Sequence record: PQ433349.1 | DNA from: Escherichia phage vB_Ec-G1 | Direction: 5' to 3' (one strand) | Length of the DNA stretch: 64,000 nt | Shown: positions 1-64,000 of the stretch, in pieces | How the letters are laid out: each line of letters starts with the position of its first letter | How positions within the stretch are numbered: the stretch's first letter is position 1 | Notes under the pieces: generated by a model | Told to the model about the DNA's origin: nothing | The model's input: the letters and a program-made list of their open reading frames with translations, nothing else | Database searches by the model: none | Translations under genes and position numbers: made by a program

Positions 1-207
1 AGTGAAAGGCCAAATAACAACATTGTCATCAGCGTCAACAACGATTCCGCGACATTCTAGAAGACGAGAATCAATGCTCCATAAGTTATCCCAGAAAACT
101 TTGTTCTTATACTTAAGAACAGATAGACCAGAATACTCTCCTTCTTTATATGTTTTCTTATGAACTAAACCTTTTTCAACCAAATCGTCGCAATTAAATT
201 TAGCCAC
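1..207 (-). CDS. hypothetical protein, partial (start codon in window, body runs past window edge)
   Basis: GTG at 205-207 (minus) 2 nt after stop of upstream gene with AAGGAG in front; open frame VAKFNCDDLVEKGLVHKKTY... continues to position 1. Confidence 0.4.
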   Translation of the reverse strand, partial: MAKFNCDDLVEKGLVHKKTYKEGEYSGLSVLKYKNKVFWDNLWSIDSRLLECRGIVVDADDNVVIWPFT

Positions 208-208
208 A

Positions 209-760
209 TTACTCTCCTTTGATTATTTTGTGATGGTCTACAGTCACGATATCTCGTTTACTCATCATAGAAATTATCTCATCAAAATGCAAGATTTTTC
301 CGTGTGCATCCCAACCCACATCTAACATTTTACCATAAGCTTCATCAGGGAAAGATCCGTGGGAATGCCCGTGTAGCATGATTGATCCACGACCTTGTTT
401 ATTCCAGGAGGCCATAGGGTAATGGCTTAAGACGAAGAACAGCTTCTGATATTTCACTTCGTCATAATACACCACTTCTCCATACTCTGCAAGCACTTCT
501 CGGTGTTTGCTGTAGTCATGGTTCCCAACACAGTAGGTGATATCTCCTTGGAGACGGGAAGCAATTTTACGGGTATCTTCTTCAGTTCCGAAACAGAAGT
601 CGCCCAAATGCCACATCTTAACACCAGGAGTAGTAGCACATTTGTTCCATGCTTCGATCAAGGCTTCTGTCATGTGGTCCATATCTTCCCAGGGACGATA
701 TTCAGGAGCAAACTCTCGAATACGTTTATGCATAAAATGCAAATCGCTTGTAATAAACAT
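209..760 (-). CDS. metallophosphoesterase (calcineurin-like Ser/Thr phosphatase family)
   Basis: 183 aa; motifs ITSDLHFMH, GDF, GNHD, HGHSH typical of binuclear metallophosphatases. Confidence 0.8.
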   Translation of the reverse strand: MFITSDLHFMHKRIREFAPEYRPWEDMDHMTEALIEAWNKCATTPGVKMWHLGDFCFGTEEDTRKIASRLQGDITYCVGNHDYSKHREVLAEYGEVVYYDEVKYQKLFFVLSHYPMASWNKQGRGSIMLHGHSHGSFPDEAYGKMLDVGWDAHGKILHFDEIISMMSKRDIVTVDHHKIIKGE

Positions 761-1116
761 TAGTATAATCCCTCGCTAAATAATTCATGGTCGTGACCAT
801 TACGCTCATGGTCGATCTGGTCAGCATTTTCCGCGATGATGTAAGCATCCGCACGACTCCACCAATTGTAATACTGATCGATAAAGCCTTGATTATCTGG
901 TCTGCACAAAGTTTTGTTGATTACACCTGCTTCTTTCAACACGTTTAACTGTGCATATAGTACAGGATTTGCATGTCGAACACAAGGAATAATTAACTCT
1001 TCACCATTATTCAAAATATACTTATTTGCAGCACAGACGATAACACGTTGCGCATAATGACCCTCACCCATCCAAGTGAGAGGTTGGTAACAAATGTTCT
1101 GATCAATACTGCTCAT
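760..1116 (-). CDS. hypothetical protein
   Basis: 118 aa ORF, start/stop coupled to neighbours in leftward operon. Confidence 0.55.
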   Translation of the reverse strand: MSSIDQNICYQPLTWMGEGHYAQRVIVCAANKYILNNGEELIIPCVRHANPVLYAQLNVLKEAGVINKTLCRPDNQGFIDQYYNWWSRADAYIIAENADQIDHERNGHDHELFSEGLY

Positions 1117-1127
1117 TAAGTTTCTCC

Positions 1128-1484
1128 TTAATAGTGAACACGCTTCATTTGAATACCATAACGCAGCATGGATTCTTTTGCAAGCATGAATTTATCCCCA
1201 GCGGAGGGATTAGAAGTATGCACGAAAATAGTAGGTGAACCAAAACAAGGTTTACCAAACATCAGGAGTTCTTCCAAACGTAAGAAAACATCATACCCAT
1301 CTTGATCAGAGTCTTCACCCAAATCGTTGTCAAAATGCCACTCGTCTACAAAACGATAACCCTTCTGCACCTCGTTCATGTAACGAGAGGCAAGAAGTTC
1401 CTGTGATGTTTTAAACCAGATTGCATCTGGATAACCATAATCTTTTGGATCACGTAAATCATCAAGCCAAATAATAGTATCCAT
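1128..1484 (-). CDS. hypothetical protein
   Basis: 118 aa ORF in leftward operon. Confidence 0.55.
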   Translation of the reverse strand: MDTIIWLDDLRDPKDYGYPDAIWFKTSQELLASRYMNEVQKGYRFVDEWHFDNDLGEDSDQDGYDVFLRLEELLMFGKPCFGSPTIFVHTSNPSAGDKFMLAKESMLRYGIQMKRVHY

Positions 1485-1494
1485 ATAACCTCCT

Positions 1495-1965
1495 CTAAGC
1501 AGGCATGATTAAAAAAGAACTCTCTACTTCAAAATGCCAATCCTCCACAAGCCCTGATTCCCAATCCTTCTCTTCATGGAAAGAGCAAATCCAACGGTAC
1601 ATACCTGGCGGTGTATTCTCAACATCTTCTGGCAACCCATAATCCAAAGCTGTCTTACCGTTCTCTGTAAAACTAGGATGGAGATTAGGAGCTTTCAATA
1701 CAGAAACCCTGCCTCCAACATCTACAGCCACAATCCACTCTGTCATGTATGGGCTGTCATATTGAGGCTCATCAGAACCTAACTCAACAGCCTCTGTGCG
1801 TAAGATGATAATAGCCTGCTCTGTGATTGGAGCTTTGACAATATAACCGTGGTCCTCAAAAAGATCGATAACCTCGAACTCATCGCCGTTTTCGACACCA
1901 TAACTCTTATTCAAAGAGATAAACTTCGGGTTATCATCGTAAGCTTTAGTTACTTTAATTCTCAT
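1495..1965 (-). CDS. hypothetical protein
   Basis: 156 aa ORF in leftward operon. Confidence 0.55.
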   Translation of the reverse strand: MRIKVTKAYDDNPKFISLNKSYGVENGDEFEVIDLFEDHGYIVKAPITEQAIIILRTEAVELGSDEPQYDSPYMTEWIVAVDVGGRVSVLKAPNLHPSFTENGKTALDYGLPEDVENTPPGMYRWICSFHEEKDWESGLVEDWHFEVESSFLIMPA

Positions 1966-2186
1966 TTTTCCTCCTTCACTTTAACCTCAAATTCTACAGG
2001 CTTACCCTCAATGTAAAAACACTGATACTCTGCCTTATCATCCTCGTCACGAGGCCAAGTTACCAAGGAGTTATAGCAATCTTCTGGTGCTTTGAAGATG
2101 TTTTTAGTCTCCACAGTAACATTCCCATTAAGTGTTGCCAATACCACCCAACCAGCTACAGGGATCATAGTGTCTCCACTTTCCAC
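1962..2186 (-). CDS. hypothetical protein
   Basis: 74 aa ORF, 4-nt overlap with downstream gene. Confidence 0.5.
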   Translation of the reverse strand: MESGDTMIPVAGWVVLATLNGNVTVETKNIFKAPEDCYNSLVTWPRDEDDKAEYQCFYIEGKPVEFEVKVKEEK

Positions 2187-2347
2187 GTTTTACCATTATC
2201 AACCAAGGTCTTTGCTACAGCATACTCCTTCCCATTAATAATGAAATAATAAACTATAAAAGATTTTCCGATTGTTACTGTCTTAGTAACCTCTACGCGT
2301 TTAACACCTTGCATGTATTTCGCCTTACCGGAATAGAGTAAAATCAT
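2165..2347 (-). CDS. hypothetical protein
   Basis: 60 aa ORF; true start may be internal. Confidence 0.4.
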   Translation of the reverse strand: MILLYSGKAKYMQGVKRVEVTKTVTIGKSFIVYYFIINGKEYAVAKTLVDNGKTWKVETL

Positions 2348-2625
2348 TTTGCATTCCTCTTGTTGTTGATAACATCCATAGCAGTATATGGTTTATTAGT
2401 GCCATGATACTCTAGAATCATTGGAGAGCCTTCTTGCACTACTTCAAAGATACCATAAACAGAACTTTCAGCAAATACCATTTGCTTCGTGCCTTCATCG
2501 TTTACAACGAGAGAAAACTTCTTGCCTGTCCCGTTGAGGATCTCGTATTTCTTGCCAGCAGTGAATAATCCAGAGTACCACTCATTATCTGTTGCTTTTA
2601 CACACTTCAGGAAAGTCTTGATCAT
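2344..2625 (-). CDS. hypothetical protein
   Basis: 93 aa ORF, coupled stops/starts. Confidence 0.5.
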   Translation of the reverse strand: MIKTFLKCVKATDNEWYSGLFTAGKKYEILNGTGKKFSLVVNDEGTKQMVFAESSVYGIFEVVQEGSPMILEYHGTNKPYTAMDVINNKRNAK

Positions 2626-2975
2626 TTCTTTTTGCTCCTCTTTTTAGATTTCTCATACAAACCTAACACAGCCGCTTCTTTTGCACAAGTAGGAACTGAA
2701 GTCATTCCTCTTCTTTTTGCTTCTGGTAGTTGCAAAGTCCATATTCCCCACCAATAAATTTGGTCTGCCGTGAGTGGTTCAGCCATTGGATCTGCCTCCT
2801 GCTCCTCAAGACGTTGCAACGCTTCTTCAATCTTCGCGATTGGTGTGTCAAAGACGAATGCCTCCGTATCAAATTTATCTTTCTTAGGAACTGATTTGGC
2901 TACTTTGAGAACCTCGTTTTTCGGTTTCTTAGTAACGTTCTTTGGCTTTGATAACTTCTTCGGTGTTTTCGCCAC
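2622..2975 (-). CDS. hypothetical lysine-rich basic protein (possible nucleic-acid binding)
   Basis: 117 aa; N-terminus MAKTPKKLSKPKNVTKKPKN and C-terminal KKRSKKK. Confidence 0.5.
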   Translation of the reverse strand: MAKTPKKLSKPKNVTKKPKNEVLKVAKSVPKKDKFDTEAFVFDTPIAKIEEALQRLEEQEADPMAEPLTADQIYWWGIWTLQLPEAKRRGMTSVPTCAKEAAVLGLYEKSKKRSKKK

Positions 2976-3168
2976 TTACTACCTCCATACGATCTAAAAA
3001 GTCATTCACAAATCTCCAATAACGTTGACCTGTTCTAAGATCTTCATAGATAACAACAGGATCAAACACTTTAGATATTCCGGCAGGTTTTGGAAATTCC
3101 ACGACCGTATATAAGCCACCTTTTGATACACAAGAATAGGTTACACCTGTAATTGGATATTTGCTCAT
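2929..3168 (-). CDS. hypothetical protein
   Basis: 79 aa ORF. Confidence 0.45.
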   Translation of the reverse strand: MSKYPITGVTYSCVSKGGLYTVVEFPKPAGISKVFDPVVIYEDLRTGQRYWRFVNDFLDRMEVVSGENTEEVIKAKERY

Positions 3169-3359
3169 TTCTTTACGTACTCCATGATTGGGGTATGGTC
3201 GCCAGTGAGCGTCACACGGTTGTAGGAAACGTTTTGTGTCTTCAACGTCTCAATCCATTCCAGGAAATGTTCTTTCGCTTCTGTGTAGTTCTGGGTGCCT
3301 TTAACAACATGAATATCATCCAGGGTGACACGGAATACCATTTGAATAACGTCTTTCAT
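3165..3359 (-). CDS. hypothetical protein
   Basis: 64 aa ORF. Confidence 0.45.
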   Translation of the reverse strand: MKDVIQMVFRVTLDDIHVVKGTQNYTEAKEHFLEWIETLKTQNVSYNRVTLTGDHTPIMEYVKK

Positions 3360-3455
3360 TTCTTACCTCCTTTGCTGTCAAAATAGCTTACCAGAACATC
3401 GTGAACCACACAAATGGCGAAAATCAGAACAATTGTTGCCAGGACTGGGTGCTCA

Positions 3456-3779
3456 CTAATTAGTGCTATCATCTTTAACTACCTCCAGTTGCCTTTCGAG
3501 TTTAACTTTGTTTGAGAACTGATAATGACACAGCTTACAATCAATGTCAACAATCTGATCGTGATTTAACCCTACAATTTTAACTTCCTTTGCACCATCC
3601 CACTCTAAGTATTCGAAGTCTGATAAACAACTACTCTTACTTAAAATAAAATCCACCTGTTGCCACTCCACCTGCATATCATCGATATGATAAGCTGCAC
3701 AGAATACATCATGGTAGTAAAATGCTATCATAACCATCTTTTCATCAATAGCAACTACTTCCCGCCTTGTAAATCTCAT
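3456..3779 (-). CDS. hypothetical protein (first gene of leftward early operon)
   Basis: 107 aa ORF immediately left of divergent intergenic region. Confidence 0.5.
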   Translation of the reverse strand: MRFTRREVVAIDEKMVMIAFYYHDVFCAAYHIDDMQVEWQQVDFILSKSSCLSDFEYLEWDGAKEVKIVGLNHDQIVDIDCKLCHYQFSNKVKLERQLEVVKDDSTN

Positions 3780-4030
3780 TCTAGCCTCCTAAACGCGTCT
3801 CTGACGCACTTTTTATATATAAGATGATAAATCACCTTACCTCGTAAGTAAACTTGCTCTACGAGCCTCTTATGAAGCTTGTGTTATAGGCTATACTATT
3901 GCTACCTGCTTAAGCAAGGTTTTTGCACACAGAAAATAATTTTAATAAAACTCTTGACTTTTGTGTTCGAAGTATGCTACCCTAGAAATCTATTAACGAG
4001 CGCAGCGAGTTAAGGTTTTAGGTTGTTGAT

Positions 4031-4232
4031 GTAGTACTCTGTACTCAAGTACTGTACTCCGTACTAGATTAATAATTATTAAATATTAATAATAAATAAT
4101 TATTAGATCTAACAAACAGGTACAGTGTATCAGAACTGGTACGTACAGATCAACTTCTATCAATTAAAAAATAAAATAATAAATTATTATAAATAATAGT
4201 TGATCTATAGATCAGTATGAAGTACAGTACGG
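4031..4232. repeat. GTAC-rich array with perfect AT-rich palindromes (candidate origin or operator region)
   Basis: about ten GTAC tetramers in ~200 bp (five as GTACT within 4034-4065), 14-bp palindrome TTAATAATTATTAA, 12-bp palindrome GATCTATAGATC, inverted copies of CAGATCAACT / AGTTGATCT. Confidence 0.6.
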
Positions 4233-4260
4233 AACATCTTAACAAGAATGGAGGTGTGCA

Positions 4261-4446
4261 ATGATTAGTGAGAATCCGTGCAAATGGCATCATGTGCCTA
4301 TTAAAGATTGTATGTCTTGTAATCCACGTTCTATTTATAACATTGCATCTTATGACGATGACAATGTGTTAGACGATGATGAAGGCTGGGAGGATTTAGA
4401 TTGGACTGGTTATGAAACCAAAAAGGATAAAATTATTCCTAGTTGA
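4261..4446 (+). CDS. hypothetical small acidic protein
   Basis: 61 aa, RBS GGAGGTG before ATG. Confidence 0.5.
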   Translation: MISENPCKWHHVPIKDCMSCNPRSIYNIASYDDDNVLDDDEGWEDLDWTGYETKKDKIIPS

Positions 4447-4483
4447 CTTAAGATATCCTTCGTGCTAAACTAGAAGTGAGGAG

Positions 4484-4735
4484 ATGCCGATCACTCCCCA
4501 TTTGGGGTTCGAAGGATATATGCAAAATAGTTTTTATTTTAGGTGCCGTGCTTGTAATAGGCATTTGACAAACCACTCCAGACGTGATAAAAATGGAGTC
4601 ATCAAGGAATCAGACCTCTGTTCTATTTGCACAGGTTTGGCTTTTGATGATAGTCCCGAAAGGGTTTATCAGCATCAATGTATAACAGACGTTCTCGTGT
4701 CAAACTTGGTAGAGGACGAACAACTAACAGATTAG
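4484..4735 (+). CDS. hypothetical Cys-rich protein (possible zinc ribbon)
   Basis: 83 aa with CRACN...CSIC pairs; RBS GAGGAG. Confidence 0.5.
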   Translation: MPITPHLGFEGYMQNSFYFRCRACNRHLTNHSRRDKNGVIKESDLCSICTGLAFDDSPERVYQHQCITDVLVSNLVEDEQLTD

Positions 4736-4743
4736 GAGGAACA

Positions 4744-4992
4744 ATGTCTCTATTAGAAAAACACGTGTTTGAAGATGGTAACGGCAATGCAGTTTTTCTT
4801 TTCCATCCAGAAAAATACACATCTGAAAACAATGGTACAACTTCTATTGTAATCACTAAAGATGTTAAAGTTATTGATTTCTTGGCTCTGATGCGAGAGA
4901 TGGATCTTGAAATTAATACTTTTAACGCAGAAGCTTTGGTTGTTGCTCTTCTGGAAAAGAAAGATAGTGAAGAAGTAGCAGAATATGCTTAA
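4744..4992 (+). CDS. hypothetical protein
   Basis: ATG at 4744 preceded by AGGAGGA; in-frame upstream extension to 4678 lacks RBS. Confidence 0.5.
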   Translation: MSLLEKHVFEDGNGNAVFLFHPEKYTSENNGTTSIVITKDVKVIDFLALMREMDLEINTFNAEALVVALLEKKDSEEVAEYA

Positions 4993-4999
4993 ATAACTA

Positions 5000-5029
5000 T
5001 TGACAAACGTATCCTTCATATGTTAGGAT
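5000..5029 (+). promoter_or_regulatory. sigma70-like promoter upstream of tRNA cluster
   Basis: TTGACA 5000-5005, 17/18-nt spacer, TTAGGAT; shares extended motif ACTATTGACAA...TATGTTAG with promoter at 5586. Confidence 0.5.
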
Positions 5030-5238
5030 ACGTTCATCAAGTGTGGTAACAGGGTCGTTGACTTTTGTTAAGAGGGGCTTGCACTGCGGTAGTGTTAGAG
5101 ACTACTTCTTCAGAGGTTAGCTACCAAAGAGGAAAAGGAATAGTCTCGGCTCAAGAACTTTTACGCTGAAAGTTGGGCTTGGTCTTAGAGAATGTAGCGG
5201 TTCTCTGCAATTGTCAGCGTCTCTGTTACCACATTTAT

Positions 5239-5313
5239 GGCCCTGTAGCTCAATGGGAGAGCTGTCGGCTCATAACCGATAGGTAGCTGGATCGAAACCA
5301 GCCAGGGCCACCA
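5239..5313 (+). tRNA. tRNA-Met: tRNA with CAT anticodon (Met/fMet/Ile2 not distinguishable)
   Basis: acceptor GGCCCTG/CAGGGCC, D-stem GCTC/GAGC, anticodon loop CTCATAA, T-arm GCTGG-ATCGAAA-CCAGC, CCA encoded. Confidence 0.75.
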
Positions 5314-5315
5314 AC

Positions 5316-5390
5316 GTCTTTATGGTGTAATGGATAGCACAGGAGTCTTCTAAACTCTTAGTCAAGGTTCGATTCCTTGTAAAGACACCA
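5316..5390 (+). tRNA. tRNA-Arg: tRNA-Arg (anticodon TCT)
   Basis: acceptor GTCTTTA/TAAAGAC, anticodon loop CTTCTAA, T-arm CAAGG-TTCGATT-CCTTG, CCA encoded. Confidence 0.75.
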
Positions 5391-5585
5391 GAACATTTTA
5401 ACATGAATTAGCTCAAGTGATTTGAACCCACTACTGATCATGGTGGCAGAGAATGAGGCAAGTATGTCAGACATTATAAACAAAGGCCACGGTTATATTA
5501 GAAGACATAAATGCTCGAAGAGCACCGTTCGTGGAGAACGGGGGTTGGTGGAGTCACCATTCATGGTAAAATGTTTTAAAAAACT

Positions 5586-5614
5586 ATTGACAACAAACAT
5601 TATTTTATGTTAGA
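5586..5614 (+). promoter_or_regulatory. sigma70-like promoter
   Basis: TTGACA 5586-5591, 17-nt spacer, TTAGAT. Confidence 0.5.
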
Positions 5615-5622
5615 TTATAAAT

Positions 5623-5713
5623 ATGGAAGGGCAAATCGACGTGGCGACGAAAACGGTCTTGAAAACCGCCGAGCTTGAAAGAGCCTTGGGAGTTCGACTC
5701 TCCCTCCTTCCGC
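5623..5713 (+). tRNA. tRNA-Ser: tRNA-Ser (anticodon TGA), long variable arm
   Basis: acceptor GGAAGGG/TCCTTCC, anticodon loop CTTGAAA, variable hairpin GAGC-TTGAAA-GAGC, T-arm GGGAG-TTCGACT-CTCCC, CCA; D-region spacing slightly atypical. Confidence 0.6.
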
Positions 5714-5737
5714 CAGATTGGTAGATTGGTAGATTGG
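5714..5737 (+). repeat. perfect tandem repeat (GATTGGTA)x3 spanning 5' end of tRNA-Ser(GCT)
   Basis: GATTGGTAGATTGGTAGATTGGTG read directly; second copy supplies the tRNA acceptor strand. Confidence 0.8.
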
Positions 5738-5811
5738 TGAAATGGTAGCCACAACAGTTTGCTAAACTGTAGTCGGAAACGGCGTGTAGGTTCGAGTCCT
5801 ACATCTACCGC
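5726..5811 (+). tRNA. tRNA-Ser: tRNA-Ser (anticodon GCT), long variable arm
   Basis: acceptor GGTAGAT/ATCTACC, anticodon stem ACAGT/ACTGT with loop TTGCTAA, T-arm GTAGG-TTCGAGT-CCTAC, CCA. Confidence 0.7.
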
Positions 5812-5941
5812 CAAGTTCTTTTTAATATAGCTTACTTTAATAGAGTAAATTTTCGGCAGATGGCCCCCATCATCTTACCGATACCTCATAGTTAGTGGTG
5901 CGAACACTGGCTATTTTAAAAAGAATTTAAATATTAGTATT

Positions 5942-6029
5942 TAGGTGAGTTAATTCCGTAGGGGTAGCGGGGCAGACTGTAAATCTGTTATCATTGCGAT
6001 TCGGGTGGTTCGACTCCATCACTCACCAC
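5942..6029 (+). tRNA. tRNA-Tyr: tRNA-Tyr (anticodon GTA), long variable arm
   Basis: acceptor GGTGAGT/ACTCACC, anticodon arm GCAGA-CTGTAAA-TCTGT, T-arm GGTGG-TTCGACT-CCATC, CCA; anticodon arm matches E. coli tRNA-Tyr as recalled. Confidence 0.8.
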
Positions 6030-6035
6030 CAAATT

Positions 6036-6121
6036 AAGATGAGTTGGCTGAATGGTTTAAGCAGCGGACTGTTAATCCGTGTTCGAAAGAACAATATAGG
6101 TTCGAATCCTATACTCATCGC
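6036..6121 (+). tRNA. tRNA, probable anticodon GTT (Asn) but with atypical long variable arm
   Basis: perfect acceptor GATGAGT/ACTCATC, T-arm ATAGG-TTCGAAT-CCTAT, CCA; best anticodon arm GCGGA-CTGTTAA-TCCGT; 15-nt extra hairpin GTTC-GAAA-GAAC. Confidence 0.45.
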
Positions 6122-6128
6122 CAGAATT

Positions 6129-6205
6129 ATGGACTTGTAGAGTTAAGGTAAACCCCCAGTCGCCAATAGGCTTCTGGAATTGCAGGTATCGAATCCTGCC
6201 GAGTC
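6129..6205 (+). pseudogene. tRNA-like element, probably non-functional or non-canonical
   Basis: acceptor-like GGACTTG/CGAGTCC and T-arm-like GCAGG-TATCGAAT-CCTGC (8-nt loop) but no convincing anticodon arm and no CCA. Confidence 0.3.
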
Positions 6206-6211
6206 CCAGCA

Positions 6212-6286
6212 TTGCTCCTATAGTATAATGGCTATTACAACGGTTTTGTAATCCGTGGATCTCTGTTCGATTCAGTGTGGGAGCAC
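6212..6286 (+). tRNA. tRNA-Thr: tRNA-Thr (anticodon TGT)
   Basis: acceptor GCTCCTA/TGGGAGC, anticodon stem ACGG/CCGT with loop containing TTTGTAA, T-loop TTCGATT, CCA. Confidence 0.6.
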
Positions 6287-6561
6287 CAACACAACATTAA
6301 GAGCACTGTGATTGATCGTCGTATCCTGTGCACAAGGTCTGCTCGAAAGACAGTGTTCTTAGTATTGTGTTGATCACAAAAAGAGTCACCCGAAACTTGA
6401 CCGGAGTAGGGTTGGATGGGGCAAAATGAGAAGCGGCTCTCCCATCGACAGCAACGAAGAATAATATTTGACTTTGGTTTTGTATTATTTTAAGTTAGCT
6501 TACCGAACGTAGGGCTAGTCACCCAACGGGATACTCGTCACTGTCCCAATCAATAAAAGTC

Positions 6562-6591
6562 TTGACAACAAATAGTAAAATGTAGTATAGT
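6562..6591 (+). promoter_or_regulatory. sigma70-like promoter upstream of tRNA-Gly
   Basis: TTGACA 6562-6567, 18-nt spacer, TATAGT. Confidence 0.55.
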
Positions 6592-6602
6592 AAATATATA
6601 GG

Positions 6603-6676
6603 GCGTTCTTGGTGTAGCGGTAGCATTCCGTCCTTCCAAGTCGGCGGCACGAGTTCGATCCTCGTAGAACGCTCCA
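6603..6676 (+). tRNA. tRNA-Gly: tRNA-Gly (anticodon TCC)
   Basis: acceptor GCGTTCT/AGAACGC, anticodon loop CTTCCAA, T-arm ACGAG-TTCGATC-CTCGT, CCA. Confidence 0.7.
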
Positions 6677-6772
6677 AATTATTTAATAAAGGGTTGCCAG
6701 AAAACTTTCTCTTTTACTCATGGTTTTCTCCTTCTCTCACACTTCTTCTGGTTGCCCTTCATTAAATGATTT

Positions 6773-6850
6773 ATTGGTTTGTAGTGTAGTCCGGTAGCAC
6801 ACGACACTTTGACTGTCGTAGGTTTGGTTCAAATCCAGACAGACCAGCCA
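6773..6850 (+). tRNA. tRNA-Gln: tRNA-Gln (anticodon TTG)
   Basis: acceptor TGGTTTG/CAGACCA (U1-A72), anticodon arm CGACA-CTTTGAC-TGTCG, T-arm TTTGG-TTCAAAT-CCAGA, CCA. Confidence 0.7.
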
Positions 6851-6855
6851 TATAA

Positions 6856-6932
6856 CGGAGTTTAGCTCAGTTTGGTAGAGCATACGCTTTGGGAGCGTAG
6901 GGTCGCAGGTTCGAATCCTGCAATTCCGACCA
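6856..6932 (+). tRNA. tRNA-Pro: tRNA-Pro (anticodon TGG)
   Basis: acceptor CGGAGTT/AATTCCG, D-stem GCTC/GAGC, anticodon arm TACGC-TTTGGGA-GCGTA, T-arm GCAGG-TTCGAAT-CCTGC, CCA. Confidence 0.8.
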
Positions 6933-6938
6933 ATTAAA

Positions 6939-7012
6939 TGTTTCGTAGTTCAATGGTAGAACCCACGACTGATAATCGTGAGACACAAGTTCGATTCTTG
7001 TCGAAACAACCA
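6939..7012 (+). tRNA. tRNA-Ile: tRNA-Ile (anticodon GAT)
   Basis: acceptor TGTTTCG/CGAAACA, D-stem GTTC/GAAC, anticodon arm CACGA-CTGATAA-TCGTG, T-arm ACAAG-TTCGATT-CTTGT, CCA. Confidence 0.8.
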
Positions 7013-7014
7013 GT

Positions 7015-7084
7015 TTCCCGTTAGACTTACAGGATAAGAGTTCCACAGCTTATTGTGATGCTGGTTCGAATCCAGCACGGGATA
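7015..7084 (+). tRNA. tRNA-like gene, anticodon unresolved (possible pseudo-tRNA)
   Basis: T-arm GCTGG-TTCGAAT-CCAGC and acceptor TTCCCGT/ACGGGAT (1:72 mismatch) but only a 4-bp CACA/TGTG stem with 6-nt loop where the anticodon arm should be; no CCA. Confidence 0.35.
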
Positions 7085-7090
7085 CATAAT

Positions 7091-7169
7091 AGCGGGATAG
7101 AGGAGTCTGGTCGTCCTCGCCAGTTTCATATGCTGGAGATCATCGGTTCAAATCCGATTCCCGCCTCCA
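7091..7169 (+). tRNA. tRNA-Met: tRNA with CAT anticodon, second copy (1:72 mismatch, initiator-like feature)
   Basis: acceptor AGCGGGA/TCCCGCC, D-stem GAGG/CCTC, anticodon arm CCAGT-TTCATAT-GCTGG, T-arm ATCGG-TTCAAAT-CCGAT, CCA. Confidence 0.65.
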
Positions 7170-7284
7170 AATATCGCTTGCCAGCGGTATCTTTGAAGAC
7201 CTTGCCTGGTTCCTTCTAAGATGGAGGGGTGCGACTCCTTAACGCACAATTATAATAAAGCATTTCAACTTAACAGTATTTACT

Positions 7285-7307
7285 AGCCTCCTTATTGGAG
7301 GCTTTTT
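7285..7307 (+). terminator. rho-independent terminator closing the tRNA cluster
   Basis: AGCCTCC-TTATT-GGAGGCT followed by TTTT. Confidence 0.7.
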
Positions 7308-7325
7308 GCTATCTATTGAATAAAA

Positions 7326-7354
7326 CTTGACTTATTATTTTTTATATGCTAAGA
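7326..7354 (+). promoter_or_regulatory. sigma70-like promoter
   Basis: TTGACT, 17-nt spacer, TAAGAT, then RBS AGGAGG and ATG at 7377. Confidence 0.6.
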
Positions 7355-7376
7355 TAAAGTTTAGGAGGATTTTATT

Positions 7377-7673
7377 ATGCCTAAACTAAAACGTGGTCGT
7401 GGAAGACCAACAGCCGAAATGCAACAGATCTATGCAATGGATGCGGCGCAAGCAAGTGTAAAAGAATTATTTGCAGAGCATTATTTAGAAGCTATGCGAT
7501 ATATTGTTGAACTTGTTAATGATAAGGATGCAGCAAAACCTCTCCGCTTCCAAGCAGCCAAAGCTATTAAAGAGCAAGTAGAAGAATGGTTAGAAGAACA
7601 TTATGAAGCTATGGAAGAAGAAACTCCTGCCGTGCAGAATACAGATGACGTTCCTAAAAAGATCGTAATCTAA
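7377..7673 (+). CDS. hypothetical DNA-binding protein (AT-hook-like N-terminus; small-terminase role not excluded)
   Basis: 98 aa; N-terminal PKLKRGRGRPT; strong RBS. Confidence 0.55.
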   Translation: MPKLKRGRGRPTAEMQQIYAMDAAQASVKELFAEHYLEAMRYIVELVNDKDAAKPLRFQAAKAIKEQVEEWLEEHYEAMEEETPAVQNTDDVPKKIVI

Positions 7674-7721
7674 TCCCTCTCCTCTCTTGGGGCTTTGCCC
7701 CTCCTCCTTGTTATTTTTAAC

Positions 7722-7760
7722 ACCCCTCTCCGAAAGGTTAGGGGCTTTTTTATTTTTAAT
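7722..7760 (+). terminator. rho-independent terminator
   Basis: CCCCT...AGGGG hairpin followed by CTTTTTTATTTTT; a second small hairpin GGGGC-TTT-GCCCC at 7689-7701. Confidence 0.6.
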
Positions 7761-7762
7761 AC

Positions 7763-7792
7763 TTGCAATTGTATATACTTTTGTGATAAGAT
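7763..7792 (+). promoter_or_regulatory. sigma70-like promoter
   Basis: TTGCAA, 18-nt spacer, TAAGAT (same -10 as promoter at 7326). Confidence 0.5.
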
Positions 7793-7813
7793 CAGATATG
7801 AGGAGGATAAAAT

Positions 7814-7984
7814 ATGCGCAATTTTGTAGTTAAAAATGATTTTAACCGTTCTTCTTATCATAAAGATAAAAAGAATGATTACACACGGGCTTGGAACTTG
7901 GAGGAAGAACTTTATGATGACAGAGAAGACGTGGGAAGAGATCCTAGCGGAGGCTCAACCAATGGAAGTGAAGAAGATAGTTAA
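7814..7984 (+). CDS. hypothetical small protein (alternative to overlapping frame 7914-8051)
   Basis: ATG 6 nt after AGGAGGA; 56 codons; not in supplied ORF track (<60 aa). Confidence 0.3.
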   Translation: MRNFVVKNDFNRSSYHKDKKNDYTRAWNLEEELYDDREDVGRDPSGGSTNGSEEDS

Positions 7985-8051
7985 TAATGCCCCTTCTCTT
8001 CCTAAAATAAAATTTTACGAGGAAGTAGAAGATAATGAATCTAAAGACTAA
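7914..8051 (+). CDS. hypothetical small protein (alternative frame)
   Basis: ATGATG after GGAGGAAG; 45 codons; overlaps 7814-7984 in another frame so at most one is likely real. Confidence 0.3.
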   Translation: MMTEKTWEEILAEAQPMEVKKIVNNAPSLPKIKFYEEVEDNESKD

Positions 8052-8427
8052 AACTGTATTAGGTTTTGTTTTAATTGTTGTTCTTATTCTTGCCGGAATG
8101 TTTGCTTATAACAAGATACGTGAGTCTGGCTACAAAGATGGTGTTGCCTATCAAACGCAATTATATCAAGCAGCCCAAGCAAAAGCAAAACAGGATTTTG
8201 ATGTTCTTCAAAAAAGAGCCGATGAAGAAAGAGCATTATTAAATACCCAAATAAACAACTTGTCTAAAAACAATGCACAATTAAAAGCAGATTTAGAGAA
8301 GAAGAAACAAACGATCAATGAGGATACAACGAATTATGCAAAAACTAATTCTGGCAGTATGTCTTGCTTTGCCCCTAATGATGACGGGTTGTTCATCATC
8401 AACAAAAGTTTCCCCAGTTCTTATTGA
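8035..8427 (+). CDS. putative i-spanin (Rz-like inner-membrane spanin subunit)
   Basis: 130 aa; N-terminal TM segment VLGFVLIVVLILAGMFAY then coiled-coil-like segment; o-spanin-like lipoprotein gene overlaps its 3' end in another frame. Confidence 0.6.
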   Translation: MNLKTKTVLGFVLIVVLILAGMFAYNKIRESGYKDGVAYQTQLYQAAQAKAKQDFDVLQKRADEERALLNTQINNLSKNNAQLKADLEKKKQTINEDTTNYAKTNSGSMSCFAPNDDGLFIINKSFPSSY

Positions 8428-8662
8428 TGAGTGTAAGGCTGTAGCCATAGAAAAGGTTAAAGGTCCAGATTCAGACTTGATGGATAAAGTATCGACACCT
8501 GTGCCATACACTAAAAATAAAATTGCAAAAGGGGTCAGTAGATCTGAAGTTGTTAACAACCAAACTCAAAACAACGCTCTTTGGGAGCAAGATAGACGAA
8601 AGGTTTTAGGTTTACAAACATATATTAAAACACTGCAAGAAAAAGGTATTATTGCTGAATAA
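8336..8662 (+). CDS. putative o-spanin (Rz1-like outer-membrane lipoprotein)
   Basis: signal peptide with lipobox LMMTGC; overlaps i-spanin out of frame; alternative start at 8318. Confidence 0.6.
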   Translation: MQKLILAVCLALPLMMTGCSSSTKVSPVLIDECKAVAIEKVKGPDSDLMDKVSTPVPYTKNKIAKGVSRSEVVNNQTQNNALWEQDRRKVLGLQTYIKTLQEKGIIAE

Positions 8663-8671
8663 GGAGGAAAT

Positions 8672-10747
8672 GTGGCAAAGAAAAAGGCAGCAGGTAGTTT
8701 AGCTGGAGTAGATATTGAAGTAAAGGCTCAACCAGGTAAACAGACTCTTGCAATGGATTTAATGCCAGAAGTTATGATTTATGGTGGTGCCGCTGGATGT
8801 GTTTCTGCTGAAACGGAATATCTTACAAAAGATGGTTGGAGACAGATTAGTGAATATTCAGGAGAGGATATTTACCAATACAACCCTAAGAATAAGCGTT
8901 TAGAATTGGTAACACCTTATTTTGTAGAATACGATTTAAATGGAGATAACCTATACAGAATAACAAATGGTGTAGGGTTGTTCCAAGAACTTAGTATGGA
9001 ACACCGTTTTGTATTCTATAAGAAAAAGAAATCAAAGAAACATTTCGAGATTCTTGTAGGAGATCTTATTGCATTACAGCAAATAGGAAAACCCCTTCAA
9101 GGTTATGTAGAAAATCCATTCGGTAAACGTGTTCCTTTTAACATACCTGGTAAAAAGAGCACTTACTTAAAAATACACGAGGTTATTTCAACAGATGATA
9201 AGAAATATTGTTTTGAGACTCCAAGCAGTTATATTGTCTTTAGACGTGGCGATCACTGCTTCGTTACTGGGAATAGCGGCAAGTCTCGTCTGCTATTGCT
9301 GAAAGCTTTAAAATACGCCTACAAAGATCCTTTGTTTGGTGGAATACTTTTTCGTAAGAACACCACTGCTCACCGTAAACCAGGTGGTCTGTTTACAGAA
9401 GCAAAACGTTTGTATCTTCCTTTACAACCGCACGTAAAAGAAAGTACAATGGATATCATTTTTGAAGCCACTGGTGGCGGAACCCTCAAATTCGACCATT
9501 TGGAAAATGATAACGTAACAGCAGAAACAAACCATCAGGGTACACAGTATTCAATGGTAGGTTTTGACGAGTTAACCCACTTCACGCAATATGAAATGCT
9601 CTATCTTCTGGGACGTATGCGTTCAGAATCAGAAACAAGCTTCATGTTGTGCACATGTAACCCCGATGCAGATAGTTGGGTTTTGAATTGGGTGTTACCT
9701 TATCTTGATGAGGGTGGTTATCCTAGAGAAGATATGTGTGGTAAACAAAAATATTTCATCATTGTTAACGATGAACCTGTTTTTGCTGACACACCTGAAG
9801 AACTGAAAGAAAAATATCCAGAAAACTGTTTCATGGAAAACCCTAATACAGGGGAGACAGTTGTTATTGAACCACAAACTTTCGTATTTATTGGTGGGAC
9901 AATATTTGATAACCCAGAACTGATTAGGCTTAACCCTAATTACTTAGCACAGCTTAAATCACAAACAGCAATTAAAAGAGCACAGCTTCTGGATGGTTGT
10001 TGGTTTGCACGTATTCAGAAAGAATCTTTCTTTCAACGTGAATGGTTACATAAAATATCTTATAAAGATGTTCCTAACAATCTTAAACTAATGCGAGCCT
10101 GGGATAAAGCTGTTTCAGTTCCTACAGAAACTTATCGTTATCCAGACTATACAACGTCTGTCAAAATGGGTAAAGATCAAGATGGTAATATCTACATCTT
10201 TGGTGACTATGACTATGACGCTGTGGATGAGAAAAGTAAAATTTTCGGAAGGTTTAGAAGACTACCTGGGGAAAGGGATAATCTGATTCTTAATCAATGT
10301 AAGATTGATGGACCAGAAGTTACAGTAGTGCTTCCTAAAGACCCATCTGGTGCTGGGACAATAGAATATACAGAGTCTGCAAAGAAACTTATTCTAGAAG
10401 GTTTTGTTGTTAAACCAGATGCTATGCCAGGTAACAAGAAAAAGCTTCAGCGTTTTATGCCTTTTAGTAGCGCGTGTCAAAATGGTTTTGTTTATATTGT
10501 TGAAGATTCTTTCCCTAATGTGGAAACTCTAACCCACTTTTATAAAGAATTGGAATCTTTCAATGGTGAAAGATCTACAGCCACTATTAAAGATGACATT
10601 CCCGATGCTGCTGCTTCTTGTTTCAATACTCTGTCAAAAGAGAATACTTTCAAGGCAGTAGCTATCCCTGCAACAACAAATGCTCCTACAGGATACAGTA
10701 GAATGAACAGCGGATTTCACCAACCGTATAGTGTCCGTAAAAGATAA
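8672..10747 (+). CDS. terminase large subunit, intein-containing precursor
   Basis: 691 aa; GTG start after AAGGAGG; Walker A split as GGAAG/SGKS around an insert, Walker B MVGFDELTHF; C-terminal nuclease-like region. Confidence 0.85.
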   Translation: MAKKKAAGSLAGVDIEVKAQPGKQTLAMDLMPEVMIYGGAAGCVSAETEYLTKDGWRQISEYSGEDIYQYNPKNKRLELVTPYFVEYDLNGDNLYRITNGVGLFQELSMEHRFVFYKKKKSKKHFEILVGDLIALQQIGKPLQGYVENPFGKRVPFNIPGKKSTYLKIHEVISTDDKKYCFETPSSYIVFRRGDHCFVTGNSGKSRLLLLKALKYAYKDPLFGGILFRKNTTAHRKPGGLFTEAKRLYLPLQPHVKESTMDIIFEATGGGTLKFDHLENDNVTAETNHQGTQYSMVGFDELTHFTQYEMLYLLGRMRSESETSFMLCTCNPDADSWVLNWVLPYLDEGGYPREDMCGKQKYFIIVNDEPVFADTPEELKEKYPENCFMENPNTGETVVIEPQTFVFIGGTIFDNPELIRLNPNYLAQLKSQTAIKRAQLLDGCWFARIQKESFFQREWLHKISYKDVPNNLKLMRAWDKAVSVPTETYRYPDYTTSVKMGKDQDGNIYIFGDYDYDAVDEKSKIFGRFRRLPGERDNLILNQCKIDGPEVTVVLPKDPSGAGTIEYTESAKKLILEGFVVKPDAMPGNKKKLQRFMPFSSACQNGFVYIVEDSFPNVETLTHFYKELESFNGERSTATIKDDIPDAAASCFNTLSKENTFKAVAIPATTNAPTGYSRMNSGFHQPYSVRKR
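8798..9274 (+). mobile_element. mini-intein (159 aa) inserted in terminase Walker A P-loop
   Basis: insert begins Cys43 (CVSAETEYLTKDGW), has TxxH-like SMEH, ends ...FVTGN201 followed by Ser; excision restores GGAAGSGKS. Confidence 0.7.
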
Positions 10748-10750
10748 TTG

Positions 10751-10779
10751 TTGACAAAAGTCACTTTAAAGTGTATTAT
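10751..10779 (+). promoter_or_regulatory. sigma70-like promoter upstream of portal gene
   Basis: TTGACA-N17-TATTAT with TG immediately upstream of -10. Confidence 0.65.
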
Positions 10780-10848
10780 AACTAGATAGGTGAGGTTGTA
10801 TATAATACAGCCTTGCCTTAACGATTTTATACCTGACTGGAGGAACAA

Positions 10849-12414
10849 GTGTCAACAGGAAAAAGAACGTACACTAAAAAGTCAGAATACTGGGACAAAG
10901 GTGCTGCAAATAAAGCTGCTCTCTCTCCAACAAAAGAAGCAGAGAAAGAGAAAACGTTACTCCTGTCACCTGAAATAGGAACGATCGGATTAAACTCAAT
11001 CAAAGCATTTACGAATTTCATGCAACCTTATGAGACTCGTTTCCCAGAATGTATTCGAACTTTTAAAGAGATGGGTGAAGACCCTGATGTAGCTACTGCT
11101 CTTGATGCTACGTATATCTTTGTAGATAGAGCATTCTTTGATTTTAAGATAAAATACAATGTAAGCTCGGCAAAGTCAAGAAAAGCTGCTAAGTTTATTG
11201 ATTATATGTTACGTAATATGCAAGCCCCTCTACGTCAATATGTTAGATCACTTTTGACATATAAGCAATATGGGTTTGCATTCGCAGAAAAAGTTTATGA
11301 GTTGGATGAAGATCCTAAGAGTCCTTACTTTGGGTATTGGCGATTAACTAAGCTGGCTTTTAGACCACAAGATACTCTTCACATGGCTCAACCTTTTACA
11401 TATTCGGCAGACGGACGTTCTATCTTGTCTGTTAACCAGAATATCACCAATACAATGTTAGCCCCAGGGAATACAACTTTAGAAACTGGTATTAAAGAAA
11501 TTCCTTTCAGTAAAGTTTTATTTGTTGGTAGCAACATTACAGAGAATAACCCACTAGGAGTTAGTCCGCTTTTAGCTGTATATCGTAGCTGGCGTGAAAA
11601 ATCTCTTATTCAGGAATTTGAGGTTATTGGGGTATCTAAAGATTTAGGCGGTATGCCAGTTCTTAAGGTTCCAAGTGACATTCTAAACAGGGCATCTTTA
11701 GATCCTGCTGGGGATGAAGCACAATCTCTTCGAGTTCTCCAAGCCAACATCGCTAACCTGCACTCTGGTGAGCAAGCCTACATGGTATTGCCTTCAGACG
11801 TTTATGAAGGTACAGTGATGCGTCAATACGATCTTGTATTCCAAGGTGTTGATGGCACGGGTAAACAGTTTGACACTCAAGCACTAATCAAACAACGCAA
11901 ACTGGATATTTATAACCGCTTTGGTGCGGGTGTGTTGATTATGGGTGATGGTGATGCAGGAAGTTTTGCGCTTTCTGACAACAAACAAACACTATTGTCT
12001 CATTTTATTGAGCGAGATGTAGATATTGTTGTAGAAGCTATAAACTCTCAACTGATCCCTCAAACACTACGACTAAACAATATCTTCCTTTCTGATGAAG
12101 ATATGCCTAAGTTTGTTAGTGGTGAAATGGGTGATCCTGATATTGAAGTAAATGCTAAAGCTATTCAACAGTTGGTAGCCTCTGGTGCAATACCTTTAAC
12201 CCCAGAAGTTATTAACGAGTTCCTTGAAAAAATTGGTTTTGAATATCGCATCCCTGACGATATTGTTGCCAATAAAGAGAAATTCTTTGAATTCATGGAT
12301 AACTATATGCCTGACAAAACTTCACGATCAGGAGATGGTTTAGCTACAGCGGGAACTGGAACGTCTGATACTGTTTCTGCTTTAGATCCTTCAGCACAAA
12401 ACCTGTCGAATTAA
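10849..12414 (+). CDS. portal protein (putative)
   Basis: 521 aa immediately after terminase; GTG start after GGAGGAA; size and position typical of portal. Confidence 0.7.
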   Translation: MSTGKRTYTKKSEYWDKGAANKAALSPTKEAEKEKTLLLSPEIGTIGLNSIKAFTNFMQPYETRFPECIRTFKEMGEDPDVATALDATYIFVDRAFFDFKIKYNVSSAKSRKAAKFIDYMLRNMQAPLRQYVRSLLTYKQYGFAFAEKVYELDEDPKSPYFGYWRLTKLAFRPQDTLHMAQPFTYSADGRSILSVNQNITNTMLAPGNTTLETGIKEIPFSKVLFVGSNITENNPLGVSPLLAVYRSWREKSLIQEFEVIGVSKDLGGMPVLKVPSDILNRASLDPAGDEAQSLRVLQANIANLHSGEQAYMVLPSDVYEGTVMRQYDLVFQGVDGTGKQFDTQALIKQRKLDIYNRFGAGVLIMGDGDAGSFALSDNKQTLLSHFIERDVDIVVEAINSQLIPQTLRLNNIFLSDEDMPKFVSGEMGDPDIEVNAKAIQQLVASGAIPLTPEVINEFLEKIGFEYRIPDDIVANKEKFFEFMDNYMPDKTSRSGDGLATAGTGTSDTVSALDPSAQNLSN

Positions 12415-12443
12415 AAATATTTAATATTTTTTAATTTTTCTAT

Positions 12444-12472
12444 TGACAAAACAACAAATATCCTGTAGACTA
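12444..12472 (+). promoter_or_regulatory. possible sigma70-like promoter (weak -10)
   Basis: TTGACA 12444-12449 then TAGACT about 17 nt downstream. Confidence 0.35.
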
Positions 12473-12507
12473 AGATTTATGGGATATCTGTTTTTAAGAG
12501 GTTTCAA

Positions 12508-12987
12508 ATGGAACTCAATAAAGATACACTGTGGGAACTCTTCAAAACCTTCGCTGGTTTTAAAGAGAATTCTGAATCCCAACAAGATTCTATACCATCT
12601 CAAAAACCTGAAACTCTAGTCAAACAAAATAAATTTGATGAAGAAAAGATGCAGGTTATTGAGGTCTTGTATTGTCCACCTGAAGAAGACGATCTCCACG
12701 GAGAGCGCATGTCTGATTTGGAAATCAGGAAGATGGTTGACAACTTCAATGAGAATATTACCAATATTAGTGGTAATCTTGGTCACATGAAGAACACCGA
12801 TAAGTTTTCTCCAATTAAAGCTTGGGTAAATGAAGTCGATTGTTACATTGGTGACGAACTCGTTGTGGAAGGAACTCCCCTCGTTAAAATCCAATTCAAC
12901 GACCCTGAATTATATCAAGCTCGTAAAGACGGCGTTCTTAAAGGTTTGAGTATAGGCGCAATGGGCGTTAAAGTCAAGAAGGACTAA
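12508..12987 (+). CDS. head morphogenesis protein (function unassigned)
   Basis: 159 aa between portal and scaffold-like gene. Confidence 0.45.
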   Translation: MELNKDTLWELFKTFAGFKENSESQQDSIPSQKPETLVKQNKFDEEKMQVIEVLYCPPEEDDLHGERMSDLEIRKMVDNFNENITNISGNLGHMKNTDKFSPIKAWVNEVDCYIGDELVVEGTPLVKIQFNDPELYQARKDGVLKGLSIGAMGVKVKKD

Positions 12988-12989
12988 TC

Positions 12990-14105
12990 GTGGCAAATAC
13001 ATATTTAACTAACGTAGACTTTTCTGGAAAAGCTACGGAAGAGTCACTAGGTGCTCATATTGCTTACACTTTTGATTTTCAAGGTGGAGCGGCATCTGGT
13101 TATAATACCCCCCTTTTATTTAAGTCAGACGGATCTCCAGACATAACTTTTGAAAAGTTAGAAGCTCTCACTAAAATGGGAGAAGATGTTACAGAGTTAC
13201 GTAAAAGCTATATTCAACAAGTAATGGATCGCATTTCTGAAAAAGTGCGTGAAAAATTTGAAGCTGGTTGGGATTGGGTTTACGTTATTGATGCTGACTT
13301 CGATGCGAACGTTGCAATTTTCTGTTCAGATAACGGTATGTTCTCTGTTGGCTTTAAAGTTGACGGACTGAATGTTGAAGTTGAAGAGGTTGCTAAACCT
13401 GTTGTTCGTGTTACTGATTATCAAGTTGTTGATGGTGATGTAATGATCTCCATTGATTTCTTTGAGGACGTTTTAGACGATGCTTTGAGTAATCTCGTTA
13501 AGAGTTCCTTGAAACAAAGTCAAGTTAAAGATTATTTAGTGAAAGCTCACGCTAAAGCTAATACAAACTCTGTGGATGCAGAGGCTAACCCCGCAGGTGA
13601 TAAATCTGCAAACACAACTGGAATCAATAAAGGAGAAACCCCTTTGGAAAATATCAACAAAGAAGAATTCCTGAAATCTGCTGAATTCCAAGAACTGATG
13701 AAAGCACAGATCGCTGAAGCTGTAGAAAAAGCAGCCGCAGATGCACGTGCAGCCGCAGAACTTGAAGCACAGGAAAAAATCGCTAAGGCAGAACAGGAAG
13801 CAGAAGAACTTCGTAAAGCTGAACAAGCTCGTATCGAAGAAGAATATACAACTGTTGTTAAATCCTATTCTTTCGTAGAAGAAGACAAAGTTGAAGCTCT
13901 CGTTAAATATCTGGTAGACAATAAAGATATCGCTGAAACTATCGTCAAAGCATTCGAAAAAGCACGTGCAGAAGTGGACGCAGTTAAGAAAGAATTTGGA
14001 ACAGAACGTGGTGTTGATGTGATCAATACTCAACCTGTAGCTAAATCTTCTTCTGAACTGATTAGTCAGAAAGCTGCTGAACTTAAAAAAGCCCAGAAAC
14101 AATAA
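12990..14105 (+). CDS. scaffolding-like protein
   Basis: 371 aa; C-terminal half Ala/Glu/Lys-rich and coiled-coil-like (AAADARAAAELEAQEKIAKAEQEAEELRKAEQARIEEE); GTG start. Confidence 0.55.
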   Translation: MANTYLTNVDFSGKATEESLGAHIAYTFDFQGGAASGYNTPLLFKSDGSPDITFEKLEALTKMGEDVTELRKSYIQQVMDRISEKVREKFEAGWDWVYVIDADFDANVAIFCSDNGMFSVGFKVDGLNVEVEEVAKPVVRVTDYQVVDGDVMISIDFFEDVLDDALSNLVKSSLKQSQVKDYLVKAHAKANTNSVDAEANPAGDKSANTTGINKGETPLENINKEEFLKSAEFQELMKAQIAEAVEKAAADARAAAELEAQEKIAKAEQEAEELRKAEQARIEEEYTTVVKSYSFVEEDKVEALVKYLVDNKDIAETIVKAFEKARAEVDAVKKEFGTERGVDVINTQPVAKSSSELISQKAAELKKAQKQ

Positions 14106-14124
14106 TCTTAGGAGATTAAATTAA

Positions 14125-14523
14125 ATGGCTAAAGGAATTACTTTATCTAACTCTCGCCAGGAATTCGGACACCTGGTTCTGGGTGGAGTGTTTAGCTCTG
14201 ACCTTGGACACTGTGTACGTGAAGTTAACCTGGTTAAAACAGCAACCATGAAAATTGGTTCTATCCTGAAAGCTGACAACACTGAAGCTGCTAAAGCTGA
14301 AGCTGCCGATGCTGCTAAAGTTCTGATTTGGACTGATGCTCTGTTCGGTATTGACGATGTAGCAGTAGGTGACACTTTCACCGCAGTTGTTGGCGTACGT
14401 GATCTTACTCTGAACCGCTTTGCAGTATACTACAAAGATGGCTCCCTGGTAGATGACGCTGGCGTAGCAGCACTGGAAACACATGATCTGAAACTGACCG
14501 AAAAAGTCGTTTTCACTTCTTAA
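14125..14523 (+). CDS. head decoration protein (putative)
   Basis: 132 aa directly upstream of major capsid gene, strong RBS, high-expression codon usage. Confidence 0.5.
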   Translation: MAKGITLSNSRQEFGHLVLGGVFSSDLGHCVREVNLVKTATMKIGSILKADNTEAAKAEAADAAKVLIWTDALFGIDDVAVGDTFTAVVGVRDLTLNRFAVYYKDGSLVDDAGVAALETHDLKLTEKVVFTS

Positions 14524-14544
14524 TTTTAATAGGAGATTAATATA

Positions 14545-15546
14545 ATGCCAGCAGTAATTTTAGATCAGGTTGTAGATTTCAGCCCTATGATCGAACTTCA
14601 GGATTCCCCTGATACACTGATTGCCAGCCTGAATCTGTTCAGCGTTGACTATCATTCAACTACCGCTATTGAAATCGGTAAAGAAAAAGCTGAAGATGCG
14701 CTGATCTCCGCTCGTGAGCGTGGTGGTGAGCGTAACTTCCTGACCATGAAAAATCCAGAACTGAAAGCATTCCGTATTCCGTTCTTCCCTCTGGATAAAA
14801 ACATCAAAGCTCAAGATATTCAATCTTTCCGTAGCTTTGCGATGGCAGGAATCAATGACTCTCTGCGCACAGACGCTGAAGTTGTTAACCGCTATATGTC
14901 CCAGATTCTGCGTGACGTAGCAAAAACCAAAGAGAAAATCTTTGCAGAAGCAGTTATGGGTCGTGCCTATAACGGCGTAGGTGGTGCAGCTAACTCTGCA
15001 TACAACTGGTATACCGAGTGGAATGCTACCCAGAAATCTGTTGCTGTAGACTTTGCTTCTACCACTGTTTCTCCAGCAGCCACTATCGAGCAAGAAGCTC
15101 GTGCTTACATCATCGATACTAAACAAGATGGCTCTACCGCTACTCGTATCGTAGCTCTGTGTTCTCGTGAATTTTTCGCATCTCTGGTTAACTCTCCATT
15201 TGTTCGCCAGGCGTATCAGTATTTCCAGGGAACTCCTAACCTTCTGCGTGACCGCCTTAGCGGTAACATGGATGTTCAGGTGTTCGAATGGAACGGTGTA
15301 ACTTACATTGAAGATATCCACGGTAACATCCCTGCTGGTGAAGCATATGTTCTGCCTATGGGTATCGAAGGTATGTTCCAGGCGCACTACGCTCCTGCGG
15401 ATACTCCAGAACTGGCTAACACCCAGGCTCGTGAACTGTATACCTTCATGATCAGCCAGCACCGCACCATTCAGCTTCAGTCTGAATTCTCGCTGCTCGC
15501 AGTTAACACCCGTCCAGAACTGGTAGTTAAACTGACTACGGCTTAA
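14545..15546 (+). CDS. major capsid protein (lambda gpE-like family)
   Basis: 333 aa; C-terminal region with LANTQARELYTF resembles lambda E motif as recalled; strong RBS, E. coli-like optimal codons, strong terminator downstream. Confidence 0.8.
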   Translation: MPAVILDQVVDFSPMIELQDSPDTLIASLNLFSVDYHSTTAIEIGKEKAEDALISARERGGERNFLTMKNPELKAFRIPFFPLDKNIKAQDIQSFRSFAMAGINDSLRTDAEVVNRYMSQILRDVAKTKEKIFAEAVMGRAYNGVGGAANSAYNWYTEWNATQKSVAVDFASTTVSPAATIEQEARAYIIDTKQDGSTATRIVALCSREFFASLVNSPFVRQAYQYFQGTPNLLRDRLSGNMDVQVFEWNGVTYIEDIHGNIPAGEAYVLPMGIEGMFQAHYAPADTPELANTQARELYTFMISQHRTIQLQSEFSLLAVNTRPELVVKLTTA

Positions 15547-15567
15547 CAGAACTCTGTTAATATTAGA

Positions 15568-15600
15568 GGCTCGTCCGTGATGGGCGAGCCTTTTCTGTTT
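15568..15600 (+). terminator. rho-independent terminator after major capsid gene
   Basis: 9-bp stem GGCTCGTCC/GGGCGAGCC with GTGAT loop, then TTTTCTGTTT. Confidence 0.8.
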
Positions 15601-15630
15601 ACAACAAGAGTTTACAATGAGGAGATTGAT

Positions 15631-15975
15631 ATGTCAAACCCAGAATTGAAACGTTACTTTAGTTATCACGAAATGATTCGTGATTTCGAATCGCTTTCAC
15701 CACTGATTGATGCTGATAAAACATTAGTATCTGCGCCACCAATGTCTTTCTATCTGAAAGATGGTCGTATTGCATTAGGTGGAAACTTCATTCACTTCCT
15801 CACACGTTTGAGAGAAGAAACAGGTATTCTTGTGCATCCTTTTGCAAGTGAAGAACACATGGGTTACTATCTTGTAAGTTACGAAGATTATGCACCTGTA
15901 AAAATCAAAGAAGAAGTTTTAAAAGTAGAAGCGGTAGACACTCCAGCTAAAAAACGTTCCCTTCGTAAAAAATAA
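15631..15975 (+). CDS. hypothetical head-tail joining protein
   Basis: ATG at 15631 after GAGGAG; the track ORF start at 15577 lies inside the terminator loop. Confidence 0.5.
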   Translation: MSNPELKRYFSYHEMIRDFESLSPLIDADKTLVSAPPMSFYLKDGRIALGGNFIHFLTRLREETGILVHPFASEEHMGYYLVSYEDYAPVKIKEEVLKVEAVDTPAKKRSLRKK

Positions 15976-15984
15976 GGTGGGCTT

Positions 15985-16533
15985 ATGCTGAATGCGGTAG
16001 AGTTGGCACCACTGATCCGAATTCTTGTTTATAACCCTTCTCAAGAAGTATTGCCAGATGCAATGCTGATTCAGATCATCCAGACTTGGATTGATATTAT
16101 AGGGAATGAAGATAAGGATAAGTGTGCAGTATTGTGGAACAGCTTGATTTCTGTTTTAGAGTATTTATGGAACAACGATGTTCTTAATAACAATACTCAA
16201 ACAGGAGGAGCTATGTCCCGCAGAGAAAAGATGGGTGAAGTCGAAGTTGAAGTTAAATTTAACAACGGTCAAGTAACTTATAAGTCTCCGTGGGAAGATA
16301 TTTATCATAACTATTTAAATGGTCTTATGGTTATTCCTGGGTGCACGGCAGGACGAGGAGCAACCAGTAAAGTTCTTATTGGTGGTGTTGATGCTCGTGA
16401 GATTGATCGAGTAAACAGTGATCCTAACTCTGTAAATGGTCTTGGTAATGTTGCAAGTGTTGATCGTAATACACGCAACGTTAATTATTTGCGAAATTAT
16501 GGACCTGTTTCTTTTTATCGTAGGGACAAATAA
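15985..16533 (+). CDS. hypothetical structural protein (head completion/connector region)
   Basis: 182 aa, position between capsid and tail genes. Confidence 0.45.
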   Translation: MLNAVELAPLIRILVYNPSQEVLPDAMLIQIIQTWIDIIGNEDKDKCAVLWNSLISVLEYLWNNDVLNNNTQTGGAMSRREKMGEVEVEVKFNNGQVTYKSPWEDIYHNYLNGLMVIPGCTAGRGATSKVLIGGVDAREIDRVNSDPNSVNGLGNVASVDRNTRNVNYLRNYGPVSFYRRDK

Positions 16534-17021
16534 TGGAAAGTGAGATCTTACCAGGTGATGATACGGATTGGGAAACCATTATCAAAAAGATGATGGACCT
16601 TGAACAAGTTCAAATCGAAGCTGGTTTTTTAACAAACAAAAGGCATCCTGAATCAGATCTCACTATTCCTGCAATAGCAGCTATTCAACAATATGGTAAT
16701 GAAACAAATAACATACCTGCTCGCCCTTTTATAACAGATGGCGCTGTTATCTCACAGAACAATATCGCTAAAAAGATGAAGCAGGTGTTTGCAAATTACT
16801 TAATGAATAATGTCGGGTTAGCTGTTTTTGAGCCTATAGCGAGAGCCTCTAGAGAAGGAATAGCTCAAGCGATTGCAATGCAACGTTATCGTCCTTTATC
16901 TCCTGTGACAATTAAGATACGACAAGATAAAGGCAACTATTCTAATCATATCTTAATAGATACGGCACACATGATAAATGCAATCGAAACAAAAATCACA
17001 AAAAGCAAGTCTAAAAAATAA
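16533..17021 (+). CDS. hypothetical structural protein
   Basis: 162 aa, ATGA start/stop overlap with upstream gene. Confidence 0.45.
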   Translation: MESEILPGDDTDWETIIKKMMDLEQVQIEAGFLTNKRHPESDLTIPAIAAIQQYGNETNNIPARPFITDGAVISQNNIAKKMKQVFANYLMNNVGLAVFEPIARASREGIAQAIAMQRYRPLSPVTIKIRQDKGNYSNHILIDTAHMINAIETKITKSKSKK

Positions 17022-17066
17022 CTTGCATAAACTTTGTTTTTGATGTATACTAAAAAGGAGATACAA

Positions 17067-17483
17067 GTGTTACTAGATCAATTTACTCTCCTTGATCTAA
17101 CTGAATACCAAGGTCGTAGACGAATCTACAAAGAGGCAGTTGATTCAGTTATTGCTAACTTAGACAGTAGTGTAGAATATGAACCATTTACTATTGAAGC
17201 GGCAAGCTTACAACCGATATCTGGTAAAACACTGAATGCACTACCTGAAGGTTACAGATCTAAGGCTCAATATAGTTTCTGGACTAAAACAGAAATGAAG
17301 GGGTTACAACAAGGAACAGAACAGTTATCAGATCAGATATTGATAGATGGTAAATGGTATTCTGTTTATTCCCTTAAAGATTGGACCAGAACATCTTTCT
17401 TAGTCCATCATCACTGTGTTGCAATATTAGACGATCAAAACAACTCCTGGTCTTATGGAACAGAAGGAGGAAACTTTGGCTAA
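17067..17483 (+). CDS. hypothetical structural protein
   Basis: GTG start after AAAGGAGA; track start at 17034 lacks RBS. Confidence 0.45.
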   Translation: MLLDQFTLLDLTEYQGRRRIYKEAVDSVIANLDSSVEYEPFTIEAASLQPISGKTLNALPEGYRSKAQYSFWTKTEMKGLQQGTEQLSDQILIDGKWYSVYSLKDWTRTSFLVHHHCVAILDDQNNSWSYGTEGGNFG

Positions 17484-18114
17484 TATTTACCAACAAATAG
17501 AAGCATACGAAAATGCCATCTACTTAAATATAGGTGGCTTCCTTCAAGAATTAGTGGGGTTGCCAGTCTATGTTATGGATAAGCCATTCATTAAACCGGA
17601 TACTCCTTACCTAGCACTACGTATTATCACTTCCAGCGATTCTGGAGGTTGGTCTTACCGAAGCTCTATTCAAAATGATATGTATTCCTACGAGATGGAT
17701 AATACCTACGAGATTGAACTTGTAGCCTATCGTGGAAGACCTACCACTTTGATGAGCTATGTTCTGGCTGCTCTCCGTGGTGCAGAGGAATTAAAATACA
17801 AACATCTCTATTCTAAAGGTCTTGGTTTTTTAGGAGCCTCTAATATAGCTCAAGCCAATACGATTGTAGACGGAGATAAGACTGAATTAAGAGCGCGTAT
17901 GGTTATGACGTTCAACACTCGTATGAGTATTGAAGATATTGCTACTACACCAATAGAAGCAATCAACATGCACATCCGTTCATTCAGAGATAGTTACAAT
18001 GATCCTATCCCTTTAGATTTAATTCTAAACAGGGTTTATGCAATTACTTTGGTTCCAGGCGAATACTCGTCAGTTAATCAAAATGGATCATTATTTAACA
18101 ACCCTACCGAATAA
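17455..18114 (+). CDS. hypothetical tail-associated protein
   Basis: 219 aa ORF; alternative TTG start at 17476 directly after GAAGGAGG. Confidence 0.45.
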   Translation: MEQKEETLANIYQQIEAYENAIYLNIGGFLQELVGLPVYVMDKPFIKPDTPYLALRIITSSDSGGWSYRSSIQNDMYSYEMDNTYEIELVAYRGRPTTLMSYVLAALRGAEELKYKHLYSKGLGFLGASNIAQANTIVDGDKTELRARMVMTFNTRMSIEDIATTPIEAINMHIRSFRDSYNDPIPLDLILNRVYAITLVPGEYSSVNQNGSLFNNPTE

Positions 18115-18148
18115 ACTCATTGGAATTAAGTTTCTAACAGGAGCATAA

Positions 18149-19522
18149 ATGGCAACTTTTCGTGAAAAGGTAGCAACCGTAACTTTACTGTATGGTGCTA
18201 CATCAATTCGTGAAACCCAGTTCGATATTCCTCTGATCCTTACAGGTCAGAACGTAACTGGCGAAGCGATTCAATATTACTCTTCTTCCGATGCACTTTT
18301 GGAAGCAGGTTATGGATTAAATGATCCAGCGTATATTATGGCAGTCAAACTGTTTAACGGTTTGTTCCCACCAGATCAAGTCATGGTTGGTAAGCGTGAA
18401 GTTACAAACTTTACTCTAACTCCAATCGTAGAAGATAGTGCAACTTACACAATTACCATCAAAAATGGTACCAAGAAAAAAGAATTTAAATTCATTGCTG
18501 ATGACACTGCAACTGCACAAGAGATTGTAGTTGGTCTGACTGAAATGATCAATGCAGATCTTGTTTATGGCCCACTGTTTACAGTAGCTAACAACGGCGC
18601 TGCAATGACTTTCACTCCAGTAGAAGGTAAGTTTGGTTCTATTGACAGCACAGGTTTCACTCAAGAAACTGTCTATGCTAATGCTATTACGGAAGATATC
18701 GCTGCTCTGCATGATATTGATAGTAGCTGGTTCTGGACCCTTTCAGATTCCCATGAAACAGAAGATGTTCTAGCTTTGGCTGCATGGGTAGAAGAGAATG
18801 ATAAAGTTTACTTCTTCTCTAGCTCTGAACCTGGAATTAAAACGAAAGCAGAAGATAACGTTCTGGAACGACTGAATGACCTCGGTTATAATAACACTTG
18901 CTTTGCTTTGTGGATGACTGATGCAGATTCTGTATTCCCAGAAGCAGCAGTTGTTGGTGCAATCTGTTCTCGTCAACCTGGTTTAACTACCCTTCACGGT
19001 AAAACACTGGTAGGAGTAGAGATCGAGAAACTGGATCAGACTTCGGAAAACAATATTGTTCAACAGAACGGTAACATCTATCGTAAAGAGCATGGAACTC
19101 TGTTCTATCGTGATGGATTGATGGTTAGCGGTTTCTTTGTTGACTATGTTGTTCATGCTTTGTGGTTTAAAGCTCGCACAGAAGAATCACTGTTTACACT
19201 GTTTAAACAACAGTCTATGCTGGGTGGTGGTGTTCGTGCTACTTCAAACGGTCTGGCTTTGATTCGACAAGCTGTTCTGGCTAACCCGATCCAAGTAGGT
19301 ATCCTCAACGGTTCCATCGCTAATGAAGTTGTTACTTCTGAAGAGACTGGTTTGCGTGTCGATCTGAAACCTATTGTTTATATTCCTTCTCGTGCCGATA
19401 TGACCGATGCGCAAATCAATGCTCGTCTGGTTGATGGGATGAAGATTGAATATGTTTACGCTGGCTTCTTCCATTACGTTAAAGTTCAGGTCAACGTCCT
19501 GACTAACCGTACTGCAAACTAA
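18149..19522 (+). CDS. tail sheath protein (putative)
   Basis: 457 aa immediately upstream of a ~160 aa tube-sized gene and chaperone/tape-measure set; strong RBS. Confidence 0.7.
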   Translation: MATFREKVATVTLLYGATSIRETQFDIPLILTGQNVTGEAIQYYSSSDALLEAGYGLNDPAYIMAVKLFNGLFPPDQVMVGKREVTNFTLTPIVEDSATYTITIKNGTKKKEFKFIADDTATAQEIVVGLTEMINADLVYGPLFTVANNGAAMTFTPVEGKFGSIDSTGFTQETVYANAITEDIAALHDIDSSWFWTLSDSHETEDVLALAAWVEENDKVYFFSSSEPGIKTKAEDNVLERLNDLGYNNTCFALWMTDADSVFPEAAVVGAICSRQPGLTTLHGKTLVGVEIEKLDQTSENNIVQQNGNIYRKEHGTLFYRDGLMVSGFFVDYVVHALWFKARTEESLFTLFKQQSMLGGGVRATSNGLALIRQAVLANPIQVGILNGSIANEVVTSEETGLRVDLKPIVYIPSRADMTDAQINARLVDGMKIEYVYAGFFHYVKVQVNVLTNRTAN

Positions 19523-19527
19523 TACGG

Positions 19528-19547
19528 CGGGGGTTAAGCCCCCGTTA
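19528..19547 (+). terminator. GC hairpin (attenuator or partial terminator) between sheath and tube genes
   Basis: CGGGGG-TTAAG-CCCCCG, weak T-tract. Confidence 0.4.
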
Positions 19548-19568
19548 TCAAAATAAAGAGGATCTATA

Positions 19569-20048
19569 ATGGATAAAATGCTTACTGGCGTAATGGCCTA
19601 CGACCCATCTCAAGTTATCCTTTCATTAGGTGGTTGGGAACCGTGGGGTTTTGCGGCTGATACTAAAATCGTTATTGCTAAATCTAACGATATTATCAAC
19701 CCTTATTCAGGGACTGATGGTGACGTTTCACTAGCTTTGAGTCGTAACCGTTTGGGAACACTCACAATGTCTTTGCAACGCACATCTCCAGCTAACGAAG
19801 TACTTGCAACATATGCACAAACAATGTATTCTACTCGTCAAGTAGCATTCAGCGTTTACTTGGAAGACCCACGTGGCTATTACATTAGCACGATTGGATG
19901 GATTCAAAGTCAGCCTGAAGATACTATTGGCGAAATGATTACAGAGAACCAATGGGTTATTGGTCTTAAAGATGCAAGCCTTCTGCGTAATGAAGTTGGT
20001 GTAGGTTTGAGCACCCTTAACTCAATCTCTGCTCTGACAATTCAATAA
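19569..20048 (+). CDS. tail tube protein (putative)
   Basis: 159 aa directly after sheath gene. Confidence 0.65.
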   Translation: MDKMLTGVMAYDPSQVILSLGGWEPWGFAADTKIVIAKSNDIINPYSGTDGDVSLALSRNRLGTLTMSLQRTSPANEVLATYAQTMYSTRQVAFSVYLEDPRGYYISTIGWIQSQPEDTIGEMITENQWVIGLKDASLLRNEVGVGLSTLNSISALTIQ

Positions 20049-20054
20049 TAAATA

Positions 20055-20076
20055 AAGGGCAGAAATGCCCTTTTTA
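20055..20076 (+). terminator. rho-independent terminator
   Basis: AAGGGCA-GAAA-TGCCCTT followed by TTT. Confidence 0.7.
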
Positions 20077-20093
20077 TCATTAGAGAGGAAAAT

Positions 20094-20576
20094 ATGTCAC
20101 AAGAACAAGATAACACAATTCAAAAATATGCTCGACCAGAAGAAGTAGTTGAGATTCCGTTAGATGGAAACAGATCTGTTACTTTCCGTATTATGAAGTG
20201 GAGTCCATCTAAAGTGTTTGACAGGATTCCAGAATTGGGTAGTGTTCTGGTTGTTCCTATGACTATGTATAGCACAGCAACAATGTCAGCAGACGAAGAC
20301 CTTGAGTCACGTATTGCTATGGCACTGATCCAACTTTTTGCGGGTTTGGAAGAAAAGAATTTAACTGTCTTTTTGCGTAAAATTTTAGATGAGGTTTATA
20401 CTCAAGACGGTTATAACGTTGCAGAAAATTTTGATGAATTATTTATGGCTCACCCAGAACTAGTGTTAGATCTTACTGCTAAAGTTCTGGAGGTAAACTA
20501 CGGCCCTTTTTTCAAACGAGGTTTCGGAAAACTGTTCACACAGCTTCAGGCGATGACGAGTTTAGCAGCAAATTAA
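20094..20576 (+). CDS. tail assembly chaperone (gpG-like)
   Basis: 160 aa between tube and tape measure; contains slippery TTTTTTC near 3' end. Confidence 0.6.
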   Translation: MSQEQDNTIQKYARPEEVVEIPLDGNRSVTFRIMKWSPSKVFDRIPELGSVLVVPMTMYSTATMSADEDLESRIAMALIQLFAGLEEKNLTVFLRKILDEVYTQDGYNVAENFDELFMAHPELVLDLTAKVLEVNYGPFFKRGFGKLFTQLQAMTSLAAN

Positions 20577-20842
20577 CACCTGCGATTGAACATGCTATCG
20601 ACACAGCAACGAAAACCCTTACTTTGAAGTGGTATGAGGTTATTCTTTGCAAAGTCGTTAAAGATACCTCGGAAACACTGAAAACATTGGATAACTACGG
20701 TGTAGATTATCTTTTAAAACTATATGAGTATTTAACATACGAAGAGTATGTTGAAGCCATGTATGTTAAAGACACTTCAATAAAGAGAAAACATCAAAAC
20801 CAGACAAATAAAATGTCAGATTTGTTTAAGAAACTTGTTTAA
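20094..20842 (+). CDS. predicted chaperone frameshift fusion product (gpGT-like)
   Basis: chaperone frame to 20512 joined to -1 frame 20513-20842, ending 21 nt before tape measure start. Confidence 0.5.
20507..20513 (+). other. candidate -1 programmed ribosomal frameshift site
   Basis: T TTT TTC in X_XXY_YYZ register of chaperone frame, 21 codons before its stop; -1 frame stays open to 20842. Confidence 0.55.
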
Positions 20843-20862
20843 TCCAACACGAGGAACATACT

Positions 20863-22851
20863 TTGTTAGAAATTAACGCCTCCAAAATTAGTAACGTGGT
20901 TACGTTTAAGGTGGACAAGAACAGTCTCAAGGAAGCAAAAGATGCCGTGTTGAGTGTTCAGAAGTTTGCAAATAAAATGCAACCCACTATGAACATGACC
21001 AAGTTTAGACAACAAATGAAAGAGATTGAGCGTGAACTTAAGAAAGCTCAAACTCAAAGTCAAAAACCTATGCGAGCACCTACTCCCGCTGGAGCGGGTG
21101 CTCCTGTAGGCGGATCTGGCAGACCTAGAACTCCTAAAACCCCGCAAGGAAGAGAAGAAGAAAAAGCTCGTAAAGCTGCTGAACGCGAAGCTAAAGCAGC
21201 AGCACGTAGGGAAGACTTAGGTAATCTTCGTTTGCAGAACTTTAACTATCGAGCAAGAGCATTTAGTAAAGCCAGTCCTGGCGCTATGCAAGAAGCTAGA
21301 GACGTTATGGGTAAAGCTGTAGAGCAATACAAAAAGGGTGAAATAACTCTTCAACGTATGAACCAAGCTCTTGCTCACCAGTTGGATGCTTTACGCAGAT
21401 CTCATCGTGAAAAGAATGCTGAAATAGAAGACGAGGTTCGCGGTCGTCGCCGTATTCGTAGAGAGTTAGAAGCAGAAGCTAAAATGCGTATACGTATGCG
21501 AAATCGTGAACTTAGGGATATAGAACGCAATCGTAAACGTGAATTAGCTCAACAAAGACGTGACCGTGATCGTCGATATGGACAATTAAAAGAAGGTGCA
21601 GCAGGTCTTAATCCACGCATGATTGCATCCTCTTTGATTGGTGCTGGGCTGTTTGCGGGTGGTTCTGTAGTTGGTAATACGTTGATGAATACTAATGAAA
21701 GAATTAAACTTGTAAGCCGTGGTGCTGAAAACGTTCAGACAAACGCCAACGCTATTTTGGCAATGACAGCTTGGGGTGAACAGAACGGTGTAGACTCTGC
21801 AAATATTATTAAGTCAATAGATAATATTAAAGACGTTCGTGAACGTCTTGGTAATACAGTTTTAGCCTCAAAATGGAATGAGAAAGAAGGGAAGTGGAAA
21901 GGCGGCGATAATGGCATAAATGACATTATGAACTTGTTTGGATGGAATCCAGAACAGCTTAAACCTTTACAGAACGATCCTTTAGCTTTTATTCAGGCTA
22001 CTGTTAATGAAGGTGAGCGTCGAGGTATGAACTCTGCTCAAATCGGGCGACTTCTTGAAAACCTTGGTGATGACCTTATGCACTACCAACGTATGTTTAG
22101 TAAAAACGGCGAAGGGTATAATGAAGTATTGAAAATGCTTCAAAGAACAGGTGCAACATTAACTCAAGAACAAATAGATGCTTCTAAAGAGTTTACTCGT
22201 TTTGCTGCAACAGTTCAGCTTGTAGGTCAAGGTATGCAGAACCATTTCTTAGAGGGTTTTGTGAAAGCCTTACCTAAAGATGATTCTTGGTTGGATAACG
22301 TTAAAGTGCTAGATCAGTTTGCCAAAGATTTAGGTGAAGAACTTGGTAAGACAACAGTGCAATTAGGAGGTTTTGCTAAAGAATTGGGAGATGGTTTCGG
22401 ATCTTTTACCAATTGGCTTAAAGAAACATTCCCAGATACATTCGGAGACAACACAGATCCTAATAAATCTATGGCACAAAAAGCATACGAGGCAACGCAA
22501 AGTGGAGACAGCAATCCTGTAGCAGATTGGTTGTACAATTTAACAGGTATTGATACACAAGATATTGGTCGTATGTGGAGAGGAGAACAAACAAGGACAC
22601 GTGCTTTTGGATTTGGTAATCCTCTTGAAGATTTACGTGAATCAGCCTATACACCTAACGTAAGTTTGGCTCGTAATCAACCTGTTGTTGAGAATACGGT
22701 AGCAATACCAAGTGATCTTATCAAAGTTACGATCAGCCCTTCTTCAGAGTTTGGAAATATTCTTGATGCAAGAATTCAAAATAGCGGAAATAGCATTTTC
22801 CAACGTTTGTCTCTTTCAACTCTAAGTGGACAATCTAACACTGGTGGTTAA
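20863..22851 (+). CDS. tail tape measure protein
   Basis: 662 aa, charged coiled-coil-like N-half, Gly-rich TM-like segment SSLIGAGLFAGGSVVG; TTG start after GAGGAA; follows chaperone pair. Confidence 0.75.
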   Translation: MLEINASKISNVVTFKVDKNSLKEAKDAVLSVQKFANKMQPTMNMTKFRQQMKEIERELKKAQTQSQKPMRAPTPAGAGAPVGGSGRPRTPKTPQGREEEKARKAAEREAKAAARREDLGNLRLQNFNYRARAFSKASPGAMQEARDVMGKAVEQYKKGEITLQRMNQALAHQLDALRRSHREKNAEIEDEVRGRRRIRRELEAEAKMRIRMRNRELRDIERNRKRELAQQRRDRDRRYGQLKEGAAGLNPRMIASSLIGAGLFAGGSVVGNTLMNTNERIKLVSRGAENVQTNANAILAMTAWGEQNGVDSANIIKSIDNIKDVRERLGNTVLASKWNEKEGKWKGGDNGINDIMNLFGWNPEQLKPLQNDPLAFIQATVNEGERRGMNSAQIGRLLENLGDDLMHYQRMFSKNGEGYNEVLKMLQRTGATLTQEQIDASKEFTRFAATVQLVGQGMQNHFLEGFVKALPKDDSWLDNVKVLDQFAKDLGEELGKTTVQLGGFAKELGDGFGSFTNWLKETFPDTFGDNTDPNKSMAQKAYEATQSGDSNPVADWLYNLTGIDTQDIGRMWRGEQTRTRAFGFGNPLEDLRESAYTPNVSLARNQPVVENTVAIPSDLIKVTISPSSEFGNILDARIQNSGNSIFQRLSLSTLSGQSNTGG

Positions 22852-22858
22852 TAAAATA

Positions 22859-22880
22859 CCTCGCTTCGGCGGGGTTTTTT
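22859..22880 (+). terminator. rho-independent terminator after tape measure
   Basis: CCTCGC-TTCG-GCGGGG then TTTTTT. Confidence 0.75.
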
Positions 22881-22888
22881 CGTTTCCC

Positions 22889-22918
22889 TTGACACGAAGT
22901 TTCTATATGTGTTACAAT
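22889..22918 (+). promoter_or_regulatory. sigma70-like promoter for baseplate genes
   Basis: TTGACA-N18-TACAAT. Confidence 0.6.
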
Positions 22919-22977
22919 AATCAATATGGGAAGATCTTGCATCTTCCTTTTGGCATTATCATTACTACGAGGTTATC

Positions 22978-23679
22978 ATGGCAGCAATGACTCCACAACA
23001 GTCGGTGAGAGCCGTCTATAAGGCAGAACAGGAAATCAACTCTACCGAGAATAAAAATACCTCGGCATCTACCGTAAAGGGTGATAATGGTTTCTGTATT
23101 TTAGCAAGTGTTTATAATAGTTCAAGCGATCAATACATTCAAAACTTTAAAGCAATTACTTTCGATTCAGTCCCTGAAATAGGTGTAACTCGTGAAGCAG
23201 ACGTTACAAGTTTTCCTGTGGAATCAGGATCGGATGTAAGCGATCATGTTCAGATAAAAAATAACAGATTTAAACTTTCAGGTATAATTACCGAAACACC
23301 AATTCGGCTTATGCGAGATCAATTATACAGTGCAGGTGTAAATGGAGCAAGGATTTCTCAAGCAATAGAATATCTAGACCAAATATTTGAGGCAAGACAA
23401 CCAATAGTTCTTTTGACAGAACACAGAACTTTTGAAAATGTTATCCTCAAAGGTTATTCGTATGATTATAAATCTGAATTTGCTATGCAATTTGATTTAG
23501 AGTTTGAACAAATCCGTCTCGTTTCTAAGGCCACTACTAACGCTATTGCTGTAAAAACAGCACCAAATAAGTCAACTGGTGGTGATGTGAAAGGTCAAGT
23601 TGCTTCGAATGGTCCTAAGTCAGATATTACAGTAAGAACTGCTGAAGCTACTAATACCCCAACAAACAACGGAGGTTAA
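22978..23679 (+). CDS. tail/baseplate assembly protein (putative)
   Basis: 233 aa, first gene after tape measure. Confidence 0.45.
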   Translation: MAAMTPQQSVRAVYKAEQEINSTENKNTSASTVKGDNGFCILASVYNSSSDQYIQNFKAITFDSVPEIGVTREADVTSFPVESGSDVSDHVQIKNNRFKLSGIITETPIRLMRDQLYSAGVNGARISQAIEYLDQIFEARQPIVLLTEHRTFENVILKGYSYDYKSEFAMQFDLEFEQIRLVSKATTNAIAVKTAPNKSTGGDVKGQVASNGPKSDITVRTAEATNTPTNNGG

Positions 23680-23681
23680 TA

Positions 23682-24095
23682 GTGACAACTTATTCTAAAA
23701 CAACAAGGTCTACAAGTAATACAGGCTACAGTGCAGTTTATCTGGAGGACCATTCTACTTATTTTGCATGGTATCTGAAAACTGAAGAGTACCCTGATCA
23801 AACATATACAGTTACATTGGATGGAGTTGATTATGACATTCGTTTAAGGTGGAACACTAGGGACGAGTCTTGGCAATGTCAGATAGGATTATCTGGAGAT
23901 GATCCAAGTATAAGTTTCAAAGTTACAAATGGTTTAGATCTTCTTAAACCTTATAAATATCTTGAAAGTGTGCCAGATGGTCAATTGTATATAGTAGATA
24001 CAGTTAAGATTAATGGTCGTCCTGGGTATACAACTACAGGTCGAGATAAACGTTTTGTATTGGTTTATATTGATAACAAACCTAATCAGGCGTAA
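23682..24095 (+). CDS. tail/baseplate protein (putative)
   Basis: 137 aa, GTG start after ACGGAGG. Confidence 0.45.
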   Translation: MTTYSKTTRSTSNTGYSAVYLEDHSTYFAWYLKTEEYPDQTYTVTLDGVDYDIRLRWNTRDESWQCQIGLSGDDPSISFKVTNGLDLLKPYKYLESVPDGQLYIVDTVKINGRPGYTTTGRDKRFVLVYIDNKPNQA

Positions 24096-24104
24096 GGAGA
24101 TAAT

Positions 24105-25115
24105 ATGGCAGAAAGAGAGTATACAAAAGCTCCTGCCCCTAATTTAAACAGGGCATACAAATTATTAATTGGTTCTGCCACAAACACAATACAGAAGAGA
24201 ACTAAGAACTCGGCATTTAAATCTACAGTAGATTTGGATACCAAGTTAGGGACAACAGAAAAATCCTCTTCTAATTTGTATTTGTTGCAAGACCATCAAA
24301 TAACCTTCAGTATTAAGAAAGATAATAACAAAGATCCTAACCAAGCAGAGATTGTAGTTTATAACCTTTCGGATGATACTGTTAACTATATAAACCGTGG
24401 TATCCGAAATAACTTGGCTGTTGCTTTAGCGGTAGGATACGAAGGTGAAGAGTTGGTTATGGTCTTCAAAGGAACTATCCAGTGGGTTAGTGATACTTTT
24501 GACTCGGTAGACAGGAAAACCACTTTACACTGTTTGGATGGCGGTATTAACATTGCAGAAGCAAGAACAAGCCGCAGTTATCCAAAAGGAACTAAAATCA
24601 AACGTGTTGTGACAGATTTGGTAAAGGATTTAGGAACTACAGAAGGTAATATACACGTAGATAATGATCAAACCTTATCCTCAGCAACAGCTATGTGTGG
24701 AAACACTTCACATTACCTAGAACATATTTGTAAAAGTATTGATCACAATGTGTCAATACAAGATGGATCTGTTTATGTCACTCCTCGTTCACAAATGTCT
24801 AGTGCACGTAGCGCCTACATTAGCCCTGAAACTGGTCTGATAGGAAGTCCAGAACCATTCCACAACGATATAAAACCTACTAAAAAAGTTACCAAGTCAT
24901 CTAAGAAGGCAAAGAAACCTACAGATGGTGTTAAATTCAAATGCCAAATGAATGGTGCAATATTACCAGAAAAAACAATCTGGTTAAAAAGCCGAGATTA
25001 TGATGGTCCATTTAAAGTTGTTTCTGTTTCTCACAATGGTGATAAAGAGGGTAAAGAGTGGGTTACTGAAGTGGAGTGTGTATCCGTGTCTGAAATAATG
25101 ACTAAGGAGAAATAA
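24105..25115 (+). CDS. tail protein (baseplate hub region)
   Basis: 336 aa, position. Confidence 0.45.
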   Translation: MAEREYTKAPAPNLNRAYKLLIGSATNTIQKRTKNSAFKSTVDLDTKLGTTEKSSSNLYLLQDHQITFSIKKDNNKDPNQAEIVVYNLSDDTVNYINRGIRNNLAVALAVGYEGEELVMVFKGTIQWVSDTFDSVDRKTTLHCLDGGINIAEARTSRSYPKGTKIKRVVTDLVKDLGTTEGNIHVDNDQTLSSATAMCGNTSHYLEHICKSIDHNVSIQDGSVYVTPRSQMSSARSAYISPETGLIGSPEPFHNDIKPTKKVTKSSKKAKKPTDGVKFKCQMNGAILPEKTIWLKSRDYDGPFKVVSVSHNGDKEGKEWVTEVECVSVSEIMTKEK

Positions 25116-25849
25116 TGGATGCATTAAATTTTGTCACAGCAATGCGTGGCTTAATGACAGAACAATTAGCAGAAGTCCATACAGCCCTGCCAGTCCGTGT
25201 GACTGGCGTTAATTATGGTGCTAAAACTGTCACTTTAGAATCTATTGTTAAAAACACACGATCTAGTGAAGATGAAATAGATTACCCTACTTTTGAAGAT
25301 GTTCCTTTTATGGTTAATGGGGGTGGGACAGGAAGAATCTCATTCCCTATTAAAGCTGGCGATTTAGGAACTGTTATATTTTCTGAAAGAGATCCTTCTA
25401 ATGCACTGCAAACTAGTGGGGAAACCTCTTCATCATCCACTTTTATGCAGCCTTGTGGATTATACCCTATTTGTTTTATTCCTAAAATAGCTACAGGAAC
25501 AGATTCAACAGAAGCTGTAGATTCTGAAAAGGTGGTTATTTCTAATAACAAAAACACATACGCTTCTTTCGACCCCACAGGAAATATCTCAATATGGAAT
25601 AGTCAAGGGATGAAAATAGATATTACTACCTCTGGCATCACTATTACAGATGGCACAGGGACTTTGGATCTAAAAGGTGGTAATTTAACTTTCAAAGGCG
25701 GCGTAGCAGATATCAATGGTCTTAAAATAGATCAGAATGGTTTGATGACAGATGGCAATGGCATCGGATTCCATACTCACACGCACACGGTTCGTAACAT
25801 TCAGAGCGGTAACTCAAGTGCCGAGTCCTTAAAACCAACAGGAGCCTAA
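25115..25849 (+). CDS. baseplate spike / gpV-like protein (putative)
   Basis: 244 aa; C-terminal IGFHTHTHTV His-rich tip. Confidence 0.5.
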   Translation: MDALNFVTAMRGLMTEQLAEVHTALPVRVTGVNYGAKTVTLESIVKNTRSSEDEIDYPTFEDVPFMVNGGGTGRISFPIKAGDLGTVIFSERDPSNALQTSGETSSSSTFMQPCGLYPICFIPKIATGTDSTEAVDSEKVVISNNKNTYASFDPTGNISIWNSQGMKIDITTSGITITDGTGTLDLKGGNLTFKGGVADINGLKIDQNGLMTDGNGIGFHTHTHTVRNIQSGNSSAESLKPTGA

Positions 25850-25850
25850 C

Positions 25851-26477
25851 ATGGGAATCCCTTTTGACTTAAAACTTGGGCCAAACAACGACCTCATCAT
25901 GGATGATGGGGATTTGGTCCTCACTACAACCAGAACAGAAATTGCAGCACAAACTCTTGGGATAACTCTGAACACGTATCGTGGGGAGTGGTTTTTAAAT
26001 ACTAACTTCGGTGTTCCTTACTTACAAGAGATTATTGGTGTTGCTAGAAAGAAAGATATTGTAGACAGAATATTTTTAGCAGAGATTGCCAAAAACGTTT
26101 ACATAGATACAATAAACAGTTATAAATCTGCTTATGACATGGACCAACGTTATTATTCAATGACAGTTATGGTCACAGTTGGAGCAGATACAGTAACATC
26201 TATATTCAATACTCAACCTTCTGAAGAGTTTATTTACCCTGAAGCTGGTGAAGACAATGCAGCGATCATTTGTGAAGCTTACAGTATTGTTGAGAATTCG
26301 AATAGACTTTATCGCTTTATCAACTTTGTTGGTTTGCCACGTGATACCTACTCTACTTGGTGGAATGAATGGTCTACAGAGTCAGCAGTGGAAAGAATCA
26401 TGGTTAACGAAAAAGGTGATGCATTAGCTACAAACAATAACTTCGGTATAACAGCTATGACAGGAGTAGAAGAGTAA
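25851..26477 (+). CDS. baseplate wedge protein (putative)
   Basis: 208 aa, position after spike gene. Confidence 0.45.
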   Translation: MGIPFDLKLGPNNDLIMDDGDLVLTTTRTEIAAQTLGITLNTYRGEWFLNTNFGVPYLQEIIGVARKKDIVDRIFLAEIAKNVYIDTINSYKSAYDMDQRYYSMTVMVTVGADTVTSIFNTQPSEEFIYPEAGEDNAAIICEAYSIVENSNRLYRFINFVGLPRDTYSTWWNEWSTESAVERIMVNEKGDALATNNNFGITAMTGVEE

Positions 26478-26950
26478 TGGCAGATTTAACTACGATCAAA
26501 ATTTCTGATCTTACACAAACAACCTCTGTGTCTGATACAGATTTCTTTGTAACAGATCAGGCTGGAATAACAAAGAAAACTTCTTTGAAAGTGCTGTTGA
26601 GTGGTGCAGGGGTAACTAGAAACCGTCTGAATGCACGGGGAACAGTAACTAGCACCCTGGCATTAGATATTAGTTCGGCAGAATATTTTTCAGCAACTTT
26701 ATCTTCTGCAACGTGCACAATTAGTTTTACTAATATTCCAGTAGCAACAAATGCAGTTTTAAACTTTACTTTAGCTTTGCGTCAAGGAAGTGGTGCAAAT
26801 AAAGTCGTATGGCCTTCTTCTGTAAAATGGAGTTTTGGTCGTTCCCCAGTTTTGAGTTATCGTCAAGGTGCAACAGACACTTTTGAGTTTATCAGTTATG
26901 ATAATGGAGCAACTTGGACAGGTAGCTTAGTTTTAGCAGGAGTTATTTAA
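26477..26950 (+). CDS. hypothetical baseplate protein
   Basis: 157 aa, ATGA overlap with upstream gene. Confidence 0.45.
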   Translation: MADLTTIKISDLTQTTSVSDTDFFVTDQAGITKKTSLKVLLSGAGVTRNRLNARGTVTSTLALDISSAEYFSATLSSATCTISFTNIPVATNAVLNFTLALRQGSGANKVVWPSSVKWSFGRSPVLSYRQGATDTFEFISYDNGATWTGSLVLAGVI

Positions 26951-29826
26951 TGTCAAGAGTTAAGCACAATATTGACAACACGTTTCAGTTGATTGAAGGG
27001 TTGGTTCAGTTTTTGGAAAGAAATACTGGGCTTACCATAGATCCTACGGTTCAGCATTACATTATCAACCCACAAAACGTATTGGCGAACAACAGACACT
27101 TTATTAACTGGACAGCGCAGGAAGGGCAACCAAACGGTGACGCTACTACCGAAGGTCAATCTGTGCTTATCACTGGTTTTGCTTATGCATATTTGGCTAC
27201 AGGGGATAAAAAATATCTTGAATCTGCCGAGAAGTATTGGCAAGCCTATATAGATCACTTCTTCGGGGGCCAACCTATTCCTGATCCTCCGGCTAAATAT
27301 CGTCCCAACTGGATCATCAATGGTAAAGAACCACGTTTAGCACACTACCCTCTCACAGATGATGGATATCCTACGCACGGCGGGTTCAAAGGTAGCATGA
27401 TGACTTGGATTAACGGAAGGACTGTTATTCCTAAAGGTGCGCCACACTGGGGAGAATACTTAGATAAAGCTTGGTTTGCTTTCAATGGTAATCTTGGTTG
27501 GAACTCTGTTAACGCAACAGTGTATGCAATTAACCCAGATGGTTCAACCAACTGGAAAGAATATGGAGATCAGTGGGACGTTGAATGGATTATAGATCGT
27601 CTAGGACGTAAAGTTGACTGGGATGGTAACATTTTATCTACTGGTCATAGCTTTGCAGAATATGGAACAGTGCAACTTAAAAACGCTTCTGTGAACGGTG
27701 ACTATAAATTCAACTACGCTACATGCAACCCTGTAGAACACGGTGGGTATCTACTTAAGCGTAATGAGATGTGGCATAACCGTCCTGTAAACGTTCCGGT
27801 AGAGTTAGGTTATCAAGATAATGCTTCCGATGCTGAAACGTGGTGGTGTGATGCAAACTACTTGATGTATCAGATCACAGGAGAGAGAAAATACTGGCTT
27901 TGCTGGCAATCTTCTTTATTGTTGTGTCAAGACTACTCAAACATCGATATGTTTGATAAATTCTTCCGTAGATCTACGTCAGCAATAATTCCTTTTACAG
28001 ATGGTATCTCTTATGATTACTCATACCCATCTACAGCAATACCTAAATATTCTCGTGACGAATTAGGATACACAGTAATTCGCCAAGATGTTTCAGCACA
28101 AACAACTCTAGAACAACAGGCAGTTTGGTTCAGAGTGGATCAGAATTCAAAACTGCGTATTGAGTTTCAAGGTGTAGATGATGCAGGGGAAGGCGTTCTT
28201 TTCCGTCCAGAGTTAGAATTAAGCAAGACTAAGAGTGAAACAGACACAGTGACATATCGTTGTGGCTTACCTCTTGGTGCAGCTAATATGACTAAGATGG
28301 ATATACCTCTATCTAGTTTTATGCGCACCGAACCTCCTGGAGGTGGTGTATATATTATTGCTGAACCTAGAATCATTGTTGACTGGGGAAGCAATACTGT
28401 GATACAATATAAATATGCAACTGGTATTGCTGGGACAAATAGTGATCAGATAGTTTCTGCTAATATGGATTCAGATGGTGGTTTTACTATTGGGTTTTGG
28501 TTAACACCAACTAAAACAACCAATTTAAAATCTATTACGTATCGTTCATACGCAGATGATTTTAACATCACTATTACGGATTCCGCAGGTTGGAGATGGT
28601 GGGCCATGTTAGAAAAAACAAATTCTACATGGGTTACTAAAGCTTTAAGTCCTGCTGATTTCAAATTAAGCACTTGGCAACCCAATCATAACGACACAGA
28701 GACAAAACCTTCGTCAATAAACCTGACTGCTGTTGATCAGATCAACATTGCATTGGATTCTGAACCTGCAAATGGCTTGACAGGGGCAATCGACTTTTAT
28801 TGCGTTAACGATATCCCATCTTTGTATTCTTCAGCCGCTGGTGATGATTACACAATGTATTTCAGGGTTACAGTTTCATCTGAAAATCCTTATACAGCAA
28901 AACTTGGAGATTGTACAATACTGGACTACAAACTTGACAGTTTGAATTATACTCCAGGAATCATTCCATTTTCCAATATTAGTGATCCTAACACAGCATT
29001 ATATGACGGTTGGCGTGGTATTCCTTACCCAGGTTATCAATACCCATCCTTATATTGTTTTAAAGGGAGAGATATTGACTGGGTTCGTATGAACAACAGT
29101 ATAGACTTTTTATATGATTCACAAATGTGGTTTTATAATAAGTTTGCTCCTGTAATGCCTGGGCCAATGGCACAAGCTTATGTTTGGGATCGTTGGGATG
29201 CTCATAAATATGGAAACAAAAATGAGTTCACAATGTATCATTGGAACGATAAAGCTTGGGATGGTTATGAAGCACGAGCATTCTTCTGTGCGTGTCATAC
29301 GGTATACGAACTGAAACAACGAGGAGCCGAAGTTCCTGAAAAACTTTTAACAGTTTGTAAAAACTGGATCAACTATCTGAAATGGTTCCAAGATAACAAC
29401 GAAGGAAGAACACCAACAATATTTTATCCCAATGGAGAAGTGGCTGCGCCTGTAGATGACTTTACAAGTCACATGTCTGCGCTCTTTATGGCGGGATGTG
29501 CTATAATGGGGATGGCTGGATATGATTCAGAAATTCCTAACATTAGAATAGTAGCAGACCGCTGTTTTGAACTTATTCAGGAAAACTATATTGTTCTTGG
29601 TCCTAATCACGTCATGAATGGTTGTTGGAGTGCCGCTCCTAGACCAGACAGTGATAACGGAGTCTTCTTTGGCTTCCACGCTGGAGAGTTGTTACGTGGT
29701 TTTGGGTTGTATGCTTTATACAAAAAACTTAATCCCCAAAATGCATTACCTGTTTTGGATTCGAGCAATATTCCTGCACTTACTGTTTTGACAATGGCAA
29801 ACATTAGTGTGGACGTTACCGAGTAA
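26950..29826 (+). CDS. large virion protein, possible glycoside-hydrolase-like barrel domains
   Basis: 958 aa; Trp/Tyr-rich segments (GFAYAYLATGDKKYLESAEKYWQAY) loosely resembling (alpha/alpha)-barrel glycosidases; no firm motif. Confidence 0.5.
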   Translation: MSRVKHNIDNTFQLIEGLVQFLERNTGLTIDPTVQHYIINPQNVLANNRHFINWTAQEGQPNGDATTEGQSVLITGFAYAYLATGDKKYLESAEKYWQAYIDHFFGGQPIPDPPAKYRPNWIINGKEPRLAHYPLTDDGYPTHGGFKGSMMTWINGRTVIPKGAPHWGEYLDKAWFAFNGNLGWNSVNATVYAINPDGSTNWKEYGDQWDVEWIIDRLGRKVDWDGNILSTGHSFAEYGTVQLKNASVNGDYKFNYATCNPVEHGGYLLKRNEMWHNRPVNVPVELGYQDNASDAETWWCDANYLMYQITGERKYWLCWQSSLLLCQDYSNIDMFDKFFRRSTSAIIPFTDGISYDYSYPSTAIPKYSRDELGYTVIRQDVSAQTTLEQQAVWFRVDQNSKLRIEFQGVDDAGEGVLFRPELELSKTKSETDTVTYRCGLPLGAANMTKMDIPLSSFMRTEPPGGGVYIIAEPRIIVDWGSNTVIQYKYATGIAGTNSDQIVSANMDSDGGFTIGFWLTPTKTTNLKSITYRSYADDFNITITDSAGWRWWAMLEKTNSTWVTKALSPADFKLSTWQPNHNDTETKPSSINLTAVDQINIALDSEPANGLTGAIDFYCVNDIPSLYSSAAGDDYTMYFRVTVSSENPYTAKLGDCTILDYKLDSLNYTPGIIPFSNISDPNTALYDGWRGIPYPGYQYPSLYCFKGRDIDWVRMNNSIDFLYDSQMWFYNKFAPVMPGPMAQAYVWDRWDAHKYGNKNEFTMYHWNDKAWDGYEARAFFCACHTVYELKQRGAEVPEKLLTVCKNWINYLKWFQDNNEGRTPTIFYPNGEVAAPVDDFTSHMSALFMAGCAIMGMAGYDSEIPNIRIVADRCFELIQENYIVLGPNHVMNGCWSAAPRPDSDNGVFFGFHAGELLRGFGLYALYKKLNPQNALPVLDSSNIPALTVLTMANISVDVTE

Positions 29827-29834
29827 GGGGTAAA

Positions 29835-31988
29835 ATGAAACAAGCTATATTTACTGTCACGCGAGACAAGAGAGTAAATGCGAGTTCATTTAACTACACG
29901 ACTGTTGACGGAACAGCAGTCGCTGGTAGAGATTATATAGCAAAATCGGGAACACTTGTGTTCCCTGATGATGCTGATTCTGCTACCATTGTGGTTGAAG
30001 TATTTGAACGACCAAAGAACTCAATAGATCTTAACTTCTCCCTCCAAGTTTCAGGGATTAGTCAAAATAACATGATGGTTGAAACGACCATCAATTGTAT
30101 TATAACTACTATCCAAGAAAATACTACTCCAATAACTTGGACTACAAAAGACGTTAAAATGTTCTCTCCTATGTATTGGACAATAGATTCTCAAGCAACG
30201 GAAAGTTGTTCTATTGTATCTCATGGAGACTCTTTTACTGCAAGATTTGTAAACAGAACAACAGCAGGTTTGGCAGGGGTTATCTGGAGCACAGTTGACA
30301 AATATGACCATAAAGGTGTTGGGTATTTACCCCACACAGATTTAAGTTCAGAGAAACTTTGGTTTAAAATGGAAATTAGTCAAAACATGCCAGGTTTTAA
30401 AGAAGAACCTTTGGTGCCAACTTTGACTGTAACTCTCTTGGATAAAAGTGTCCACTATGTTAGTTTAGGATTTTATGCTTCAGATATTTCAGAAGATGGT
30501 AAAACAGCTACAATCAAATTAGATTTTGGTAATATCTTCTCTGGTCCTAATAATGATATTCCTTTGGACATGAGTGCTGTAGATAATATTTTCTTCTCTT
30601 TGATTACAGCAAGGTATGAAGAAATAGAAGAGGTTGTACCTATTGACAGTCAAGAGGCTTGGTTTACTTTCACTCTTCTTGAACCTACCTCTGGTTACAG
30701 TATGATGAAAGTCAGCAACCTTGTCCAGCCTGAACATGATATTCGCATGTGCACATCTTATGATGATATGTATAACCTGACTCCAGAGAGAGTTATTTAT
30801 AATACGTATGCACTAGGTTATCGTGGAATGATTAACCATTACAACGGAATGTCTCACTATTATGAGTTCTCATGGAACGGAACATCTTGGGCTTTAAATA
30901 GATCTGTTTTCCTGAATCCGGCTACAGAAGCTTGGCTTAACAGTTTCCATTCTATAGCTAATGAAAATGGCTACACAATAATGAACTCTTTGAGTTTTGA
31001 GTTGATGAGCACAGTTTGTCCTGTAGAATGGGTTCAACATGATTGGAACGATGCTCTTGCAGCAACAGGTTATGAGCCGCCTAGTTATGTGTTATCTCCA
31101 ACAATTGATGAAGGTATGGAATATTTGCAAAATGTTATTAACAAAATAGCATCTATTTCTCAAGCTAACAATATTCCAGTCGTCATTCAAATTGGTGAAC
31201 CTTGGTGGTGGTATAATACAGCAAGTAAAATGCCTTGTATATATGATTACACTACCAAACTGGCATTCAATACAGAAACAGGCTTATTTGCACAAGATGC
31301 AGGAACAATAGATAATTATAAAACAGGAACGCCATTTGACGAATACTATGCATTTTTGTCTCGTAAACTAGGGTTAAGAGTTACAAAGTTTGCAACAGAT
31401 ACTAGAGCAACTTATCCAGGAGCTAAAGTAACATTGCTTCCATTCTTACCATCAATTATTGGCAACGGGTTGATGGAGAAAGTTAACTTTCCGTCTGATT
31501 ACTACATTCCTGAAGCTTTTGATTTTTACTGTTCGGAGTGTTACGACTGGCTTCTGGAAGGTAAAATGATGAAAGCATTTGATGCAATTACCATACCACA
31601 TGAAAAATTAGGTTTTGAATATTCTGATATTCACTACCTTTCAGGTTTTGTTCCAGATGCTACTCTTGCACCTTTGTATGGCTTTGATCCTAAATCAAAC
31701 TACCGCACATATCTTTGGAAGATGATTATAGGTAACATAGTGTTGAACGCCAATAAGTTTGACGGACTTACACAATATATATGGGCCTATCCTCAAATAA
31801 TGCATGATTCTATCACGGTAGTTAATTCTCAATCCCAAGTTTTCTATATGGGTAACGTGCCTTTGAACGTTTATTTACAGGATATCACTCTTAAACAGGT
31901 AAATGTTGAGATTGCCACCATAAGTGGAATTACATTAGCCACTAAATCTGGAGAAGATTTAGTAACAACACAAAAATTTTATATATAG
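29835..31988 (+). CDS. structural protein with N-terminal Calx-beta-like domain
   Basis: 717 aa; N-terminus NYTTVDGTAVAGRDYIAKSGTLVFPDDADSATIVVEVFE matches Calx-beta pattern as recalled. Confidence 0.5.
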   Translation: MKQAIFTVTRDKRVNASSFNYTTVDGTAVAGRDYIAKSGTLVFPDDADSATIVVEVFERPKNSIDLNFSLQVSGISQNNMMVETTINCIITTIQENTTPITWTTKDVKMFSPMYWTIDSQATESCSIVSHGDSFTARFVNRTTAGLAGVIWSTVDKYDHKGVGYLPHTDLSSEKLWFKMEISQNMPGFKEEPLVPTLTVTLLDKSVHYVSLGFYASDISEDGKTATIKLDFGNIFSGPNNDIPLDMSAVDNIFFSLITARYEEIEEVVPIDSQEAWFTFTLLEPTSGYSMMKVSNLVQPEHDIRMCTSYDDMYNLTPERVIYNTYALGYRGMINHYNGMSHYYEFSWNGTSWALNRSVFLNPATEAWLNSFHSIANENGYTIMNSLSFELMSTVCPVEWVQHDWNDALAATGYEPPSYVLSPTIDEGMEYLQNVINKIASISQANNIPVVIQIGEPWWWYNTASKMPCIYDYTTKLAFNTETGLFAQDAGTIDNYKTGTPFDEYYAFLSRKLGLRVTKFATDTRATYPGAKVTLLPFLPSIIGNGLMEKVNFPSDYYIPEAFDFYCSECYDWLLEGKMMKAFDAITIPHEKLGFEYSDIHYLSGFVPDATLAPLYGFDPKSNYRTYLWKMIIGNIVLNANKFDGLTQYIWAYPQIMHDSITVVNSQSQVFYMGNVPLNVYLQDITLKQVNVEIATISGITLATKSGEDLVTTQKFYI

Positions 31989-31996
31989 GAGTAAAA

Positions 31997-33619
31997 ATGT
32001 CAACTACAATTACTAATTTACCCGAAACATCAAAAGTTAATGGTTCAGATTACCTGGTTTTAGACCAACCTGATAAGACTGTTAAAAGCACAGTTTCCAA
32101 CTTTCTTGCTGACACTGGGGTGGTTTTAGCCACCCAGTTGAAAGATACAGATGGAGCAGATTTAATAGGCTCACCACATGCCGGAACTCTGGCACAAATG
32201 TTGCCGTGGGTTACTCCAGAGCAATTTGGCGCTGTTGGTGACGGTGTAACAGATGATATTGCGGCTCTTGACGCCTGTATGTCATACGCGAGAGAACGCG
32301 GAGTAGATATCGTATTTTCCAAAACTTATGCCATTTCCAGACCCTACGTAATATATATGGGGCTACGGAGGAACCCACGCCATATAGGTATGGGTAATAT
32401 GGCAAAAATAATCATTACAACTACGGCCACATCTGGGCTTCCGGTTGATTCTTATGAGATTCCTATGGACGTTAACGCGGCTGTTATTGTAGCCGCGATC
32501 ACAGGTACAGGGTATAACCAGCAACCACAGAACTTCCGCTGGGAAAACATCGACATTGATACTACTGTAAATGCAGATTACGGCATGTATACGACAAAAA
32601 TGCAATCAGCATCCATACGGAACTTCAGGACTCATAATTTCAAAACAGGTATCCAAGATAACGGGTCATGGAATACTTTGTATGAAAATATAAAAATGAC
32701 AAAACACAGTATTGTTGGCTTCCGTAAGACTAGGGGTACTAGCACTACTATACGTAACTGTTATGTAGAGCAATCCACCGTAGGGTATCACGTTCGCAGT
32801 GGCTATTCTCAGCTTGAGGGTTGTGCTTGTGATACAAGTACAGATGTATCTTATTGGATTGAAGGCAACCCTGTAGCGTCTAGTAGTGACGATACTTTCT
32901 CTATTGTATCTTGTGGCTCAGAGAACTCAGGCAAAGCTGTTATACGATTAACTGGTACAGTTACACTTAGTGTAAGAAACTTCCAAGCATTTAACTGGGC
33001 GCAGCAGCAAGACCCTATACCTGAATACTTCATGGATTTACAGTCAAATAGCGCTAGTATATCTCTTGAAGATATACGGTATTTAGGTATTAGCGCCGGA
33101 CGAATAAAAGATACTGGGGTTAGTAACAATATAACCATTCGCAACATGACTACACGTGGAAGCGATGTGCGCAGCGGCGATGTACTGCCGAATAGCACCA
33201 AGATTATTGAAATGTCGCGTTCAGGTGTTCGTGTGTCTTCCGGTTATTCCCCTGATGGGATACTTATAGATTTTGACAATCTCTTCTTCACCACAGGGTC
33301 TAGCACTCAGCCAGTAAACTACAGTCCATTATTCAATAAGCAGCGTATATACCGCACGAAGGTGACGGTAACAAGAACATCGGGAACATATGGGAGAGCA
33401 CAAGTAACTTTGCCATTCAATTTTTCTGATACAAGTTATGTAGTGCAACTTACACCCAATGTGTACCATACCGACATAGCTACACATGCTCTCGTGGCTA
33501 CTGTTGGGCCTACAGACAAGACAGTAAACAGTTTTTATGTAAATTTAGGTAGCATCAACGGCAGCAGTACGTGGACTAGTTGTCAGGTTGATGTTACCGT
33601 TTTCGGACTGACTCCATAA
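31997..33619 (+). CDS. tailspike with right-handed beta-helix (pectate-lyase-like) domain, putative depolymerase
   Basis: 540 aa; FGAVGDGVTDDIAALDAC motif near N-terminus of the helix domain; N-terminal virion-attachment-like segment. Confidence 0.7.
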   Translation: MSTTITNLPETSKVNGSDYLVLDQPDKTVKSTVSNFLADTGVVLATQLKDTDGADLIGSPHAGTLAQMLPWVTPEQFGAVGDGVTDDIAALDACMSYARERGVDIVFSKTYAISRPYVIYMGLRRNPRHIGMGNMAKIIITTTATSGLPVDSYEIPMDVNAAVIVAAITGTGYNQQPQNFRWENIDIDTTVNADYGMYTTKMQSASIRNFRTHNFKTGIQDNGSWNTLYENIKMTKHSIVGFRKTRGTSTTIRNCYVEQSTVGYHVRSGYSQLEGCACDTSTDVSYWIEGNPVASSSDDTFSIVSCGSENSGKAVIRLTGTVTLSVRNFQAFNWAQQQDPIPEYFMDLQSNSASISLEDIRYLGISAGRIKDTGVSNNITIRNMTTRGSDVRSGDVLPNSTKIIEMSRSGVRVSSGYSPDGILIDFDNLFFTTGSSTQPVNYSPLFNKQRIYRTKVTVTRTSGTYGRAQVTLPFNFSDTSYVVQLTPNVYHTDIATHALVATVGPTDKTVNSFYVNLGSINGSSTWTSCQVDVTVFGLTP

Positions 33620-33624
33620 AACTA

Positions 33625-33643
33625 AGCCCCCGAATTGGGGGGC
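33625..33643 (+). terminator. GC hairpin after tailspike gene
   Basis: GCCCCC-GAATT-GGGGGGC, no clear T-tract. Confidence 0.4.
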
Positions 33644-33660
33644 ACAATTACGGTAATATT

Positions 33661-34104
33661 ATGAATGAATCAGGTGAACTGCTCCTAGTCAGACTGGAGA
33701 AACGATTGAAGACTCTGTTTGATAATCAGGCAATGGATAGACAGGACCGTGAGAAACTGGAGGAAACTTTGGTAGAACTACGGGATTCAATAAACGATAT
33801 AGTAAATAGACTTAACAGCGTGGAGGATATCTTAGCTAAATCTGAACCTACCATCGAAGAGTTCATCACCATTAAACATAAAGTTGCTGGTGCTGGAATT
33901 TTTGGCAAGTGGGCTTCATTAAGGTTCACACAAGATATGTCCTGCAAGCGCATGTCATCGCCATGTGATAAAATGATGAAAACATATCGTAGCAGGGTTA
34001 ATCTTGTCTTTAATTACTATCGTACTAACTCAAAGTGTTGTCACTACCACTGCAAGCCCCTCTTTGGAGGGGGCTTACTTAGAAAAACAAAGAGGTTGTT
34101 ATGA
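33661..34104 (+). CDS. hypothetical protein
   Basis: 147 aa, weak RBS. Confidence 0.4.
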   Translation: MNESGELLLVRLEKRLKTLFDNQAMDRQDREKLEETLVELRDSINDIVNRLNSVEDILAKSEPTIEEFITIKHKVAGAGIFGKWASLRFTQDMSCKRMSSPCDKMMKTYRSRVNLVFNYYRTNSKCCHYHCKPLFGGGLLRKTKRLL

Positions 34105-34409
34105 ATGAAATGTTCTCCCAAGGTGGTAAAGGTTCAACCGGAATCTTAACCAATAAACAAGCAGTAGCCCGTCACTTTGGAGTTAAACAATCTGAGGTTG
34201 TTTACTTCTCAGTTGGTGTGGATTTGGGTGGGTATAAGGTTGTCTATGATAAGGAGACGCAAAGGGCGTATTCCCTACCTGCTGATATTGCCTCAGGTAT
34301 TACTGCCATTAGTCTTAGTGCTGCTGTACTTGTGCATTCAGCGGGTTCTGTAGACCTTGGGGAATTAGCTGTATATCGTGATTTAAAAAGTAATGAGAAC
34401 GCACCATGA
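34101..34409 (+). CDS. hypothetical protein
   Basis: 102 aa, RBS AAAGAGG. Confidence 0.45.
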   Translation: MNEMFSQGGKGSTGILTNKQAVARHFGVKQSEVVYFSVGVDLGGYKVVYDKETQRAYSLPADIASGITAISLSAAVLVHSAGSVDLGELAVYRDLKSNENAP

Positions 34410-34648
34410 GAAAATTTTTAATAGGTATGTTTTGTACATATCCTGATAATAAAGTCAGTTCTACTAAAGTCTGGAACGCTGTAGGCATGTCGGTTATGAC
34501 AGGCATGTTTATCTTTTTAGGAATAGAAAAAGAAATTCCTGAATGGATGGGTTGGGCTTTTGTTTTCATGATAACCCCTTCTCGCCTCATGAAAAATCTT
34601 ATTGATTTACGTTGGGGCAGATCACAATCTACCAAAGAGGATGACTAA
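34406..34648 (+). CDS. small membrane protein with two predicted TM segments (holin-like topology)
   Basis: 80 aa; hydrophobic stretches VWNAVGMSVMTGMFIFLGI and WMGWAFVFMITPS, charged C-terminus. Confidence 0.4.
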   Translation: MRKFLIGMFCTYPDNKVSSTKVWNAVGMSVMTGMFIFLGIEKEIPEWMGWAFVFMITPSRLMKNLIDLRWGRSQSTKEDD

Positions 34649-36135
34649 TGGACGAATATGGTTTGACAGATGCGGGATTTGTAATCCCGACTTTTGACGA
34701 TGTTCTAAACAATTATATGACAGCAGTAAAAAACACATTTGGTGCAGATGCAGCCACTTCGGAAGATACTGTGATCGGACAACTGTTTAGAATAATTGCA
34801 TACACAGATTACACATTGTGGGAAGGTATGCAAGGTGTTTATAATACTCAAACACTGGATGGTGCAGAAGGTATTTATCTTGATGAAATCTTTTCTAAAC
34901 GCGGTTTCTATCGAGCAGGGGCAGCAGCAAGTACAGGTTATGCATATGTTAAGAGTAATAACAAAGCAGCTTGGACTTATGAGCTAGGCACGGATATTTA
35001 CTTCAACTCTGATAGTGATATGAACTACTATGTTAGCACACCAACTATGTTGAATGCTAAGATTGCAGCTTATCAAATCTCTCGTGCTAATGCAACTGCT
35101 ACAGGTGTTCCAAATATTACTTTTTATGCACAAAGTGCGGTAGATGGAGGACTAAACAGTAAAACACTTGCACCTGGTTCTTCTACATTTATAACCGATC
35201 TTGAAACTTTTATCAAGGCAAATTTAACAGAAGCTGATCGTAGTCTTGTATTTTCTGATTCAGGTAACTTATCAATTGGTTTTACTTCTTTAACTAGTGA
35301 TACTCCAGTGGGACTGGTAACTCCTATTAAATTTTATGCTAGTGTTCCGGTTGGAACCAAGTGGAGTGAGATTCCGGTAGTTGCAGCAGAGAAAGGATAC
35401 AATCCTGTTGGTGTGGAGTCTATTACAGGGATATCTTCTACCTTTACAGGTTATCTTGACAGTGGTAACTTCTATTCATTTTCTCCTGGTCGAGATGTTG
35501 AGACAGACGCAGAATTCCGCTCTCGTTTCAATGACAATGTTGATGAAGCTAACGCAGGGACACGAGCAGCCATTGTGAAAGCTCTGCTACTTACAGATGG
35601 TGTTACTAAGGTGAAGATTTACGATAACCCTACGTTACATGATCAAGAACATGCTCCGGCTATGACTTTCCAGACTATAGTTTATGGAGGAAGTGCTGAA
35701 GAAGTTGCTGAAGTTATTTACAAAACTAAACCAATCAACAGTTTGACACATGGAACAACCAACATAACTGTTACAACGGAAGACGGAGGACAAGAAATTA
35801 TTCGCTTCTCCCCTGGTGCTTCTGCTATGTATTCCGTAAAACTTGTTTATCAAACTGTCAACGGAACAACTTTAAGTGGAACAGAAAAACAAAACATCGT
35901 AGAAGCTTTACAAAACCTGCAAGCTTACTTTGAGTTAGGTTCTTCAGTAACGAACGATCAAATCAAAGGTGTTATTTATGCAGCACTTGCTTTTGGACGC
36001 TTGACTTCTCTTCGTGTTTATGTTAAACTTAATACTGAGGATGACAGTAAATATACAGAGAATAATATAGTTCCTGCTTATAATGTTGTCCCTTCTTTTG
36101 ACCTTGATAACATTTCTTACGAGTATGGAGTGTAA
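34648..36135 (+). CDS. baseplate J-like protein (putative)
   Basis: 495 aa, position and size. Confidence 0.5.
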   Translation: MDEYGLTDAGFVIPTFDDVLNNYMTAVKNTFGADAATSEDTVIGQLFRIIAYTDYTLWEGMQGVYNTQTLDGAEGIYLDEIFSKRGFYRAGAAASTGYAYVKSNNKAAWTYELGTDIYFNSDSDMNYYVSTPTMLNAKIAAYQISRANATATGVPNITFYAQSAVDGGLNSKTLAPGSSTFITDLETFIKANLTEADRSLVFSDSGNLSIGFTSLTSDTPVGLVTPIKFYASVPVGTKWSEIPVVAAEKGYNPVGVESITGISSTFTGYLDSGNFYSFSPGRDVETDAEFRSRFNDNVDEANAGTRAAIVKALLLTDGVTKVKIYDNPTLHDQEHAPAMTFQTIVYGGSAEEVAEVIYKTKPINSLTHGTTNITVTTEDGGQEIIRFSPGASAMYSVKLVYQTVNGTTLSGTEKQNIVEALQNLQAYFELGSSVTNDQIKGVIYAALAFGRLTSLRVYVKLNTEDDSKYTENNIVPAYNVVPSFDLDNISYEYGV

Positions 36136-36137
36136 AA

Positions 36138-36767
36138 ATGGCAGTGAGTGTTGACCATGTAACAACTTGGGCCAGTATCAATGAAGACGTTAAAAACCTT
36201 CTGATTGAAGATTTTAAATCTTCTCCTAACATTGTCAAGCTCCTCTACATCGTATCCAGTGAAAAGCAAAAGATAGATCAGGCAATGATCTATCTTGCTA
36301 AACACCGCTTGATCTCCACAGCCACAGGCAAATACCTAGATATCTTAGGAGAAGAAATGGGGATCGAACGTAATGGCTCTGATGATGAAGAGTATAGAAC
36401 AATATTAAAAATCAGGGCTTACCGCGTAGCCTCATCGGGGACTCGTGGTGACATAATTGATATCTTCGCCCGTTTCACAGGAACCGAGCGTGAAACGCTT
36501 AATACTTACGTAGGTTTGAATAAAACCTTTGATGTGTTTTTCTACAACCTGTGTCTTCAATCTGATCAAGCTTTAGAGCAGTTGCTAAGTGTTTTTCCTA
36601 TTATTAGCAGCTACCGTCTTGGAGCAAAAGCAGGATCAGCTTTTGGTTTTAGTTCTTATTATGCTACCAAACCGCCTCATGGTATTGGTGGTTTAGGTTC
36701 CCTGTACATGGAATCTACTGGGGATGAAACAGGACGCATGTGTACGCTTCTCAAGCAAATAGATTAA
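36138..36767 (+). CDS. baseplate/tail protein (gpI-like, putative)
   Basis: 209 aa following J-like gene. Confidence 0.45.
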   Translation: MAVSVDHVTTWASINEDVKNLLIEDFKSSPNIVKLLYIVSSEKQKIDQAMIYLAKHRLISTATGKYLDILGEEMGIERNGSDDEEYRTILKIRAYRVASSGTRGDIIDIFARFTGTERETLNTYVGLNKTFDVFFYNLCLQSDQALEQLLSVFPIISSYRLGAKAGSAFGFSSYYATKPPHGIGGLGSLYMESTGDETGRMCTLLKQID

Positions 36768-36776
36768 GGAGTTTAA

Positions 36777-37838
36777 ATGGCGAAGCCAATATATTATCCT
36801 GACTGGGCTACACAAACTGTAACGCTCCCAGGAACTTTAAACACAAACAAAATTAGACCTAAAGAAACCATCCGCACAGTTGGTATGGATTATGGTCAAA
36901 TCATGACTTGCGAAGAAATGAACTGGATTCTTAATAATATCGGTTTATGGATTCGTTATTTGGTGGATGACTTTATTCCAACTTTACCTAATACTTACTT
37001 GCCTTTAGTTGGAACTAAGATTACAATGGCAGGCGATGCTACTGGTGAGGCTACTTGGAACGGTGATAAAGAAGTTATTTTATCTATCCAAGTTCAAGAT
37101 AACAGTCATAATCACTTATCGGCAAACATTACAGATGCTACTAGTTCAATAGTAACACCAAATGTGTTGGTAAAACGTGATGCAGGTGGTGCTATTTATG
37201 GTGGTGATGTTTATGTTAATGGTACTTCCACAACAGATCCTGCAACCCTGTTTTTCAAGAACTTTGCAGGACAGACTAATGGTGAGATTTCTGCCGAATA
37301 CCAAAGTGGAGGTCAGCTTTATATTTATCGTAGAAATCCTAGCACAGGTAGTGTAGCCGCAGGTGTTCGTTTATATGATGCAGGTTATGTTCTAATAGAC
37401 AATCCAAGATCAAACAATGGACAAGACACTTCTAACGGAAATGCTTTAGTTCGTTTAGATTATCTGAACTCTCGTTTGACTTCCCTTCAGAACACATTGC
37501 AGACGAATATTAACACTGTTCAAAACAACTTGAATAATGTTAACAACAACCTCTCTTCTCGTATAAACAATGTAGAAAGTAATCATCAAAGTCAGATTAC
37601 AAATAACTACAACTATGCTAACGGAACCTTTGTAAGAGATATTCGTTATACTAGCCAAGGTGTGTATTATCCACCAGGGAACGAGGTTTCTTGGACTTAT
37701 ATCTGTTCTTCTGGTTATGTTCTTTCTGGTATTATCGTACAGGAAACAGGACGTAGCTCTGCGGATAACATCGGTGGGGTTTACTTCAAACGCCTCCAGC
37801 GCAACGTTAACGGAAACTGGTACGATATTGGAGGCTAA
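36777..37838 (+). CDS. tail fibre protein
   Basis: 353 aa, Asn/Thr/Ser-rich, followed by assembly-chaperone-like gene. Confidence 0.55.
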   Translation: MAKPIYYPDWATQTVTLPGTLNTNKIRPKETIRTVGMDYGQIMTCEEMNWILNNIGLWIRYLVDDFIPTLPNTYLPLVGTKITMAGDATGEATWNGDKEVILSIQVQDNSHNHLSANITDATSSIVTPNVLVKRDAGGAIYGGDVYVNGTSTTDPATLFFKNFAGQTNGEISAEYQSGGQLYIYRRNPSTGSVAAGVRLYDAGYVLIDNPRSNNGQDTSNGNALVRLDYLNSRLTSLQNTLQTNINTVQNNLNNVNNNLSSRINNVESNHQSQITNNYNYANGTFVRDIRYTSQGVYYPPGNEVSWTYICSSGYVLSGIIVQETGRSSADNIGGVYFKRLQRNVNGNWYDIGG

Positions 37839-38384
37839 ATGATATTTACAAACTTTAAAAAATATATTCCTGAAGACCCTGAAATAAAAGAATTGGTAGA
37901 AGCAGAGAACATTCTTTTTCTTCGTTGCGATCAAGGTTACGATTGGTATGATTTACGTAGCACAGAATTCAATAACGATAAAATGAAAGTCGTTTTTGAC
38001 GATCAAAATCGTATTGTGTTTTGGAACACTGATCCTACATTACTTTGCCCTGAAGATCTTTCTATAGCACAAGTGGACTTTAATATAGACACTTTTGAGG
38101 ATATTAGAAACAAGGTTCTGGATTTAGAAACTTTGACTCTTAAGGATAAAGAGTATTCCCGTGAAGAGTTGATGACACAAGCTAGTGCAAAAATTCGCTC
38201 TTTACAAGAAACAGCGGTAGCACTTATAACACCTTTACAGTATGCTAAAGATTTAGAAATGGCTACTGAAGACGAATTAGCTTATCTTAAAAATCTTCAA
38301 GTTTATGTAGTTAAACTAAATCGTGTTCCGCTTCAAAAAGACTATCCTTACGCTATAGATTGGCCTACATTACCGACAGAATAA
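37839..38384 (+). CDS. tail fibre assembly protein (putative)
   Basis: 181 aa immediately downstream of fibre gene. Confidence 0.5.
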   Translation: MIFTNFKKYIPEDPEIKELVEAENILFLRCDQGYDWYDLRSTEFNNDKMKVVFDDQNRIVFWNTDPTLLCPEDLSIAQVDFNIDTFEDIRNKVLDLETLTLKDKEYSREELMTQASAKIRSLQETAVALITPLQYAKDLEMATEDELAYLKNLQVYVVKLNRVPLQKDYPYAIDWPTLPTE

Positions 38385-38393
38385 GGGATCACT

Positions 38394-38729
38394 ATGGAAT
38401 TTCAAGAAGCATGGGGACTTGCAAAGGATGCAATAATCCCTTTAATCGGAGTCATCTGGTTCTTTTTCAAACAAAAAATGGATAAATTCGGCTCTGATCT
38501 TGAGGAAATGGAGGAGAAAAGTCGAGAGCTAGAGAAGAAGTTGGTCTTTGTTGAATCAACTTATGCAACTAAAGCCGAACTTACCCAGATGCTAAATCAA
38601 ATTAACTCTACATTAATGGCAAATAATAACACCCTTGAGCAAAAAATTGAAAAGATTATGGACCTCAAGAATGCGACTATCCAAATGATGCTAGATGACA
38701 TAGTTAAACGTACACAGAATAAGGGGTAA
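38394..38729 (+). CDS. membrane-anchored coiled-coil protein, unknown function
   Basis: 111 aa; N-terminal TM AIIPLIGVIWFFF then charged helical region. Confidence 0.45.
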   Translation: MEFQEAWGLAKDAIIPLIGVIWFFFKQKMDKFGSDLEEMEEKSRELEKKLVFVESTYATKAELTQMLNQINSTLMANNNTLEQKIEKIMDLKNATIQMMLDDIVKRTQNKG

Positions 38730-38732
38730 TTA

Positions 38733-41700
38733 ATGGCAACATTCCCAACATATCCAGCAACGTCTCTCGAACAGGGCGTAGACCTGGTTATTTTCTCATC
38801 TAACCAACTCCATGATGTTATTAATGGAAGTGCTACAGAGAGTATTGAAACAGAATCAGGGTTGATACCAACCCTGAGAAAAGCCCTTGTTGACAACTTT
38901 TTCTTTAAAAGCCCATTGGATTGGGCGCAAGGCACAAACGAAACAGTTTTTAACCAACTTCGTTATTTCCAGAATGGAGTATTGAGCGGTTATTACTATG
39001 CCCCTAACGCTACATTGGTTAACCCAATCCCTATGCAAGGGACTCCAGTAGGAGATAACAACTGGGTATTGTGGGGACTGAAAACAGAACAATTAGCAAC
39101 AGAAGTCACCCCGTGGGTATACTCTGGTGCAACGGGTTATGAAACAGTAATTAGTCCTCCTTACATCTTTGATAGTGCTATTGTTACGATCAATGGTGTT
39201 ATTCAGGTTCTGGGGGAAGCTTTCCGTATAGAAGATAGTAAGATCATCCTATCTGAACCTTTGGGACACGATCCTGCAACAGGACTGCCAAACAAGCTTT
39301 TTGCTTACATTGGTAAAATCGTAGCTTCCGCAGATACAGATCCTAACCTAGAGAACCGTCTTGTCAGTTTAGAAACAAAAACGGAAGAACTAACAGAAAG
39401 CATGGATAAAGTCCCTCTGCAAACTATTGCTCGTAAATATGGTTTGTTAGATGATGAGGTGGCTTACGCAACAGCAGGTCAATCGTTAACAGGGATTAAA
39501 GCTCTGTATGATCCAGTAGCACAGTCTTCCTACACATTACCTCCTAACATCACAGGAACTTTAACATCCTTGTCTGTTTCTGGAGTAATGACTTATTCTG
39601 GGGGGTCTGTAGATCTTTCTGCACTAGCTGTTGAACGTGGACAGTTTGTTCATTTGCCTACAAGCTTTGGTAATAACGTAACTCTGACAGCTAAAAATCA
39701 GACGATTGGACGTGGTGCTGGTCGTTATCGTTGGGCTGGAAGTTTACCAAAAAGTATTTTGGCCTCCGATACATTGGAGACAAGTGGTGGATTAGGTCCA
39801 AATGCATGGGTTCTGACCAATACAGAAGGACTGTTAACCCCTCGTGGTGGAACATACAACGATTTATTCGATGTTGTCTACTTGTCAGAATTTGCTAACA
39901 ACACAACAACATATACCACACCAGAAGCAGCTTTCCAAGCGGCACTGTTAGCAGCAAAAGCTTCGAAAAGCAAGATTCTCGATGCTTACGGTTGCGATAT
40001 GACTTTCACGACAAGCTCTTTTGATATTCAAGGTATCACTTTGCGTGGGGGTGTGTTCCGTGGTCAACGCGACTATCGTGTGCAAAATGCTACAGTAGAA
40101 GGCACAACTTTCCGTAACTCTCGTGTTATGTATTGGGGTGGTGCTGTGCGCATGTTCGATTGTTTGTGGGACGGTGCTCCTCGCGCAGGTCAAGTTGGTA
40201 GCTTGGTATTCCAAGGCAACCCAATATCAGGTACTTTTGAAATTGATAATTGTACTTTTAAAAACGGGTTGTATGGCATCCTTCAACAAGGAACAGGGGA
40301 ACCAGTAACACGTGGTGTCTTCCGTAACCTTACCTTCATGGACATGCAAGGTGATGCAATAGAACTGAACGTCATCAATAAACATTATGACGATGGTTGT
40401 GTGATTGAGAATATTTACCTGTCTAATATCGATGGGACTAACGCTCCTATTCCTCTGTCCAACTGGGGTATCGGTATCGGTGTAGCTGGTAAAGGACCAT
40501 ATGGTTACGGAATCCCTGATGATCAATATTGCAAGAATATTACAATTCGTAACGTTTTTGCAAAACGTTGTCGTCAGATTGTCCACGTAGAAGTTGGTCG
40601 TAATATCTCTATCGAAAACATTCATGGCGATCCAGACCAGACCGTATCTGTTGGGACAGGTTTGGCAACTGGCGCAGTTGTAATGTACGGAAGTAAAGAT
40701 TTTACGATTGACGGTGTTTACGGAGAGCCTAAAACAGACGGTAGCACACTTGCAAGTAATATCCGTATGATTTATTTGGAGTGGGGAACTAACGCAGTTC
40801 TGGACGGAGAGGGTAATCCGGTAGTTCCGGCACAGGGTAGACCTTCAAACCCATGCTTTAACTATTCTGTTCGTAATATTCATACCAAAACTGGACGTGT
40901 TTTTGCGGGAGTTTCCGCTGGGCCAGGTTATGAAAACAGAGTTAGCTTTGAAAATATTCGTTGCGCTGCATTGCAGTTGTTCGGTATAGCTTCTTGGCTT
41001 TCAATGTCTAACATCACCTGTAATATCTTCGATTGTGTTGGTCAACCTGAATCTGGTCCAGGGACATTTTATGATGGATTCTTCCGTAGAGAAAAATCTG
41101 TTCTTGAAATGGTTAACGTAAACTGTTACCCAGATGGCAAGACGATGGTTACTGGTCGTCCACAGTGGAGCCGTTGCCGTTACTCGGATATTCATCGTGT
41201 CAACTGTAATGTTGAAGCTAATATGTATACCAATATCGCAGGTGGTATTGGAGCTATTGTAGGGACAACGGGCAAAGTTTATTACTTAGAGCCTAATCCT
41301 AGTCGAAACATTGATGGAATGCATTTCCCAACAGGGAAAGAGTTTGACAAAGGGGATATGATAGTCAAGGCGGATAATACGTTCTTCCTTGTAACAACAA
41401 GTGGGGCATATATTCCAGATATCCCAGCTTTCGGTATTCGAGCTACACAGGCAGGAGATACCTTCCTGACACAGAACTTGACTCCTAACGGGACAGCAAC
41501 AAATGCTTCTTGGTTGTATCATTACCCTCTGTCAGCAGGGACACGTATCCGTATTCCTGGTGCTGGCGTAGGTGGAGCAGATTTGGACACAGTTATTACT
41601 CGTGCACCTTATCAAGATAATGATACGTGGACTAACCCAGTTAAAATAGACATTGCAGATCCAATTGTAACGCCTACAAGTGCTGGAGTTAGAATTAAAA

Positions 41701-41786
41701 CCATACCTAATGATTCCAGTAATGTTTCTGTAGGTAATACTGCGGTTATTCGCCCAACGCCAGTAGTAGATGTGCCAACAACCTAA
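38733..41786 (+). CDS. large tailspike/fibre with parallel beta-helix repeats (second putative depolymerase)
   Basis: 1017 aa; repeated beta-helix-like rungs (NCTFKNGLYGIL..., NLTFMDMQGDAIELNV..., IENIYLSNIDG..., NITIRNVFAKRCRQIVHVEVG...). Confidence 0.6.
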   Translation: MATFPTYPATSLEQGVDLVIFSSNQLHDVINGSATESIETESGLIPTLRKALVDNFFFKSPLDWAQGTNETVFNQLRYFQNGVLSGYYYAPNATLVNPIPMQGTPVGDNNWVLWGLKTEQLATEVTPWVYSGATGYETVISPPYIFDSAIVTINGVIQVLGEAFRIEDSKIILSEPLGHDPATGLPNKLFAYIGKIVASADTDPNLENRLVSLETKTEELTESMDKVPLQTIARKYGLLDDEVAYATAGQSLTGIKALYDPVAQSSYTLPPNITGTLTSLSVSGVMTYSGGSVDLSALAVERGQFVHLPTSFGNNVTLTAKNQTIGRGAGRYRWAGSLPKSILASDTLETSGGLGPNAWVLTNTEGLLTPRGGTYNDLFDVVYLSEFANNTTTYTTPEAAFQAALLAAKASKSKILDAYGCDMTFTTSSFDIQGITLRGGVFRGQRDYRVQNATVEGTTFRNSRVMYWGGAVRMFDCLWDGAPRAGQVGSLVFQGNPISGTFEIDNCTFKNGLYGILQQGTGEPVTRGVFRNLTFMDMQGDAIELNVINKHYDDGCVIENIYLSNIDGTNAPIPLSNWGIGIGVAGKGPYGYGIPDDQYCKNITIRNVFAKRCRQIVHVEVGRNISIENIHGDPDQTVSVGTGLATGAVVMYGSKDFTIDGVYGEPKTDGSTLASNIRMIYLEWGTNAVLDGEGNPVVPAQGRPSNPCFNYSVRNIHTKTGRVFAGVSAGPGYENRVSFENIRCAALQLFGIASWLSMSNITCNIFDCVGQPESGPGTFYDGFFRREKSVLEMVNVNCYPDGKTMVTGRPQWSRCRYSDIHRVNCNVEANMYTNIAGGIGAIVGTTGKVYYLEPNPSRNIDGMHFPTGKEFDKGDMIVKADNTFFLVTTSGAYIPDIPAFGIRATQAGDTFLTQNLTPNGTATNASWLYHYPLSAGTRIRIPGAGVGGADLDTVITRAPYQDNDTWTNPVKIDIADPIVTPTSAGVRIKTIPNDSSNVSVGNTAVIRPTPVVDVPTT

Positions 41787-41792
41787 TGGAAT

Positions 41793-41812
41793 AGAGGGGG
41801 AATTCCCCCTCT
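41793..41812 (+). terminator. perfect palindromic hairpin between tailspike and collagen-like fibre genes
   Basis: AGAGGGGG-AATT-CCCCCTCT. Confidence 0.4.
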
Positions 41813-41848
41813 TCTTCCAATAGAATGGTCTAATGATAGGAGAGATAA

Positions 41849-43873
41849 ATGAATTTAACAAGACCTAATAGTGCGATAGCCGATCTGGTAGAAGCTACTT
41901 ATCGAAAACGTCGCAGCTTTGAGGCAGGTTTTACATTACGTAATTCCCGTGAAGTTTTGCTGTTAGCAGCAGAAGGGAATTATTACCAATGGAAAGGAAC
42001 TTTTCCTAAAGTAGTTCCAGCAAACTCTACGCCAGCCACCACAGGTGGTATTTCTTCCCTTGCATGGCAAAGTGTTGGGACCGCTGATGATATAGCAATT
42101 ATCAATGCCAAGTTTACGGCAATGCAGCAACAGATTGATGATCTGTCGGAAACAATACCTGAAGCTGGTAAATCGGCTTATCAGATCGCACTTGATAATG
42201 GTTTTGTTGGAACAGAAGCACAATGGCTTGCTTCTTTGAAAGGGGATACTGGTGCTCAACTTAATATTAAAGGATCATTAGCAAGCACTAGTGAACTACC
42301 ATCCACAGGTAACGTTGCAGGGGATGGTTATATCGTAGGTGATGTAATCTACGCTTGGGATGGTTCTGTTTGGAAACTTATTTCTTCTCTTGGGCCAGAA
42401 GGTAAATCAGCTTACGAGGTATGGTTGGCAGATGGTAATACAGGATCTGTTTATGATTTTCTTACCTCTATAAAAGGTGATAAAGGCGATGTTGGTCCTA
42501 CAGGGCCACAGGGAGCACCTGGTGTTAACGCCAACGGTTTTGATTATCGTGGGGATTTGCCTTCTACAAGTAACTTACCACAACCTAACTCTGAAAACGT
42601 AAGCCAAGCTTATTCTATCAATGGTAATCTTTATGTCTCTAATGGGACAGCTTGGGTCAACATGGGTAATATTGTTGGTCCTCAAGGTCCACAAGGTGAG
42701 GCAGGTAAAGACGGTCTAGATGGAACAGATGGGGATGAAGGGAAATCTGCATATCAAAGTTGGCTGGATGCTGGTAATGAAGGGACAGAAGTAGATTTTA
42801 TTGCCTCACTTAAAGGTCCAAAAGGAGACAAGGGTGATCAAGGAGAGCGAGGTCCACAAGGTGAACTAGGTCCACAAGGACCAGTGGGTGCAACAGGATC
42901 AGGCTTAGAGATTATCGGGGTTCTGAACAGTGAAGCTGAACTTCCTCCTACTGGAGAAGTAGGTGATGCATATAAAATTAATAATGATTTGTATGTTTGG
43001 GTTCAAGATGCTACGGAATGGATGAATGTTGGCAGTCTTGGAGGAACATCAATTACAGCTAAAGGTCATGTTCCGAACAGTGAAGCTCTCCCTGTTTATA
43101 ATAACTATGGTGATGCCTACTTAACTGAAGATACTAGTAATCTTTACATCTATACCTACGATCAAGACACCAATTCCGCATCTTTTGTTGACATGGGAAG
43201 TATTAAAGGCGACAAAGGTGAAAAAGGGGATAAAGGAGATAAGGGTGATCCTGGAACAAACGGAACCAACGGTACTAATGGGACCAACGGTAAGGACGGC
43301 GCACAGTGGTTTGTAGCAACAACTAATCCAGTCGCAGGTGATGGTGTTATCAATGATTACGCTTTCAATACTACCACTGGGGCAGTGTTTAAGAAAACAG
43401 ATTCTTCTACGTGGACACTTATAGGAACTCTTCCTAGTATACCAGAAGCCCCTCAAGATGGCTTGACGTATGGTCGTTCTGATGGAAACTGGATCGAAAT
43501 ATCAGGATCAGATCCTACGGAAGCTATAACACCAACTAGAGTTACAGCAGGTTTCATGGAACTTGAAACAACTACTGCCAACTCTGGAGCATCTTGGACT
43601 CCTTCTGGAACTTCCAATATGTATGTTGTTACAGTAACTGATGCTCTGACAGTTGGAGCATGGCCTGGTGTCACTGGCTCTACAAAACCTAAAGCGTTTT
43701 CAGCAATGATTTATTTGATTCAAGATACAACGGGACACACGGTTACACTAGATGCGTCTTATGGAGCACTAAATGATACAGAAATAGCAACTGCTGCTAA
43801 CGCAGTAACAATTTTGCAATTAACGTATCCTGGTGTGGGTGATATCGTGGACATGGTTGTTGTAACACGATAA
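41849..43873 (+). CDS. collagen-like tail fibre protein
   Basis: 674 aa; Gly-X-Y runs (GPQGPQGEAGKDGLDGTDGDEGK; GDKGEKGDKGDKGDPGTNGTNGTNGTNGKDG) and three ~30-aa repeats GKSAYxxWLxxGxxG...SLKG. Confidence 0.7.
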   Translation: MNLTRPNSAIADLVEATYRKRRSFEAGFTLRNSREVLLLAAEGNYYQWKGTFPKVVPANSTPATTGGISSLAWQSVGTADDIAIINAKFTAMQQQIDDLSETIPEAGKSAYQIALDNGFVGTEAQWLASLKGDTGAQLNIKGSLASTSELPSTGNVAGDGYIVGDVIYAWDGSVWKLISSLGPEGKSAYEVWLADGNTGSVYDFLTSIKGDKGDVGPTGPQGAPGVNANGFDYRGDLPSTSNLPQPNSENVSQAYSINGNLYVSNGTAWVNMGNIVGPQGPQGEAGKDGLDGTDGDEGKSAYQSWLDAGNEGTEVDFIASLKGPKGDKGDQGERGPQGELGPQGPVGATGSGLEIIGVLNSEAELPPTGEVGDAYKINNDLYVWVQDATEWMNVGSLGGTSITAKGHVPNSEALPVYNNYGDAYLTEDTSNLYIYTYDQDTNSASFVDMGSIKGDKGEKGDKGDKGDPGTNGTNGTNGTNGKDGAQWFVATTNPVAGDGVINDYAFNTTTGAVFKKTDSSTWTLIGTLPSIPEAPQDGLTYGRSDGNWIEISGSDPTEAITPTRVTAGFMELETTTANSGASWTPSGTSNMYVVTVTDALTVGAWPGVTGSTKPKAFSAMIYLIQDTTGHTVTLDASYGALNDTEIATAANAVTILQLTYPGVGDIVDMVVVTR

Positions 43874-43875
43874 CA

Positions 43876-43900
43876 GAAGCCCCGAAAGGGGCTTTCTTTT
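43876..43900 (+). terminator. rho-independent terminator
   Basis: GAAGCCCC-GAAA-GGGGCTTTC then TTTTT. Confidence 0.7.
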
Positions 43901-43914
43901 TATGGAGGGTTTAA

Positions 43915-46587
43915 ATGTTTCCAATTCCAATATTTACTATTATGACCAGCACTGGTGTCGTTCCTCTGCCAGCAGGTATTGTTAAAAAAGTAATTACTTT
44001 AGATTACCCAGATAACGCTGGTAATTCTAACAGCAGTTTAGCAATTTTGCTTAATGATGGTAGATTGTTTACTCAAGGTGCAAACCTCTTTGGTGAGATT
44101 GCAGATGGAACTCGTAGTGCACGATTCAATAATTTCCACTTAGCTTCTACTGTAGTAGCAGATGTGTTTACCGCAGATCGTTGTTTTGTTATTAAAACTA
44201 ACAGTGGGGGATGGCAATATTCAGGATTGACAGCAGGGTTGGTAGGATCTATAGCAGCAGGTGGTACGGATGCATGTGTAACTACTTGGACCAGCTTTCC
44301 ATCTGTGATAACAGGGACTATTTCTTTAGCCAATCTTAAAGAGGTTAAAGGAGGGTATAACAATACTCTCTGGTTAATGAATAGCGGCGTTCTTTATGGA
44401 TCGGGTCAAAACACAGTAGGCAGTTTAGGTGCAAGTACTACTAACGAAGTTTCTACTCCTCGTCAGATAACAAGCGCAGCAGTTGCTTTTGATGCAGGTT
44501 ACAACCAATGCTCTTATGTCAACAATGTGGGAACCTTGCGTGTTTGTGGAGCTAGTAAAGGTTTAGCAGGTAATAATAACACAACAACAGCTTTTGTCAA
44601 TGCCAAGATATCCGCTACTGAAACAGTGTATGTCAAAGATTACATCAATACAGTTTCCCAGACAATAGTTGTAGGAGATACCTCCGGTGGCACGGGTACA
44701 GTAAACTACTTATATGTTAGATCTAATACAGAAACAACCTACACTAAACTGGATACCTTTGCAGCAGGTTTCTCAACATGGAAGTTTCCACCAAGCCGCC
44801 ACTCTTTTTTCGTTGGGATCAATAATTCCTTGTGGGCTATTGGTAAGAACTACACTGCAAACTTAGGTTTGGGGTATGATTCTGCGAGCGGAGATCCACT
44901 CCAAGTGGGAAAACCAGTTAAACCTGAAGGAGTGGGTTCCTGGGATATAAACAAGCTCACAAGCGTTCATACGCTGAATATGGATGTTACTAACCAATTA
45001 GGTTATCAAGGAACCTTTTTCGTTTATAATGGAGATATGTATTATTCCGGTATTTGGAAAGATGGGAAAGCCTCGTATCTGTTCAATAGTGGTCTAAACT
45101 ATAATAAATTCACACCAATAGCAAGCTCCGTGATTACGGGTGATATTCTGGCAACTGGTTTAACTACAGATTCTTTAGGAATTTGTATTGTAGGTGGAAC
45201 TAAACAGTTGACACATTCTGTTAGCCCAGAAGGAGGTAAACTTTTCAATATTAAATACACTTCTTCTGCCCCTCCAAACATGACAATATCATCTACTGGT
45301 TTAATGACTTTCCATGCAGAAGGTGGTTTTGATGCAGGTATGACAGCCTTAAACGCTGAAGGAACAACTTTATCAGATACCTCTGGAGGATATGCTTCAA
45401 CATTGAGCGTTTACACCCCTAGCTTATCTGCGATGGATGTAGGAACAACACAAACAATGGTAGCAGAAATAACACCAACAGGAGCAGCAAGCTTACCTGA
45501 TATGGTTGTTGAGTATACAACTACAGATCCTAATGTTGCTACAGTAGATCCTACAACTGGTGTAATAACTGGTGTTGGTGATGGTGGTTGTAGGATTGGT
45601 TGCACAGCTACGTATCAAGGTGTTGTTACCGCTTCTGATAGTTCTTATTTAACGGTGAATGCTGTTGCGGGAAAGGAGTTAGCTCCATCTCCGAGTAGTA
45701 GTTTAACGGTTCTAAACGGATATTTCAACCACTCGGCAGATGGGGCAATTACGTTCCCAACTTTATCGGGTACTGTTACACCAGCTAACTTTGTAGTTAA
45801 GGTGGATGACGTTGTAGTTCCTTCAAGTAAAGTAATATTTAGAAACAAAGCTTTCTCTACAGTGGATAGTTATCCAGCAGGAGAATATAGACTGACTATT
45901 GAATTTGCAAGTGCTTCAGTAGTTAATAGTGTGGAAGTGTCTATGGAAGCAAACCCAAGTCTTTTAGAACTTTGGGGCGGTAATAGAATCAGTTATTCTA
46001 CAAGCCCAGCCTCACAATTCTTAAAAGGTTGTGCTAACTTAAGACGAATAACTTCTGATTGTTTTAGTAACACATCTTACACCGGAACATCTATAAGCGG
46101 TATCTTCTCTGGCTGCACAAGTTTGACAGCTATCCCTGAAGGATTATTCAGTGATGCTTTATTTCCTTCAATGACAACAATGTCAAGCACGTTTGAAGGT
46201 TGTACATCTTTAACATCTATTCCTTCAGATTTATTTAAGAATCTGTCAAAAGTTACAAGATATTCTTACACCTTTAAAGATTGCACCTCTCTTGCAGAAG
46301 TTCCAGCAGGAATGTTTGATAATATTCCAACGAAAGTGACCTCTTTAACAGCTACATTCCAAGGTTGTTTAGGACTTACAGATTTTAATAAGATCTTTAA
46401 TGACAACCCAGGGTTAACTGTTTGTGGTAAACGTGGAGCATTATCTTCTTTCTTTAGTGGATGCACAAATCTTACAGGAACAGGAACAACATTAACAAAT
46501 ACATTAGGCGGAGTAGCTAATAGTTACCTATTCAGGTATTGCACAAAACTTTCTGATTATAACAACATTCCTTCGGGTTATAAATAA
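43915..46587 (+). CDS. tail fibre / receptor-binding protein with Ig-like (Big_2-like) region and C-terminal BspA-type leucine-rich-repeat-like units
   Basis: 890 aa; C-terminal repeats FSGCTSLTAIP, FEGCTSLTSIP, FKDCTSLAEVP, FQGCLGLTDF, FSGCTNLTG; upstream DPNVATVDPTTGVITGVGDG Ig-like signature. Confidence 0.6.
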   Translation: MFPIPIFTIMTSTGVVPLPAGIVKKVITLDYPDNAGNSNSSLAILLNDGRLFTQGANLFGEIADGTRSARFNNFHLASTVVADVFTADRCFVIKTNSGGWQYSGLTAGLVGSIAAGGTDACVTTWTSFPSVITGTISLANLKEVKGGYNNTLWLMNSGVLYGSGQNTVGSLGASTTNEVSTPRQITSAAVAFDAGYNQCSYVNNVGTLRVCGASKGLAGNNNTTTAFVNAKISATETVYVKDYINTVSQTIVVGDTSGGTGTVNYLYVRSNTETTYTKLDTFAAGFSTWKFPPSRHSFFVGINNSLWAIGKNYTANLGLGYDSASGDPLQVGKPVKPEGVGSWDINKLTSVHTLNMDVTNQLGYQGTFFVYNGDMYYSGIWKDGKASYLFNSGLNYNKFTPIASSVITGDILATGLTTDSLGICIVGGTKQLTHSVSPEGGKLFNIKYTSSAPPNMTISSTGLMTFHAEGGFDAGMTALNAEGTTLSDTSGGYASTLSVYTPSLSAMDVGTTQTMVAEITPTGAASLPDMVVEYTTTDPNVATVDPTTGVITGVGDGGCRIGCTATYQGVVTASDSSYLTVNAVAGKELAPSPSSSLTVLNGYFNHSADGAITFPTLSGTVTPANFVVKVDDVVVPSSKVIFRNKAFSTVDSYPAGEYRLTIEFASASVVNSVEVSMEANPSLLELWGGNRISYSTSPASQFLKGCANLRRITSDCFSNTSYTGTSISGIFSGCTSLTAIPEGLFSDALFPSMTTMSSTFEGCTSLTSIPSDLFKNLSKVTRYSYTFKDCTSLAEVPAGMFDNIPTKVTSLTATFQGCLGLTDFNKIFNDNPGLTVCGKRGALSSFFSGCTNLTGTGTTLTNTLGGVANSYLFRYCTKLSDYNNIPSGYK

Positions 46588-46589
46588 GA

Positions 46590-46619
46590 AAAGGAGCCAT
46601 TTGGCTCCTTTCTTTTATT
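46590..46619. terminator. bidirectional terminator between convergent late and replication blocks
   Basis: AAAGGAGCC-ATTT-GGCTCCTTT flanked by A-run on one side and T-run on the other. Confidence 0.7.
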
Positions 46620-46651
46620 CAGCGTTCAACCTCATACACTTGAAACAAACC

Positions 46652-47578
46652 TTAGAAGCAATGCAGGAAGTTTCTACCATATTGCAGTCCAATAGGGGCA
46701 AATGGAATATCATCATCGAAGTCCATTGGAGGTTCTTCTTGATTACTTGGTTCTGGTTGTGGTTCAGGTTTCTTCTCTTCTTTCTTCTCTTCTTTCTTAG
46801 GTTGTTCTGCGGAACCACGAATGGCAGCAGCAACTTTATCAGACAGAGCCAGAACTTTACGAGCAGAATCAATCAGATCTTCTACAGATACAGTCTTAAT
46901 GGTATGGTCTTTACAAGCATTGAGAATAGCGTGACCAACAGATGCCCCAAGATCATAATCATTAATATCAACGCCACGAGATTCAGCAATTTCAGATTTC
47001 AGCGTGACAGTTGCAGATTGAACAACCCCAGCGATATCGAAAGCATCGCCTTTAACACCATTACGAATCAGTTCCAGTGCACCATTTACTGCGTGACCAG
47101 TTTCCAGACCTACAGTATCACGTTTTTTATAGGACTGTTTAGGAGCAGCATCGTTGGAACCTTTATTGCCAGAAGATTTGTTAGACTTCTGAACACCATC
47201 GGTAGACAATACTGTAATACGAGATTTTTTAGTATTGTAGTAAGTTTTACCGCCTTTATTATCAACGCGATCAATATCAATACTTACTTCTACACCTTTT
47301 TCAATAGTGATCCAATTATCACCTTCTTTGACTTGCAGGTTTTCATAACCTTCTTTCAGTTCAATATCACCAAGAGAAATCCAAACACCTTTCTCATCTG
47401 GTTTAGCACCTTTCTCTTTCAGAACAAGAGAAGCTCGGTGAGTTGAAACAATCGTTTTTCCTTCCCAATGAAAAGTTTTAGGTTCAGCGAATTTATCCAG
47501 TTTAACGTAGTCTACGATACCAGTTGCATAAGTTACGGTTTTGCCTTTACGATCAGTTTCAGTATTAATTACGGACAT
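46652..47578 (-). CDS. ssb: single-stranded DNA-binding protein
   Basis: 308 aa; OB-fold-like N-terminus, Gly/Lys-rich linker, acidic C-terminal tail ending DFDDDIPF; RBS GAGGAGA. Confidence 0.8.
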   Translation of the reverse strand: MSVINTETDRKGKTVTYATGIVDYVKLDKFAEPKTFHWEGKTIVSTHRASLVLKEKGAKPDEKGVWISLGDIELKEGYENLQVKEGDNWITIEKGVEVSIDIDRVDNKGGKTYYNTKKSRITVLSTDGVQKSNKSSGNKGSNDAAPKQSYKKRDTVGLETGHAVNGALELIRNGVKGDAFDIAGVVQSATVTLKSEIAESRGVDINDYDLGASVGHAILNACKDHTIKTVSVEDLIDSARKVLALSDKVAAAIRGSAEQPKKEEKKEEKKPEPQPEPSNQEEPPMDFDDDIPFAPIGLQYGRNFLHCF

Positions 47579-47594
47579 TATTATCTCCTCTACA

Positions 47595-47987
47595 TTACAT
47601 TAATTTTGCACAGAAAGAGCGGAGTCTTTCCATATCATCTTGCTCTAACAGGTATTTACCTTTACCTATTCCAACTCCAATTTCACCATTAGGGAAATGA
47701 ACTATTTGCACTGGAAAACCTCCGAGTTTAATTGTGGCAGCTTTGCCTTCTTCGTCTATAACGTTTCGGATTGTATCTTGCAGTGAAATGAATTCTTTGT
47801 TTGTAACAGTGGTTTCAATTATTTCAGATGCTTCAACACGAGCAGTTAGCTTCTTGTTTCCACCTTGAATAACCAAAATCTGAAAATAAAAAGAGTTGTC
47901 AAGACCTACAACATTTTTCTCAACTAGTGTTAAACTGGTATAGTTTCCATAAACAGTTTCAACAGCTATCTTAGAACGTTCAGTCAT
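47595..47987 (-). CDS. hypothetical protein
   Basis: 130 aa. Confidence 0.5.
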   Translation of the reverse strand: MTERSKIAVETVYGNYTSLTLVEKNVVGLDNSFYFQILVIQGGNKKLTARVEASEIIETTVTNKEFISLQDTIRNVIDEEGKAATIKLGGFPVQIVHFPNGEIGVGIGKGKYLLEQDDMERLRSFCAKLM

Positions 47988-48032
47988 TGAATGCTATCCT
48001 ATCATAAAATGTTTAATATTGTCAAGCTTTAA

Positions 48033-48626
48033 TTACCAAGGAATATCATCTTCTTCTAATCTGGTATCTACTTGAGGTGGACGTGGAACCTTAACCTCTT
48101 TCACAAAACGAAGATATGGGAAACGTGTAGCAATTTTAATAACATGTTTGGCATCTTCTCTAACATCTTTGTGCAAGAAGCAGATCCCTGTTTCCAAGGT
48201 TGTTTCAAAATCTTTAGAATAATAACAGTCCTTCCCATCAAATGCAGCCTGGCAGATGGATAGATCGAACTCATTTAGAAAGGTTGTCATTACGCTTGGT
48301 TCCATAATCATAAGGTTGCAAAGCTGACCATCACGTTCAAACTCAAAAACGTGTTTAAGACCAGTAACACCCTCGTAGTTATCCGAAGCTTCTTTGTTTC
48401 CTAATTTACGAACATTAGTTCCCATCAAAGCAGATGCAATCAATTCTTGTATTTGCTCTTCTGATCGATGTGCAGGAAGAGACGTGTAAAAATCCAGATC
48501 ACGTCCAGCAATATCAAGAATACGCCAATCACGAACAGCGCCGCCAGCCAAGACAGAATTAGGATCAGCAATCTTTAATACGGTAAGAATTTCTTTGGCA
48601 ATATTGATTTGTTTTGATTTAGTCAT
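48033..48626 (-). CDS. nucleotidyltransferase (pol-beta superfamily) with SSB-like acidic C-terminal tail
   Basis: 197 aa; GGAVRD...DLDF motif; C-terminus EEDDIPW. Confidence 0.55.
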   Translation of the reverse strand: MTKSKQINIAKEILTVLKIADPNSVLAGGAVRDWRILDIAGRDLDFYTSLPAHRSEEQIQELIASALMGTNVRKLGNKEASDNYEGVTGLKHVFEFERDGQLCNLMIMEPSVMTTFLNEFDLSICQAAFDGKDCYYSKDFETTLETGICFLHKDVREDAKHVIKIATRFPYLRFVKEVKVPRPPQVDTRLEEDDIPW

Positions 48627-48837
48627 GGATACGCTCCACAGTTACTTTTACAACATCGTCCATATTAATCTCATCCCCCAAGACCTCAATAACACCTTCC
48701 TCATAAAGTCGAGCACATTCTTCCCACACTTCAGCTTCCGTCATTCCACCTGCAATCTTATTTGCAAGACCTTTAATAACATCTTCATTTTGTTCATCAA
48801 CAAGAATTGAAACATTAAAGCTCACTAATTTACGCAT
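48619..48837 (-). CDS. hypothetical protein
   Basis: 72 aa, RBS AAGGAGA. Confidence 0.5.
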   Translation of the reverse strand: MRKLVSFNVSILVDEQNEDVIKGLANKIAGGMTEAEVWEECARLYEEGVIEVLGDEINMDDVVKVTVERIHD

Positions 48838-48848
48838 TGTTTTCTCCT

Positions 48849-49015
48849 TATACTTCTAAACGGAAAGTTTCTTTAGATACAAAATCGTATCCACCTTTTT
48901 CAAGCCAGTCATTGTAAACCTCATCGGCTTGAGACTCTATCATAAAATACCGAGTGATAACTTCGTCTCCGACAATACGCACAATTTTATAGCAAATCAT
49001 GATACCATTTCCCAT
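48849..49015 (-). CDS. hypothetical small protein (not in ORF track)
   Basis: 55 codons MGNGIMICYKIVRIVGDEV...; ATG after GGAGGAAG, TAATG coupling to upstream gene. Confidence 0.4.
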
Positions 49016-49206
49016 TAATCTTCCTCCAGATCAATTTCATTATAACAATGTATGCAGAAACCATCATTGTGCATATGTTGTTCATAGGACATATCTTTAC
49101 CACAAGACCAACAACGGATATCCCCATCGTCCCATTCACGTTCTTCTTCACCTTCAAATTCATCTGGTAGGTAAGGCATACCAAGACAATCTAAATCGTA
49201 ATGCAT
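49015..49206 (-). CDS. small zinc-ribbon-like protein
   Basis: 63 aa; CWSCG...CIHCY; RBS AGGAGGAG. Confidence 0.5.
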   Translation of the reverse strand: MHYDLDCLGMPYLPDEFEGEEEREWDDGDIRCWSCGKDMSYEQHMHNDGFCIHCYNEIDLEED

Positions 49207-49219
49207 ATCTCCTCCTATA

Positions 49220-49237
49220 AAGGGGCAGAAGCCCCTT
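49220..49237 (-). terminator. hairpin downstream of DNA polymerase gene
   Basis: AAGGGGC-AGAA-GCCCCTT. Confidence 0.45.
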
Positions 49238-49254
49238 ATAAAACAATGAGTTAA

Positions 49255-52200
49255 CTAGTGACAGGACGCCCAGGAGTTACCCACATCATATCCGGCAGTA
49301 AGCTGAACATTAAGATTGTAAAATTCTCCAGCCTTAGTAACAGCTAAAGCAGCAAGTTCACCTGCCCGACTATAGGCTGTAAACCATCCACCTTTGGGAG
49401 ATTCATGAATGTTAGCCCAAATTTGCCCTGTCTCTTTTTCCTTATTATGCTTCCATTCTTCAACTTTAGCAAGGCATTCTTTATCAATTTTCTTTTGTTC
49501 TTCAGGATCGTCTACTTTCTTCCAACCTAATGATTCAGGTGAAAACCATTTAAATTCTACAAGGTTACGAGAAACTTCAAGCTGGGCTTCATCGTGATAT
49601 GCAATCATTTGTTGCACGAAGTCTTTATTCTTCCAGTCATCTTTAAAGAAGTCAACACTTAGCCCTTCTTCTTCGATCATGTCGTCATAAATAACCATTG
49701 CACGTTTAGCACAGATAACCCCACCACTTTGGAACAGAGAGTTAAGAATCGCGTGAGCAGAACGAGTAGGAACCTTACGACCGTCAATACCCAAAACATA
49801 CTGTTTACCAGTCTTAACCCAGAAATCGTTTAAACGTTCTTTAAGACGCGCCAGTGGGAATGCAGCTTCCCAGAAAGCATCGAACACCAACTGACCTGTA
49901 AACTTATCGCTACCAATTGTTTTAGCAACCTTGTCGGCTTGTGCACCATAAGTAATACCATACTTAACAGATTTAGCAGGACTACGTTCAAATTTACGTC
50001 CAATAGTTTCAGTGATACGTTTTGCCATCATTGTGTGAACATCATTAGGTTTCTCTAACAACAGAGCGTTACAATATTCATGTGGCTCCGGCTCGTACCG
50101 CCAACAGTTTCCTGTGATGGTAATGCAGTCTTTCTGACGCATGACCCACGTACCAAGTTCTGTTTGTGGACACCAAACATCCTCTACACCCCACTCTTCA
50201 ATAGTCAAACTTTGAACAGGAATGTGAGAGCGGTTAGCCAATGTTACCACTTTTACTTTCTGCTCTTTTGTATTGAAAGCTACAGAGATATTGCCTCCAT
50301 GCACCAGGTACGAGGCAGTTAAAGCTGCTTCAAAAAGTTCACCTGGGTTCTGCGCCCAACGCCAAACAGGTTTTTGTTTATGTTCATGCCAGTAACCATC
50401 TGCAATCAAGAAACCTTCCAAGAAAGCTACACGCTCGGCATGAGACATATTAACTACACGCTCTACCCACGGAACATCCCATTTACCTTGTTGAACAGAA
50501 GTTAAACTATTTACCTGATCTTGTTCCATGTTAAATGGAGCATTACAAATAATATTATCTCCTGTGCAAAGCTCGGCAGTTGTTCTGACTTTAGGCACAT
50601 AAGTATTCCCTTTACTACGGGTATTAACATACCAACGGTGATCTGCTGTTGCACGGTAAGTGTGTGATTTCCCTTTAATCTCAAACGTCTTACTATTTTT
50701 ATAGAAGACCTTACCTTTTACTTTAGTCCATTCTTTCAGACCTGTTTCAGCATTGTACCCTAAAATCTCATCCCCTTCCTTCAGGTCGTGATATCCTACC
50801 CAACCTTTACGAGTCAAAGCTTGAGCATCCATCGGCACACAGTAGTGTGACTCAATCTTTGCTTCCAAAGAGTCGAAGTCATAACCGATCTGGAAGTATT
50901 TAGGAACTTCTACACCAAACAAGTTACGCATCTCCCATCCAAACAAAGATGTGACACGAGGAATATTAGCTACAGATCTATGTTTCATACGAGAGGTTGC
51001 AGCATCACATGTAGCGGCTGGGGTAGGAATACGCCCATCTGCCCTTACTGCGGCTAAGAAACCTTTATCGTATTCTTGATCTTCTTCATCTTCTTCCCAA
51101 TCAGCACCGCCACCTAAAATAGAGTTCCTACGATGCTTATACGTTAAGTATTCTACAATCTGTGTAGCATAGGGAAATTTCTCACCCAAAGCTTGCAAAT
51201 TGGGACAGATTTCTTTTTCCTGACCTTTGGTAAAACATGGGTTAGTCAATACTTTAAGACCGCGACCTTTACCTTTTGCTATACGCTCTTGAATCTTCCT
51301 TTCCAAGGTTTCCGGTGTGCACTCCAGATGATCACAACGGTCCTGACAAAAATTAGAAGATAAAGTTTGCTCAACGTAAGCTCGAATACCTTTCTGAAGT
51401 TCTTCCTCACTCTTTTTAATCTTGGTGCCAGATTTAAGAGTCAAATCTTTATCTTTATATTCTGATGGTACCCAACCTAATCCTACAAGCCAGTTTTTAA
51501 TATGGGTTGTATCGTTCAATGTTGCAGGGATGTTAGGATCACACAGAGGCTCATCTGCTGCAACTGGCAGTTTCCACTCTTTCCCCAACATAACTAACCA
51601 CCAATCGCCATCCCTCTCTTCCAAATGACCATCATGTTTCTTAGCAAAATTGATCATATGGTTAGTTGGTTCTAGGTTCTTTTTAATTTGCAATTTAGGC
51701 GGAATAAAAGCTTTAAGATAACCTTTTGTTGCTGGTTTAGGTGGCAAAATAGGCTCAACGAGTAAACGAAGACGCTCCATTTCTGCATCCAAAAAAGCAA
51801 GGTTCTCTTCTGCTTGTTTCATGTTAAAAGCAAACCCACGGTGTTCCTGGCGTGTAATAATGTCTGCTACACGTTGTTCAAGTTCAAATGGACCTTCCCA
51901 TTTATCATAATCACCCCATTCTTCCATAAGGTAATTATATACGCTCGTATTGGCTTTGTTGTCATAGATACAGTAATAAAGCATATCCGCAGCAAAAGTC
52001 TTAAATCGATCTTCTTCTGGAATCTCTTTACGGAAATCTATTTTTACATCACCACCTGCTTTTCGAGAAAGTGCTGCCAAGCTATGTCCTGATTTGCCCT
52101 CAATCTTTCGATCTGGGTTTAACACTTTACTCAAAATCAAGGAGTCAATAAGTTTTACCTTATTTTTGCCCCACGTATTATATTTAACACTGTAATCTAA

Positions 52201-52587
52201 TCCATAAAACAGTTTTGTAGCCAACCAGTCGTAGTTGATACCGTTGTGAGCCACAGCCATTTCAACCAGATATTCAGGCTTGTCTTTAAAATAACCTTCA
52301 TGATTAATAAAATCTGGGAAATCTTTTAGTTGAAAATGCGTGTAATCTTGCGCCACATACTCTTTAAGAACATATGTGTATTTACCATCTGACTCTTCAT
52401 AAGGACGCCCATCAAAGATGTATTTAGGGCCATCGTGGAAAGCTACTATTTCTCCTGTTTCATGGTTCTCTAAGACAATACAGTGCATTTGAAATGTGTC
52501 TTTGAGACGATAAGGACTAGCTAAATAATCAATAGTGTCATTATTCAACAATCCGTTTGCTTCAATATCCCATGTAAACTTACTCAC
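49255..52587 (-). CDS. family A DNA polymerase with 3'-5' exonuclease domain, intein-containing precursor
   Basis: 1110 aa; exo motif DIEANGL; motif A GYDFDSLEAKIESHY, motif B RSPAKSVKYGITYG, motif C YHDEAQLEV; GTG start after AAAGGAGG. Confidence 0.9.
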   Translation of the reverse strand: MSKFTWDIEANGLLNNDTIDYLASPYRLKDTFQMHCIVLENHETGEIVAFHDGPKYIFDGRPYEESDGKYTYVLKEYVAQDYTHFQLKDFPDFINHEGYFKDKPEYLVEMAVAHNGINYDWLATKLFYGLDYSVKYNTWGKNKVKLIDSLILSKVLNPDRKIEGKSGHSLAALSRKAGGDVKIDFRKEIPEEDRFKTFAADMLYYCIYDNKANTSVYNYLMEEWGDYDKWEGPFELEQRVADIITRQEHRGFAFNMKQAEENLAFLDAEMERLRLLVEPILPPKPATKGYLKAFIPPKLQIKKNLEPTNHMINFAKKHDGHLEERDGDWWLVMLGKEWKLPVAADEPLCDPNIPATLNDTTHIKNWLVGLGWVPSEYKDKDLTLKSGTKIKKSEEELQKGIRAYVEQTLSSNFCQDRCDHLECTPETLERKIQERIAKGKGRGLKVLTNPCFTKGQEKEICPNLQALGEKFPYATQIVEYLTYKHRRNSILGGGADWEEDEEDQEYDKGFLAAVRADGRIPTPAATCDAATSRMKHRSVANIPRVTSLFGWEMRNLFGVEVPKYFQIGYDFDSLEAKIESHYCVPMDAQALTRKGWVGYHDLKEGDEILGYNAETGLKEWTKVKGKVFYKNSKTFEIKGKSHTYRATADHRWYVNTRSKGNTYVPKVRTTAELCTGDNIICNAPFNMEQDQVNSLTSVQQGKWDVPWVERVVNMSHAERVAFLEGFLIADGYWHEHKQKPVWRWAQNPGELFEAALTASYLVHGGNISVAFNTKEQKVKVVTLANRSHIPVQSLTIEEWGVEDVWCPQTELGTWVMRQKDCITITGNCWRYEPEPHEYCNALLLEKPNDVHTMMAKRITETIGRKFERSPAKSVKYGITYGAQADKVAKTIGSDKFTGQLVFDAFWEAAFPLARLKERLNDFWVKTGKQYVLGIDGRKVPTRSAHAILNSLFQSGGVICAKRAMVIYDDMIEEEGLSVDFFKDDWKNKDFVQQMIAYHDEAQLEVSRNLVEFKWFSPESLGWKKVDDPEEQKKIDKECLAKVEEWKHNKEKETGQIWANIHESPKGGWFTAYSRAGELAALAVTKAGEFYNLNVQLTAGYDVGNSWASCH
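50107..50841 (-). mobile_element. intein (245 aa) with LAGLIDADG-type homing endonuclease motif in DNA polymerase
   Basis: insert starts Cys583 right after motif A, has TxxH-like TADH, LEGFLIADG, ends ...ITITGN827 followed by Cys828; separates motifs A and B. Confidence 0.75.
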
Positions 52588-53381
52588 TATTCCTCCTTTC
52601 TAATGTTCTCCAGAACCCACTGAAGTTCTTTTAAACTTAAACTTCTTACTCCCGCAGTTTTACTAGCTTCAGCTTTAAGTAACGGGTAAGCCTCAATGAT
52701 ACGCGTTTTAAGATCAGAAGTCAAGGCTTTTAAAAAATAGGTAGATGCTTCAGATAAAGAATCTTCTTCTGATAACACTTTACCTGCACTTGCTCCCGCT
52801 CTCCTAACGGCTATATCGTAGTCTTTACTGTTACCTAATACGAATAGTCGATTCTCTCCTAAAACAACGGGAGAACGCTTCTCGTTGCGTTTAATCCATA
52901 TCTGGAATACACAAGGAACATCCCAAGGTTCTCCATGAAGAATAAAAGATCCTTTTGGACATTCTTCTTCGTAAAGAAGATGCATGTGGGGATTTAGTTT
53001 GTGTGCAAAAAAGATTTTTTGAAATGTGCGAGGCAAGATAAAACAAATACCACCTTCGTTATCCAACATTTCAGCACAATGGTTAAAGAACTTAATGGCA
53101 AGACTAGCATTTTTTCCAAACGGAGGATTACCGACAAAAGCAGTTACACTACCAACAGACTCAACAGATTGAGCTAAAAAATCTGCCTCAATACAATCTT
53201 CAAACTTAGGGTCAATATCAAAAGAAGTTATGTTTTTAAAACAAGAAGAGAAAGCTCCTTCTCCCGCAGATGGTTCTACGTAGTTAGCTTCCTCTCCAAA
53301 AATTTCTTTGATCTTATCACATAAGAACCCCGCATAAGCGGGGTTAGTGTAATATTGATCAAGTGTGTTCAACTTGCTCAA
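52587..53381 (-). CDS. N6-adenine DNA methyltransferase (motif I before NPPF; N4-cytosine not excluded)
   Basis: 264 aa; VEPSAGEGAF then VGNPPFG; TTG start after AAGGAGG; 1-nt overlap with polymerase start. Confidence 0.7.
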   Translation of the reverse strand: MSKLNTLDQYYTNPAYAGFLCDKIKEIFGEEANYVEPSAGEGAFSSCFKNITSFDIDPKFEDCIEADFLAQSVESVGSVTAFVGNPPFGKNASLAIKFFNHCAEMLDNEGGICFILPRTFQKIFFAHKLNPHMHLLYEEECPKGSFILHGEPWDVPCVFQIWIKRNEKRSPVVLGENRLFVLGNSKDYDIAVRRAGASAGKVLSEEDSLSEASTYFLKALTSDLKTRIIEAYPLLKAEASKTAGVRSLSLKELQWVLENIRKEE

Positions 53382-53390
53382 TAGTCCTCC

Positions 53391-53822
53391 TTAGTTGTTA
53401 GCGAACTCAATAGTGAGGTCAACTTTACCATCATCAGAAATAACCATGTTTTTAGTATTTTTAAAGATGATATCTACTTTACCTTCACTTACACGACAGA
53501 ATGCAACACCATCTGCAACTTTATCGATATAATATTTGTAAGAAAGAATACCCACTTTACTACGACCAGCACCTTTTGTGAAAGAAGGGCTTACATCGAA
53601 ACGGAAACCTTTAGAAGAAACAACACGGTAAGAACGTCCAGTTGGGATATGTTCAATAACAGAGACATTGTTCTCAACAACTTTTACAGCAAACTCTTCA
53701 GGATGATCCTCAACAATCATGTGCGGAATGGCAAATGCCAACGCTTGTTTGTGTTTAATAACACCAGCACCCAGAGCACCAGCAGCTTTAACTTTTGCAT
53801 TCAGATCGATTGTCATACGCAT
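53391..53822 (-). CDS. hypothetical protein
   Basis: 143 aa, RBS AGAGGAGAAG. Confidence 0.5.
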   Translation of the reverse strand: MRMTIDLNAKVKAAGALGAGVIKHKQALAFAIPHMIVEDHPEEFAVKVVENNVSVIEHIPTGRSYRVVSSKGFRFDVSPSFTKGAGRSKVGILSYKYYIDKVADGVAFCRVSEGKVDIIFKNTKNMVISDDGKVDLTIEFANN

Positions 53823-53855
53823 TTTTACTTCTCCTCTTGTTTGGTTGATGAGACA

Positions 53856-53884
53856 AGTATAAGTCCCTTCCGCAAAGTTGTCAA
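53856..53884 (-). promoter_or_regulatory. sigma70-like promoter (minus strand)
   Basis: minus-strand TTGACA-N17-TATACT between terminator hairpin and gene 53391-53822. Confidence 0.6.
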
Positions 53885-53888
53885 CAGG

Positions 53889-53916
53889 TATTTTTAATAA
53901 AAGGGCCGAAGCCCTT
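53889..53916 (-). terminator. terminator hairpin at primase-helicase stop codon
   Basis: AAGGGC-CGAA-GCCCTT overlapping stop, T/A-rich tract on minus strand. Confidence 0.55.
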
Positions 53917-55693
53917 AATAGTTGCTATCCGTAGGCAAATTAGCAGGATTGTTGAAATACTGCTCTTTGTCATGCAGAGTTGCAGTTCTAATATCATAGT
54001 AAAACTGCCCTGCTGGACCAGTTTCCGAGAACTCACGGTTTTTTAGGATAAAGCAATGAGTCGTATTGCGTTCTACAGGGTCTTCAGCGGCTTTATCTCG
54101 TTCCAAAGCCAAGGTAATACCAGCACCTTTAGCCAAGAAACTACTACCCATTGCATCGTCCTCTGTTAAGTGTTCATTGCCACCATTAGCCGATTTCTTA
54201 ACGTGTGAGATGACGATAATAGTTATAGCATACTCTTTCATGATGCGCTTCAACCATGTTGCTAACTCTTCCTGGGCTTGAACATCCATACCAGAAAGCA
54301 AATCAGAATAAGGGTCGATAACAAGAATTGTTACTCCAAAATAGATGATCATCTCCAAAACTTTTTCTTTGATAGACTCCACATCTGCTCCACGATCATC
54401 ACACACATAAAAACGTGGTGATCCATCTTCTCTTTCGTAAAAATCTAGGATTTTTTCTTTATTCTCTTCCAAGATTTGAAATTTCTCTTCCGGTGTTTTC
54501 CTGTGTAGAGGAATATGCAGGAACGAGGACAACAGGTTACGAGAATATTTCTTATAAGTTGCTTCCAAGGACAGAATACCTAGGGTATGTTCTGGGTGCG
54601 CAACAATAATATGTTTGGTGATCTCGTTCACCATCAAAGTTTTACCGATACTGGTCTTTGCCAGGATGACTGTAATCTCTTCCTCTACTAAACCACCACC
54701 CAGCATATTTGCAGCAACACGCATAAAAGGAGGCAAGGTAATCATCTTGGATTCCAAGCATTCTAATGCAGCTTCATACAAGACATTAGAAGCATAAACA
54801 CCTGCTGGGGTGTATAGACGAGCACTCCAAAAAGCTTTTACGAAATCTTTTGCACGACCTTCTTCCAGATACTGATTGGCATCCTTAAGATCCATCTGCA
54901 TACGGTAGACTTTGTTACGAGGCAGCACCTTAACAATATTTTCAAATGCCTCATTACCTGCTTTGTCATTATCCATGCAAACAATAATCTTCTTAAATTT
55001 TTCAAAGAAAGGGTATTGTGCCTGAACTTGTTTATACATACTGGTTTCACCAGTTGTGCCACTAACTACTGCTGGAAGTTCATATTTGTTGTCCAAGTTT
55101 TCAGACAGCATTTGATAAGCTGCCAGAGCATCGTGTTCACCACCTGTAATTACCACAGTATGAGAACGGTCTGCAAAACGGATTTGTCCAAAAAGATCTA
55201 CATCTTTACCTACTTGACCAATAGGTTTACTGAAATCTTTAGGATGAATACGACGCTTAAAACCAACCAATTCTTTACCGATAGTAGTTGGATATAAACA
55301 ACTTTCTACTACCATCTGATCCCCTTCCTGACGGTATTCATAACGAACACCATAGAAAGATGAAACTTTTTCTTTAATGCCTCGATAACCACGTGGGTTG
55401 GTTGATGTTTCTTGAACAATTTTACGATGAATCTGTTTATTAAATTCCGAACCCACAATCTCCTCCTCTTCTTCTAAAACTTCACCATTTTCTCGTAACC
55501 ATTCTACGCTAGGAATAGTGTATTCACACGCAAAGCACTTAGCACCTTTATGCTCTCCATTAGAATCTAATCCATAAACCATCAGGTTATTACGAGAGCG
55601 ATCCTTGCCATTTTTCATGCAGCGCGGACAACCTGTATGCCCTTCCTTGCTAAGATCAACATCAAATCCATATTTAGTTATAATGTGCGACAC
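53915..55693 (-). CDS. bifunctional primase-helicase (T7 gp4-like)
   Basis: 592 aa; N-terminal zinc ribbon CPRC...CFAC, TOPRIM-like region, helicase Walker A AKTSIGKT and Walker B LVIDPYSD; GTG start. Confidence 0.85.
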   Translation of the reverse strand: MSHIITKYGFDVDLSKEGHTGCPRCMKNGKDRSRNNLMVYGLDSNGEHKGAKCFACEYTIPSVEWLRENGEVLEEEEEIVGSEFNKQIHRKIVQETSTNPRGYRGIKEKVSSFYGVRYEYRQEGDQMVVESCLYPTTIGKELVGFKRRIHPKDFSKPIGQVGKDVDLFGQIRFADRSHTVVITGGEHDALAAYQMLSENLDNKYELPAVVSGTTGETSMYKQVQAQYPFFEKFKKIIVCMDNDKAGNEAFENIVKVLPRNKVYRMQMDLKDANQYLEEGRAKDFVKAFWSARLYTPAGVYASNVLYEAALECLESKMITLPPFMRVAANMLGGGLVEEEITVILAKTSIGKTLMVNEITKHIIVAHPEHTLGILSLEATYKKYSRNLLSSFLHIPLHRKTPEEKFQILEENKEKILDFYEREDGSPRFYVCDDRGADVESIKEKVLEMIIYFGVTILVIDPYSDLLSGMDVQAQEELATWLKRIMKEYAITIIVISHVKKSANGGNEHLTEDDAMGSSFLAKGAGITLALERDKAAEDPVERNTTHCFILKNREFSETGPAGQFYYDIRTATLHDKEQYFNNPANLPTDSNY

Positions 55694-55705
55694 TTTGTTC
55701 TCCTG

Positions 55706-55984
55706 TTAAAATGGTTCGTTAGTCTCCATCATATATTCTGCTTCTAGTTCTTCCATGTGCTTTCTAAATTGGAAAGCAATTTCTGCTACAGTTACATTTA
55801 AATCTTTTTCAAAAACTTCTGTAGAGCCTTCATAAAAACGAATACCGTCAATTAAAAGCCCTCCGTGGTAATCCCAATCACTTTCACGAGAAAGCGGGTT
55901 AGGCTCTTCATAATAGTAATCCACCTCCACGACTAAGGCTTTCCCGTTACGAGTGGTGTATTCAAAATCAAAAGTGTTAATCAT
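55706..55984 (-). CDS. hypothetical protein
   Basis: 92 aa. Confidence 0.5.
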   Translation of the reverse strand: MINTFDFEYTTRNGKALVVEVDYYYEEPNPLSRESDWDYHGGLLIDGIRFYEGSTEVFEKDLNVTVAEIAFQFRKHMEELEAEYMMETNEPF

Positions 55985-56928
55985 TATAGCTCCTCAAATA
56001 AAAGTCTACGACGCTCATTCAACACATCAATGTGATAATGAGTCCTGACATACTTAGCTAATGCTAATCCTTTCTCCATGCAAACATCGGGAGCACTTAA
56101 TAAGTATTCCGTAATATCTTTCCACTCGGAAGGTGTTTCAGCAAAGAATAACAGATCTTTAAACTCTTGTGTATGATAATTCTCACGAGGAGAACAGATC
56201 AAAGGTAAACCCTTAGCACCTGCCTCAAGAATTTTAAGATTGCTTTTTGCATTATTAAACACGTTATCAATCAATGGCGCAAGACTGATTTGATGACCAT
56301 CGTAAGATTCCATGTAGTTGGCATATGGTCTTACACCTTCATAAACACAAGTTGGTGCTACATTTTCCCTGATTACAGACCATTCACGACTACTTAAAAC
56401 TTCAGAATCCCTACGAAAACCACATATTGTAAGATCTTTACCAAAATCGGGCAAGATAGCCAAATCTTGTTTATGTGTTTCACTTCCAGCCCAGACTAAT
56501 GGAGTTTTGGAGTAGCGATCACGGGTCAACACAAATTGACCTTCATCGTAAGGAAGTCCATTAGGGATTATGTGCACATTATCATTGTATTGTGAAAGTT
56601 CAACTTGCAAGGCAGGTGTCGTAGTTGTAACAAGGTCACTGTGCTCTAAAAACCATTTTAAATGTTCACGAATACCTGATTCAAAAATACCTTCTAACAT
56701 GTGTCCTTTTGGAATAACTAAAGAGTCATCCAAATCCATAACCATTTTAAAGCCTAGGTTTTTAAGGGCTAAAAAGCCCTCTTTACCTTTTGTTGGCACC
56801 CCGTTAAAAACGAAAACGTTGTGTTTAGGTTGTGAAGAGAACTGCCTTGAGTAAGGCAGCACTACCCTATGGAAATCGCAGACACTATAATTGATTCCGT
56901 TACGATTGTCAAGAATTATTTGTCCCAT
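55984..56928 (-). CDS. glycosyltransferase-like protein (GT-B-like)
   Basis: 314 aa; KILEAGAKGLPLICS; paralogous to 56936-57883. Confidence 0.55.
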   Translation of the reverse strand: MGQIILDNRNGINYSVCDFHRVVLPYSRQFSSQPKHNVFVFNGVPTKGKEGFLALKNLGFKMVMDLDDSLVIPKGHMLEGIFESGIREHLKWFLEHSDLVTTTTPALQVELSQYNDNVHIIPNGLPYDEGQFVLTRDRYSKTPLVWAGSETHKQDLAILPDFGKDLTICGFRRDSEVLSSREWSVIRENVAPTCVYEGVRPYANYMESYDGHQISLAPLIDNVFNNAKSNLKILEAGAKGLPLICSPRENYHTQEFKDLLFFAETPSEWKDITEYLLSAPDVCMEKGLALAKYVRTHYHIDVLNERRRLLFEEL

Positions 56929-56935
56929 ACATCAC

Positions 56936-57883
56936 CTACAAACTTTCAATAACCTGGCGTCGCAATTCGTTTGCATCTGCCAGATTGTAGTGTGTTCGAA
57001 CATGTTCAGCCAAGAACAAGCCACGATCTTCCCGATAGTTTGGATTGCGAAGAAGCTTAACAATTTCGTAATGCCATTCTGCTTTATTCTCTGCGTAAGC
57101 AACAGCACGAGCATCTACAGGGTTAAAATAAGGTAACACCTTAGAACAAACAATCGGAATACCTTTTGCCCCAGCTTCCAGGATTTTGAGATTACTTTTG
57201 CAATTATTAAAATCATTATCTACCAAAGGAGCTATAGCAATAGCATGACTTTCGTAAACATTCATGTAATTATCTAAATCTTTTACAGCAGCTTTATATT
57301 TGGCATTTGGTAAATTTCTGCGAATCTTAATCCACTCTTGTCCCGTGATGCTCTGCGATGCTTCATATCCCGCAATAGTAAGAAGTTCATCATCGAAAGT
57401 ATTAGAGACTAGTCGTAAATCGGGTTCGTGACTAGCACCGCCAGCCCATACAACAGGGGTACCGGATGAACGATCATTTGACAAAGTGAATTGTCCACTA
57501 TCAAAAGGAAGTGCATTTCGGATCACAACAACATTCCTATTTAAGTGACGGATCTTATATGCCAAGTATTCCGTAGTCACAATAACCACATCAGCAAGCT
57601 TAACCATAGCCACAATAGCATGAGTGTTTGACTCGTATAAACTTGCCAAATAATGCTCTGGATTAAGTTGGTAAAAATCATCTAAGTCTACAACAATCTT
57701 AACACCTTGGCGTTTCAAAGATAAAACGTATTCTGCACCTTTAGAGTGGATACGGTTAAACACAACAACATCTTTCTTAGGTTGAATATTATTGTTGTTA
57801 AATGGTATAACAATACGATGATAGTCACAACCGCTGTGAGGTTTTGCATCAATTTTTAGTTTAGACCATTTTTTATTTGACAT
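56936..57883 (-). CDS. glycosyltransferase-like protein (GT-B-like), paralog
   Basis: 315 aa; shares CD(F/Y)HR, VDLDD, P(L/V)VWAG, APL(I/V)DN.FNN.KSNLKILEAGAKG, VRTHY with neighbour. Confidence 0.55.
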   Translation of the reverse strand: MSNKKWSKLKIDAKPHSGCDYHRIVIPFNNNNIQPKKDVVVFNRIHSKGAEYVLSLKRQGVKIVVDLDDFYQLNPEHYLASLYESNTHAIVAMVKLADVVIVTTEYLAYKIRHLNRNVVVIRNALPFDSGQFTLSNDRSSGTPVVWAGGASHEPDLRLVSNTFDDELLTIAGYEASQSITGQEWIKIRRNLPNAKYKAAVKDLDNYMNVYESHAIAIAPLVDNDFNNCKSNLKILEAGAKGIPIVCSKVLPYFNPVDARAVAYAENKAEWHYEIVKLLRNPNYREDRGLFLAEHVRTHYNLADANELRRQVIESL

Positions 57884-58556
57884 GTGCTAGTGCCTCCTCA
57901 TAAGAAAGTCGGATTTTCCCATTTTTAATATCCTCTAAAGATGCTTTGTATTCTTCCCAGTTAATACCAATAGCAGCTTCTTTCTCTTCTTTTGTCAGAT
58001 TAGCAAAAGGCATAGGATTGTTTCCAAAAACATCGTCTGGGTGGATATAAGCCATGATACGAAGTGGACAAGGTGTTGCCTGAATACCATGATTCAAACC
58101 AGCAGCTTTCAAACGGTGTCCCCATTCAGCATCTTCAAAACCATAACCGTGAGTGTAAGGGCGGAAATAACCCATCTTCTCAACAACGGCACGAGAATAC
58201 ATTGCAAATTGACACATTGCAAGTTCCCAGAGAATAACTTCTCCTTTGCTTCCAACAACTTTATCTTTGAAATACTCCGGCATACCAAAGAAATCCCATC
58301 CTCCAGAAACAGCCTGATCTACAAAGTATGTTTCCCATCCTTCCATGACTGGGTAGCAATCATCGTCAAAAATAAACCAATAATCATAACCTTCTTCATA
58401 AAACTGGTGCATAAGTTCATTCCTGGCATAAGCTACACCTTTACGATCTGGATCGTTGAATACTCGAAAATCTGCACGTGGATCTGTTACAAGGTAGTCT
58501 TTAAGTGGACGGACGCCTACAGTGATAACACCCACTCCGATTTTAATATTTTCCAT
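57873..58556 (-). CDS. glycosyltransferase (GT-A-like, DxD motif)
   Basis: 227 aa; YWFIFDDDCYP. Confidence 0.55.
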   Translation of the reverse strand: MENIKIGVGVITVGVRPLKDYLVTDPRADFRVFNDPDRKGVAYARNELMHQFYEEGYDYWFIFDDDCYPVMEGWETYFVDQAVSGGWDFFGMPEYFKDKVVGSKGEVILWELAMCQFAMYSRAVVEKMGYFRPYTHGYGFEDAEWGHRLKAAGLNHGIQATPCPLRIMAYIHPDDVFGNNPMPFANLTKEEKEAAIGINWEEYKASLEDIKNGKIRLSYEEALAHVK

Positions 58557-58564
58557 TATCTCTC

Positions 58565-59128
58565 CTAAATAGTTTTACTGTGATCGTGACAGTGTAATAA
58601 ATGATGTATAGACCGTTGAGGATTTGTTTGACCTAATCTGTAAATGTGAAACAGATACATTCCCCGCATCAATCCTAACCTCTTTCCTTTTTCATGTAAA
58701 GTGCGAGAGAAAATTAAGTCGAATTGGATAGATTTTTCTTCGAAAGGAATTTCATTCCACAACGATTTTCTAAAAAGCAAAAAGAAACCTGCCAGAGGTG
58801 TTCCGAAAGGAACTTCTTCAACACTCACTTTATGATATTCTCTTGCAATCTTAGCATATTCTATATGGTTTAGAATATCTGGATCATCGTTAATTTGGTT
58901 AGAGAAAAGCTGATAACCACTACCTAACCTGTTACAAGTTGCACCTATTACATCAAAAGGTGGGTTTGAAATAACAAGCTCTTCAAGCATAGATGGTTGA
59001 TCAGGCAGGAGGAACATTGTATCGGTATCTCTTAAGCACACCCAACTATCATCTGGAAGAACGGCAATAGCTTCATTGATAGCCTTGCCGATATTTCCTG
59101 TCAGATAGGGAGTAATATAATAAATCAT
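58565..59128 (-). CDS. putative glycosyltransferase-like protein
   Basis: 187 aa; N-terminal YYITPY...LRDTDTMFL DxD-like pattern; weak assignment. Confidence 0.4.
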   Translation of the reverse strand: MIYYITPYLTGNIGKAINEAIAVLPDDSWVCLRDTDTMFLLPDQPSMLEELVISNPPFDVIGATCNRLGSGYQLFSNQINDDPDILNHIEYAKIAREYHKVSVEEVPFGTPLAGFFLLFRKSLWNEIPFEEKSIQFDLIFSRTLHEKGKRLGLMRGMYLFHIYRLGQTNPQRSIHHLLHCHDHSKTI

Positions 59129-59144
59129 TCTCCCCTCCGTTATA

Positions 59145-59336
59145 TTAACTGTCAGCTACAATCCCACGTTTAATCATTTCTTGTTGGATTTGGATGACAC
59201 GATCTCGTGCTTCCATATATTCTTTAAAAGATTCTTGGAGATGGTCACGAGCTACATCCCGTAGTTTAATCAGTTTGTCGTTTGTCACTTCTTGAAGAGA
59301 GATCTCGCCAGTTTCATTGGTCCCAAGCGTTTTCAT
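59145..59336 (-). CDS. hypothetical protein
   Basis: 63 aa, RBS AAGGAGG. Confidence 0.45.
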   Translation of the reverse strand: MKTLGTNETGEISLQEVTNDKLIKLRDVARDHLQESFKEYMEARDRVIQIQQEMIKRGIVADS

Positions 59337-59544
59337 TTACAACCTCCTTAATAGCTACTGCACAGTTCTTACAAATACATTGACCTTTGTTCTTAGAAAT
59401 TTCAATGTAAGGTTCATTTTCGTTTTCTCCGCGTCGTGAATCGTATATTACAGTATTGAAGCAGACAACGCAAATGTTTTTAATAACGACATATTTTTGC
59501 ACTTTCTGTTTAGTGCGGAAATTGACTTCAATGACTTCTCCCAT
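59314..59544 (-). CDS. small Cys-rich protein
   Basis: start at internal ATG (MGEVIEV...) after AGGGGAG; two CxxC pairs. Confidence 0.45.
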   Translation of the reverse strand: MGEVIEVNFRTKQKVQKYVVIKNICVVCFNTVIYDSRRGENENEPYIEISKNKGQCICKNCAVAIKEVVNENAWDQ

Positions 59545-59828
59545 CAGTGAATCTCCCCTAAAATGTTGTTTTGAGACATTACTGCGGAGCATTCTACAGC
59601 ATCATGAGTCCTTGCAAAACGCTCCCACAGCACAGCATCTACTTTAAGAACCATACAAGGATAAATACTGTCGTTGATCATATCAATGCTATATTTATCT
59701 ACATCCTTTTCATCTTCCATAAACAAAGTAGCGTATGCTTCCAAATGTTTACGGGTGTAGTATACGTCCTCTTCGGTAAGACCGACAACCAGGTAACTTG
59801 CTACAACAACAGTATTATCTTCTTGCAT
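59544..59828 (-). CDS. hypothetical protein
   Basis: start at internal ATG 59828 after AAAGGGGAG; track start at 59891 is GTG without RBS. Confidence 0.45.
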   Translation of the reverse strand: MQEDNTVVVASYLVVGLTEEDVYYTRKHLEAYATLFMEDEKDVDKYSIDMINDSIYPCMVLKVDAVLWERFARTHDAVECSAVMSQNNILGEIH

Positions 59829-59829
59829 T

Positions 59830-60351
59830 TTAACTCCCCTTTGGTAGATAGAAACCATGCACTTTATCTCGATAAACAAGACGCATATCACGCTCCCAGT
59901 GTGTCCTTATATTCCGTTTCTTGAAGTATAGAGCACCTTTAGTAACATCTAAAACAGACCGCAATTCAGGAAAATGTTTCTCTAAATAAAGTAAACGCTC
60001 CGCTATTGCTTTTGCTTCCTGCCACTTATCTTTCTCTGTTACGTTAAAAGTTTTCGCATATGAGAATTGCCCTTTCTGGAACAAGACTCCTCTGACTGTG
60101 TTAGGAAAGTAGGCATCATTTCTTCTATTGATTACCACATTCCCAACGGCATTCATTCCTTTTTTACCCAGACCGCGACCTTCTGCGTAAATTGCACAAG
60201 CTAATAGAATTTTATCATTATATTGCTTTGTACATTTGTGAACTACTTTAGCGGTTTTTACGTTTGCAGCTTCGGCTTTCGCCACAACAGGTGTAAATGT
60301 AAAAGCAGTTAAGGATAGTAACGCAACTGTTACAAAGTTTTTTATCAGCAA
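59830..60351 (-). CDS. secreted cell-wall hydrolase (SleB-like), candidate endolysin
   Basis: 173 aa; N-terminal signal peptide-like FVTVALLSLTAFTFTPVVAKA; CAIYAEGRG...GNVVINR; TTG start after AAGGAGG. Confidence 0.65.
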   Translation of the reverse strand: MLIKNFVTVALLSLTAFTFTPVVAKAEAANVKTAKVVHKCTKQYNDKILLACAIYAEGRGLGKKGMNAVGNVVINRRNDAYFPNTVRGVLFQKGQFSYAKTFNVTEKDKWQEAKAIAERLLYLEKHFPELRSVLDVTKGALYFKKRNIRTHWERDMRLVYRDKVHGFYLPKGS

Positions 60352-60383
60352 ATTTTGCCTCCTTTTTAAGTTAACGAATTTCT

Positions 60384-60412
60384 AGTATAACACGATAGAG
60401 GCTTTATTGCAA
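60384..60412 (-). promoter_or_regulatory. sigma70-like promoter (minus strand) for hydrolase gene
   Basis: minus-strand TTGCAA-N17-TATACT. Confidence 0.55.
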
Positions 60413-60432
60413 GAGGGGGATTTCTCCCCCTC
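60413..60432 (-). terminator. GC hairpin downstream of TerD-like gene
   Basis: GAGGGGGA-TTTC-TCCCCCTC; no clear T-tract. Confidence 0.4.
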
Positions 60433-60450
60433 AAAATCATTTGTTAATTA

Positions 60451-61053
60451 TTATGGACATTCATACCATTCTTTTTTACCACCGAAGGCCATCACCACAT
60501 CACAAATATCCAGACCAGCTTTGCCTACACCATATGCTTTCAGCTTCCATTCCCCATCTTCACGAACCAAGGAAGCCACGTGGCAGATTGTGTTGCCAGC
60601 TACTTCAGGAGCCAGGAAGTCAAAATCCAGAATTTCCACATTGCGCTCGGAGTCGAAGATTTTAAGCATACCTTCAGAAGCATGACCAAAACGTTTCAGA
60701 CCTGTATCATCATCAATGGTCAGAACAAAGGCAATCTCTTGTGCATCAGGGGAGATTTTAGCCAGAGTAATATCAATCTGCTCCATGCTGCCAGTTCCAT
60801 CACGAACATCGTCACCAGCGAAGGTAGAACGTTCAGGATCAAACTTGTTAGCATAGCAAACCAGATGACGTGCAGACAGCATTTCAGGATTGCCAGCGGC
60901 ATTGTGACGACAAACCAGTGCACTTACATCCAGATCCAGTTTAGAATCAGATTTCCAAGAGAATTCCAGGCGCAGTTCTTTCAGAGCCGGAGCAACTTTC
61001 TTCAGGGAAATTTTTTCGCTAGAGCCTTTTTTCAGGGAAATTTTATCAGTCAT
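60451..61053 (-). CDS. TerD-domain protein
   Basis: 200 aa; duplicated ISLKK N-terminus, LDLDVSALV, GDDVRDG, GEWK consistent with TerD family as recalled. Confidence 0.75.
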   Translation of the reverse strand: MTDKISLKKGSSEKISLKKVAPALKELRLEFSWKSDSKLDLDVSALVCRHNAAGNPEMLSARHLVCYANKFDPERSTFAGDDVRDGTGSMEQIDITLAKISPDAQEIAFVLTIDDDTGLKRFGHASEGMLKIFDSERNVEILDFDFLAPEVAGNTICHVASLVREDGEWKLKAYGVGKAGLDICDVVMAFGGKKEWYECP

Positions 61054-61068
61054 CTTTTGTCTCCTCTA

Positions 61069-61338
61069 TTATTTAAGTGTAATACCAGTTACAGTCAATT
61101 CTACTTCCAAAAGCTTAGATGTGTTTTGGATTGATACTAATTGTGCATGATGGTTTAGTTCTACAGCAGAATAATCATTTTCCCCATCGTCTACTTTTAA
61201 ATAAACAATGATTTCACTAAGGTCTAAACCATTTTCGTCAAATGCATTTTCATAGACGAAAGTATCTCCTACATCCAAATCTTTAATGGTAAGGCATCGT
61301 TTATTTACTTTTTGCTCATCAATTTCGAAGTTTAACAC
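61069..61338 (-). CDS. small hypothetical protein, paralog B
   Basis: 89 aa; aligns along its length with 62360-62638 product (shared LDVG.TF, VELTVTGITLK / VDLEVTNITLK). Confidence 0.5.
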   Translation of the reverse strand: MLNFEIDEQKVNKRCLTIKDLDVGDTFVYENAFDENGLDLSEIIVYLKVDDGENDYSAVELNHHAQLVSIQNTSKLLEVELTVTGITLK

Positions 61339-61567
61339 TTCTTCCTCCTAATGTTATCTCCGGTTTGTATATACGAAGAATTATAGCGTTTTCATTTTCT
61401 TTGTCAACCCATTCTTCATAATCAGGCCATACATGAATCTCTACTCTACTTACAATATCTTCCATTCGCACAGTCCCAATGAAATACTCTTTGAGACTGC
61501 GCATAATGAAAGCTTCTCTCTCACGCCAATAATTTTCTATGACTTGAGAGGCAAGCTCGTCGATCAT
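61319..61567 (-). CDS. hypothetical protein
   Basis: 82 aa. Confidence 0.45.
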   Translation of the reverse strand: MIDELASQVIENYWREREAFIMRSLKEYFIGTVRMEDIVSRVEIHVWPDYEEWVDKENENAIILRIYKPEITLGGRSVKLRN

Positions 61568-62358
61568 TTTTTAGCACCTACTTTAACAACCCACTCTCCG
61601 AACTCTTCAGATAAGAGTTTGTCATAAAGCTCTGAATCTGTCAAGTCTAAATCTTTAATACCAATAAAACCAACATTATCATAAGCATTTGCCAGTTCTT
61701 TCAGGAAGCCAAACTTCTCATTACCAACGCCAACCATGAACCAATAAATAGGTTTATTCTTATTCTCTTCGATAAGACGACGAACAGCACTAGGATCACC
61801 ATTCTCACCATCCGTCTGGAAGAATACAACACCAGGGGTAACGTCAGCACCTGGTTCAGATACAGCTACAACTTTTTCACGCTCTACAGACACTGTTTCA
61901 GTTTTACCAAGCAGACGATTAAAGAAGCCTTTCTTTGGAGCCTCCTCTTGTACCACTTGTTTAGTGGTAATATATTTAGTAACAGTGCCAAAATACTCAT
62001 CGTAGATATCCGCCATTACAGGGGCGTAATTTGTTCCACCTCCGATACGAACATTACGCATACATTTACCAACATAGTCATCGTAAACATCTGCTGTTGC
62101 TGGAGTAAGCTCTTGGGAACTCGTATTGAAGGCCCACATATCAATTTGTTGATTATCGTCGAACAGCATACCAAAAGGAAGCAGTTTACCTACAAAATCA
62201 CTCACTACCCCACTAGAATATAGACCATGCATACTACCAGAAATATCTAGAGCACATGCTACACGAAGAACAATCTTACCTTCATTCAGGTTCTTATTCT
62301 TTTTCAGAGAGAAAGCAAGGTTTTCTTGACGTTTTTTCAGGCTGATTTTCTCGGACAT
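61564..62358 (-). CDS. von Willebrand factor A (vWA) domain protein, TerY-like
   Basis: 264 aa; MIDAS motif DISGSM; N-terminus MSEKISLKK echoes TerD N-terminus. Confidence 0.7.
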   Translation of the reverse strand: MSEKISLKKRQENLAFSLKKNKNLNEGKIVLRVACALDISGSMHGLYSSGVVSDFVGKLLPFGMLFDDNQQIDMWAFNTSSQELTPATADVYDDYVGKCMRNVRIGGGTNYAPVMADIYDEYFGTVTKYITTKQVVQEEAPKKGFFNRLLGKTETVSVEREKVVAVSEPGADVTPGVVFFQTDGENGDPSAVRRLIEENKNKPIYWFMVGVGNEKFGFLKELANAYDNVGFIGIKDLDLTDSELYDKLLSEEFGEWVVKVGAKK

Positions 62359-62359
62359 A

Positions 62360-62638
62360 TTATTTCTCCTTCTTAAGTGTGATATTGGTAACTTCTAAAT
62401 CTACTTCCACCATATTTGTATCTGGTGGGATGCAATGAGTATAGCCTCGTTGTGCTAGTGATCCATTAATACAGATCGCACTGTTTGTGGAATTTTTAAT
62501 GAACACCAAGTTACGGTAGGTATCCAACCCTGCGTCTTCATAGGCATCATAATACATGAATGTGGCCCCTACGTCAAGATCTTCGAAAGCAATAGGTAAA
62601 TCCTGACTTTTTTCTTCTTGAATATTGAATCTAAACAC
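62360..62638 (-). CDS. small hypothetical protein, paralog A
   Basis: GTG start overlapping upstream stop after GAGGAGG; product VFRFNIQEEK... Confidence 0.5.
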   Translation of the reverse strand: MFRFNIQEEKSQDLPIAFEDLDVGATFMYYDAYEDAGLDTYRNLVFIKNSTNSAICINGSLAQRGYTHCIPPDTNMVEVDLEVTNITLKKEK

Positions 62639-63194
62639 GCATACCTCCTCTACCAATTTTGAAGCCCAAATCGTAAGCTTCCTTAGTGATCTTTTGTAAC
62701 TCACTTATAGGAAGTGTTACAAGAGGATCATCTTCTTCAATTTCCATCTTGTCATCTTCTGTTTCAATGAGAGTATTATGCACTTTGTGATAAGGGTTGT
62801 CAACACGTTTAAACTTATTCTTTTCTGTGCTGAAAAAACAGTCTGGATCTTCTTCACCATCACCCCAACCTTGGTTAGGATCTCCGTCAGATTGTTCTGT
62901 AGGGATTTCACCTGTAAAGTACTCTTCCAGCACCATAGCAATACCGTCCCTTGGATTTGAGGAATGCATTAAATCACAAACCTTACCCCAATCCATAGCC
63001 CATTCGAACCGTTCACGAATGCCATTTTCATCCTCCTTCCCAGAGAAAACACAACCATAACTATCATAGTTGCCATACATCTCTTCAATAACAACACCGT
63101 CCTTCAAAAGAAAGAGGTAGCAAGGTGATCCGTCGAAAGAAGTAGAAAGGGCAGCTTTGCCCGATTCTTTGCACAAAAAGCTAAAACAACCCAT
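62631..63194 (-). CDS. hypothetical acidic protein
   Basis: 187 aa. Confidence 0.5.
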   Translation of the reverse strand: MGCFSFLCKESGKAALSTSFDGSPCYLFLLKDGVVIEEMYGNYDSYGCVFSGKEDENGIRERFEWAMDWGKVCDLMHSSNPRDGIAMVLEEYFTGEIPTEQSDGDPNQGWGDGEEDPDCFFSTEKNKFKRVDNPYHKVHNTLIETEDDKMEIEEDDPLVTLPISELQKITKEAYDLGFKIGRGGMRV

Positions 63195-63592
63195 TACAAA
63201 CCCTCCTTCAGATTATCAAGAGCTACAGTGGTTTCACAAAATTCTCCATAAGCTTTATGATGTTCCAGAAAAGCTTCGGGTCCACCCCAGTCATTATCTT
63301 GTGTATTCCAGCCATCAATAAAAGCATCTTCAATGATTGTGATCAGTTCCTGTCGAGTCAACGTAATGGTATCAGGTTTCTGCGTAGTTTCCACACGGAA
63401 CCCTGGTTCTTCATAAAAACCTTTAGTTACAATGGATTCTAACTCTTCTGCATCACAGAGGAAGTAGCCACAAAGATAACACCAACCGTCATCATCTTTC
63501 ATTACTTCATAAACTTCACCACTTGCTAACTTGGTGAAAAGAGTAGGGTCTGTTACTGTAAGTTTTAAAAGAATACCTGTTGGATTATACAT
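63194..63592 (-). CDS. hypothetical protein
   Basis: 132 aa. Confidence 0.5.
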   Translation of the reverse strand: MYNPTGILLKLTVTDPTLFTKLASGEVYEVMKDDDGWCYLCGYFLCDAEELESIVTKGFYEEPGFRVETTQKPDTITLTRQELITIIEDAFIDGWNTQDNDWGGPEAFLEHHKAYGEFCETTVALDNLKEGL

Positions 63593-63758
63593 CTTCTTCC
63601 TCCTCTAAAATATGGAACCCGTAATTACAATAATCCTGAAAGGTTTCGTGTGCAAGATCTTCTATATCCTCTTGAGACATATCATCTTCAATTTCGATAT
63701 CCACAACCTCATTGCATCCACACCAAGCAGTTTCAATATTCACTCGTAATATTTTCAT
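63585..63758 (-). CDS. hypothetical small acidic Cys-containing protein (not in ORF track)
   Basis: 57 codons MKILRVNIETAWCGCNEVVD...; ATG after GGAGGAGGAG. Confidence 0.4.
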   Translation of the reverse strand: MKILRVNIETAWCGCNEVVDIEIEDDMSQEDIEDLAHETFQDYCNYGFHILEEEEDV

Positions 63759-63955
63759 TACTCCTCCTCCTCATTGAAGTCAATATCTGCAAGGAGTTCG
63801 AATTTACGGAAGTTACGACAACCTTCATAAATATAACAATCACGACAAACTGCTAGAACACTTGGGGGATATATGCCTCCCATCGGTGCGAATCGTTTTT
63901 CGTCATCATAACGGACACCAATGTCTTCATCAATTATATAGATACGGATTCTCAT
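63758..63955 (-). CDS. hypothetical protein
   Basis: 65 aa; CRDCYIYEGC. Confidence 0.45.
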   Translation of the reverse strand: MRIRIYIIDEDIGVRYDDEKRFAPMGGIYPPSVLAVCRDCYIYEGCRNFRKFELLADIDFNEEEE

Positions 63956-64000
63956 TTACCAAGCCCTCGTTTCACAGCAGCTACCATCCCGTCTTCCAGA
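63956..64000 (-). CDS. hypothetical protein, partial (only last 14 codons in window)
   Basis: open minus-strand frame ending TAA at 63956-63958 overlapping downstream ATG. Confidence 0.3.
   Translation of the reverse strand, partial: SGRRDGSCCETRAW

What the first reader, a model, noticed from the sequence alone, without database searches (positions are those of the whole stretch)
43915..46587. Tail protein with bacterial Ig-like region and BspA-type leucine-rich-repeat-like C-terminus
The last large late gene carries at least five C-terminal repeats of the form F.GCTSLT.IP / F.DCTSLAEVP, which resemble BspA-type leucine-rich repeats of bacterial surface adhesins, preceded by a Big_2-like signature. 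LRR modules are uncommon in phage receptor-binding proteins. This may be an adhesin-type receptor-binding domain acquired from bacteria, possibly determining host range.
Basis: partly seen in the sequence, partly recalled or inferred. Interest (0 to 1): 0.6.

Follow-up and report, generated by a model that had tools for sequence, protein, structure and literature searches.

The report
Phage side-fibre protein with LRR tip
The last tail gene of this E. coli phage encodes a bead-on-a-string protein (propeller, two Ig-like domains, a β-sandwich and a leucine-rich-repeat tip), and the tip is a swappable cassette that probably binds a cell-surface ligand, although no binding has been shown.

Summary

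The window is a Phapecoctavirus, about 98.8% identical to ESCO5/REC. The gene is already in more than 60 genomes as "tail protein" (PHROG 11922; "TfpM1" in one paper), with no domain-level description found.

About half of close relatives replace aa 585–890 with an unrelated GTA head-spike-fibre domain. More distant orthologues carry a canonical DUF285 module. A published phenotype co-varies with the allele (yhaH versus flhD dependence), but it is confounded.

Most likely this is an exchangeable ligand-binding tip of an accessory side fibre. Bacterial origin and host-range control remain unproven, and both alleles grow on the same strains.

The parts
43876..43895 (+). Terminator-like hairpin between the upstream collagen-like fibre gene and this gene
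   Evidence: Pattern scan: 8-bp stem with 5 GC pairs, followed by a T-run. This is a consensus match only.
43904..43909 (+). Shine-Dalgarno sequence GGAGGG, 5 nt upstream of the ATG
   Evidence: Read directly from the sequence. ESCO13 has an annotated RBS at the equivalent place.
43915..46587 (+). Whole gene, 890 aa plus stop. It is the 'tail protein' of PHROG 11922, called 'TfpM1' in PMC12695924.
   Evidence: ORF list. phrog_11922 matches at E=0 over aa 1-890. The gene is 98.8% nt identical to ESCO5 gp226 and to the REC gene.
43930..45117 (+). RCC1-like seven-bladed beta-propeller (aa ~6-401)
   Evidence: Pfam RCC1 PF00415 scores 24.1 bits against a cutoff of 21.7, and WD40_RLD gives 8.4e-11. 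The family profile against PDB gives HERC2 RLD 8.6e-14, UVR8 6.7e-12 and RPGR 1.9e-11. The AF2 model has 28 strands, i.e. 7 blades of 4 strands, with pLDDT mostly above 85. aa 1-185 are about 41% identical to the N-terminus of the Vequintavirus 1875-aa lateral tail fibre protein.
45142..45666 (+). Two tandem Big_2 Ig-like domains (aa ~410-496 and ~497-584)
   Evidence: Pfam Big_2 scores 33.9 bits against a cutoff of 22.8, in 2 stretches. The AF2 model shows two all-beta domains here. This region is 60% identical to the Big_2 region of the syntenic Justusliebigvirus protein.
45667..45699 (+). Hinge and allele junction (aa 585-595)
   Evidence: aa 585-588 is the only internal segment with pLDDT below 50. 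Protein identity to ESCO13 collapses at exactly aa 585.
45700..45984 (+). Beta-sandwich linker domain (aa ~596-690), part of the swapped cassette
   Evidence: The AF2 model has strands at aa 598-686. Foldseek gives local matches to the CBA120 TSP4 N-terminal domain (7rej), the cyanophage A4 tail (9k09_U) and the HRP29 tail. These matches are weak, with E above 0.1.
45985..46584 (+). LRR solenoid (aa ~691-890): seven 26-32-aa repeats with an F..C..L core, plus a helical C-terminal cap ending C-TKLSDY-NIPSGYK
45517..46700 (.). Approximate extent of the DNA cassette that differs from the alternative (ESCO13/phAPEC8) allele
   Evidence: Pairwise DNA alignment. Synonymous divergence starts after 45516, the sequences are unrelated from about 45667, and identity resumes at about 46700 inside the 3' end of the convergent SSB gene.
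46590..46611 (.). Bidirectional terminator-like hairpin between this gene and the convergent SSB gene
   Evidence: Pattern scan finds it on both strands, with a 9-10 bp stem.

Best explanation
The gene encodes an accessory side-fibre or adhesin protein of a Phapecoctavirus, built like a bacterial surface adhesin rather than a trimeric fibre. From N to C it has an RCC1-like seven-bladed propeller, two Big_2 Ig-like stalk domains, a flexible hinge, a small beta-sandwich, and a seven-repeat LRR solenoid of the BspA/DUF285 branch at the distal tip.

Shown here: the domain architecture, the LRR fold (by prediction), homology to bacterial BspA/DUF285 surface proteins, and the fact that sandwich plus LRR form one exchangeable cassette joined at aa 585.

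Inferred: the N-terminal propeller, whose first ~185 aa are shared with Vequintavirus fibres, docks the protein on the baseplate or fibre complex. The Ig domains act as a spacer. The LRR tip binds a ligand on the bacterial surface through its concave beta-sheet face. This tunes adsorption on particular strains without being essential on laboratory hosts.
For: Architecture.

Tail context: the gene is the last in the tail-fibre locus, after a colanidase-like spike and a collagen-like fibre that both carry Tail_spike_N anchors.

Exchangeable tip: 33 phage records carry the full-length LRR allele. About 31 share aa 1-584 at 97-98% identity but carry a GTA head-spike-fibre domain instead (NF048003, 3.7e-21). 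More distant orthologues carry a canonical DUF285 module or another tip. The junction coincides with the only low-confidence hinge in the model.

Module portability: the same sandwich-plus-LRR unit occurs behind Big_2 alone and fused to a Tail_spike_N anchor.

Surface variability: among LRR-type alleles, the variable positions alternate with conserved core positions around the modelled beta-strand. Offsets -8, -6 and -4 are variable, and -9, -7 and -3 are conserved.

Phenotype: PhiWec188/190 (LRR allele) need yhaH, and PhiWec179/181/186 need flhD; GTA-spike-allele carriage was verified here only for PhiWec181, and for 179/186 it rests on the paper's statement that fibre proteins are conserved within the group (PMC12548472, PMC12695924).
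Against: No virion proteomics, microscopy or binding data for this protein were found.

Both alleles were isolated on the same hosts: K-12 MG1655 for tuntematon, ukendt and nepoznato (LRR) versus nieznany (GTA-spike), and APEC BEN4358 for REC versus ESCO37. The tip is therefore dispensable or redundant on those strains.

The Wec phenotype correlation is confounded, because a second fibre gene (TfpL) also differs between the groups. YhaH is an inner-membrane protein and cannot be a direct surface ligand.

The sequence scores below the curated cutoffs of LRR_5, DUF285 and TIGR02167.

Foldseek against PDB was weak, with best E 0.05.

The oligomeric state and the attachment point are pure inference.
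Confidence: 0.6

Rival explanations
1. The protein is a virion decoration that binds the animal environment rather than the bacterium. On this view its Ig-like and LRR domains adhere to mucus or extracellular matrix of the gut, in the manner proposed for Hoc-type Ig-like domains, and so concentrate phage where hosts live.
For: The Big_2 Ig-like domains and a BspA-type LRR are both typical of bacterial adhesins that target eukaryotic matrix (domain; the adhesin function is background knowledge). These phages come from gut, faeces and sewage. Both alleles grow on the same laboratory and APEC strains, so the tip is not needed for infection in vitro.
Against: The gene sits inside the tail-fibre locus, not the head module. 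The alternative tips are a GTA head-spike-fibre domain and DUF285 modules, which are interchangeable on the same scaffold in the way receptor-binding tips are. A bacterial gene requirement co-varies with the allele.
Confidence: 0.12
2. The LRR module is a protein-protein docking or assembly element inside the phage's branched fibre complex. It would hold another fibre or act as a scaffold, rather than bind an external ligand.
For: LRR domains are generic protein-interaction modules (background knowledge). The neighbouring genes carry CBA120-type Tail_spike_N anchors, which are used to build branched complexes (PMC11414711 title and abstract).
Against: The module is at the extreme C-terminus, after a hinge and a stalk. 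It is replaced wholesale by unrelated folds in sister phages whose neighbouring fibre genes are unchanged. A docking site would have to co-evolve with its partner. Variability concentrates on alternating strand positions, as on a ligand-binding face.
Confidence: 0.08
3. The repeats are a conventional phage fibre fold, such as a beta-helix, a triple beta-helix or a collagen-like fold, and the resemblance to LRR is superficial.
For: The scores against LRR_5, DUF285 and PARCEL are all below the curated cutoffs. Foldseek against PDB is weak.
Confidence: 0.03

Closest known systems
BspA-type (Pfam LRR_5) cell-surface LRR proteins of gut bacteria, e.g. PDB 4fs7 (BACOVA_04585), 4gt6 and 4h09
   Different: The repeat period here is 26-32 aa, and 27 aa in the closest homologues, which is longer than I recall for BspA-type repeats (from memory, not checked here). 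The window sequence reaches only 20.6 bits against the LRR_5 cutoff of 27.7. The domain is attached to a phage tail scaffold, not to a secreted or lipoprotein bacterial protein.
[quoted passage not shown]
   Same: Homologues at 33-43% identity carry DUF285. The terminal cap C.KL..Y..IP..[WY]K is shared. The repeat length is similar. Divergent orthologues of this same phage protein carry a canonical DUF285 tip.
   Different: The window sequence is below both cutoffs, at 16.3 against 25 bits and 21.9 against 30 bits. It lacks the FxQDISxWN motif seen in the DUF285-type orthologues. No nucleotide-level repeat was found.
The alternative allele of the same gene in phAPEC8, ESCO13 and PhiWec181 (891 aa)
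   Same: aa 1-584 are 97-98% identical. The locus position, length and hinge are the same.
   Different: The distal 307 aa are unrelated and match the GTA head-spike-fibre domain NF048003 at 3.7e-21. That module also occurs on a different scaffold in Justusliebigvirus.
Vequintavirus (rV5-like) 1875-aa 'lateral tail fiber protein with intimin domain', and the short 565-609-aa forms in PVP-SE1/GAP31-like phages
   Same: The rV5-like protein is the syntenic last gene of the lateral-fibre locus, and its N-terminal ~185 aa are about 41% identical. The short forms share the propeller and Big_2 region at 38-44% identity.
   Different: The rV5-type protein continues into a long Ig-like stalk. The short forms stop after Big_2 and have no distal module. 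Neither has the LRR tip.
Internalins of Listeria (LRR plus Ig-like inter-repeat domain), as a functional analogue only
   Same: They combine an LRR ligand-binding solenoid with Ig-like domains on a surface-displayed protein (background knowledge).
   Different: The domain order is reversed, the LRR subfamily is different, and no homology was claimed or tested.

Membership tests
Leucine-rich-repeat fold (LRR superfamily) | Tandem 20-30-aa repeats with a conserved hydrophobic and Cys/Asn core pattern | tested here: met
   There are seven [FL]..C..L units spaced 26-32 aa apart. None of 20,000 shuffles reached the observed count.
Leucine-rich-repeat fold (LRR superfamily) | Curved solenoid with one short beta-strand per repeat forming a parallel sheet | tested here: met
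BspA-type LRR (Pfam PF13306 LRR_5) | HMM score at or above the gathering cutoff (27.7 bits) | tested here: not met
   The score is 20.6 bits, E 4.3e-4, on aa 690-890.
BspA-type LRR (Pfam PF13306 LRR_5) | Significant homology to bona fide members | tested here: met
   Of 101 aligned homologues, 37 hit LRR_5, with best E 3e-102. The profile hits 4fs7 at 1.8e-24.
DUF285 / PARCEL repeat (PF03382, TIGR02167) | HMM score at or above the curated cutoffs (25 and 30 bits) | tested here: not met
   DUF285 scores 16.3 bits and TIGR02167 scores 21.9 bits. Even so, 36 of 101 homologues hit DUF285.
DUF285 / PARCEL repeat (PF03382, TIGR02167) | Repeats recognisable at nucleotide level (palindromic amphipathic repeat coding elements) | tested here: not met
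   TRF finds no array with a period near 84 nt in 45600-46650. No dedicated palindrome test was done.
Big_2 bacterial Ig-like domain (PF02368) | HMM score at or above the gathering cutoff (22.8 bits) | tested here: met
   The score is 33.9 bits, E 3.1e-8, in two stretches. The model shows two Ig-like sandwiches at aa ~410-582.
RCC1-like beta-propeller | RCC1 repeat HMM above cutoff, and a seven-bladed propeller | tested here: met
   PF00415 scores 24.1 bits against a cutoff of 21.7. The profile against PDB gives HERC2, UVR8 and RPGR at 1e-11 to 1e-14. The model has 28 strands, i.e. 7 blades of 4. The whole-domain model PF25390 is below its cutoff, at 42 against 150 bits.
Phage receptor-binding / tail-fibre protein | Encoded in the tail-fibre gene cluster, with allelic variation concentrated in the C-terminal domain | tested here: met
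Phage receptor-binding / tail-fibre protein | Physically present in the virion and binds a host surface receptor | not testable with these tools
   No proteomic or binding data were found in the papers read.
Canonical trimeric fibre or spike folds (beta-helix, triple beta-helix, collagen, Tail_spike_N anchor) | Presence of such domains | tested here: not met
   None was hit in this protein, whereas both upstream neighbours have Tail_spike_N and collagen or beta-helix domains.

The most novel reading that the evidence does not exclude
TfpM1 may be a monomeric fibre built like a bacterial adhesin, which would make it an exception to the rule that phage fibres are trimers. On this reading its RCC1-like propeller plugs onto the tip of the neighbouring collagen-like trimeric fibre, and its LRR tip recognises a protein rather than a glycan, either on the cell surface or in the gut. 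The natural in-frame deletion that joins the collagen fibre's anchor directly to the LRR cassette would then be a shortened but still connected version of one serial fibre.
Probability: 0.15. Interest if true: 0.65.

Novelty: new variant of a known kind. Interest (0 to 1): 0.4.

Why it matters
Phapecoctaviruses are among the broadest-host-range coliphages and are candidates for therapy and biocontrol. It is still unknown which gene of their "Swiss-army-knife" fibre set does what.

This analysis gives the last fibre gene a concrete architecture. It defines a precise swap junction at aa 585, at a predicted hinge. It also lists at least four natural alternative tips: the BspA-like LRR, a canonical DUF285 module, the GTA head-spike-fibre domain, and one other. 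Together these make a ready design for testing what the tip binds and for host-range engineering by cassette exchange.

An experimentally confirmed LRR receptor-binding tip would, as far as my searches found, be the first characterised in a phage. That would link phage adsorption to the very large BspA/DUF285 family of bacterial surface proteins, whose ligands are mostly unknown.

Tried and rejected
1. Direct Pfam and NCBIfam scans of the whole protein and of the C-terminus gave only sub-threshold LRR_5, DUF285 and PARCEL hits. Family membership by score alone is therefore rejected.

3. Composition and codon usage of the cassette show no foreign signal: GC 0.357-0.409 against 0.395 for the window, and GC3 is low as in the neighbours. 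This gives no support for recent acquisition.

4. Looking up the organisms of the NCBI-sourced homologues returned only one name (Phocaeicola sp.), so no taxonomic origin could be argued.

5. Searches for virion proteomics or functional work on this gene found nothing specific in the rV5, O177, APEC and Korf papers.

6. Literature searches for an LRR, BspA or DUF285 domain on a phage tail fibre found only annotation-table mentions, for example Vibrio jumbo phage pir03.

7. I suspected that the 15-aa SSB C-terminal extension was part of the LRR cassette. This is rejected, because ESCO5 has the LRR allele with a canonical SSB tip.

8. I suspected that the P0001 fusion was an assembly artefact. 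This is unlikely, because the longest exact k-mer shared by the two genes is 11 nt.

9. I suspected that the 216-aa ORF upstream of the propeller-less relative was a split-off propeller. This is rejected, because it shows no similarity.

10. TRF found no DNA-level repeat array.
Full report
**Observation**

The ORF is exactly as stated: 43915..46587 on the + strand, 890 aa. A GGAGGG ribosome-binding site lies 5 nt upstream of the ATG.

The C-terminal 200 aa contain seven copies of [FL]..C..L, with Cys at aa 706, 734, 763, 790, 818, 850 and 876. The spacing is 26-32 aa. The strict motif F..C..L occurs six times. In 20,000 shuffles the mean was 0.06 and the observed count was never reached. The repeats are invisible to Tandem Repeats Finder at DNA level, so they are old and diverged. 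Big_2 passes Pfam's cutoff, at 33.9 against 22.8 bits in two stretches. The repeat count of "at least five" was an underestimate.

**Identity of the window**

The gene is 98.8% nt identical to Escherichia phages ESCO5 and vB_EcoM_REC, and 95-98% identical to about 30 further phages. These belong to Phapecoctavirus, Stephanstirmvirinae.

The gene is the last of the tail-fibre locus. The order upstream is baseplate genes, a short fibre and its chaperone, a colanidase-like spike (38733..41786), and a collagen-like fibre (41849..43873). It is followed by a bidirectional terminator-like hairpin and the convergent SSB and replication genes.

GenBank calls it "tail protein" or "hypothetical protein". 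It matches PHROG 11922 over its full length. One paper names it TfpM1 (890 or 891 aa) and notes that it is absent from Justusliebigvirus, but gives no domain analysis.

**Architecture**

A full-length AlphaFold model has mean pLDDT 88.6. Its pTM is 0.57, which indicates flexible inter-domain geometry. The model shows five parts:

- aa 7-401: 28 beta-strands, which fits seven four-stranded blades.
- aa ~410-582: two Ig-like sandwiches.
- aa 585-588: the only internal low-confidence stretch.
- aa 598-686: a beta-sandwich.
- aa ~700-890: a solenoid with one short strand per repeat and a helical cap.

The propeller is RCC1-like. Pfam RCC1 scores 24.1 against a cutoff of 21.7 bits. A profile of the orthologues hits the HERC2 RLD (8.6e-14), UVR8 (6.7e-12) and RPGR (1.9e-11) in PDB.

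**Is the C-terminus an LRR?**

Direct profile scans say "probably", but every score is below threshold:

| Family | Score (bits) | Cutoff (bits) | E-value |
|---|---|---|---|
| LRR_5 (PF13306) | 20.6 | 27.7 | 4.3e-4 |
| DUF285 (PF03382) | 16.3 | 25 | 8.6e-3 |
| PARCEL (TIGR02167) | 21.9 | 30 | 1e-4 |

Three independent lines settle the fold.

1. Homologues. A database search with aa 585-890 found 198 relatives. The bacterial-type ones are 33-43% identical, with E down to 1e-53. Of 101 aligned sequences, 37 pass as LRR_5 and 36 as DUF285. They share the terminal cap C.KL..Y..IP..[WY]K.

2. Profile against PDB. The best hits are the BspA-type surface proteins 4fs7 (1.8e-24) and 4gt6 (2.4e-21).

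Foldseek against PDB also ranked LRRs first, but weakly.

An exhaustive search shows that the module belongs to a very large family: 18,497 cluster representatives at E<=1e-3 and 974 at E<=1e-30. Many are 1,000-7,400-aa proteins with 5-26 matched blocks.

**The tip is an exchangeable cassette**

Among close relatives, 33 phage records carry the whole protein. About 31 share aa 1-584 at 97-98% identity and then diverge completely.

Their 307-aa tip matches NCBIfam "GTA head spike fibre domain" at 3.7e-21. It is the allele of the type phage phAPEC8, of ESCO13 and of PhiWec181. It also occurs on another scaffold in Justusliebigvirus.

At DNA level the cassette runs from about 45,517 to about 46,700. 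The protein junction at aa 585 coincides with the predicted hinge.

More distant orthologues of the same propeller and Big_2 scaffold carry a canonical DUF285 tip with FxQDISxWN motifs, or another tip altogether. PVP-SE1/GAP31-like phages stop after Big_2.

The sandwich-plus-LRR unit also moves between N-terminal contexts:

- One ~128-kb phage contig encodes it behind Big_2 alone, preceded by an unrelated 216-aa ORF.
- One assembled phage contig carries an in-frame fusion of the Tail_spike_N anchor of the collagen-like fibre to aa 568-890. The two genes share no exact word longer than 11 nt, so an assembly collapse is unlikely. The junction shows imperfect microhomology.

Between Phapecoctavirus and the "Wecvirus" group, the LRR module is 89-91% identical while the scaffold is only 76-85% identical. 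This suggests recent exchange or stronger constraint.

**Hints about function**

Among 12 distinct LRR-type alleles, the conserved repeat positions are offsets -9, -7, -3 (F), -1 (G), 0 (C), +3 (L), +7 (P) and +10. The variable positions are -8, -6, -5, -4, -2, +4, +8 and +12. Around the modelled strand (offsets -8 to -6), variable and conserved positions alternate. This is expected if solvent-facing concave-sheet residues diversify over a fixed core. The inference comes from a small sample and a predicted structure.

Published genetics show that PhiWec188/190 lose infectivity on a yhaH mutant. PhiWec179/181/186 lose it on flhD. All five need waaT. I verified that PhiWec188/190 carry the LRR allele and that PhiWec181 carries the GTA-spike allele.

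This is a correlation only. A second fibre gene also differs between the groups. YhaH is an inner-membrane protein, and flhD is pleiotropic.

Against a strict host-range switch, phages of both alleles were isolated on K-12 MG1655 and on APEC BEN4358.

**Origin**

The family is overwhelmingly made of bacterial-style surface proteins, and one of the top homologues lies in an ordinary bacterial chromosomal context. Another top homologue, however, lies in a phage-like contig beside a BACON protein and a second DUF285 protein. About 20 phage proteins in BFVD share the fold. They come from gut metagenomic phages, crAss-like viruses, cyanophages, Bacillus phage G and Klebsiella phage Eowyn. Other phages also give tblastn hits.

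The cassette has no compositional anomaly. "Acquired from bacteria" is therefore plausible in the long run, but it is neither recent nor demonstrated.

**Mechanism proposed**

The following is inferred, except where it is marked as shown above. The propeller docks the protein on the fibre or baseplate complex. Its first ~185 aa are the only part shared with the syntenic 1875-aa Vequintavirus fibre. The Ig-like domains act as a stalk. The hinge gives reach. The LRR tip binds a surface ligand through its concave face and modulates adsorption on some strains.

None of the domains is a typical trimerisation fold, unlike the two neighbours, which carry Tail_spike_N and collagen or beta-helix domains. 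The protein may therefore be monomeric, like a bacterial adhesin. This could not be tested.

**Novelty and verdict**

The gene is already present in more than 60 deposited genomes, and LRR- or BspA-annotated phage proteins exist in databases. What is new is the domain-level reading: an RCC1-like propeller, two Big_2 domains, a sandwich and a BspA/DUF285-like LRR. Also new are the precise cassette junction and the set of alternative tips.

I found no paper describing an LRR receptor-binding tip on a phage fibre. The literature library is limited to open-access papers.

I rate it a new variant of a known kind, namely a modular phage fibre with a swappable binding tip, of moderate interest. The structural claims carry high confidence. 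The functional claim carries about 0.6.

Noticed in passing
window 41849-42067 joined to 45616-46587; locus L006 8001-9191: A public assembly (SRR10359460, 21-kb contig) carries a natural in-frame deletion of about 3.5 kb. It fuses the first 73 aa (Tail_spike_N anchor) of the collagen-like fibre directly to aa 568-890 of this protein, giving a 396-aa anchor-plus-LRR mini-fibre. The junction has imperfect microhomology (CAA|GTGTTG..ACCGCT). The two genes share no exact word longer than 11 nt, so an assembly artefact is unlikely.
   Followed up: partly
window 46652-46699 (- strand, 3' end of the SSB gene 46652..47578): The SSB ends ...DFDDDIPF followed by 15 extra residues (APIGLQYGRNFLHCF). ESCO5, ESCO13 and the fusion contig end at the canonical acidic tip DDDIPF. 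The extended form is shared with Justusliebigvirus ALITA. This is local mosaicism, and it may bury the C-terminal tip that SSB partner proteins normally bind.
   Followed up: partly
window 49255-52587 (- strand): The family-A DNA polymerase is 1110 aa, against 861 aa in a related phage (L007). The extra ~250 aa (roughly aa 590-840) begin with C and end with ...GNC, which looks like an intein or Hint-type insert. Pfam reported only DNA_pol_A at aa 845-1009.
   Followed up: partly
window 38733-41786 and 41849-43873: Both upstream fibre genes carry the CBA120-type Tail_spike_N (TSP1/Gp66) domain. In the 1017-aa colanidase-like spike it lies internally, at aa 302-361, behind a ~300-aa N-terminal region. 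This is the layout of the branching adaptor spikes of Ackermannviridae and suggests a branched fibre complex.
   Followed up: no
locus L007 3929-6076 (SRR17660019 contig, 128 kb): A more distant relative encodes the Big_2, sandwich and LRR unit (55% identical) as a 494-aa protein without the RCC1 propeller. It is preceded by an unrelated 216-aa ORF with no Pfam hit. The N-terminal end of this fibre is therefore modular as well.
   Followed up: partly
window 45667-46584 compared with Wecvirus-type orthologues (P0125, P0127, P0130-P0133): The swapped cassette is more conserved (89-96% in the sandwich, 89-91% in the LRR) than the propeller and Big_2 scaffold (76-85%) between Phapecoctavirus and the proposed Wecvirus group. 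This is the reverse of the usual pattern for receptor-binding tips and hints at recent horizontal spread of the cassette.
   Followed up: partly
window 5239-7169: There is a cluster of 10 tRNA genes on the + strand: Met, Arg, Ser, Asn, Thr, Gly, Gln, Pro, Ile, Met. This matches the 10-13 tRNAs reported for the genus.
   Followed up: no
proteins P0004 and P0006 (locus L003 8001-9587): The best bacterial-type homologues of the LRR module begin with a prepilin-like hydrophobic N-terminus (MKK..NAITLLALVITIVIMLLLAGVAIQ), so this LRR type may also be displayed on pilin-like proteins. The contig is an ordinary chromosome with many unusually short gene calls.
   Followed up: no

What the first reader, a model, noticed from the sequence alone, without database searches (positions are those of the whole stretch)
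48033..48626. Nucleotidyltransferase ending in an SSB-like acidic tail
A pol-beta-superfamily nucleotidyltransferase (GGAVRD...DLDF, like the head domain of CCA-adding or poly(A)-type enzymes) ends in EEDDIPW. That resembles the DDDIPF tail of the SSB encoded about 500 bp away, which in bacteria is the docking peptide for partner proteins. The enzyme might mimic or compete for SSB-tail binding sites, or repair tRNA 3' ends.
Basis: inference. Interest (0 to 1): 0.45.

Follow-up and report, generated by a model that had tools for sequence, protein, structure and literature searches.

The report
Phage nucleotidyltransferase with SSB-like docking tail
A small, probably active nucleotide-adding enzyme in the DNA-replication operon of a phAPEC8-like coliphage ends in a conserved flexible tail (DDIPW) that copies the docking peptide of bacterial SSB, so it is more likely delivered to replication or repair proteins, perhaps for counter-defence, than used to mend tRNA ends.

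Summary
ORF 48033-48626 (-) encodes a 197-aa protein with GGAVRD, DLDF and a C-terminal EEDDIPW. The window is a Phapecoctavirus, and GenBank already annotates this gene as "nucleotidyltransferase".

The DDIPW tip is 96% conserved in relatives whose linker is only 53% conserved. It persists at 34% domain identity and recurs in an unrelated phage lineage. In the window only this protein and SSB carry the motif.

The family has about 1000 clusters and appears phage-restricted. It sits beside T7-type primase-helicase and PolA genes, not tRNA genes. It is homologous to the NTase domain of the anti-Gabija protein Gad2 (hhalign 97.6%).

All ten phage tRNAs encode CCA and the tRNA-binding domains are absent, so tRNA repair is poorly supported.

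Best reading: a Gad2-like enzyme tethered to an SSB-tail-type docking peptide. Its partner and substrate are untested.

In this window the SSB's own DDDIPF is not terminal: a conserved 15-residue extension follows it.

The parts
48033..48626 (-). Whole ORF of the 197-aa nucleotidyltransferase, including the stop codon (48033-48035)
   Evidence: ORF list. 98-100% identical genes in 64+ Phapecoctavirus records are annotated 'nucleotidyltransferase' or 'putative tRNA nucleotidyl transferase / poly(A) polymerase'. phrog_10174 E 3e-63.
48093..48626 (-). Folded NTase domain, residues 1-178 (head plus part of the neck of class II CCA/PAP-type enzymes)
48528..48545 (-). Motif A, first half: G28-G29-A-V-R32-D33 (W34 follows)
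   Evidence: G28 and G29 are invariant, and A30, R32, D33 and W34 are >=90% conserved, in 136 family members. This stretch aligns to the GGxVRD motif of CCA-adding enzymes and PAP.
48489..48500 (-). Motif A, second half: D43-L-D45-F, the two catalytic carboxylates
   Evidence: D43 and D45 are invariant in 136 sequences.
48051..48092 (-). Disordered linker, residues 179-192 (KVPRPPQVDTRLEE)
   Evidence: pLDDT falls to 70 and then 51 over the last 20 residues, with no secondary structure. Length and sequence vary among close homologues, with 53% identity to the reference.
48036..48050 (-). C-terminal docking-type peptide D193-D-I-P-W197, SSB-Ct-like
   Evidence: 96% conserved across homologues of 59-99% identity. 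Retained in P0016 at 34% domain identity with the same synteny. Recurs in P0118 in a different genomic context.
46652..47578 (-). Phage SSB, 308 aa (phrog_4477; only the C-terminal region resembles bacterial SSB)
   Evidence: NCBIfam PRK09010 matches residues 255-293 only. PDB SSB chains match residues 268-293 only. Annotated as SSB in Mt1B1_P17.
46700..46717 (-). DDDIPF inside the SSB (residues 288-293), within PPMDFDDDIPF
46655..46699 (-). 15-residue extension APIGLQYGRNFLHCF after the SSB tail
   Evidence: Present here, in Mt1B1_P17 and in phi92, where 7 codons differ synonymously and none non-synonymously. Absent in L005, L087, phiWec179 and KP2025. Similar extensions occur on canonical SSBs of phages mEpX2 and F27.
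47595..47987 (-). Conserved 130-aa gene of unknown function between the NTase and SSB (phrog_16560)
   Evidence: Synteny NTase - p130 - SSB is kept in phi92, KP2025, phiWec179, L007-L015, L093 and L097. No Pfam, PADLOC or PDB match.
49255..52587 (-). Family A DNA polymerase (1110 aa, with a 245-aa insertion), upstream in the same operon
   Evidence: PF00476 E 2e-11. 100% identical to the 865-aa Mt1B1_P17 polymerase except for an insertion at residues 584-827.
53915..55693 (-). T7 gp4-type primase-helicase (Toprim + DnaB_C), same operon
   Evidence: Pfam Toprim_2 3.6e-9 and DnaB_C 2.3e-15.

Best explanation
The gene encodes a stand-alone nucleotidyltransferase with all catalytic residues intact. 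It consists of the head and part of the neck of a class II CCA-adding/poly(A)-polymerase-type enzyme.

It belongs to a large family that appears phage-restricted and is homologous to the NTase domain of the anti-Gabija protein Gad2. The gene is expressed from the phage replication operon (primase-helicase, PolA, NTase, p130, SSB).

A disordered linker of about 14 residues ends in an acidic peptide with a free aromatic C-terminus, EEDDIPW-COOH. This follows the rules of the bacterial SSB C-terminal tip.

Inferred mechanism: the tail works as a docking peptide. It plugs into the same kind of site that reads SSB tails, either on the phage's T7-like replisome proteins (as the T7 gp2.5 and gp4 tails do on T7 DNA polymerase) or on host SSB-interacting enzymes. 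This would concentrate the enzyme at SSB-coated ssDNA and replication forks. There it would transfer nucleotides to a local target, most likely for counter-defence or DNA-end chemistry rather than CCA addition to tRNA.

Shown here: the fold, the catalytic motifs, the disorder and conservation of the tail, the genomic association, and the homology to Gad2. Inferred: the binding partner, the substrate and the biological role.

For: Catalysis: G28, G29, D43 and D45 are invariant in 136 members. R32, D33, W34, Y84 and K164 are >=90% conserved.

Tail: it is disordered. It is 96% conserved against 53% for the linker. Only SSB and this protein carry the motif in the window. The tail is kept at 34% domain identity in P0016 and was apparently acquired independently in P0118 and P0159. 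5 of 146 family representatives end in an SSB-Ct-like peptide, against 4 of 744 neighbouring genes (Fisher p = 0.008).

Context: among 43 dereplicated lineages, 27 have a gp4-type primase-helicase within 5 kb, 19 have PolA and 8 have a 5'-3' exonuclease. tRNA genes lie within 8 kb in only 6 of 85 loci.

Shared tails: in other NTase-bearing phages, gp2.5-like SSBs, a primase-helicase and a replication initiator all end in acidic-xP[F] peptides.

T7 precedent: the acidic tail and terminal Phe of gp2.5 mediate binding to T7 polymerase and helicase (bioRxiv 10.64898/2026.02.22.705581).

Gad2 link: PF26128 hits at E<=1e-5 on core family members P0175 and P0161. hhalign of the family against 9 Gad2 homologues gives 97.6% probability, E 3.4e-12, over 123 columns. 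Gad2 is an experimentally validated anti-Gabija protein with a predicted NTase domain (bioRxiv 10.1101/2023.05.01.538930).

Phage restriction: only 6 loci, all in MAGs, were found across one genome for each of 185,579 species.
Against: No binding or activity data exist.

The terminal residue is Trp, not the Phe that canonical SSB-Ct pockets are known to accept.

Sister genera with the same synteny have different tails (phi92 NNEEFKI, KP2025 NAWDDL, L007 EFMDEI, L011-15 DVFNF) although their SSBs end in DDDIPF. The SSB-like form is therefore not required for the family's core function. About 90% of family members have no such tail.

The NTase domain is acidic (pI 5.4), which is unusual for a general nucleic-acid binder.

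The Gad2 relation is remote and limited to the NTase domain. This protein's closest relatives give only 'faint' PF26128 hits, and it lacks Gad2's ~250-aa C-terminal region.

Placement in a replication operon may reflect expression timing rather than function.
Confidence: 0.5

Rival explanations
1. tRNA 3'-end repair or CCA-adding enzyme. The protein would restore CCA ends of host or phage tRNAs, for example after attack by defence nucleases. The tail would be incidental.
For: The closest solved structures are CCA-, CC- and A-adding enzymes. GenBank annotators call it 'putative tRNA nucleotidyl transferase / poly(A) polymerase'. The phage carries 10 tRNA genes. A motif-D-like stretch, E157-D158-A-K-H161...R168-F169, resembles the EDxxR...RF of class II enzymes; the consensus is recalled from memory and the alignment is by eye.
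Against: The protein has only 197 aa and no body or tail domains to bind tRNA. Pfam PolyA_pol scores 15.5 bits against a cutoff of 23 and covers motif A only. The family position matching the base-templating Arg is His or Tyr, and the Asp is not conserved. All 10 phage tRNAs encode CCA. Family genes lie near tRNA genes in only 6 of 85 loci but near replication genes in most. The conserved tail is left unexplained.
Confidence: 0.1
2. SSB-tail decoy. The main job of the protein would be to occupy SSB-Ct pockets on host genome-maintenance or defence proteins, blocking their recruitment to phage ssDNA. The NTase domain would act as a scaffold, or would covalently nucleotidylate the captured protein.
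For: The free C-terminal acidic-IP-aromatic peptide is conserved. In this phage the SSB's own DDDIPF is masked by an extension, so the NTase is the only protein found in the window that presents such a free tip. Phage SSBs are frequent triggers of defence systems (abstracts listed).
Against: The catalytic residues are invariant across about 1000 clusters, most of which have no tail, so the enzyme activity is the conserved function. Close relatives (L005, L087) combine the same NTase tail with an unmasked SSB tail. A monovalent tail would compete poorly against tetrameric SSB, and Trp replaces Phe.
Confidence: 0.15
3. Host shut-off toxin of the MenT/AbiEii kind. The NTase would add nucleotides to host tRNA acceptor ends or other RNAs to arrest host translation.
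Against: Structural similarity to MenT is much weaker than to class II enzymes. Toxicity of distant relatives on overexpression is not specific. The replication-module placement and the tail are not explained. No family membership was shown for Emajogi gp22.
Confidence: 0.07
4. The tail resemblance has no function. It would be a lineage-specific leftover, for example of recombination with an SSB 3' end.
For: Sister genera have other C-termini. Eleven nucleotides (GATGATATTCC) are shared with the SSB tail-coding sequence.
Against: The tail is 96% conserved next to a 53% conserved linker. It is retained at 34% domain identity and recurs in unrelated contexts. Chance expectation is 0.0025 per window.
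Confidence: 0.1

Closest known systems
Class II CCA-adding enzymes and bacterial poly(A) polymerase I (Pfam PF01743 head domain; e.g. 1miv, 3h37, 3wfo, 4wby, 3aql)
   Different: Half the size, with no body or tail domains for tRNA or RNA binding. Below the Pfam threshold. Motif B and D positions are not conserved as in CCA/PAP enzymes. It carries a C-terminal docking-type peptide that those enzymes lack.
Gad2, Gabija anti-defence protein 2 (Pfam PF26128; Yirmiya et al., bioRxiv 10.1101/2023.05.01.538930)
   Same: Homologous NTase domain (hhalign 97.6%, E 3.4e-12; PF26128 hits on core family members). Phage-encoded. Shared motifs are AGG, DxD(I/V)YF and FDF(T/S)(V/I)C.
   Different: Validated Gad2 proteins are ~400 aa with a further C-terminal region. 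They have GGxITSLF where this family has GGAPRDW. This protein's nearest relatives give only faint PF26128 hits. The papers found here describe no mechanism for Gad2, and anti-Gabija activity was not tested for this protein.
NP_344798.1 of Streptococcus pneumoniae (PDB 2la3), a 191-aa stand-alone 'CCA-adding enzyme head domain'
   Different: 13% identity and bacterial origin. No function is known, and no SSB-like tail was reported or checked.
C-terminal tip of bacterial SSB (SSB-Ct, ...DFDDDIPF-COOH), the docking peptide for SSB-interacting proteins
   Same: Acidic run, Ile-Pro, an aromatic last residue with a free carboxylate, and a preceding disordered linker.
   Different: It is attached to an enzyme, not an OB-fold protein. 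The terminal residue is Trp instead of Phe. It is monovalent, and the acidic run is shorter (EEDD).
Acidic C-terminal tails of T7 gp2.5 (SSB) and gp4 (primase-helicase), which dock on T7 DNA polymerase
   Same: A T7-type replication module: gp4-like primase-helicase and PolA. More than one protein of the module shares an acidic tail ending in an aromatic residue. This was also seen in L081, where both the helicase and the gp2.5-like SSB end in VPF.
   Different: No NTase is known to use this device. Binding to the phage polymerase is untested.

Membership tests
Pol-beta superfamily nucleotidyltransferase | hG[GS] ... [DE]h[DE]h catalytic pattern | tested here: met
   LAGG (residues 26-29) and DLDF (43-46). 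G28, G29, D43 and D45 are invariant in 136 homologues.
Pol-beta superfamily nucleotidyltransferase | Characteristic alpha/beta NTase fold | tested here: met
Pol-beta superfamily nucleotidyltransferase | Third catalytic carboxylate (h[DE]h) | tested here: inconclusive
   The candidate is E95 (VFEFE). Across the family this position is E in 81, N in 20, D in 15 and Q in 6 of 136. There is no residue-level structural alignment to confirm it.
Class II CCA-adding enzyme / PAP (PF01743) | Pfam PolyA_pol gathering score | tested here: not met
   15.5 bits against a cutoff of 23, residues 26-74 only. 17 of 136 family members reach E<=0.01.
Class II CCA-adding enzyme / PAP (PF01743) | Neck, body and tail domains that bind tRNA or RNA | tested here: not met
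   197 aa. The ordered part ends near residue 178, whereas targets are 350-520 aa.
Class II CCA-adding enzyme / PAP (PF01743) | Motif D (EDxxR) base-templating residues | tested here: inconclusive
   E157-D158-A-K-H161 looks like EDxxR with Arg replaced by His. In the family the position is H in 80 and Y in 49, and the ED pair is not conserved. The consensus is recalled from memory.
Class II CCA-adding enzyme / PAP (PF01743) | CCA-adding or poly(A) activity | not testable with these tools
   Needs a biochemical assay.
Gad2 (PF26128) | Homology of the NTase domain | tested here: met
   Family profile against 9 Gad2 homologues, including the validated Brevibacillus protein: hhalign 97.6%, E 3.4e-12. 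PF26128 hits at E<=1e-5 on P0175 and P0161. Hits are only faint on the nearest relatives P0009 and P0016. The local Pfam copy returned no PF26128 hit.
Gad2 (PF26128) | ~400-aa architecture with a C-terminal region | tested here: not met
   197 aa. Alignment with Gad2 stops at about residue 153. Short homologues of 214-228 aa are, however, listed among Gad2 relatives.
Gad2 (PF26128) | Inhibition of Gabija defence | not testable with these tools
   Needs plaque assays on Gabija-expressing hosts.
SSB-Ct-type docking peptide | Located at the extreme C-terminus with a free carboxylate | tested here: met
   DDIPW is followed by a stop codon.
SSB-Ct-type docking peptide | Acidic residues followed by Ile-Pro | tested here: met
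   E191-E-D-D-I-P. Conserved in 10 of 11 tail-bearing relatives; P0003 has DDSFPW.
SSB-Ct-type docking peptide | Terminal phenylalanine | tested here: not met
   The terminal residue is Trp in all close relatives. Phe occurs in the distant members P0159 and P0110. phrog_862 proteins (function unknown) in L027/L028 also end in IPW or VPW.
SSB-Ct-type docking peptide | Preceded by a flexible, poorly conserved linker | tested here: met
   pLDDT is 70 then 51 over the last 20 residues. The linker is 53% conserved against 96% for the tail.
SSB-Ct-type docking peptide | Binds the hydrophobic pocket and basic ridge of partner proteins | not testable with these tools
   No complex prediction or binding assay was available.

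The most novel reading that the evidence does not exclude
The SSB-like tail is an address label that delivers a Gad2-type nucleotidyltransferase to proteins that read SSB tails at phage ssDNA. These could be host repair enzymes, or helicase-nuclease defence complexes such as Gabija's UvrD-like GajB. The enzyme would then nucleotidylate or otherwise disable its target, or cap the DNA 3' ends these proteins sense. That would be a peptide-guided anti-defence enzyme and would give a first mechanistic handle on how Gad2-family proteins work.
Probability: 0.12. Interest if true: 0.8.

Novelty: new variant of a known kind. Interest (0 to 1): 0.47.

Why it matters
Small stand-alone nucleotidyltransferases are common in virulent phages with T7-type replication modules. 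One relative, Gad2, defeats the widespread Gabija defence, and the papers found here describe no mechanism for it.

A subset of these enzymes carries a conserved copy of the SSB docking peptide. That points to where they may act (SSB-coated ssDNA and the proteins recruited there) and offers a simple experiment: tail deletion or peptide binding.

It would also extend the "shared acidic tail" logic of the T7 replisome to an accessory enzyme. It would add a case of a phage borrowing the bacterial SSB interaction code.

If the tail proves inert, the gene remains an ordinary, already annotated phage nucleotidyltransferase.

Tried and rejected
- **First AF2 run.** With 13 sequences the model was poor (pLDDT 61.6). 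It was replaced by a run with 136 sequences.
- **Sequence searches of PDB.** The 13-sequence profile found nothing relevant. The 136-sequence profile found only motif-A matches (E 0.0016-0.18).
- **Other libraries.** PADLOC gave no hit. NCBIfam gave only sub-threshold CCA/PcnB matches. The afdb50 fold library was unavailable.
- **fHe-Kpn01 Gp22.** I tried to link this toxic small NTase (PMC7291057) to the family via the related phage KP34. KP34 has no family member in the region searched, so the link is unverified.
- **PF26128 (Gad2) hits.** I tried to reproduce the precomputed hits with the local Pfam copy and none were returned. I relied instead on the marked precomputed hits and on my own profile-profile comparison with Gad2 sequences taken from the paper's supplement.
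- **Pairwise BLASTP against Gad2.** Not significant.
- **Literature.** Searches for an SSB-tail mimic on a phage enzyme, for the 2la3 protein, and for functional data on the Phapecoctavirus NTase found nothing specific.
- **Toxin-antitoxin idea.** I considered that NTase and p130 form a pair of the MNT-HEPN type. I rejected it because p130 has no HEPN signature or family hit, and p130 was detected by BLAST only in the Stephanstirmvirinae-like clade, in 4 of 43 dereplicated lineages.
- **OLD-type tRNA damage.** I considered repair of this damage. The reported cuts are at tRNA positions 27-29, not at CCA.

Full report
**What is there.** The window is a Phapecoctavirus (phAPEC8-like, Stephanstirmvirinae). 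Region 46600-49250 is 97-99% identical to ZCKP1, phAPEC8 and about 60 other coliphages. ORF 48033-48626 on the minus strand encodes 197 aa. It has a GGAG ribosome-binding site, and its start overlaps the upstream ORF by 8 nt. The sequence shows GGAVRD (residues 28-33), DLDF (43-46) and the C-terminus RLEEDDIPW. GenBank and RefSeq already call the gene "nucleotidyltransferase" or "putative tRNA nucleotidyl transferase / poly(A) polymerase". The enzyme call is therefore not new. The tail has not been remarked on in anything I could find.

**Is the tail more than chance?** Of 343 ORFs of at least 40 aa in the window, only the SSB and this protein contain D[DE][ILV]P[FW]. From the window's amino-acid composition, 0.0025 ORFs would be expected to end in [DE][DE][ILV]P[FW]. 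In the 11 tail-bearing sequences of alignment A1 (the query plus 10 homologues at 59-99% identity), the last five residues are 96% identical to the reference. The preceding linker is 53% identical and varies in length, and the domain is 76% identical. P0016 shares only 34% identity in the domain and lies in the same gene order (primase-helicase, PolA, small ORFs, NTase, p130). It still ends in PDDIPW. P0118 sits in an unrelated context of nucleotide-metabolism genes and ends in SNDIPW. P0159 ends in DDGIPF. Among 146 representatives at 50% identity, 5 end in an SSB-Ct-like peptide, against 4 of 744 neighbouring genes (Fisher p = 0.008). The tail is therefore under selection and has been gained more than once. 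About 90% of the family lacks it.

At sequence level the relation to class II enzymes is limited to the N-terminal helix and motif A. Pfam PolyA_pol scores 15.5 bits against a cutoff of 23, and the PDB profile search gives E 0.0016-0.18. In the family, G28, G29, D43 and D45 are invariant. Q6, A10, A27, A30, R32, D33, W34, Y84 and K164 are at least 90% conserved, so the enzyme is very probably active. The stretch E157-D158-A-K-H161...R168-F169 looks like motif D (EDxxR...RF, recalled from memory). However, the Arg position is His or Tyr in the family and the ED pair is not conserved. Base selection cannot be assumed to be CCA-like.

**Family and context.** The HMM search of 1.84 billion representatives gave 1033 hits, mostly stand-alone proteins of 180-220 aa. 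A scan of one genome for each of 185,579 prokaryotic species, using this family's motif, found only 6 loci, all in MAGs. BFVD shows many similar small "PolyA polymerase head domain" proteins in phiKMV-like and other phages.

I dereplicated the 80 IMG/VR loci to 43 lineages. Within 5 kb, 27 have a T7 gp4-type primase-helicase (phrog_239), 19 have a family A polymerase, 11 an HNH endonuclease and 8 a 5'-3' exonuclease. tRNA genes lie within 8 kb in only 6 of 85 loci. In the window the operon reads primase-helicase, unknown, methyltransferase-like, PolA, three small ORFs, NTase, p130, SSB.

**Link to Gad2.** About half of the best family members carry a precomputed Pfam PF26128 (Gad2) hit. The hit is at E<=1e-5 for P0175 and P0161, weak for P0118, and faint for the Phapecoctavirus branch. 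The local Pfam copy returned no PF26128 hit. I therefore took Gad2 sequences from the supplement of Yirmiya et al., aligned nine of them and compared profiles. hhalign gave 97.6% probability and E 3.4e-12 over 123 columns covering the NTase core. Against the validated Brevibacillus Gad2 alone it gave 88.6%. Gad2 is a ~400-aa phage protein with a predicted NTase domain that is necessary and sufficient to overcome Gabija. The papers found describe no mechanism for it. The window protein is thus a short, divergent relative of the Gad2 NTase domain. It lacks Gad2's C-terminal region, and anti-Gabija activity is not shown.

**tRNA repair.** This idea is weakly supported. All ten phage tRNA genes (5239-7169) already encode CCA. 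The protein has no tRNA-binding body or tail domains, and the family does not travel with tRNA genes. The tRNA damage recently described for OLD is internal, at positions 27-29, and is countered by resistant phage tRNAs, not by CCA repair.

**What the tail may bind.** The phage SSB is not a canonical SSB in its core (phrog_4477). Only its C-terminal region matches bacterial SSB. It contains PPMDFDDDIPF, which I recall as the E. coli SSB C-terminus. In other NTase-bearing phages several replisome proteins share acidic-xPF ends. These are gp2.5-like SSBs (DDSLPF, DDDIPF, DEDVPF), a primase-helicase (DDRVPF, in L081 together with its SSB) and a replication initiator (EEGLPF). phrog_862 proteins of unknown function end in DKDIPW or GDDVPW. 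This recalls T7, where the acidic tail and terminal Phe of gp2.5 mediate binding to the polymerase and helicase.

NTases of sister genera with the same synteny end differently: NNEEFKI, NAWDDL, EFMDEI, HWTDEI and DVFNF. All of these are acidic plus aromatic, but they are not SSB-like. That fits a degenerate acidic/aromatic docking tail that took the exact SSB-Ct form in Phapecoctavirus. It also shows that the SSB-like form is not essential to the family. Whether the partner is the phage replisome, host SSB-interacting proteins or the SSB OB fold could not be tested.

**Verdict.** The NTase assignment is correct but already annotated. The tail is a real, selected, SSB-Ct-type peptide on an enzyme, which I did not find described. 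The most likely reading (about 0.5) is a Gad2-like nucleotidyltransferase tethered to the SSB-tail interaction network at replication forks. Its substrate is unknown, and a counter-defence role is suggested only by homology. I rate it a new variant of a known kind, of moderate interest.

**In passing.** In this window the SSB's DDDIPF is followed by APIGLQYGRNFLHCF. The same peptide occurs in phi92, where 7 codons differ synonymously and none non-synonymously. Relatives with 98-100% identical NTase genes stop right after IPF. Similar extensions sit on canonical SSBs of the lambdoid phage mEpX2 (APVTLPFPRHAIHAI) and Vibrio phage F27 (APVGLQYGKKFMHVI). SSB-Ct pockets bind the terminal carboxylate (established knowledge), so this allele should alter partner binding. 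I have no explanation for it.

Noticed in passing
window 46655-46699 (-), after DDDIPF at 46700-46717: The SSB does not end at DDDIPF. A 15-residue extension, APIGLQYGRNFLHCF, follows. It is conserved in phi92 with only synonymous codon differences. It is absent from relatives with 98-100% identical NTase genes (L005, L087), from phiWec179 and from KP2025. Similar extensions (AP[IV]xLx[FY]xRxx[IL]Hx[IF]) occur on canonical SSBs of lambdoid phage mEpX2 and Vibrio phage F27, and 214 phage records cover at least 80% of the 28-aa query. It should mask the free carboxylate that SSB-tail pockets bind. Its function is unknown.
   Followed up: partly
window about 50104-50838 (-), inside the DNA polymerase gene 49255-52587: The PolA is 1110 aa. 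It is 100% identical to the 865-aa Mt1B1_P17 polymerase over residues 1-583 and 828-1110. A 245-aa insertion lies between them. It starts with Cys after ESHY, contains a LAGLIDADG-like FLEGFLIADGYW, and ends GN followed by Cys. This looks like an intein with a homing endonuclease. Pfam did not detect it at E<0.001.
   Followed up: partly
window 5239-7169 (+): A cluster of 10 tRNA genes, all with encoded CCA. The set includes Thr(UGU), Gly(UCC), Met(CAU) and Pro(UGG), the isoacceptors reported as targets of the P2 OLD tRNase. This fits the idea that phage tRNAs replace cleaved host tRNAs.
   Followed up: partly
window 47595-47987 (-): A 130-aa gene (phrog_16560) always sits between the NTase and SSB in Stephanstirmvirinae-like phages, at 30-99% identity. 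It has no family, defence-library or PDB match. It is a possible partner of either neighbour.
   Followed up: partly
L081 3062-3904 and 6199-6750; L040 5740-6216; L027 727-1416; L028 5134-5805: In other phages that carry this NTase family, several replication proteins share SSB-like ends. A primase-helicase (DDRVPF) and a gp2.5-like SSB (DEDVPF) occur in the same locus. A replication initiator ends in EEGLPF. phrog_862 proteins of unknown function end in DKDIPW or GDDVPW.
   Followed up: partly
Gad2 homologues in the supplement of bioRxiv 10.1101/2023.05.01.538930: Several Gad2 homologues also end in hydrophobic or aromatic C-termini after charged stretches: Paenibacillus ...DDDKCETLKPIF and ...EVKAVPIF, Schlesneria ...APYPWF, and Brevibacillus ...EDSEMNWGG. 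These may be tails of a similar kind. They were not analysed.
   Followed up: no
L096 5369-7633: The family member P0161, which has a strong PF26128 hit, lies immediately downstream of a phage-encoded UvrD-like helicase. This is notable because Gabija's GajB is also UvrD-like. It is a single case.
   Followed up: no
L001 6016-6423; L086 19551-19958: Mt1B1_P17 and ZCKP1 carry an extra endonuclease gene between SSB and the tail genes. It is absent from this window, so the SSB 3' flank is a variable site.
   Followed up: no

What the first reader, a model, noticed from the sequence alone, without database searches (positions are those of the whole stretch)
50107..50841. LAGLIDADG-containing intein between motifs A and B of the family-A DNA polymerase
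Polymerase motif A (GYDFDSLEAKIESHY) is followed directly by C583-VPMDAQALTRKGWVGYHDL..., a 245 aa insert containing a TxxH-like TADH, one LAGLIDADG-type motif (LEGFLIADG) and ending ...CITITGN827 followed by Cys828 before motif B (RSPAKSVKYGITYG). Excision leaves an ~865 aa polymerase of ordinary size. Only one LAGLIDADG motif is visible, so the endonuclease may be degenerate or act as a dimer.
Basis: partly seen in the sequence, partly recalled or inferred. Interest (0 to 1): 0.75.

Follow-up and report, generated by a model that had tools for sequence, protein, structure and literature searches.

The report
Mobile intein in phage DNA polymerase
The phage's DNA polymerase gene is interrupted by a real 245-residue self-splicing protein insert (an intein); this is an ordinary kind of selfish element, but it carries only half of the usual DNA-cutting module.

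Summary

New here:
- It belongs to a large family of ~250-aa inteins, mostly in phage PolA. All have a single LAGLIDADG domain with a conserved acidic residue (117/120) and an invariant Gln.
- That domain is under strong purifying selection (dN/dS about 0.04).
- The intein is patchily distributed and has crossed between phage genera.
- It carries the class 3 'WCT' triplet together with an invariant Cys1 and a penultimate Gly.

The most likely mechanism is a spliced-out intein whose endonuclease works as a homodimer. This is inferred, not shown. Interest is moderate.

The parts
49255..52587 (-). Intein-containing family-A DNA polymerase precursor gene (1110 aa, GTG start, includes the stop codon)
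   Evidence: ORF list. Pfam DNA_pol_A E 2e-11 above its cut-off. PHROG 17 'DNA polymerase' E 4e-106. 99.8% identical to the ESCO5 polymerase.
50842..52587 (-). N-extein (polymerase residues 1-582: exonuclease region, and motif A GYDFDSLEAKIESHY at 50842-50886)
   Evidence: 100% aa identity to residues 1-582 of the intein-less phAPEC8 polymerase. Motif A translated.
50107..50841 (-). Intein, 245 aa (Cys1 ... Gly244-Asn245)
50533..50841 (-). N-terminal half of the HINT splicing domain (intein residues 1-103: block A Cys1, block B Thr65-x-x-His68-x-Trp70)
   Evidence: Translation. Family profile matches mini-inteins in the PDB: Spl DnaX E 1.4e-6, AceL NrdHF E 2.4e-5. C1, T65 and H68 are 120/120 and W70 is 119/120 in the family.
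50212..50532 (-). Linker plus a single LAGLIDADG half-domain (intein residues 104-210; helix 134-148, strands 149-152 and 159-164, helix 168-180, strands 185-190 and 196-201)
50395..50421 (-). LAGLIDADG-type motif LEGFLIADG (intein 141-149; putative catalytic Asp148)
   Evidence: Translation. Family consensus is R.AFL.GF[LI][LVI]ADG. Position 148 is D in 105 and E in 12 of 120; G149 is present in 118/120.
50107..50211 (-). [quoted passage not shown]
   Evidence: Translation. C224, T243 and N245 are 120/120 and G244 is 119/120. The C224-to-N245 spacing of 21 equals that of the class 3 inteins MchDnaB1 and MP-Be DnaB (PMC7664689, PMC2807308).
49255..50106 (-). C-extein (Cys+1 at 50104-50106; motif B RSPAKSVKYGITYG at 49945-49986; remainder of the polymerase; stop at 49255-49257)
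   Evidence: 100% aa identity to phAPEC8 residues 583-865. Translation.

Best explanation
This is a genuine, mobile intein in the family-A DNA polymerase of a Phapecoctavirus.

Splicing. The gene is translated as a 1110-aa precursor. The HINT domain then excises residues 583-827 and joins Tyr582 to Cys828, giving the 865-aa polymerase that intein-less sister phages encode directly. The residues involved are Cys1, Thr65/His68, Asn245 and Cys+1. Cys224 of a class-3-type W-C-T triplet may also take part.

Homing. Between the two halves of the HINT domain sits one LAGLIDADG half-domain instead of the usual two. The most likely mechanism is that two excised intein molecules, or precursors, pair through their LAGLIDADG helices. 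That would form a two-active-site endonuclease like I-CreI or I-CeuI. It would cut the uninterrupted ...ESHY|CWRY... site of an intein-less polymerase gene in a co-infecting phage. Recombinational repair from the intein-carrying copy would then copy the intein in (homing).

Shown: the precise insertion, the fold, residue conservation, purifying selection, the patchy distribution and exchange between genera.

Inferred: splicing itself, dimerisation, DNA cleavage and which cysteine starts the reaction.

Sub-confidences: is an intein 0.98; splices 0.9; endonuclease domain is functional 0.6; acts as a homodimer 0.45.
For: Intein identity:
- phAPEC8 polymerase is 99.9% identical and lacks exactly these 245 codons.
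- Cys1, TxxH, terminal Asn and Cys+1 are present and invariant in 120 family copies.
- AlphaFold with a 35-sequence alignment gives pLDDT 94.2 and pTM 0.91.
- tblastn finds related inteins in Gordonia phage tape-measure, TerL and portal genes.
- A penultimate Gly has a splicing-competent precedent in the Bethlehem RDF intein (PMC5050341).

Single LAGLIDADG domain that is probably functional:
- The sister 324-aa intein has two motifs, and the window intein aligns only to the second.
- Of the top 158 family proteins, 119 inteins match end to end, with lengths 228-263 aa.
- D/E148 is present in 117/120, G149 in 118/120, Gln164 in 120/120, and position 143 is a small residue in 119/120.
- dN/dS of the domain is 0.038 against phi92. 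Against KP13-16 it is 87% identical at aa level but only 74% at nt level.

Mobility:
- 33-34 phage records carry the intein, while 82 of 104 have an uninterrupted site.
- Intein dS between genera is 0.14-0.48, against 1.25-3.5 for the exteins.
- In UAB_1, VEcB and cardinal, codons ~621-827 plus 16 nt of C-extein are 100% identical to the window, beside flanks that are about 83% identical.
- The intein sits on at least four flank haplotypes, including ones identical to intein-less alleles.
- In contrast, the endonuclease-less TerL mini-intein in the same window is fixed in 68/72 records.
Against: - No experiment exists for splicing, dimerisation or cleavage.
- The intein-less target shows no palindromic symmetry around the insertion point: best 5 of 11 symmetric pairs, null mean 5.8. 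A simple symmetric homodimer would be expected to prefer symmetry, although I-CeuI shows this is not obligatory (own knowledge).
- The beta-hairpins of the half-domain are short (strands 149-152 and 159-164), so the DNA-binding surface may be small.
- Purifying selection on the domain could simply reflect the need to keep an intein in an essential polymerase folded and splicing.
- In KP13-16 the intein has diverged about as much as its extein (77% against 74-76% nt). That fits long vertical inheritance.
- The partial conversions in UAB_1-type inteins are recombination between two intein-carrying alleles, not homing into an empty site.
- Curated profiles do not reach threshold: Pfam Intein_splicing 16.3 bits against a 35.8 cut-off, LAGLIDADG_3 12.9 against 22.5; NCBIfam and PHROGs find nothing.
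Confidence: 0.6

Rival explanations
1. The intein is real, but its half endonuclease is a dead relic. It would be what is left after loss of the first LAGLIDADG half-domain of a two-motif ancestor. The intein would then persist by vertical descent and ordinary phage recombination. The domain would be conserved only because the intein must fold and splice in an essential polymerase.
For: - Two-motif relatives exist, and the window intein lacks their first half-domain.
- The target site has no symmetry.
- The KP13-16 intein has diverged in step with its extein.
- UAB_1-type mosaics show intein-to-intein recombination.
- PhoVMA is a documented intein with a degenerate but structurally intact endonuclease domain (PMC8966425).
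Against: - The catalytic-position acid is kept in 117/120 members, and Gln164 in 120/120, of a family at only 31-52% identity. In PhoVMA exactly these residues are lost.
- The single-domain form is the majority architecture in very many exteins and sites, not a one-off.
- Relatives that lost the domain entirely also exist (P0005 against P0002). So the domain is dispensable for the fold, and its retention needs another reason.
- The intein is patchily distributed among near-identical phages and is younger than its exteins between genera.
Confidence: 0.3
2. The single LAGLIDADG domain works without dimerising. It would act as a one-active-site nickase, positioned on DNA with help from the HINT domain. 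Phage recombination-dependent replication would turn the nick into a break that drives homing.
For: - There is only one active-site helix per chain.
- The target is asymmetric.
- In PI-SceI the splicing domain contributes to DNA binding, and nicking homing endonucleases such as I-HmuI do drive homing in phages (own knowledge, not tested here).
Against: - The conserved small residue at position 143 (G/S/A in 119/120) fits helix-helix packing.
Confidence: 0.08
3. The 245 aa are not an intein but a lineage-specific polymerase subdomain. A further alternative is an intein that is moved in trans by a neighbouring free-standing homing endonuclease gene.
For: - Pfam and NCBIfam do not call an intein at their thresholds.
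- Most GenBank records annotate the gene simply as DNA polymerase.
- In phi92 the upstream gene is annotated 'potential Endonuclease/Hydrolase'.
Against: - Polymerases that are 99.9% identical function without the segment.
- The segment has all the intein splice-junction residues and a HINT fold.
- Intein-plus and intein-minus Phapecoctavirus loci are collinear, with the same neighbours (a methyltransferase upstream, small ORFs downstream), and no endonuclease gene differs between them.
Confidence: 0.02

Closest known systems
Intein annotated in Escherichia phage PaulScherrer (Bas60, MZ501100, 'intein-containing DNA polymerase precursor') and in phage SD2 (PQ821640); the same element is present unannotated in phi92 gp159
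   Same: Same insertion site, same length (245 aa), 97.6% aa identity.
   Different: It sits in a different genus (Justusliebigvirus), whose exteins are only 77-86% identical. DNA identity of the intein is 91.8%. The window's allele, which is identical to that of ESCO5, is annotated only as 'DNA polymerase'. No functional study or discussion was found.
Two-motif LAGLIDADG inteins: PI-SceI, PI-PfuI, PI-PkoII, TliVMA intein
   Different: Those have two half-domains in one chain (blocks C and E) plus accessory or DNA-recognition regions, and are 360-540 aa. This one has a single half-domain and is 245 aa. It also has a penultimate Gly instead of His.
Homodimeric single-motif LAGLIDADG endonucleases: I-CreI, I-MsoI, I-CeuI (intron-encoded)
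   Different: Those are free-standing proteins of about 160-210 aa with longer beta-hairpins and, mostly, pseudo-palindromic targets. Here the domain is about 80 aa, is embedded in an intein, and the target shows no symmetry. Dimerisation is untested.
Class 3 inteins: MP-Be DnaB, MchDnaB1, MsmDnaB1, AceL NrdHF
   Different: Class 3 inteins are defined by lacking an N-terminal nucleophile. Here Cys1 is invariant (120/120). +1 is Cys in the window, whereas class 3 is nearly always Ser or Thr. The family looks like the 'class 1 inteins with Cys at F:4', or the phage progenitor type, discussed in PMC3196547.
324-aa motif-B intein of Phapecoctavirus nepoznato, ukendt and nieznany (MN850571 and others)
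   Same: Same intein family (33% identity; CVP.D start, TGN|C end, WCT triplet) and the same host gene.
   Different: It is inserted 50 residues downstream, inside motif B (KYG|CTYG). It has two LAGLIDADG motifs. The two inteins were not seen together in one gene among the alleles examined.

Membership tests
Intein (HINT self-splicing protein element) | In-frame insertion with precise boundaries, absent from otherwise near-identical orthologues | tested here: met
   phAPEC8 polymerase is 99.9% identical and lacks exactly 245 codons; 735-bp clean indel. 82/104 records have an uninterrupted site.
Intein (HINT self-splicing protein element) | Splice-junction residues: Cys/Ser1, block B TxxH, C-terminal Asn, +1 Cys/Ser/Thr | tested here: met
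   C1, T65, H68, N245 and C+1 are present. Each of the four intein residues is 120/120 in the family; +1 is S in 53, C in 37 and T in 29.
Intein (HINT self-splicing protein element) | Penultimate His (block G:6), typical but not obligatory | tested here: not met
   Gly244 (G in 119/120). A splicing-competent precedent with penultimate Gly is the Bethlehem RDF intein (PMC5050341).
Intein (HINT self-splicing protein element) | HINT fold | tested here: met
Intein (HINT self-splicing protein element) | Match to curated intein profiles above their thresholds | tested here: not met
   Pfam Intein_splicing 16.3 bits against a 35.8 cut-off. NCBIfam has no hit. PHROGs has no hit. The family is poorly covered by curated models.
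Intein (HINT self-splicing protein element) | Protein splicing actually occurs | not testable with these tools
   Inferred: the polymerase is essential, and the intein-plus phages are viable isolates.
Intein-embedded two-motif LAGLIDADG homing endonuclease (PI-SceI type) | LAGLIDADG helix ending in a catalytic acidic residue, within an alpha-beta-beta-alpha-beta-beta core | tested here: met
Intein-embedded two-motif LAGLIDADG homing endonuclease (PI-SceI type) | Two LAGLIDADG motifs or half-domains (blocks C and E) in one chain | tested here: not met
   There is only one helix and half-domain. About 79 aa are missing relative to the two-motif relative in nepoznato.
Intein-embedded two-motif LAGLIDADG homing endonuclease (PI-SceI type) | Site-specific cleavage of the intein-less allele | not testable with these tools
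   There is only indirect evidence of mobility.
Homodimeric single-motif LAGLIDADG endonuclease (I-CreI type) | Single motif per chain | tested here: met
Homodimeric single-motif LAGLIDADG endonuclease (I-CreI type) | Homodimer formation through the LAGLIDADG helices | not testable with these tools
   Only a monomer could be modelled. A small residue is conserved at helix position 143 (119/120), which is compatible with helix packing.
Homodimeric single-motif LAGLIDADG endonuclease (I-CreI type) | Palindromic or pseudo-palindromic target | tested here: inconclusive
   Best symmetry at the empty site is 5/11, against a null mean of 5.8. There is no support, but asymmetric targets are known for homodimers such as I-CeuI (own knowledge).
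Class 3 inteins | WCT triplet: Trp B:12, Cys F:4, Thr G:5 | tested here: met
   W70 in 119/120, C224 in 120/120, T243 in 120/120. The spacing is the same as in MchDnaB1 and MP-Be DnaB (PMC7664689, PMC2807308).
Class 3 inteins | No N-terminal Cys/Ser/Thr nucleophile | tested here: not met
   Cys1 in 120/120. 3 of 37 WCT inteins in InBase also began with Ser or Cys, and their class was left open (PMC2807308).
Class 3 inteins | Block F branched thioester intermediate; Cys F:4 essential | not testable with these tools
   Needs C1A and C224A mutants in a splicing reporter.

The most novel reading that the evidence does not exclude
This intein would represent a large, so far undescribed class of compact (~250 aa) phage inteins whose homing endonuclease is a single LAGLIDADG half-domain. 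Such an enzyme would have to assemble from two intein molecules, which would make it the first obligately homodimeric intein endonuclease. The alternative is a one-active-site nickase. The same family combines an invariant Cys1 with the full class 3 W-C-T triplet. It could therefore be the living form of the phage 'progenitor' from which class 3 inteins were proposed to arise, or it could splice by a hybrid route using both cysteines.
Probability: 0.4. Interest if true: 0.65.

Novelty: new member of a known kind. Interest (0 to 1): 0.4.

Why it matters
- Annotation. Most GenBank records of these therapeutic-candidate coliphages call the gene simply 'DNA polymerase I'. Curated profile libraries miss the intein. 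A 2024 paper states that no inteins have been reported in coliphages (PMC11162368).
- Size of the family. Recognising it (2220 cluster representatives, mostly in phage PolA) would correct many annotations.
- Biology. A 245-aa intein with a half-size LAGLIDADG module would, if active, be the smallest LAGLIDADG-bearing mobile intein. It would be a natural test of whether intein endonucleases can work as homodimers.
- Evolution. The coexistence of mini, one-domain and two-domain forms in one family mirrors the homodimer-to-monomer evolution proposed for free-standing LAGLIDADG enzymes.
- Splicing mechanism. The Cys1 + WCT + Gly-Asn combination bears on how class 3 splicing arose.
- Tractability. 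The natural pair ESCO5-type (intein-plus) and phAPEC8-type (intein-minus), both on E. coli K-12-compatible hosts, makes homing directly testable.

Tried and rejected
- Single-sequence AlphaFold failed (pLDDT 36). It succeeded only with a 35-sequence family alignment.
- Pfam, NCBIfam and PHROGs gave only sub-threshold hits or none for the insert.
- phmmer of the insert, or of an artificial mini-version without the middle domain, against PDB sequences gave only weak, partly pseudo-symmetric matches. These could not be used to align block F to class 3 inteins. The block positions therefore rest on published numbering.
- The word-indexed homologue search returned only 9 proteins. The exhaustive HMMER search was needed.
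- A test for palindromic symmetry of the empty site was negative.
- A search for SNPs perfectly linked to the intein, as a fixed co-conversion tract, found none.
- Tori & Perler 2011 and the phi92 genome paper are not held.
- Rejected readings: a polymerase subdomain (refuted by intein-less alleles) and mobilisation in trans by a neighbouring endonuclease gene (the loci are collinear).
Full report
**Observation.** The finding lies in a minus-strand gene, window 49255..52587, encoding a 1110-aa protein.
- Pfam recognises family-A DNA polymerase in the C-terminal part (E 2e-11, above its cut-off). PHROGs recognises DNA polymerase on both sides of the insert.
The plus strand is full of stops.
- Every quoted motif was verified at its coordinates: motif A, TADH, LEGFLIADG...CITITGN, Cys+1 and motif B.

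**What the window is.** tblastn against phage genomes shows the window is a Phapecoctavirus (Stephanstirmvirinae), 99.8% identical in this protein to phage ESCO5.

**The decisive comparison.** Phage phAPEC8 encodes a polymerase that is 99.9% identical but 865 aa long.
- In the alignment the only difference is a gap of exactly residues 583-827...KIESHY|CWRYEPE....
- At DNA level the two loci are collinear over 5.6 kb at 97-98.6% identity. The one exception is a clean 735-bp insertion.
The segment is not a conserved polymerase subdomain.

**Is it an intein?**
- The splice-junction chemistry is complete: Cys1, block B Thr65-x-x-His68, C-terminal Asn245 and Cys+1.
- Curated profile libraries are nearly blind to it. 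Pfam Intein_splicing scores 16.3 bits against a 35.8 cut-off, LAGLIDADG_3 scores 12.9 against 22.5, and NCBIfam and PHROGs find nothing.
- An exhaustive HMMER search of 1.84 billion representative proteins found 2220 relatives at E<=0.001 and 78 at E<=1e-30.
- With 34 of these as an alignment, AlphaFold gave a confident model (pLDDT 94.2, pTM 0.91). The single-sequence run had failed.
- The intein identification is therefore secure.
- It is also not new as an annotation. GenBank record MZ501100 (phage PaulScherrer, BASEL collection) annotates the 97.6%-identical 245-aa segment at the same site as mat_peptide 'intein', and PQ821640 does likewise.
- The BASEL paper mentions only that inteins were identified during annotation. 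A 2024 paper states that no inteins have been reported in coliphages. No paper in the held library discusses this element.

**The endonuclease part.**
- Between the HINT halves the model has a helix at 134-148 (ending in LEGFLIAD148G), strands at 149-152 and 159-164, a helix at 168-180, and strands at 185-190 and 196-201. This is one alpha-beta-beta-alpha-beta-beta LAGLIDADG half-domain.
- Other Phapecoctaviruses (nepoznato, ukendt, nieznany and others) carry a different, 33%-identical, 324-aa intein. It lies 50 residues downstream, inside motif B (KYG|CTYG).
- That intein has two motifs (FLGWLLSDGY and FLEAFWMADGH). The window intein aligns to the second and lacks the roughly 79 residues of the first.

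**Relic or working module?** Several results favour a working module.
- *Architecture.* Among the top 158 family proteins, 119 inteins match the query end to end. Their lengths are 228-263 aa (median 251) at 31-52% identity, so the one-domain architecture is the norm. About 35 relatives are 300-375 aa two-domain forms, and a few are 140-165-aa mini-inteins.
- *Conserved residues.* The motif consensus is R.AFL.GF[LI][LVI]ADG. The catalytic-position residue is Asp or Glu in 117/120 and is followed by Gly in 118/120. Gln164 at the end of strand 2 is invariant. From my own knowledge this is where I-CreI has active-site Gln47. Helix position 143 is always small, G/S/A in 119/120.
- *Contrast with a known relic.* The documented degenerate PhoVMA endonuclease has lost exactly the catalytic acids (PMC8966425).
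- *Selection.* Nei-Gojobori analysis of window against phi92 gives 17 synonymous and 3 non-synonymous changes in the middle 100 codons (dN/dS 0.038). This is as constrained as the splicing parts. Against KP13-16 the domain is 87% identical in protein but 74% in DNA.
- *Caveat.* An intein in an essential polymerase is under selection to fold and splice whatever its nuclease does.

**Mobility.**
- The intein is present in 33-34 phage records. A 200-nt probe across the empty site finds an uninterrupted junction in 82 of 104 records.
- Between genera the intein is much younger than its host gene. Its dS is 0.14-0.48, against 1.25-3.5 for the exteins.
- In UAB_1, VEcB and cardinal the first ~38 intein codons are about 80% identical to the window. 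Codons ~621-827 plus 16 nt of C-extein are 100% identical, and the flanks beyond that are about 83% identical. This is a recent conversion tract that ends at the splice junction.
- I compared seven intein-plus and seven intein-minus Phapecoctavirus alleles. No flanking SNP is perfectly linked to the intein, and it sits on at least four flank haplotypes. WPEC1 and anhysbys match intein-less alleles right up to the junction.
- That pattern is what repeated precise insertion with variable co-conversion would give. General recombination could contribute as well.
- In contrast, a 159-aa endonuclease-less mini-intein of the same family sits in the terminase P-loop of this window (8798-9274, plus strand). 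It is fixed in 68 of 72 records, including phAPEC8.

**Mechanism proposed.**
- *Splicing (inferred).* The HINT domain excises the 245 residues and joins Tyr582 to Cys828, restoring the phAPEC8-type enzyme just after the motif-A helix.
- *Homing (inferred).* A LAGLIDADG active site is built from two motif helices. The simplest way for a one-motif intein to cut DNA is therefore to pair two intein molecules, as I-CreI or I-CeuI do.
- *Against a simple symmetric dimer.* The empty site has no palindromic symmetry, with best 5/11 against a null mean of 5.8.
- *Alternatives.* A dead relic (0.3), a HINT-assisted monomeric nickase (0.08), and mobilisation in trans (very unlikely, since the intein-plus and intein-minus loci have identical neighbours).

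**An unexpected detail: the class 3 triplet.**
- The family carries the class 3 'WCT' triplet. Trp70 is two residues after the block B His (119/120). Cys224 is at block F:4 (120/120). Thr243 is two residues before the terminal Asn (120/120).
- The Cys-to-Asn spacing of 21 is the same as in MchDnaB1 (His65/Trp67/Cys124/Thr143/Asn145) and MP-Be DnaB (Cys320/Thr339/Asn341) (PMC7664689, PMC2807308).
- Yet Cys1 is also invariant, the penultimate residue is Gly, and block F:13 is Val rather than His.
- Class 3 is defined by the absence of an N-terminal nucleophile, so the intein fails that test. It resembles the rare 'WCT inteins beginning with Ser/Cys' whose class was left open. It also resembles the 'class 1 inteins with Cys at F:4' and the phage progenitor postulated for class 3 (PMC3196547).
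- Which cysteine initiates splicing cannot be decided computationally.
- A penultimate Gly is compatible with efficient splicing in a mycobacteriophage intein (PMC5050341).

**Host range of the family.** Of 53 host proteins scanned, 33 are family-A DNA polymerases. Others are DnaB-like helicases, Toprim primases, a UDG and several DUFs. At least 35 copies sit in PolA motif B. Three (P0012, P0019, P0022) sit at the same post-motif-A site as the window (..HY|T[YW][KR]YD).

**Verdict.**
- The element is an ordinary kind of thing, a mobile intein in a phage replication protein, and it is already annotated as such in one related genus. The novelty class is therefore 'new member of a known kind' and the interest is moderate (0.4).
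- The single half-size LAGLIDADG module conserved across a large family, and the Cys1 + WCT + Gly-Asn combination, are the features worth a specialist's attention.
- They are directly testable with the natural ESCO5-type and phAPEC8-type phage pair.

Noticed in passing
window 8798-9274 (+), inside ORF 8663..10744: A second intein sits in the window. It is a 159-aa mini-intein with no endonuclease domain, in the large terminase subunit, inserted in the Walker-A P-loop (MIYGGAAG|CVSAETEYLTKDGW...HCFVTGN|SGKSRLLLLK). It has the same family hallmarks: Cys1, Cys 21 residues before the terminal Asn, and a Thr-Gly-Asn end; B:12 is Phe. It is fixed in 68/72 related phage records, including phAPEC8.
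   Followed up: partly
L004 (MN850571 nepoznato) 3001-3972; also ukendt, nieznany, AV126 and 'Campylobacter phage' A145/C3/A110a: Sister Phapecoctaviruses carry a different 324-aa, two-motif LAGLIDADG intein of the same family, 50 residues downstream inside polymerase motif B (KYG|C..TGN|CTYG). In these alleles the stretch between the two sites is strongly divergent (HY|TWRYDNPDHAY against HY|CWRYEPEPHEY). This changes the +1 Cys of the first site to Thr. It could be a co-conversion tract from a distant donor and/or could make the first site immune.
   Followed up: partly
window 50107-50841 (-): intein residues W70, C224, T243 with C1 and G244: The class 3 intein 'WCT' triplet is invariant in this family, together with an invariant Cys1 and a penultimate Gly. 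This combination does not fit the definitions of class 1 or class 3 cleanly.
   Followed up: partly
L007 (UAB_1), L009 (VEcB), L010 (cardinal): polymerase codons 583-832: The Justusliebigvirus inteins are mosaics. The first ~38 codons are about 80% identical to the window. The remaining ~207 codons plus 16 nt of C-extein are 100% identical, beside flanks that are about 83% identical. So there was a recent inter-genus conversion with one breakpoint inside the intein and one at the splice junction.
   Followed up: yes
P0029 (288-545 and 567-809), P0041 (294-552 and 574-801), P0050, P0058, P0072: Some metagenomic host proteins carry two inteins of this family about 20-50 residues apart in one protein. 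P0005 is a mini-intein derivative of P0002 in which the LAGLIDADG domain is deleted.
   Followed up: no
L003 (OQ031492 MRostami-2023b) 2250-2975 approx.: This 'UNVERIFIED' record has Ns across almost the whole intein while the flanks are 99.7% identical to the window. The assembly was probably scaffolded on an intein-containing reference, so its intein status is unknown.
   Followed up: no
phage records MG065650, MG065645, MG065656, MG065689: Several records named 'Campylobacter phage' (B15, A145, C3, A110a; some marked UNVERIFIED) are near-identical Phapecoctavirus genomes, 98.9-99.9% identical to this E. coli phage in polymerase and terminase. The host label looks doubtful.
   Followed up: no
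window 49015-49206 (-): A small ORF lies just downstream of the polymerase. It is 63 aa, acidic, with CxxC...CxxC spacing (..IRCWSCGKD...DGFCIHCYNE..), so it may be a zinc-ribbon protein. It is conserved as a 'hypothetical protein' in phAPEC8.
   Followed up: no
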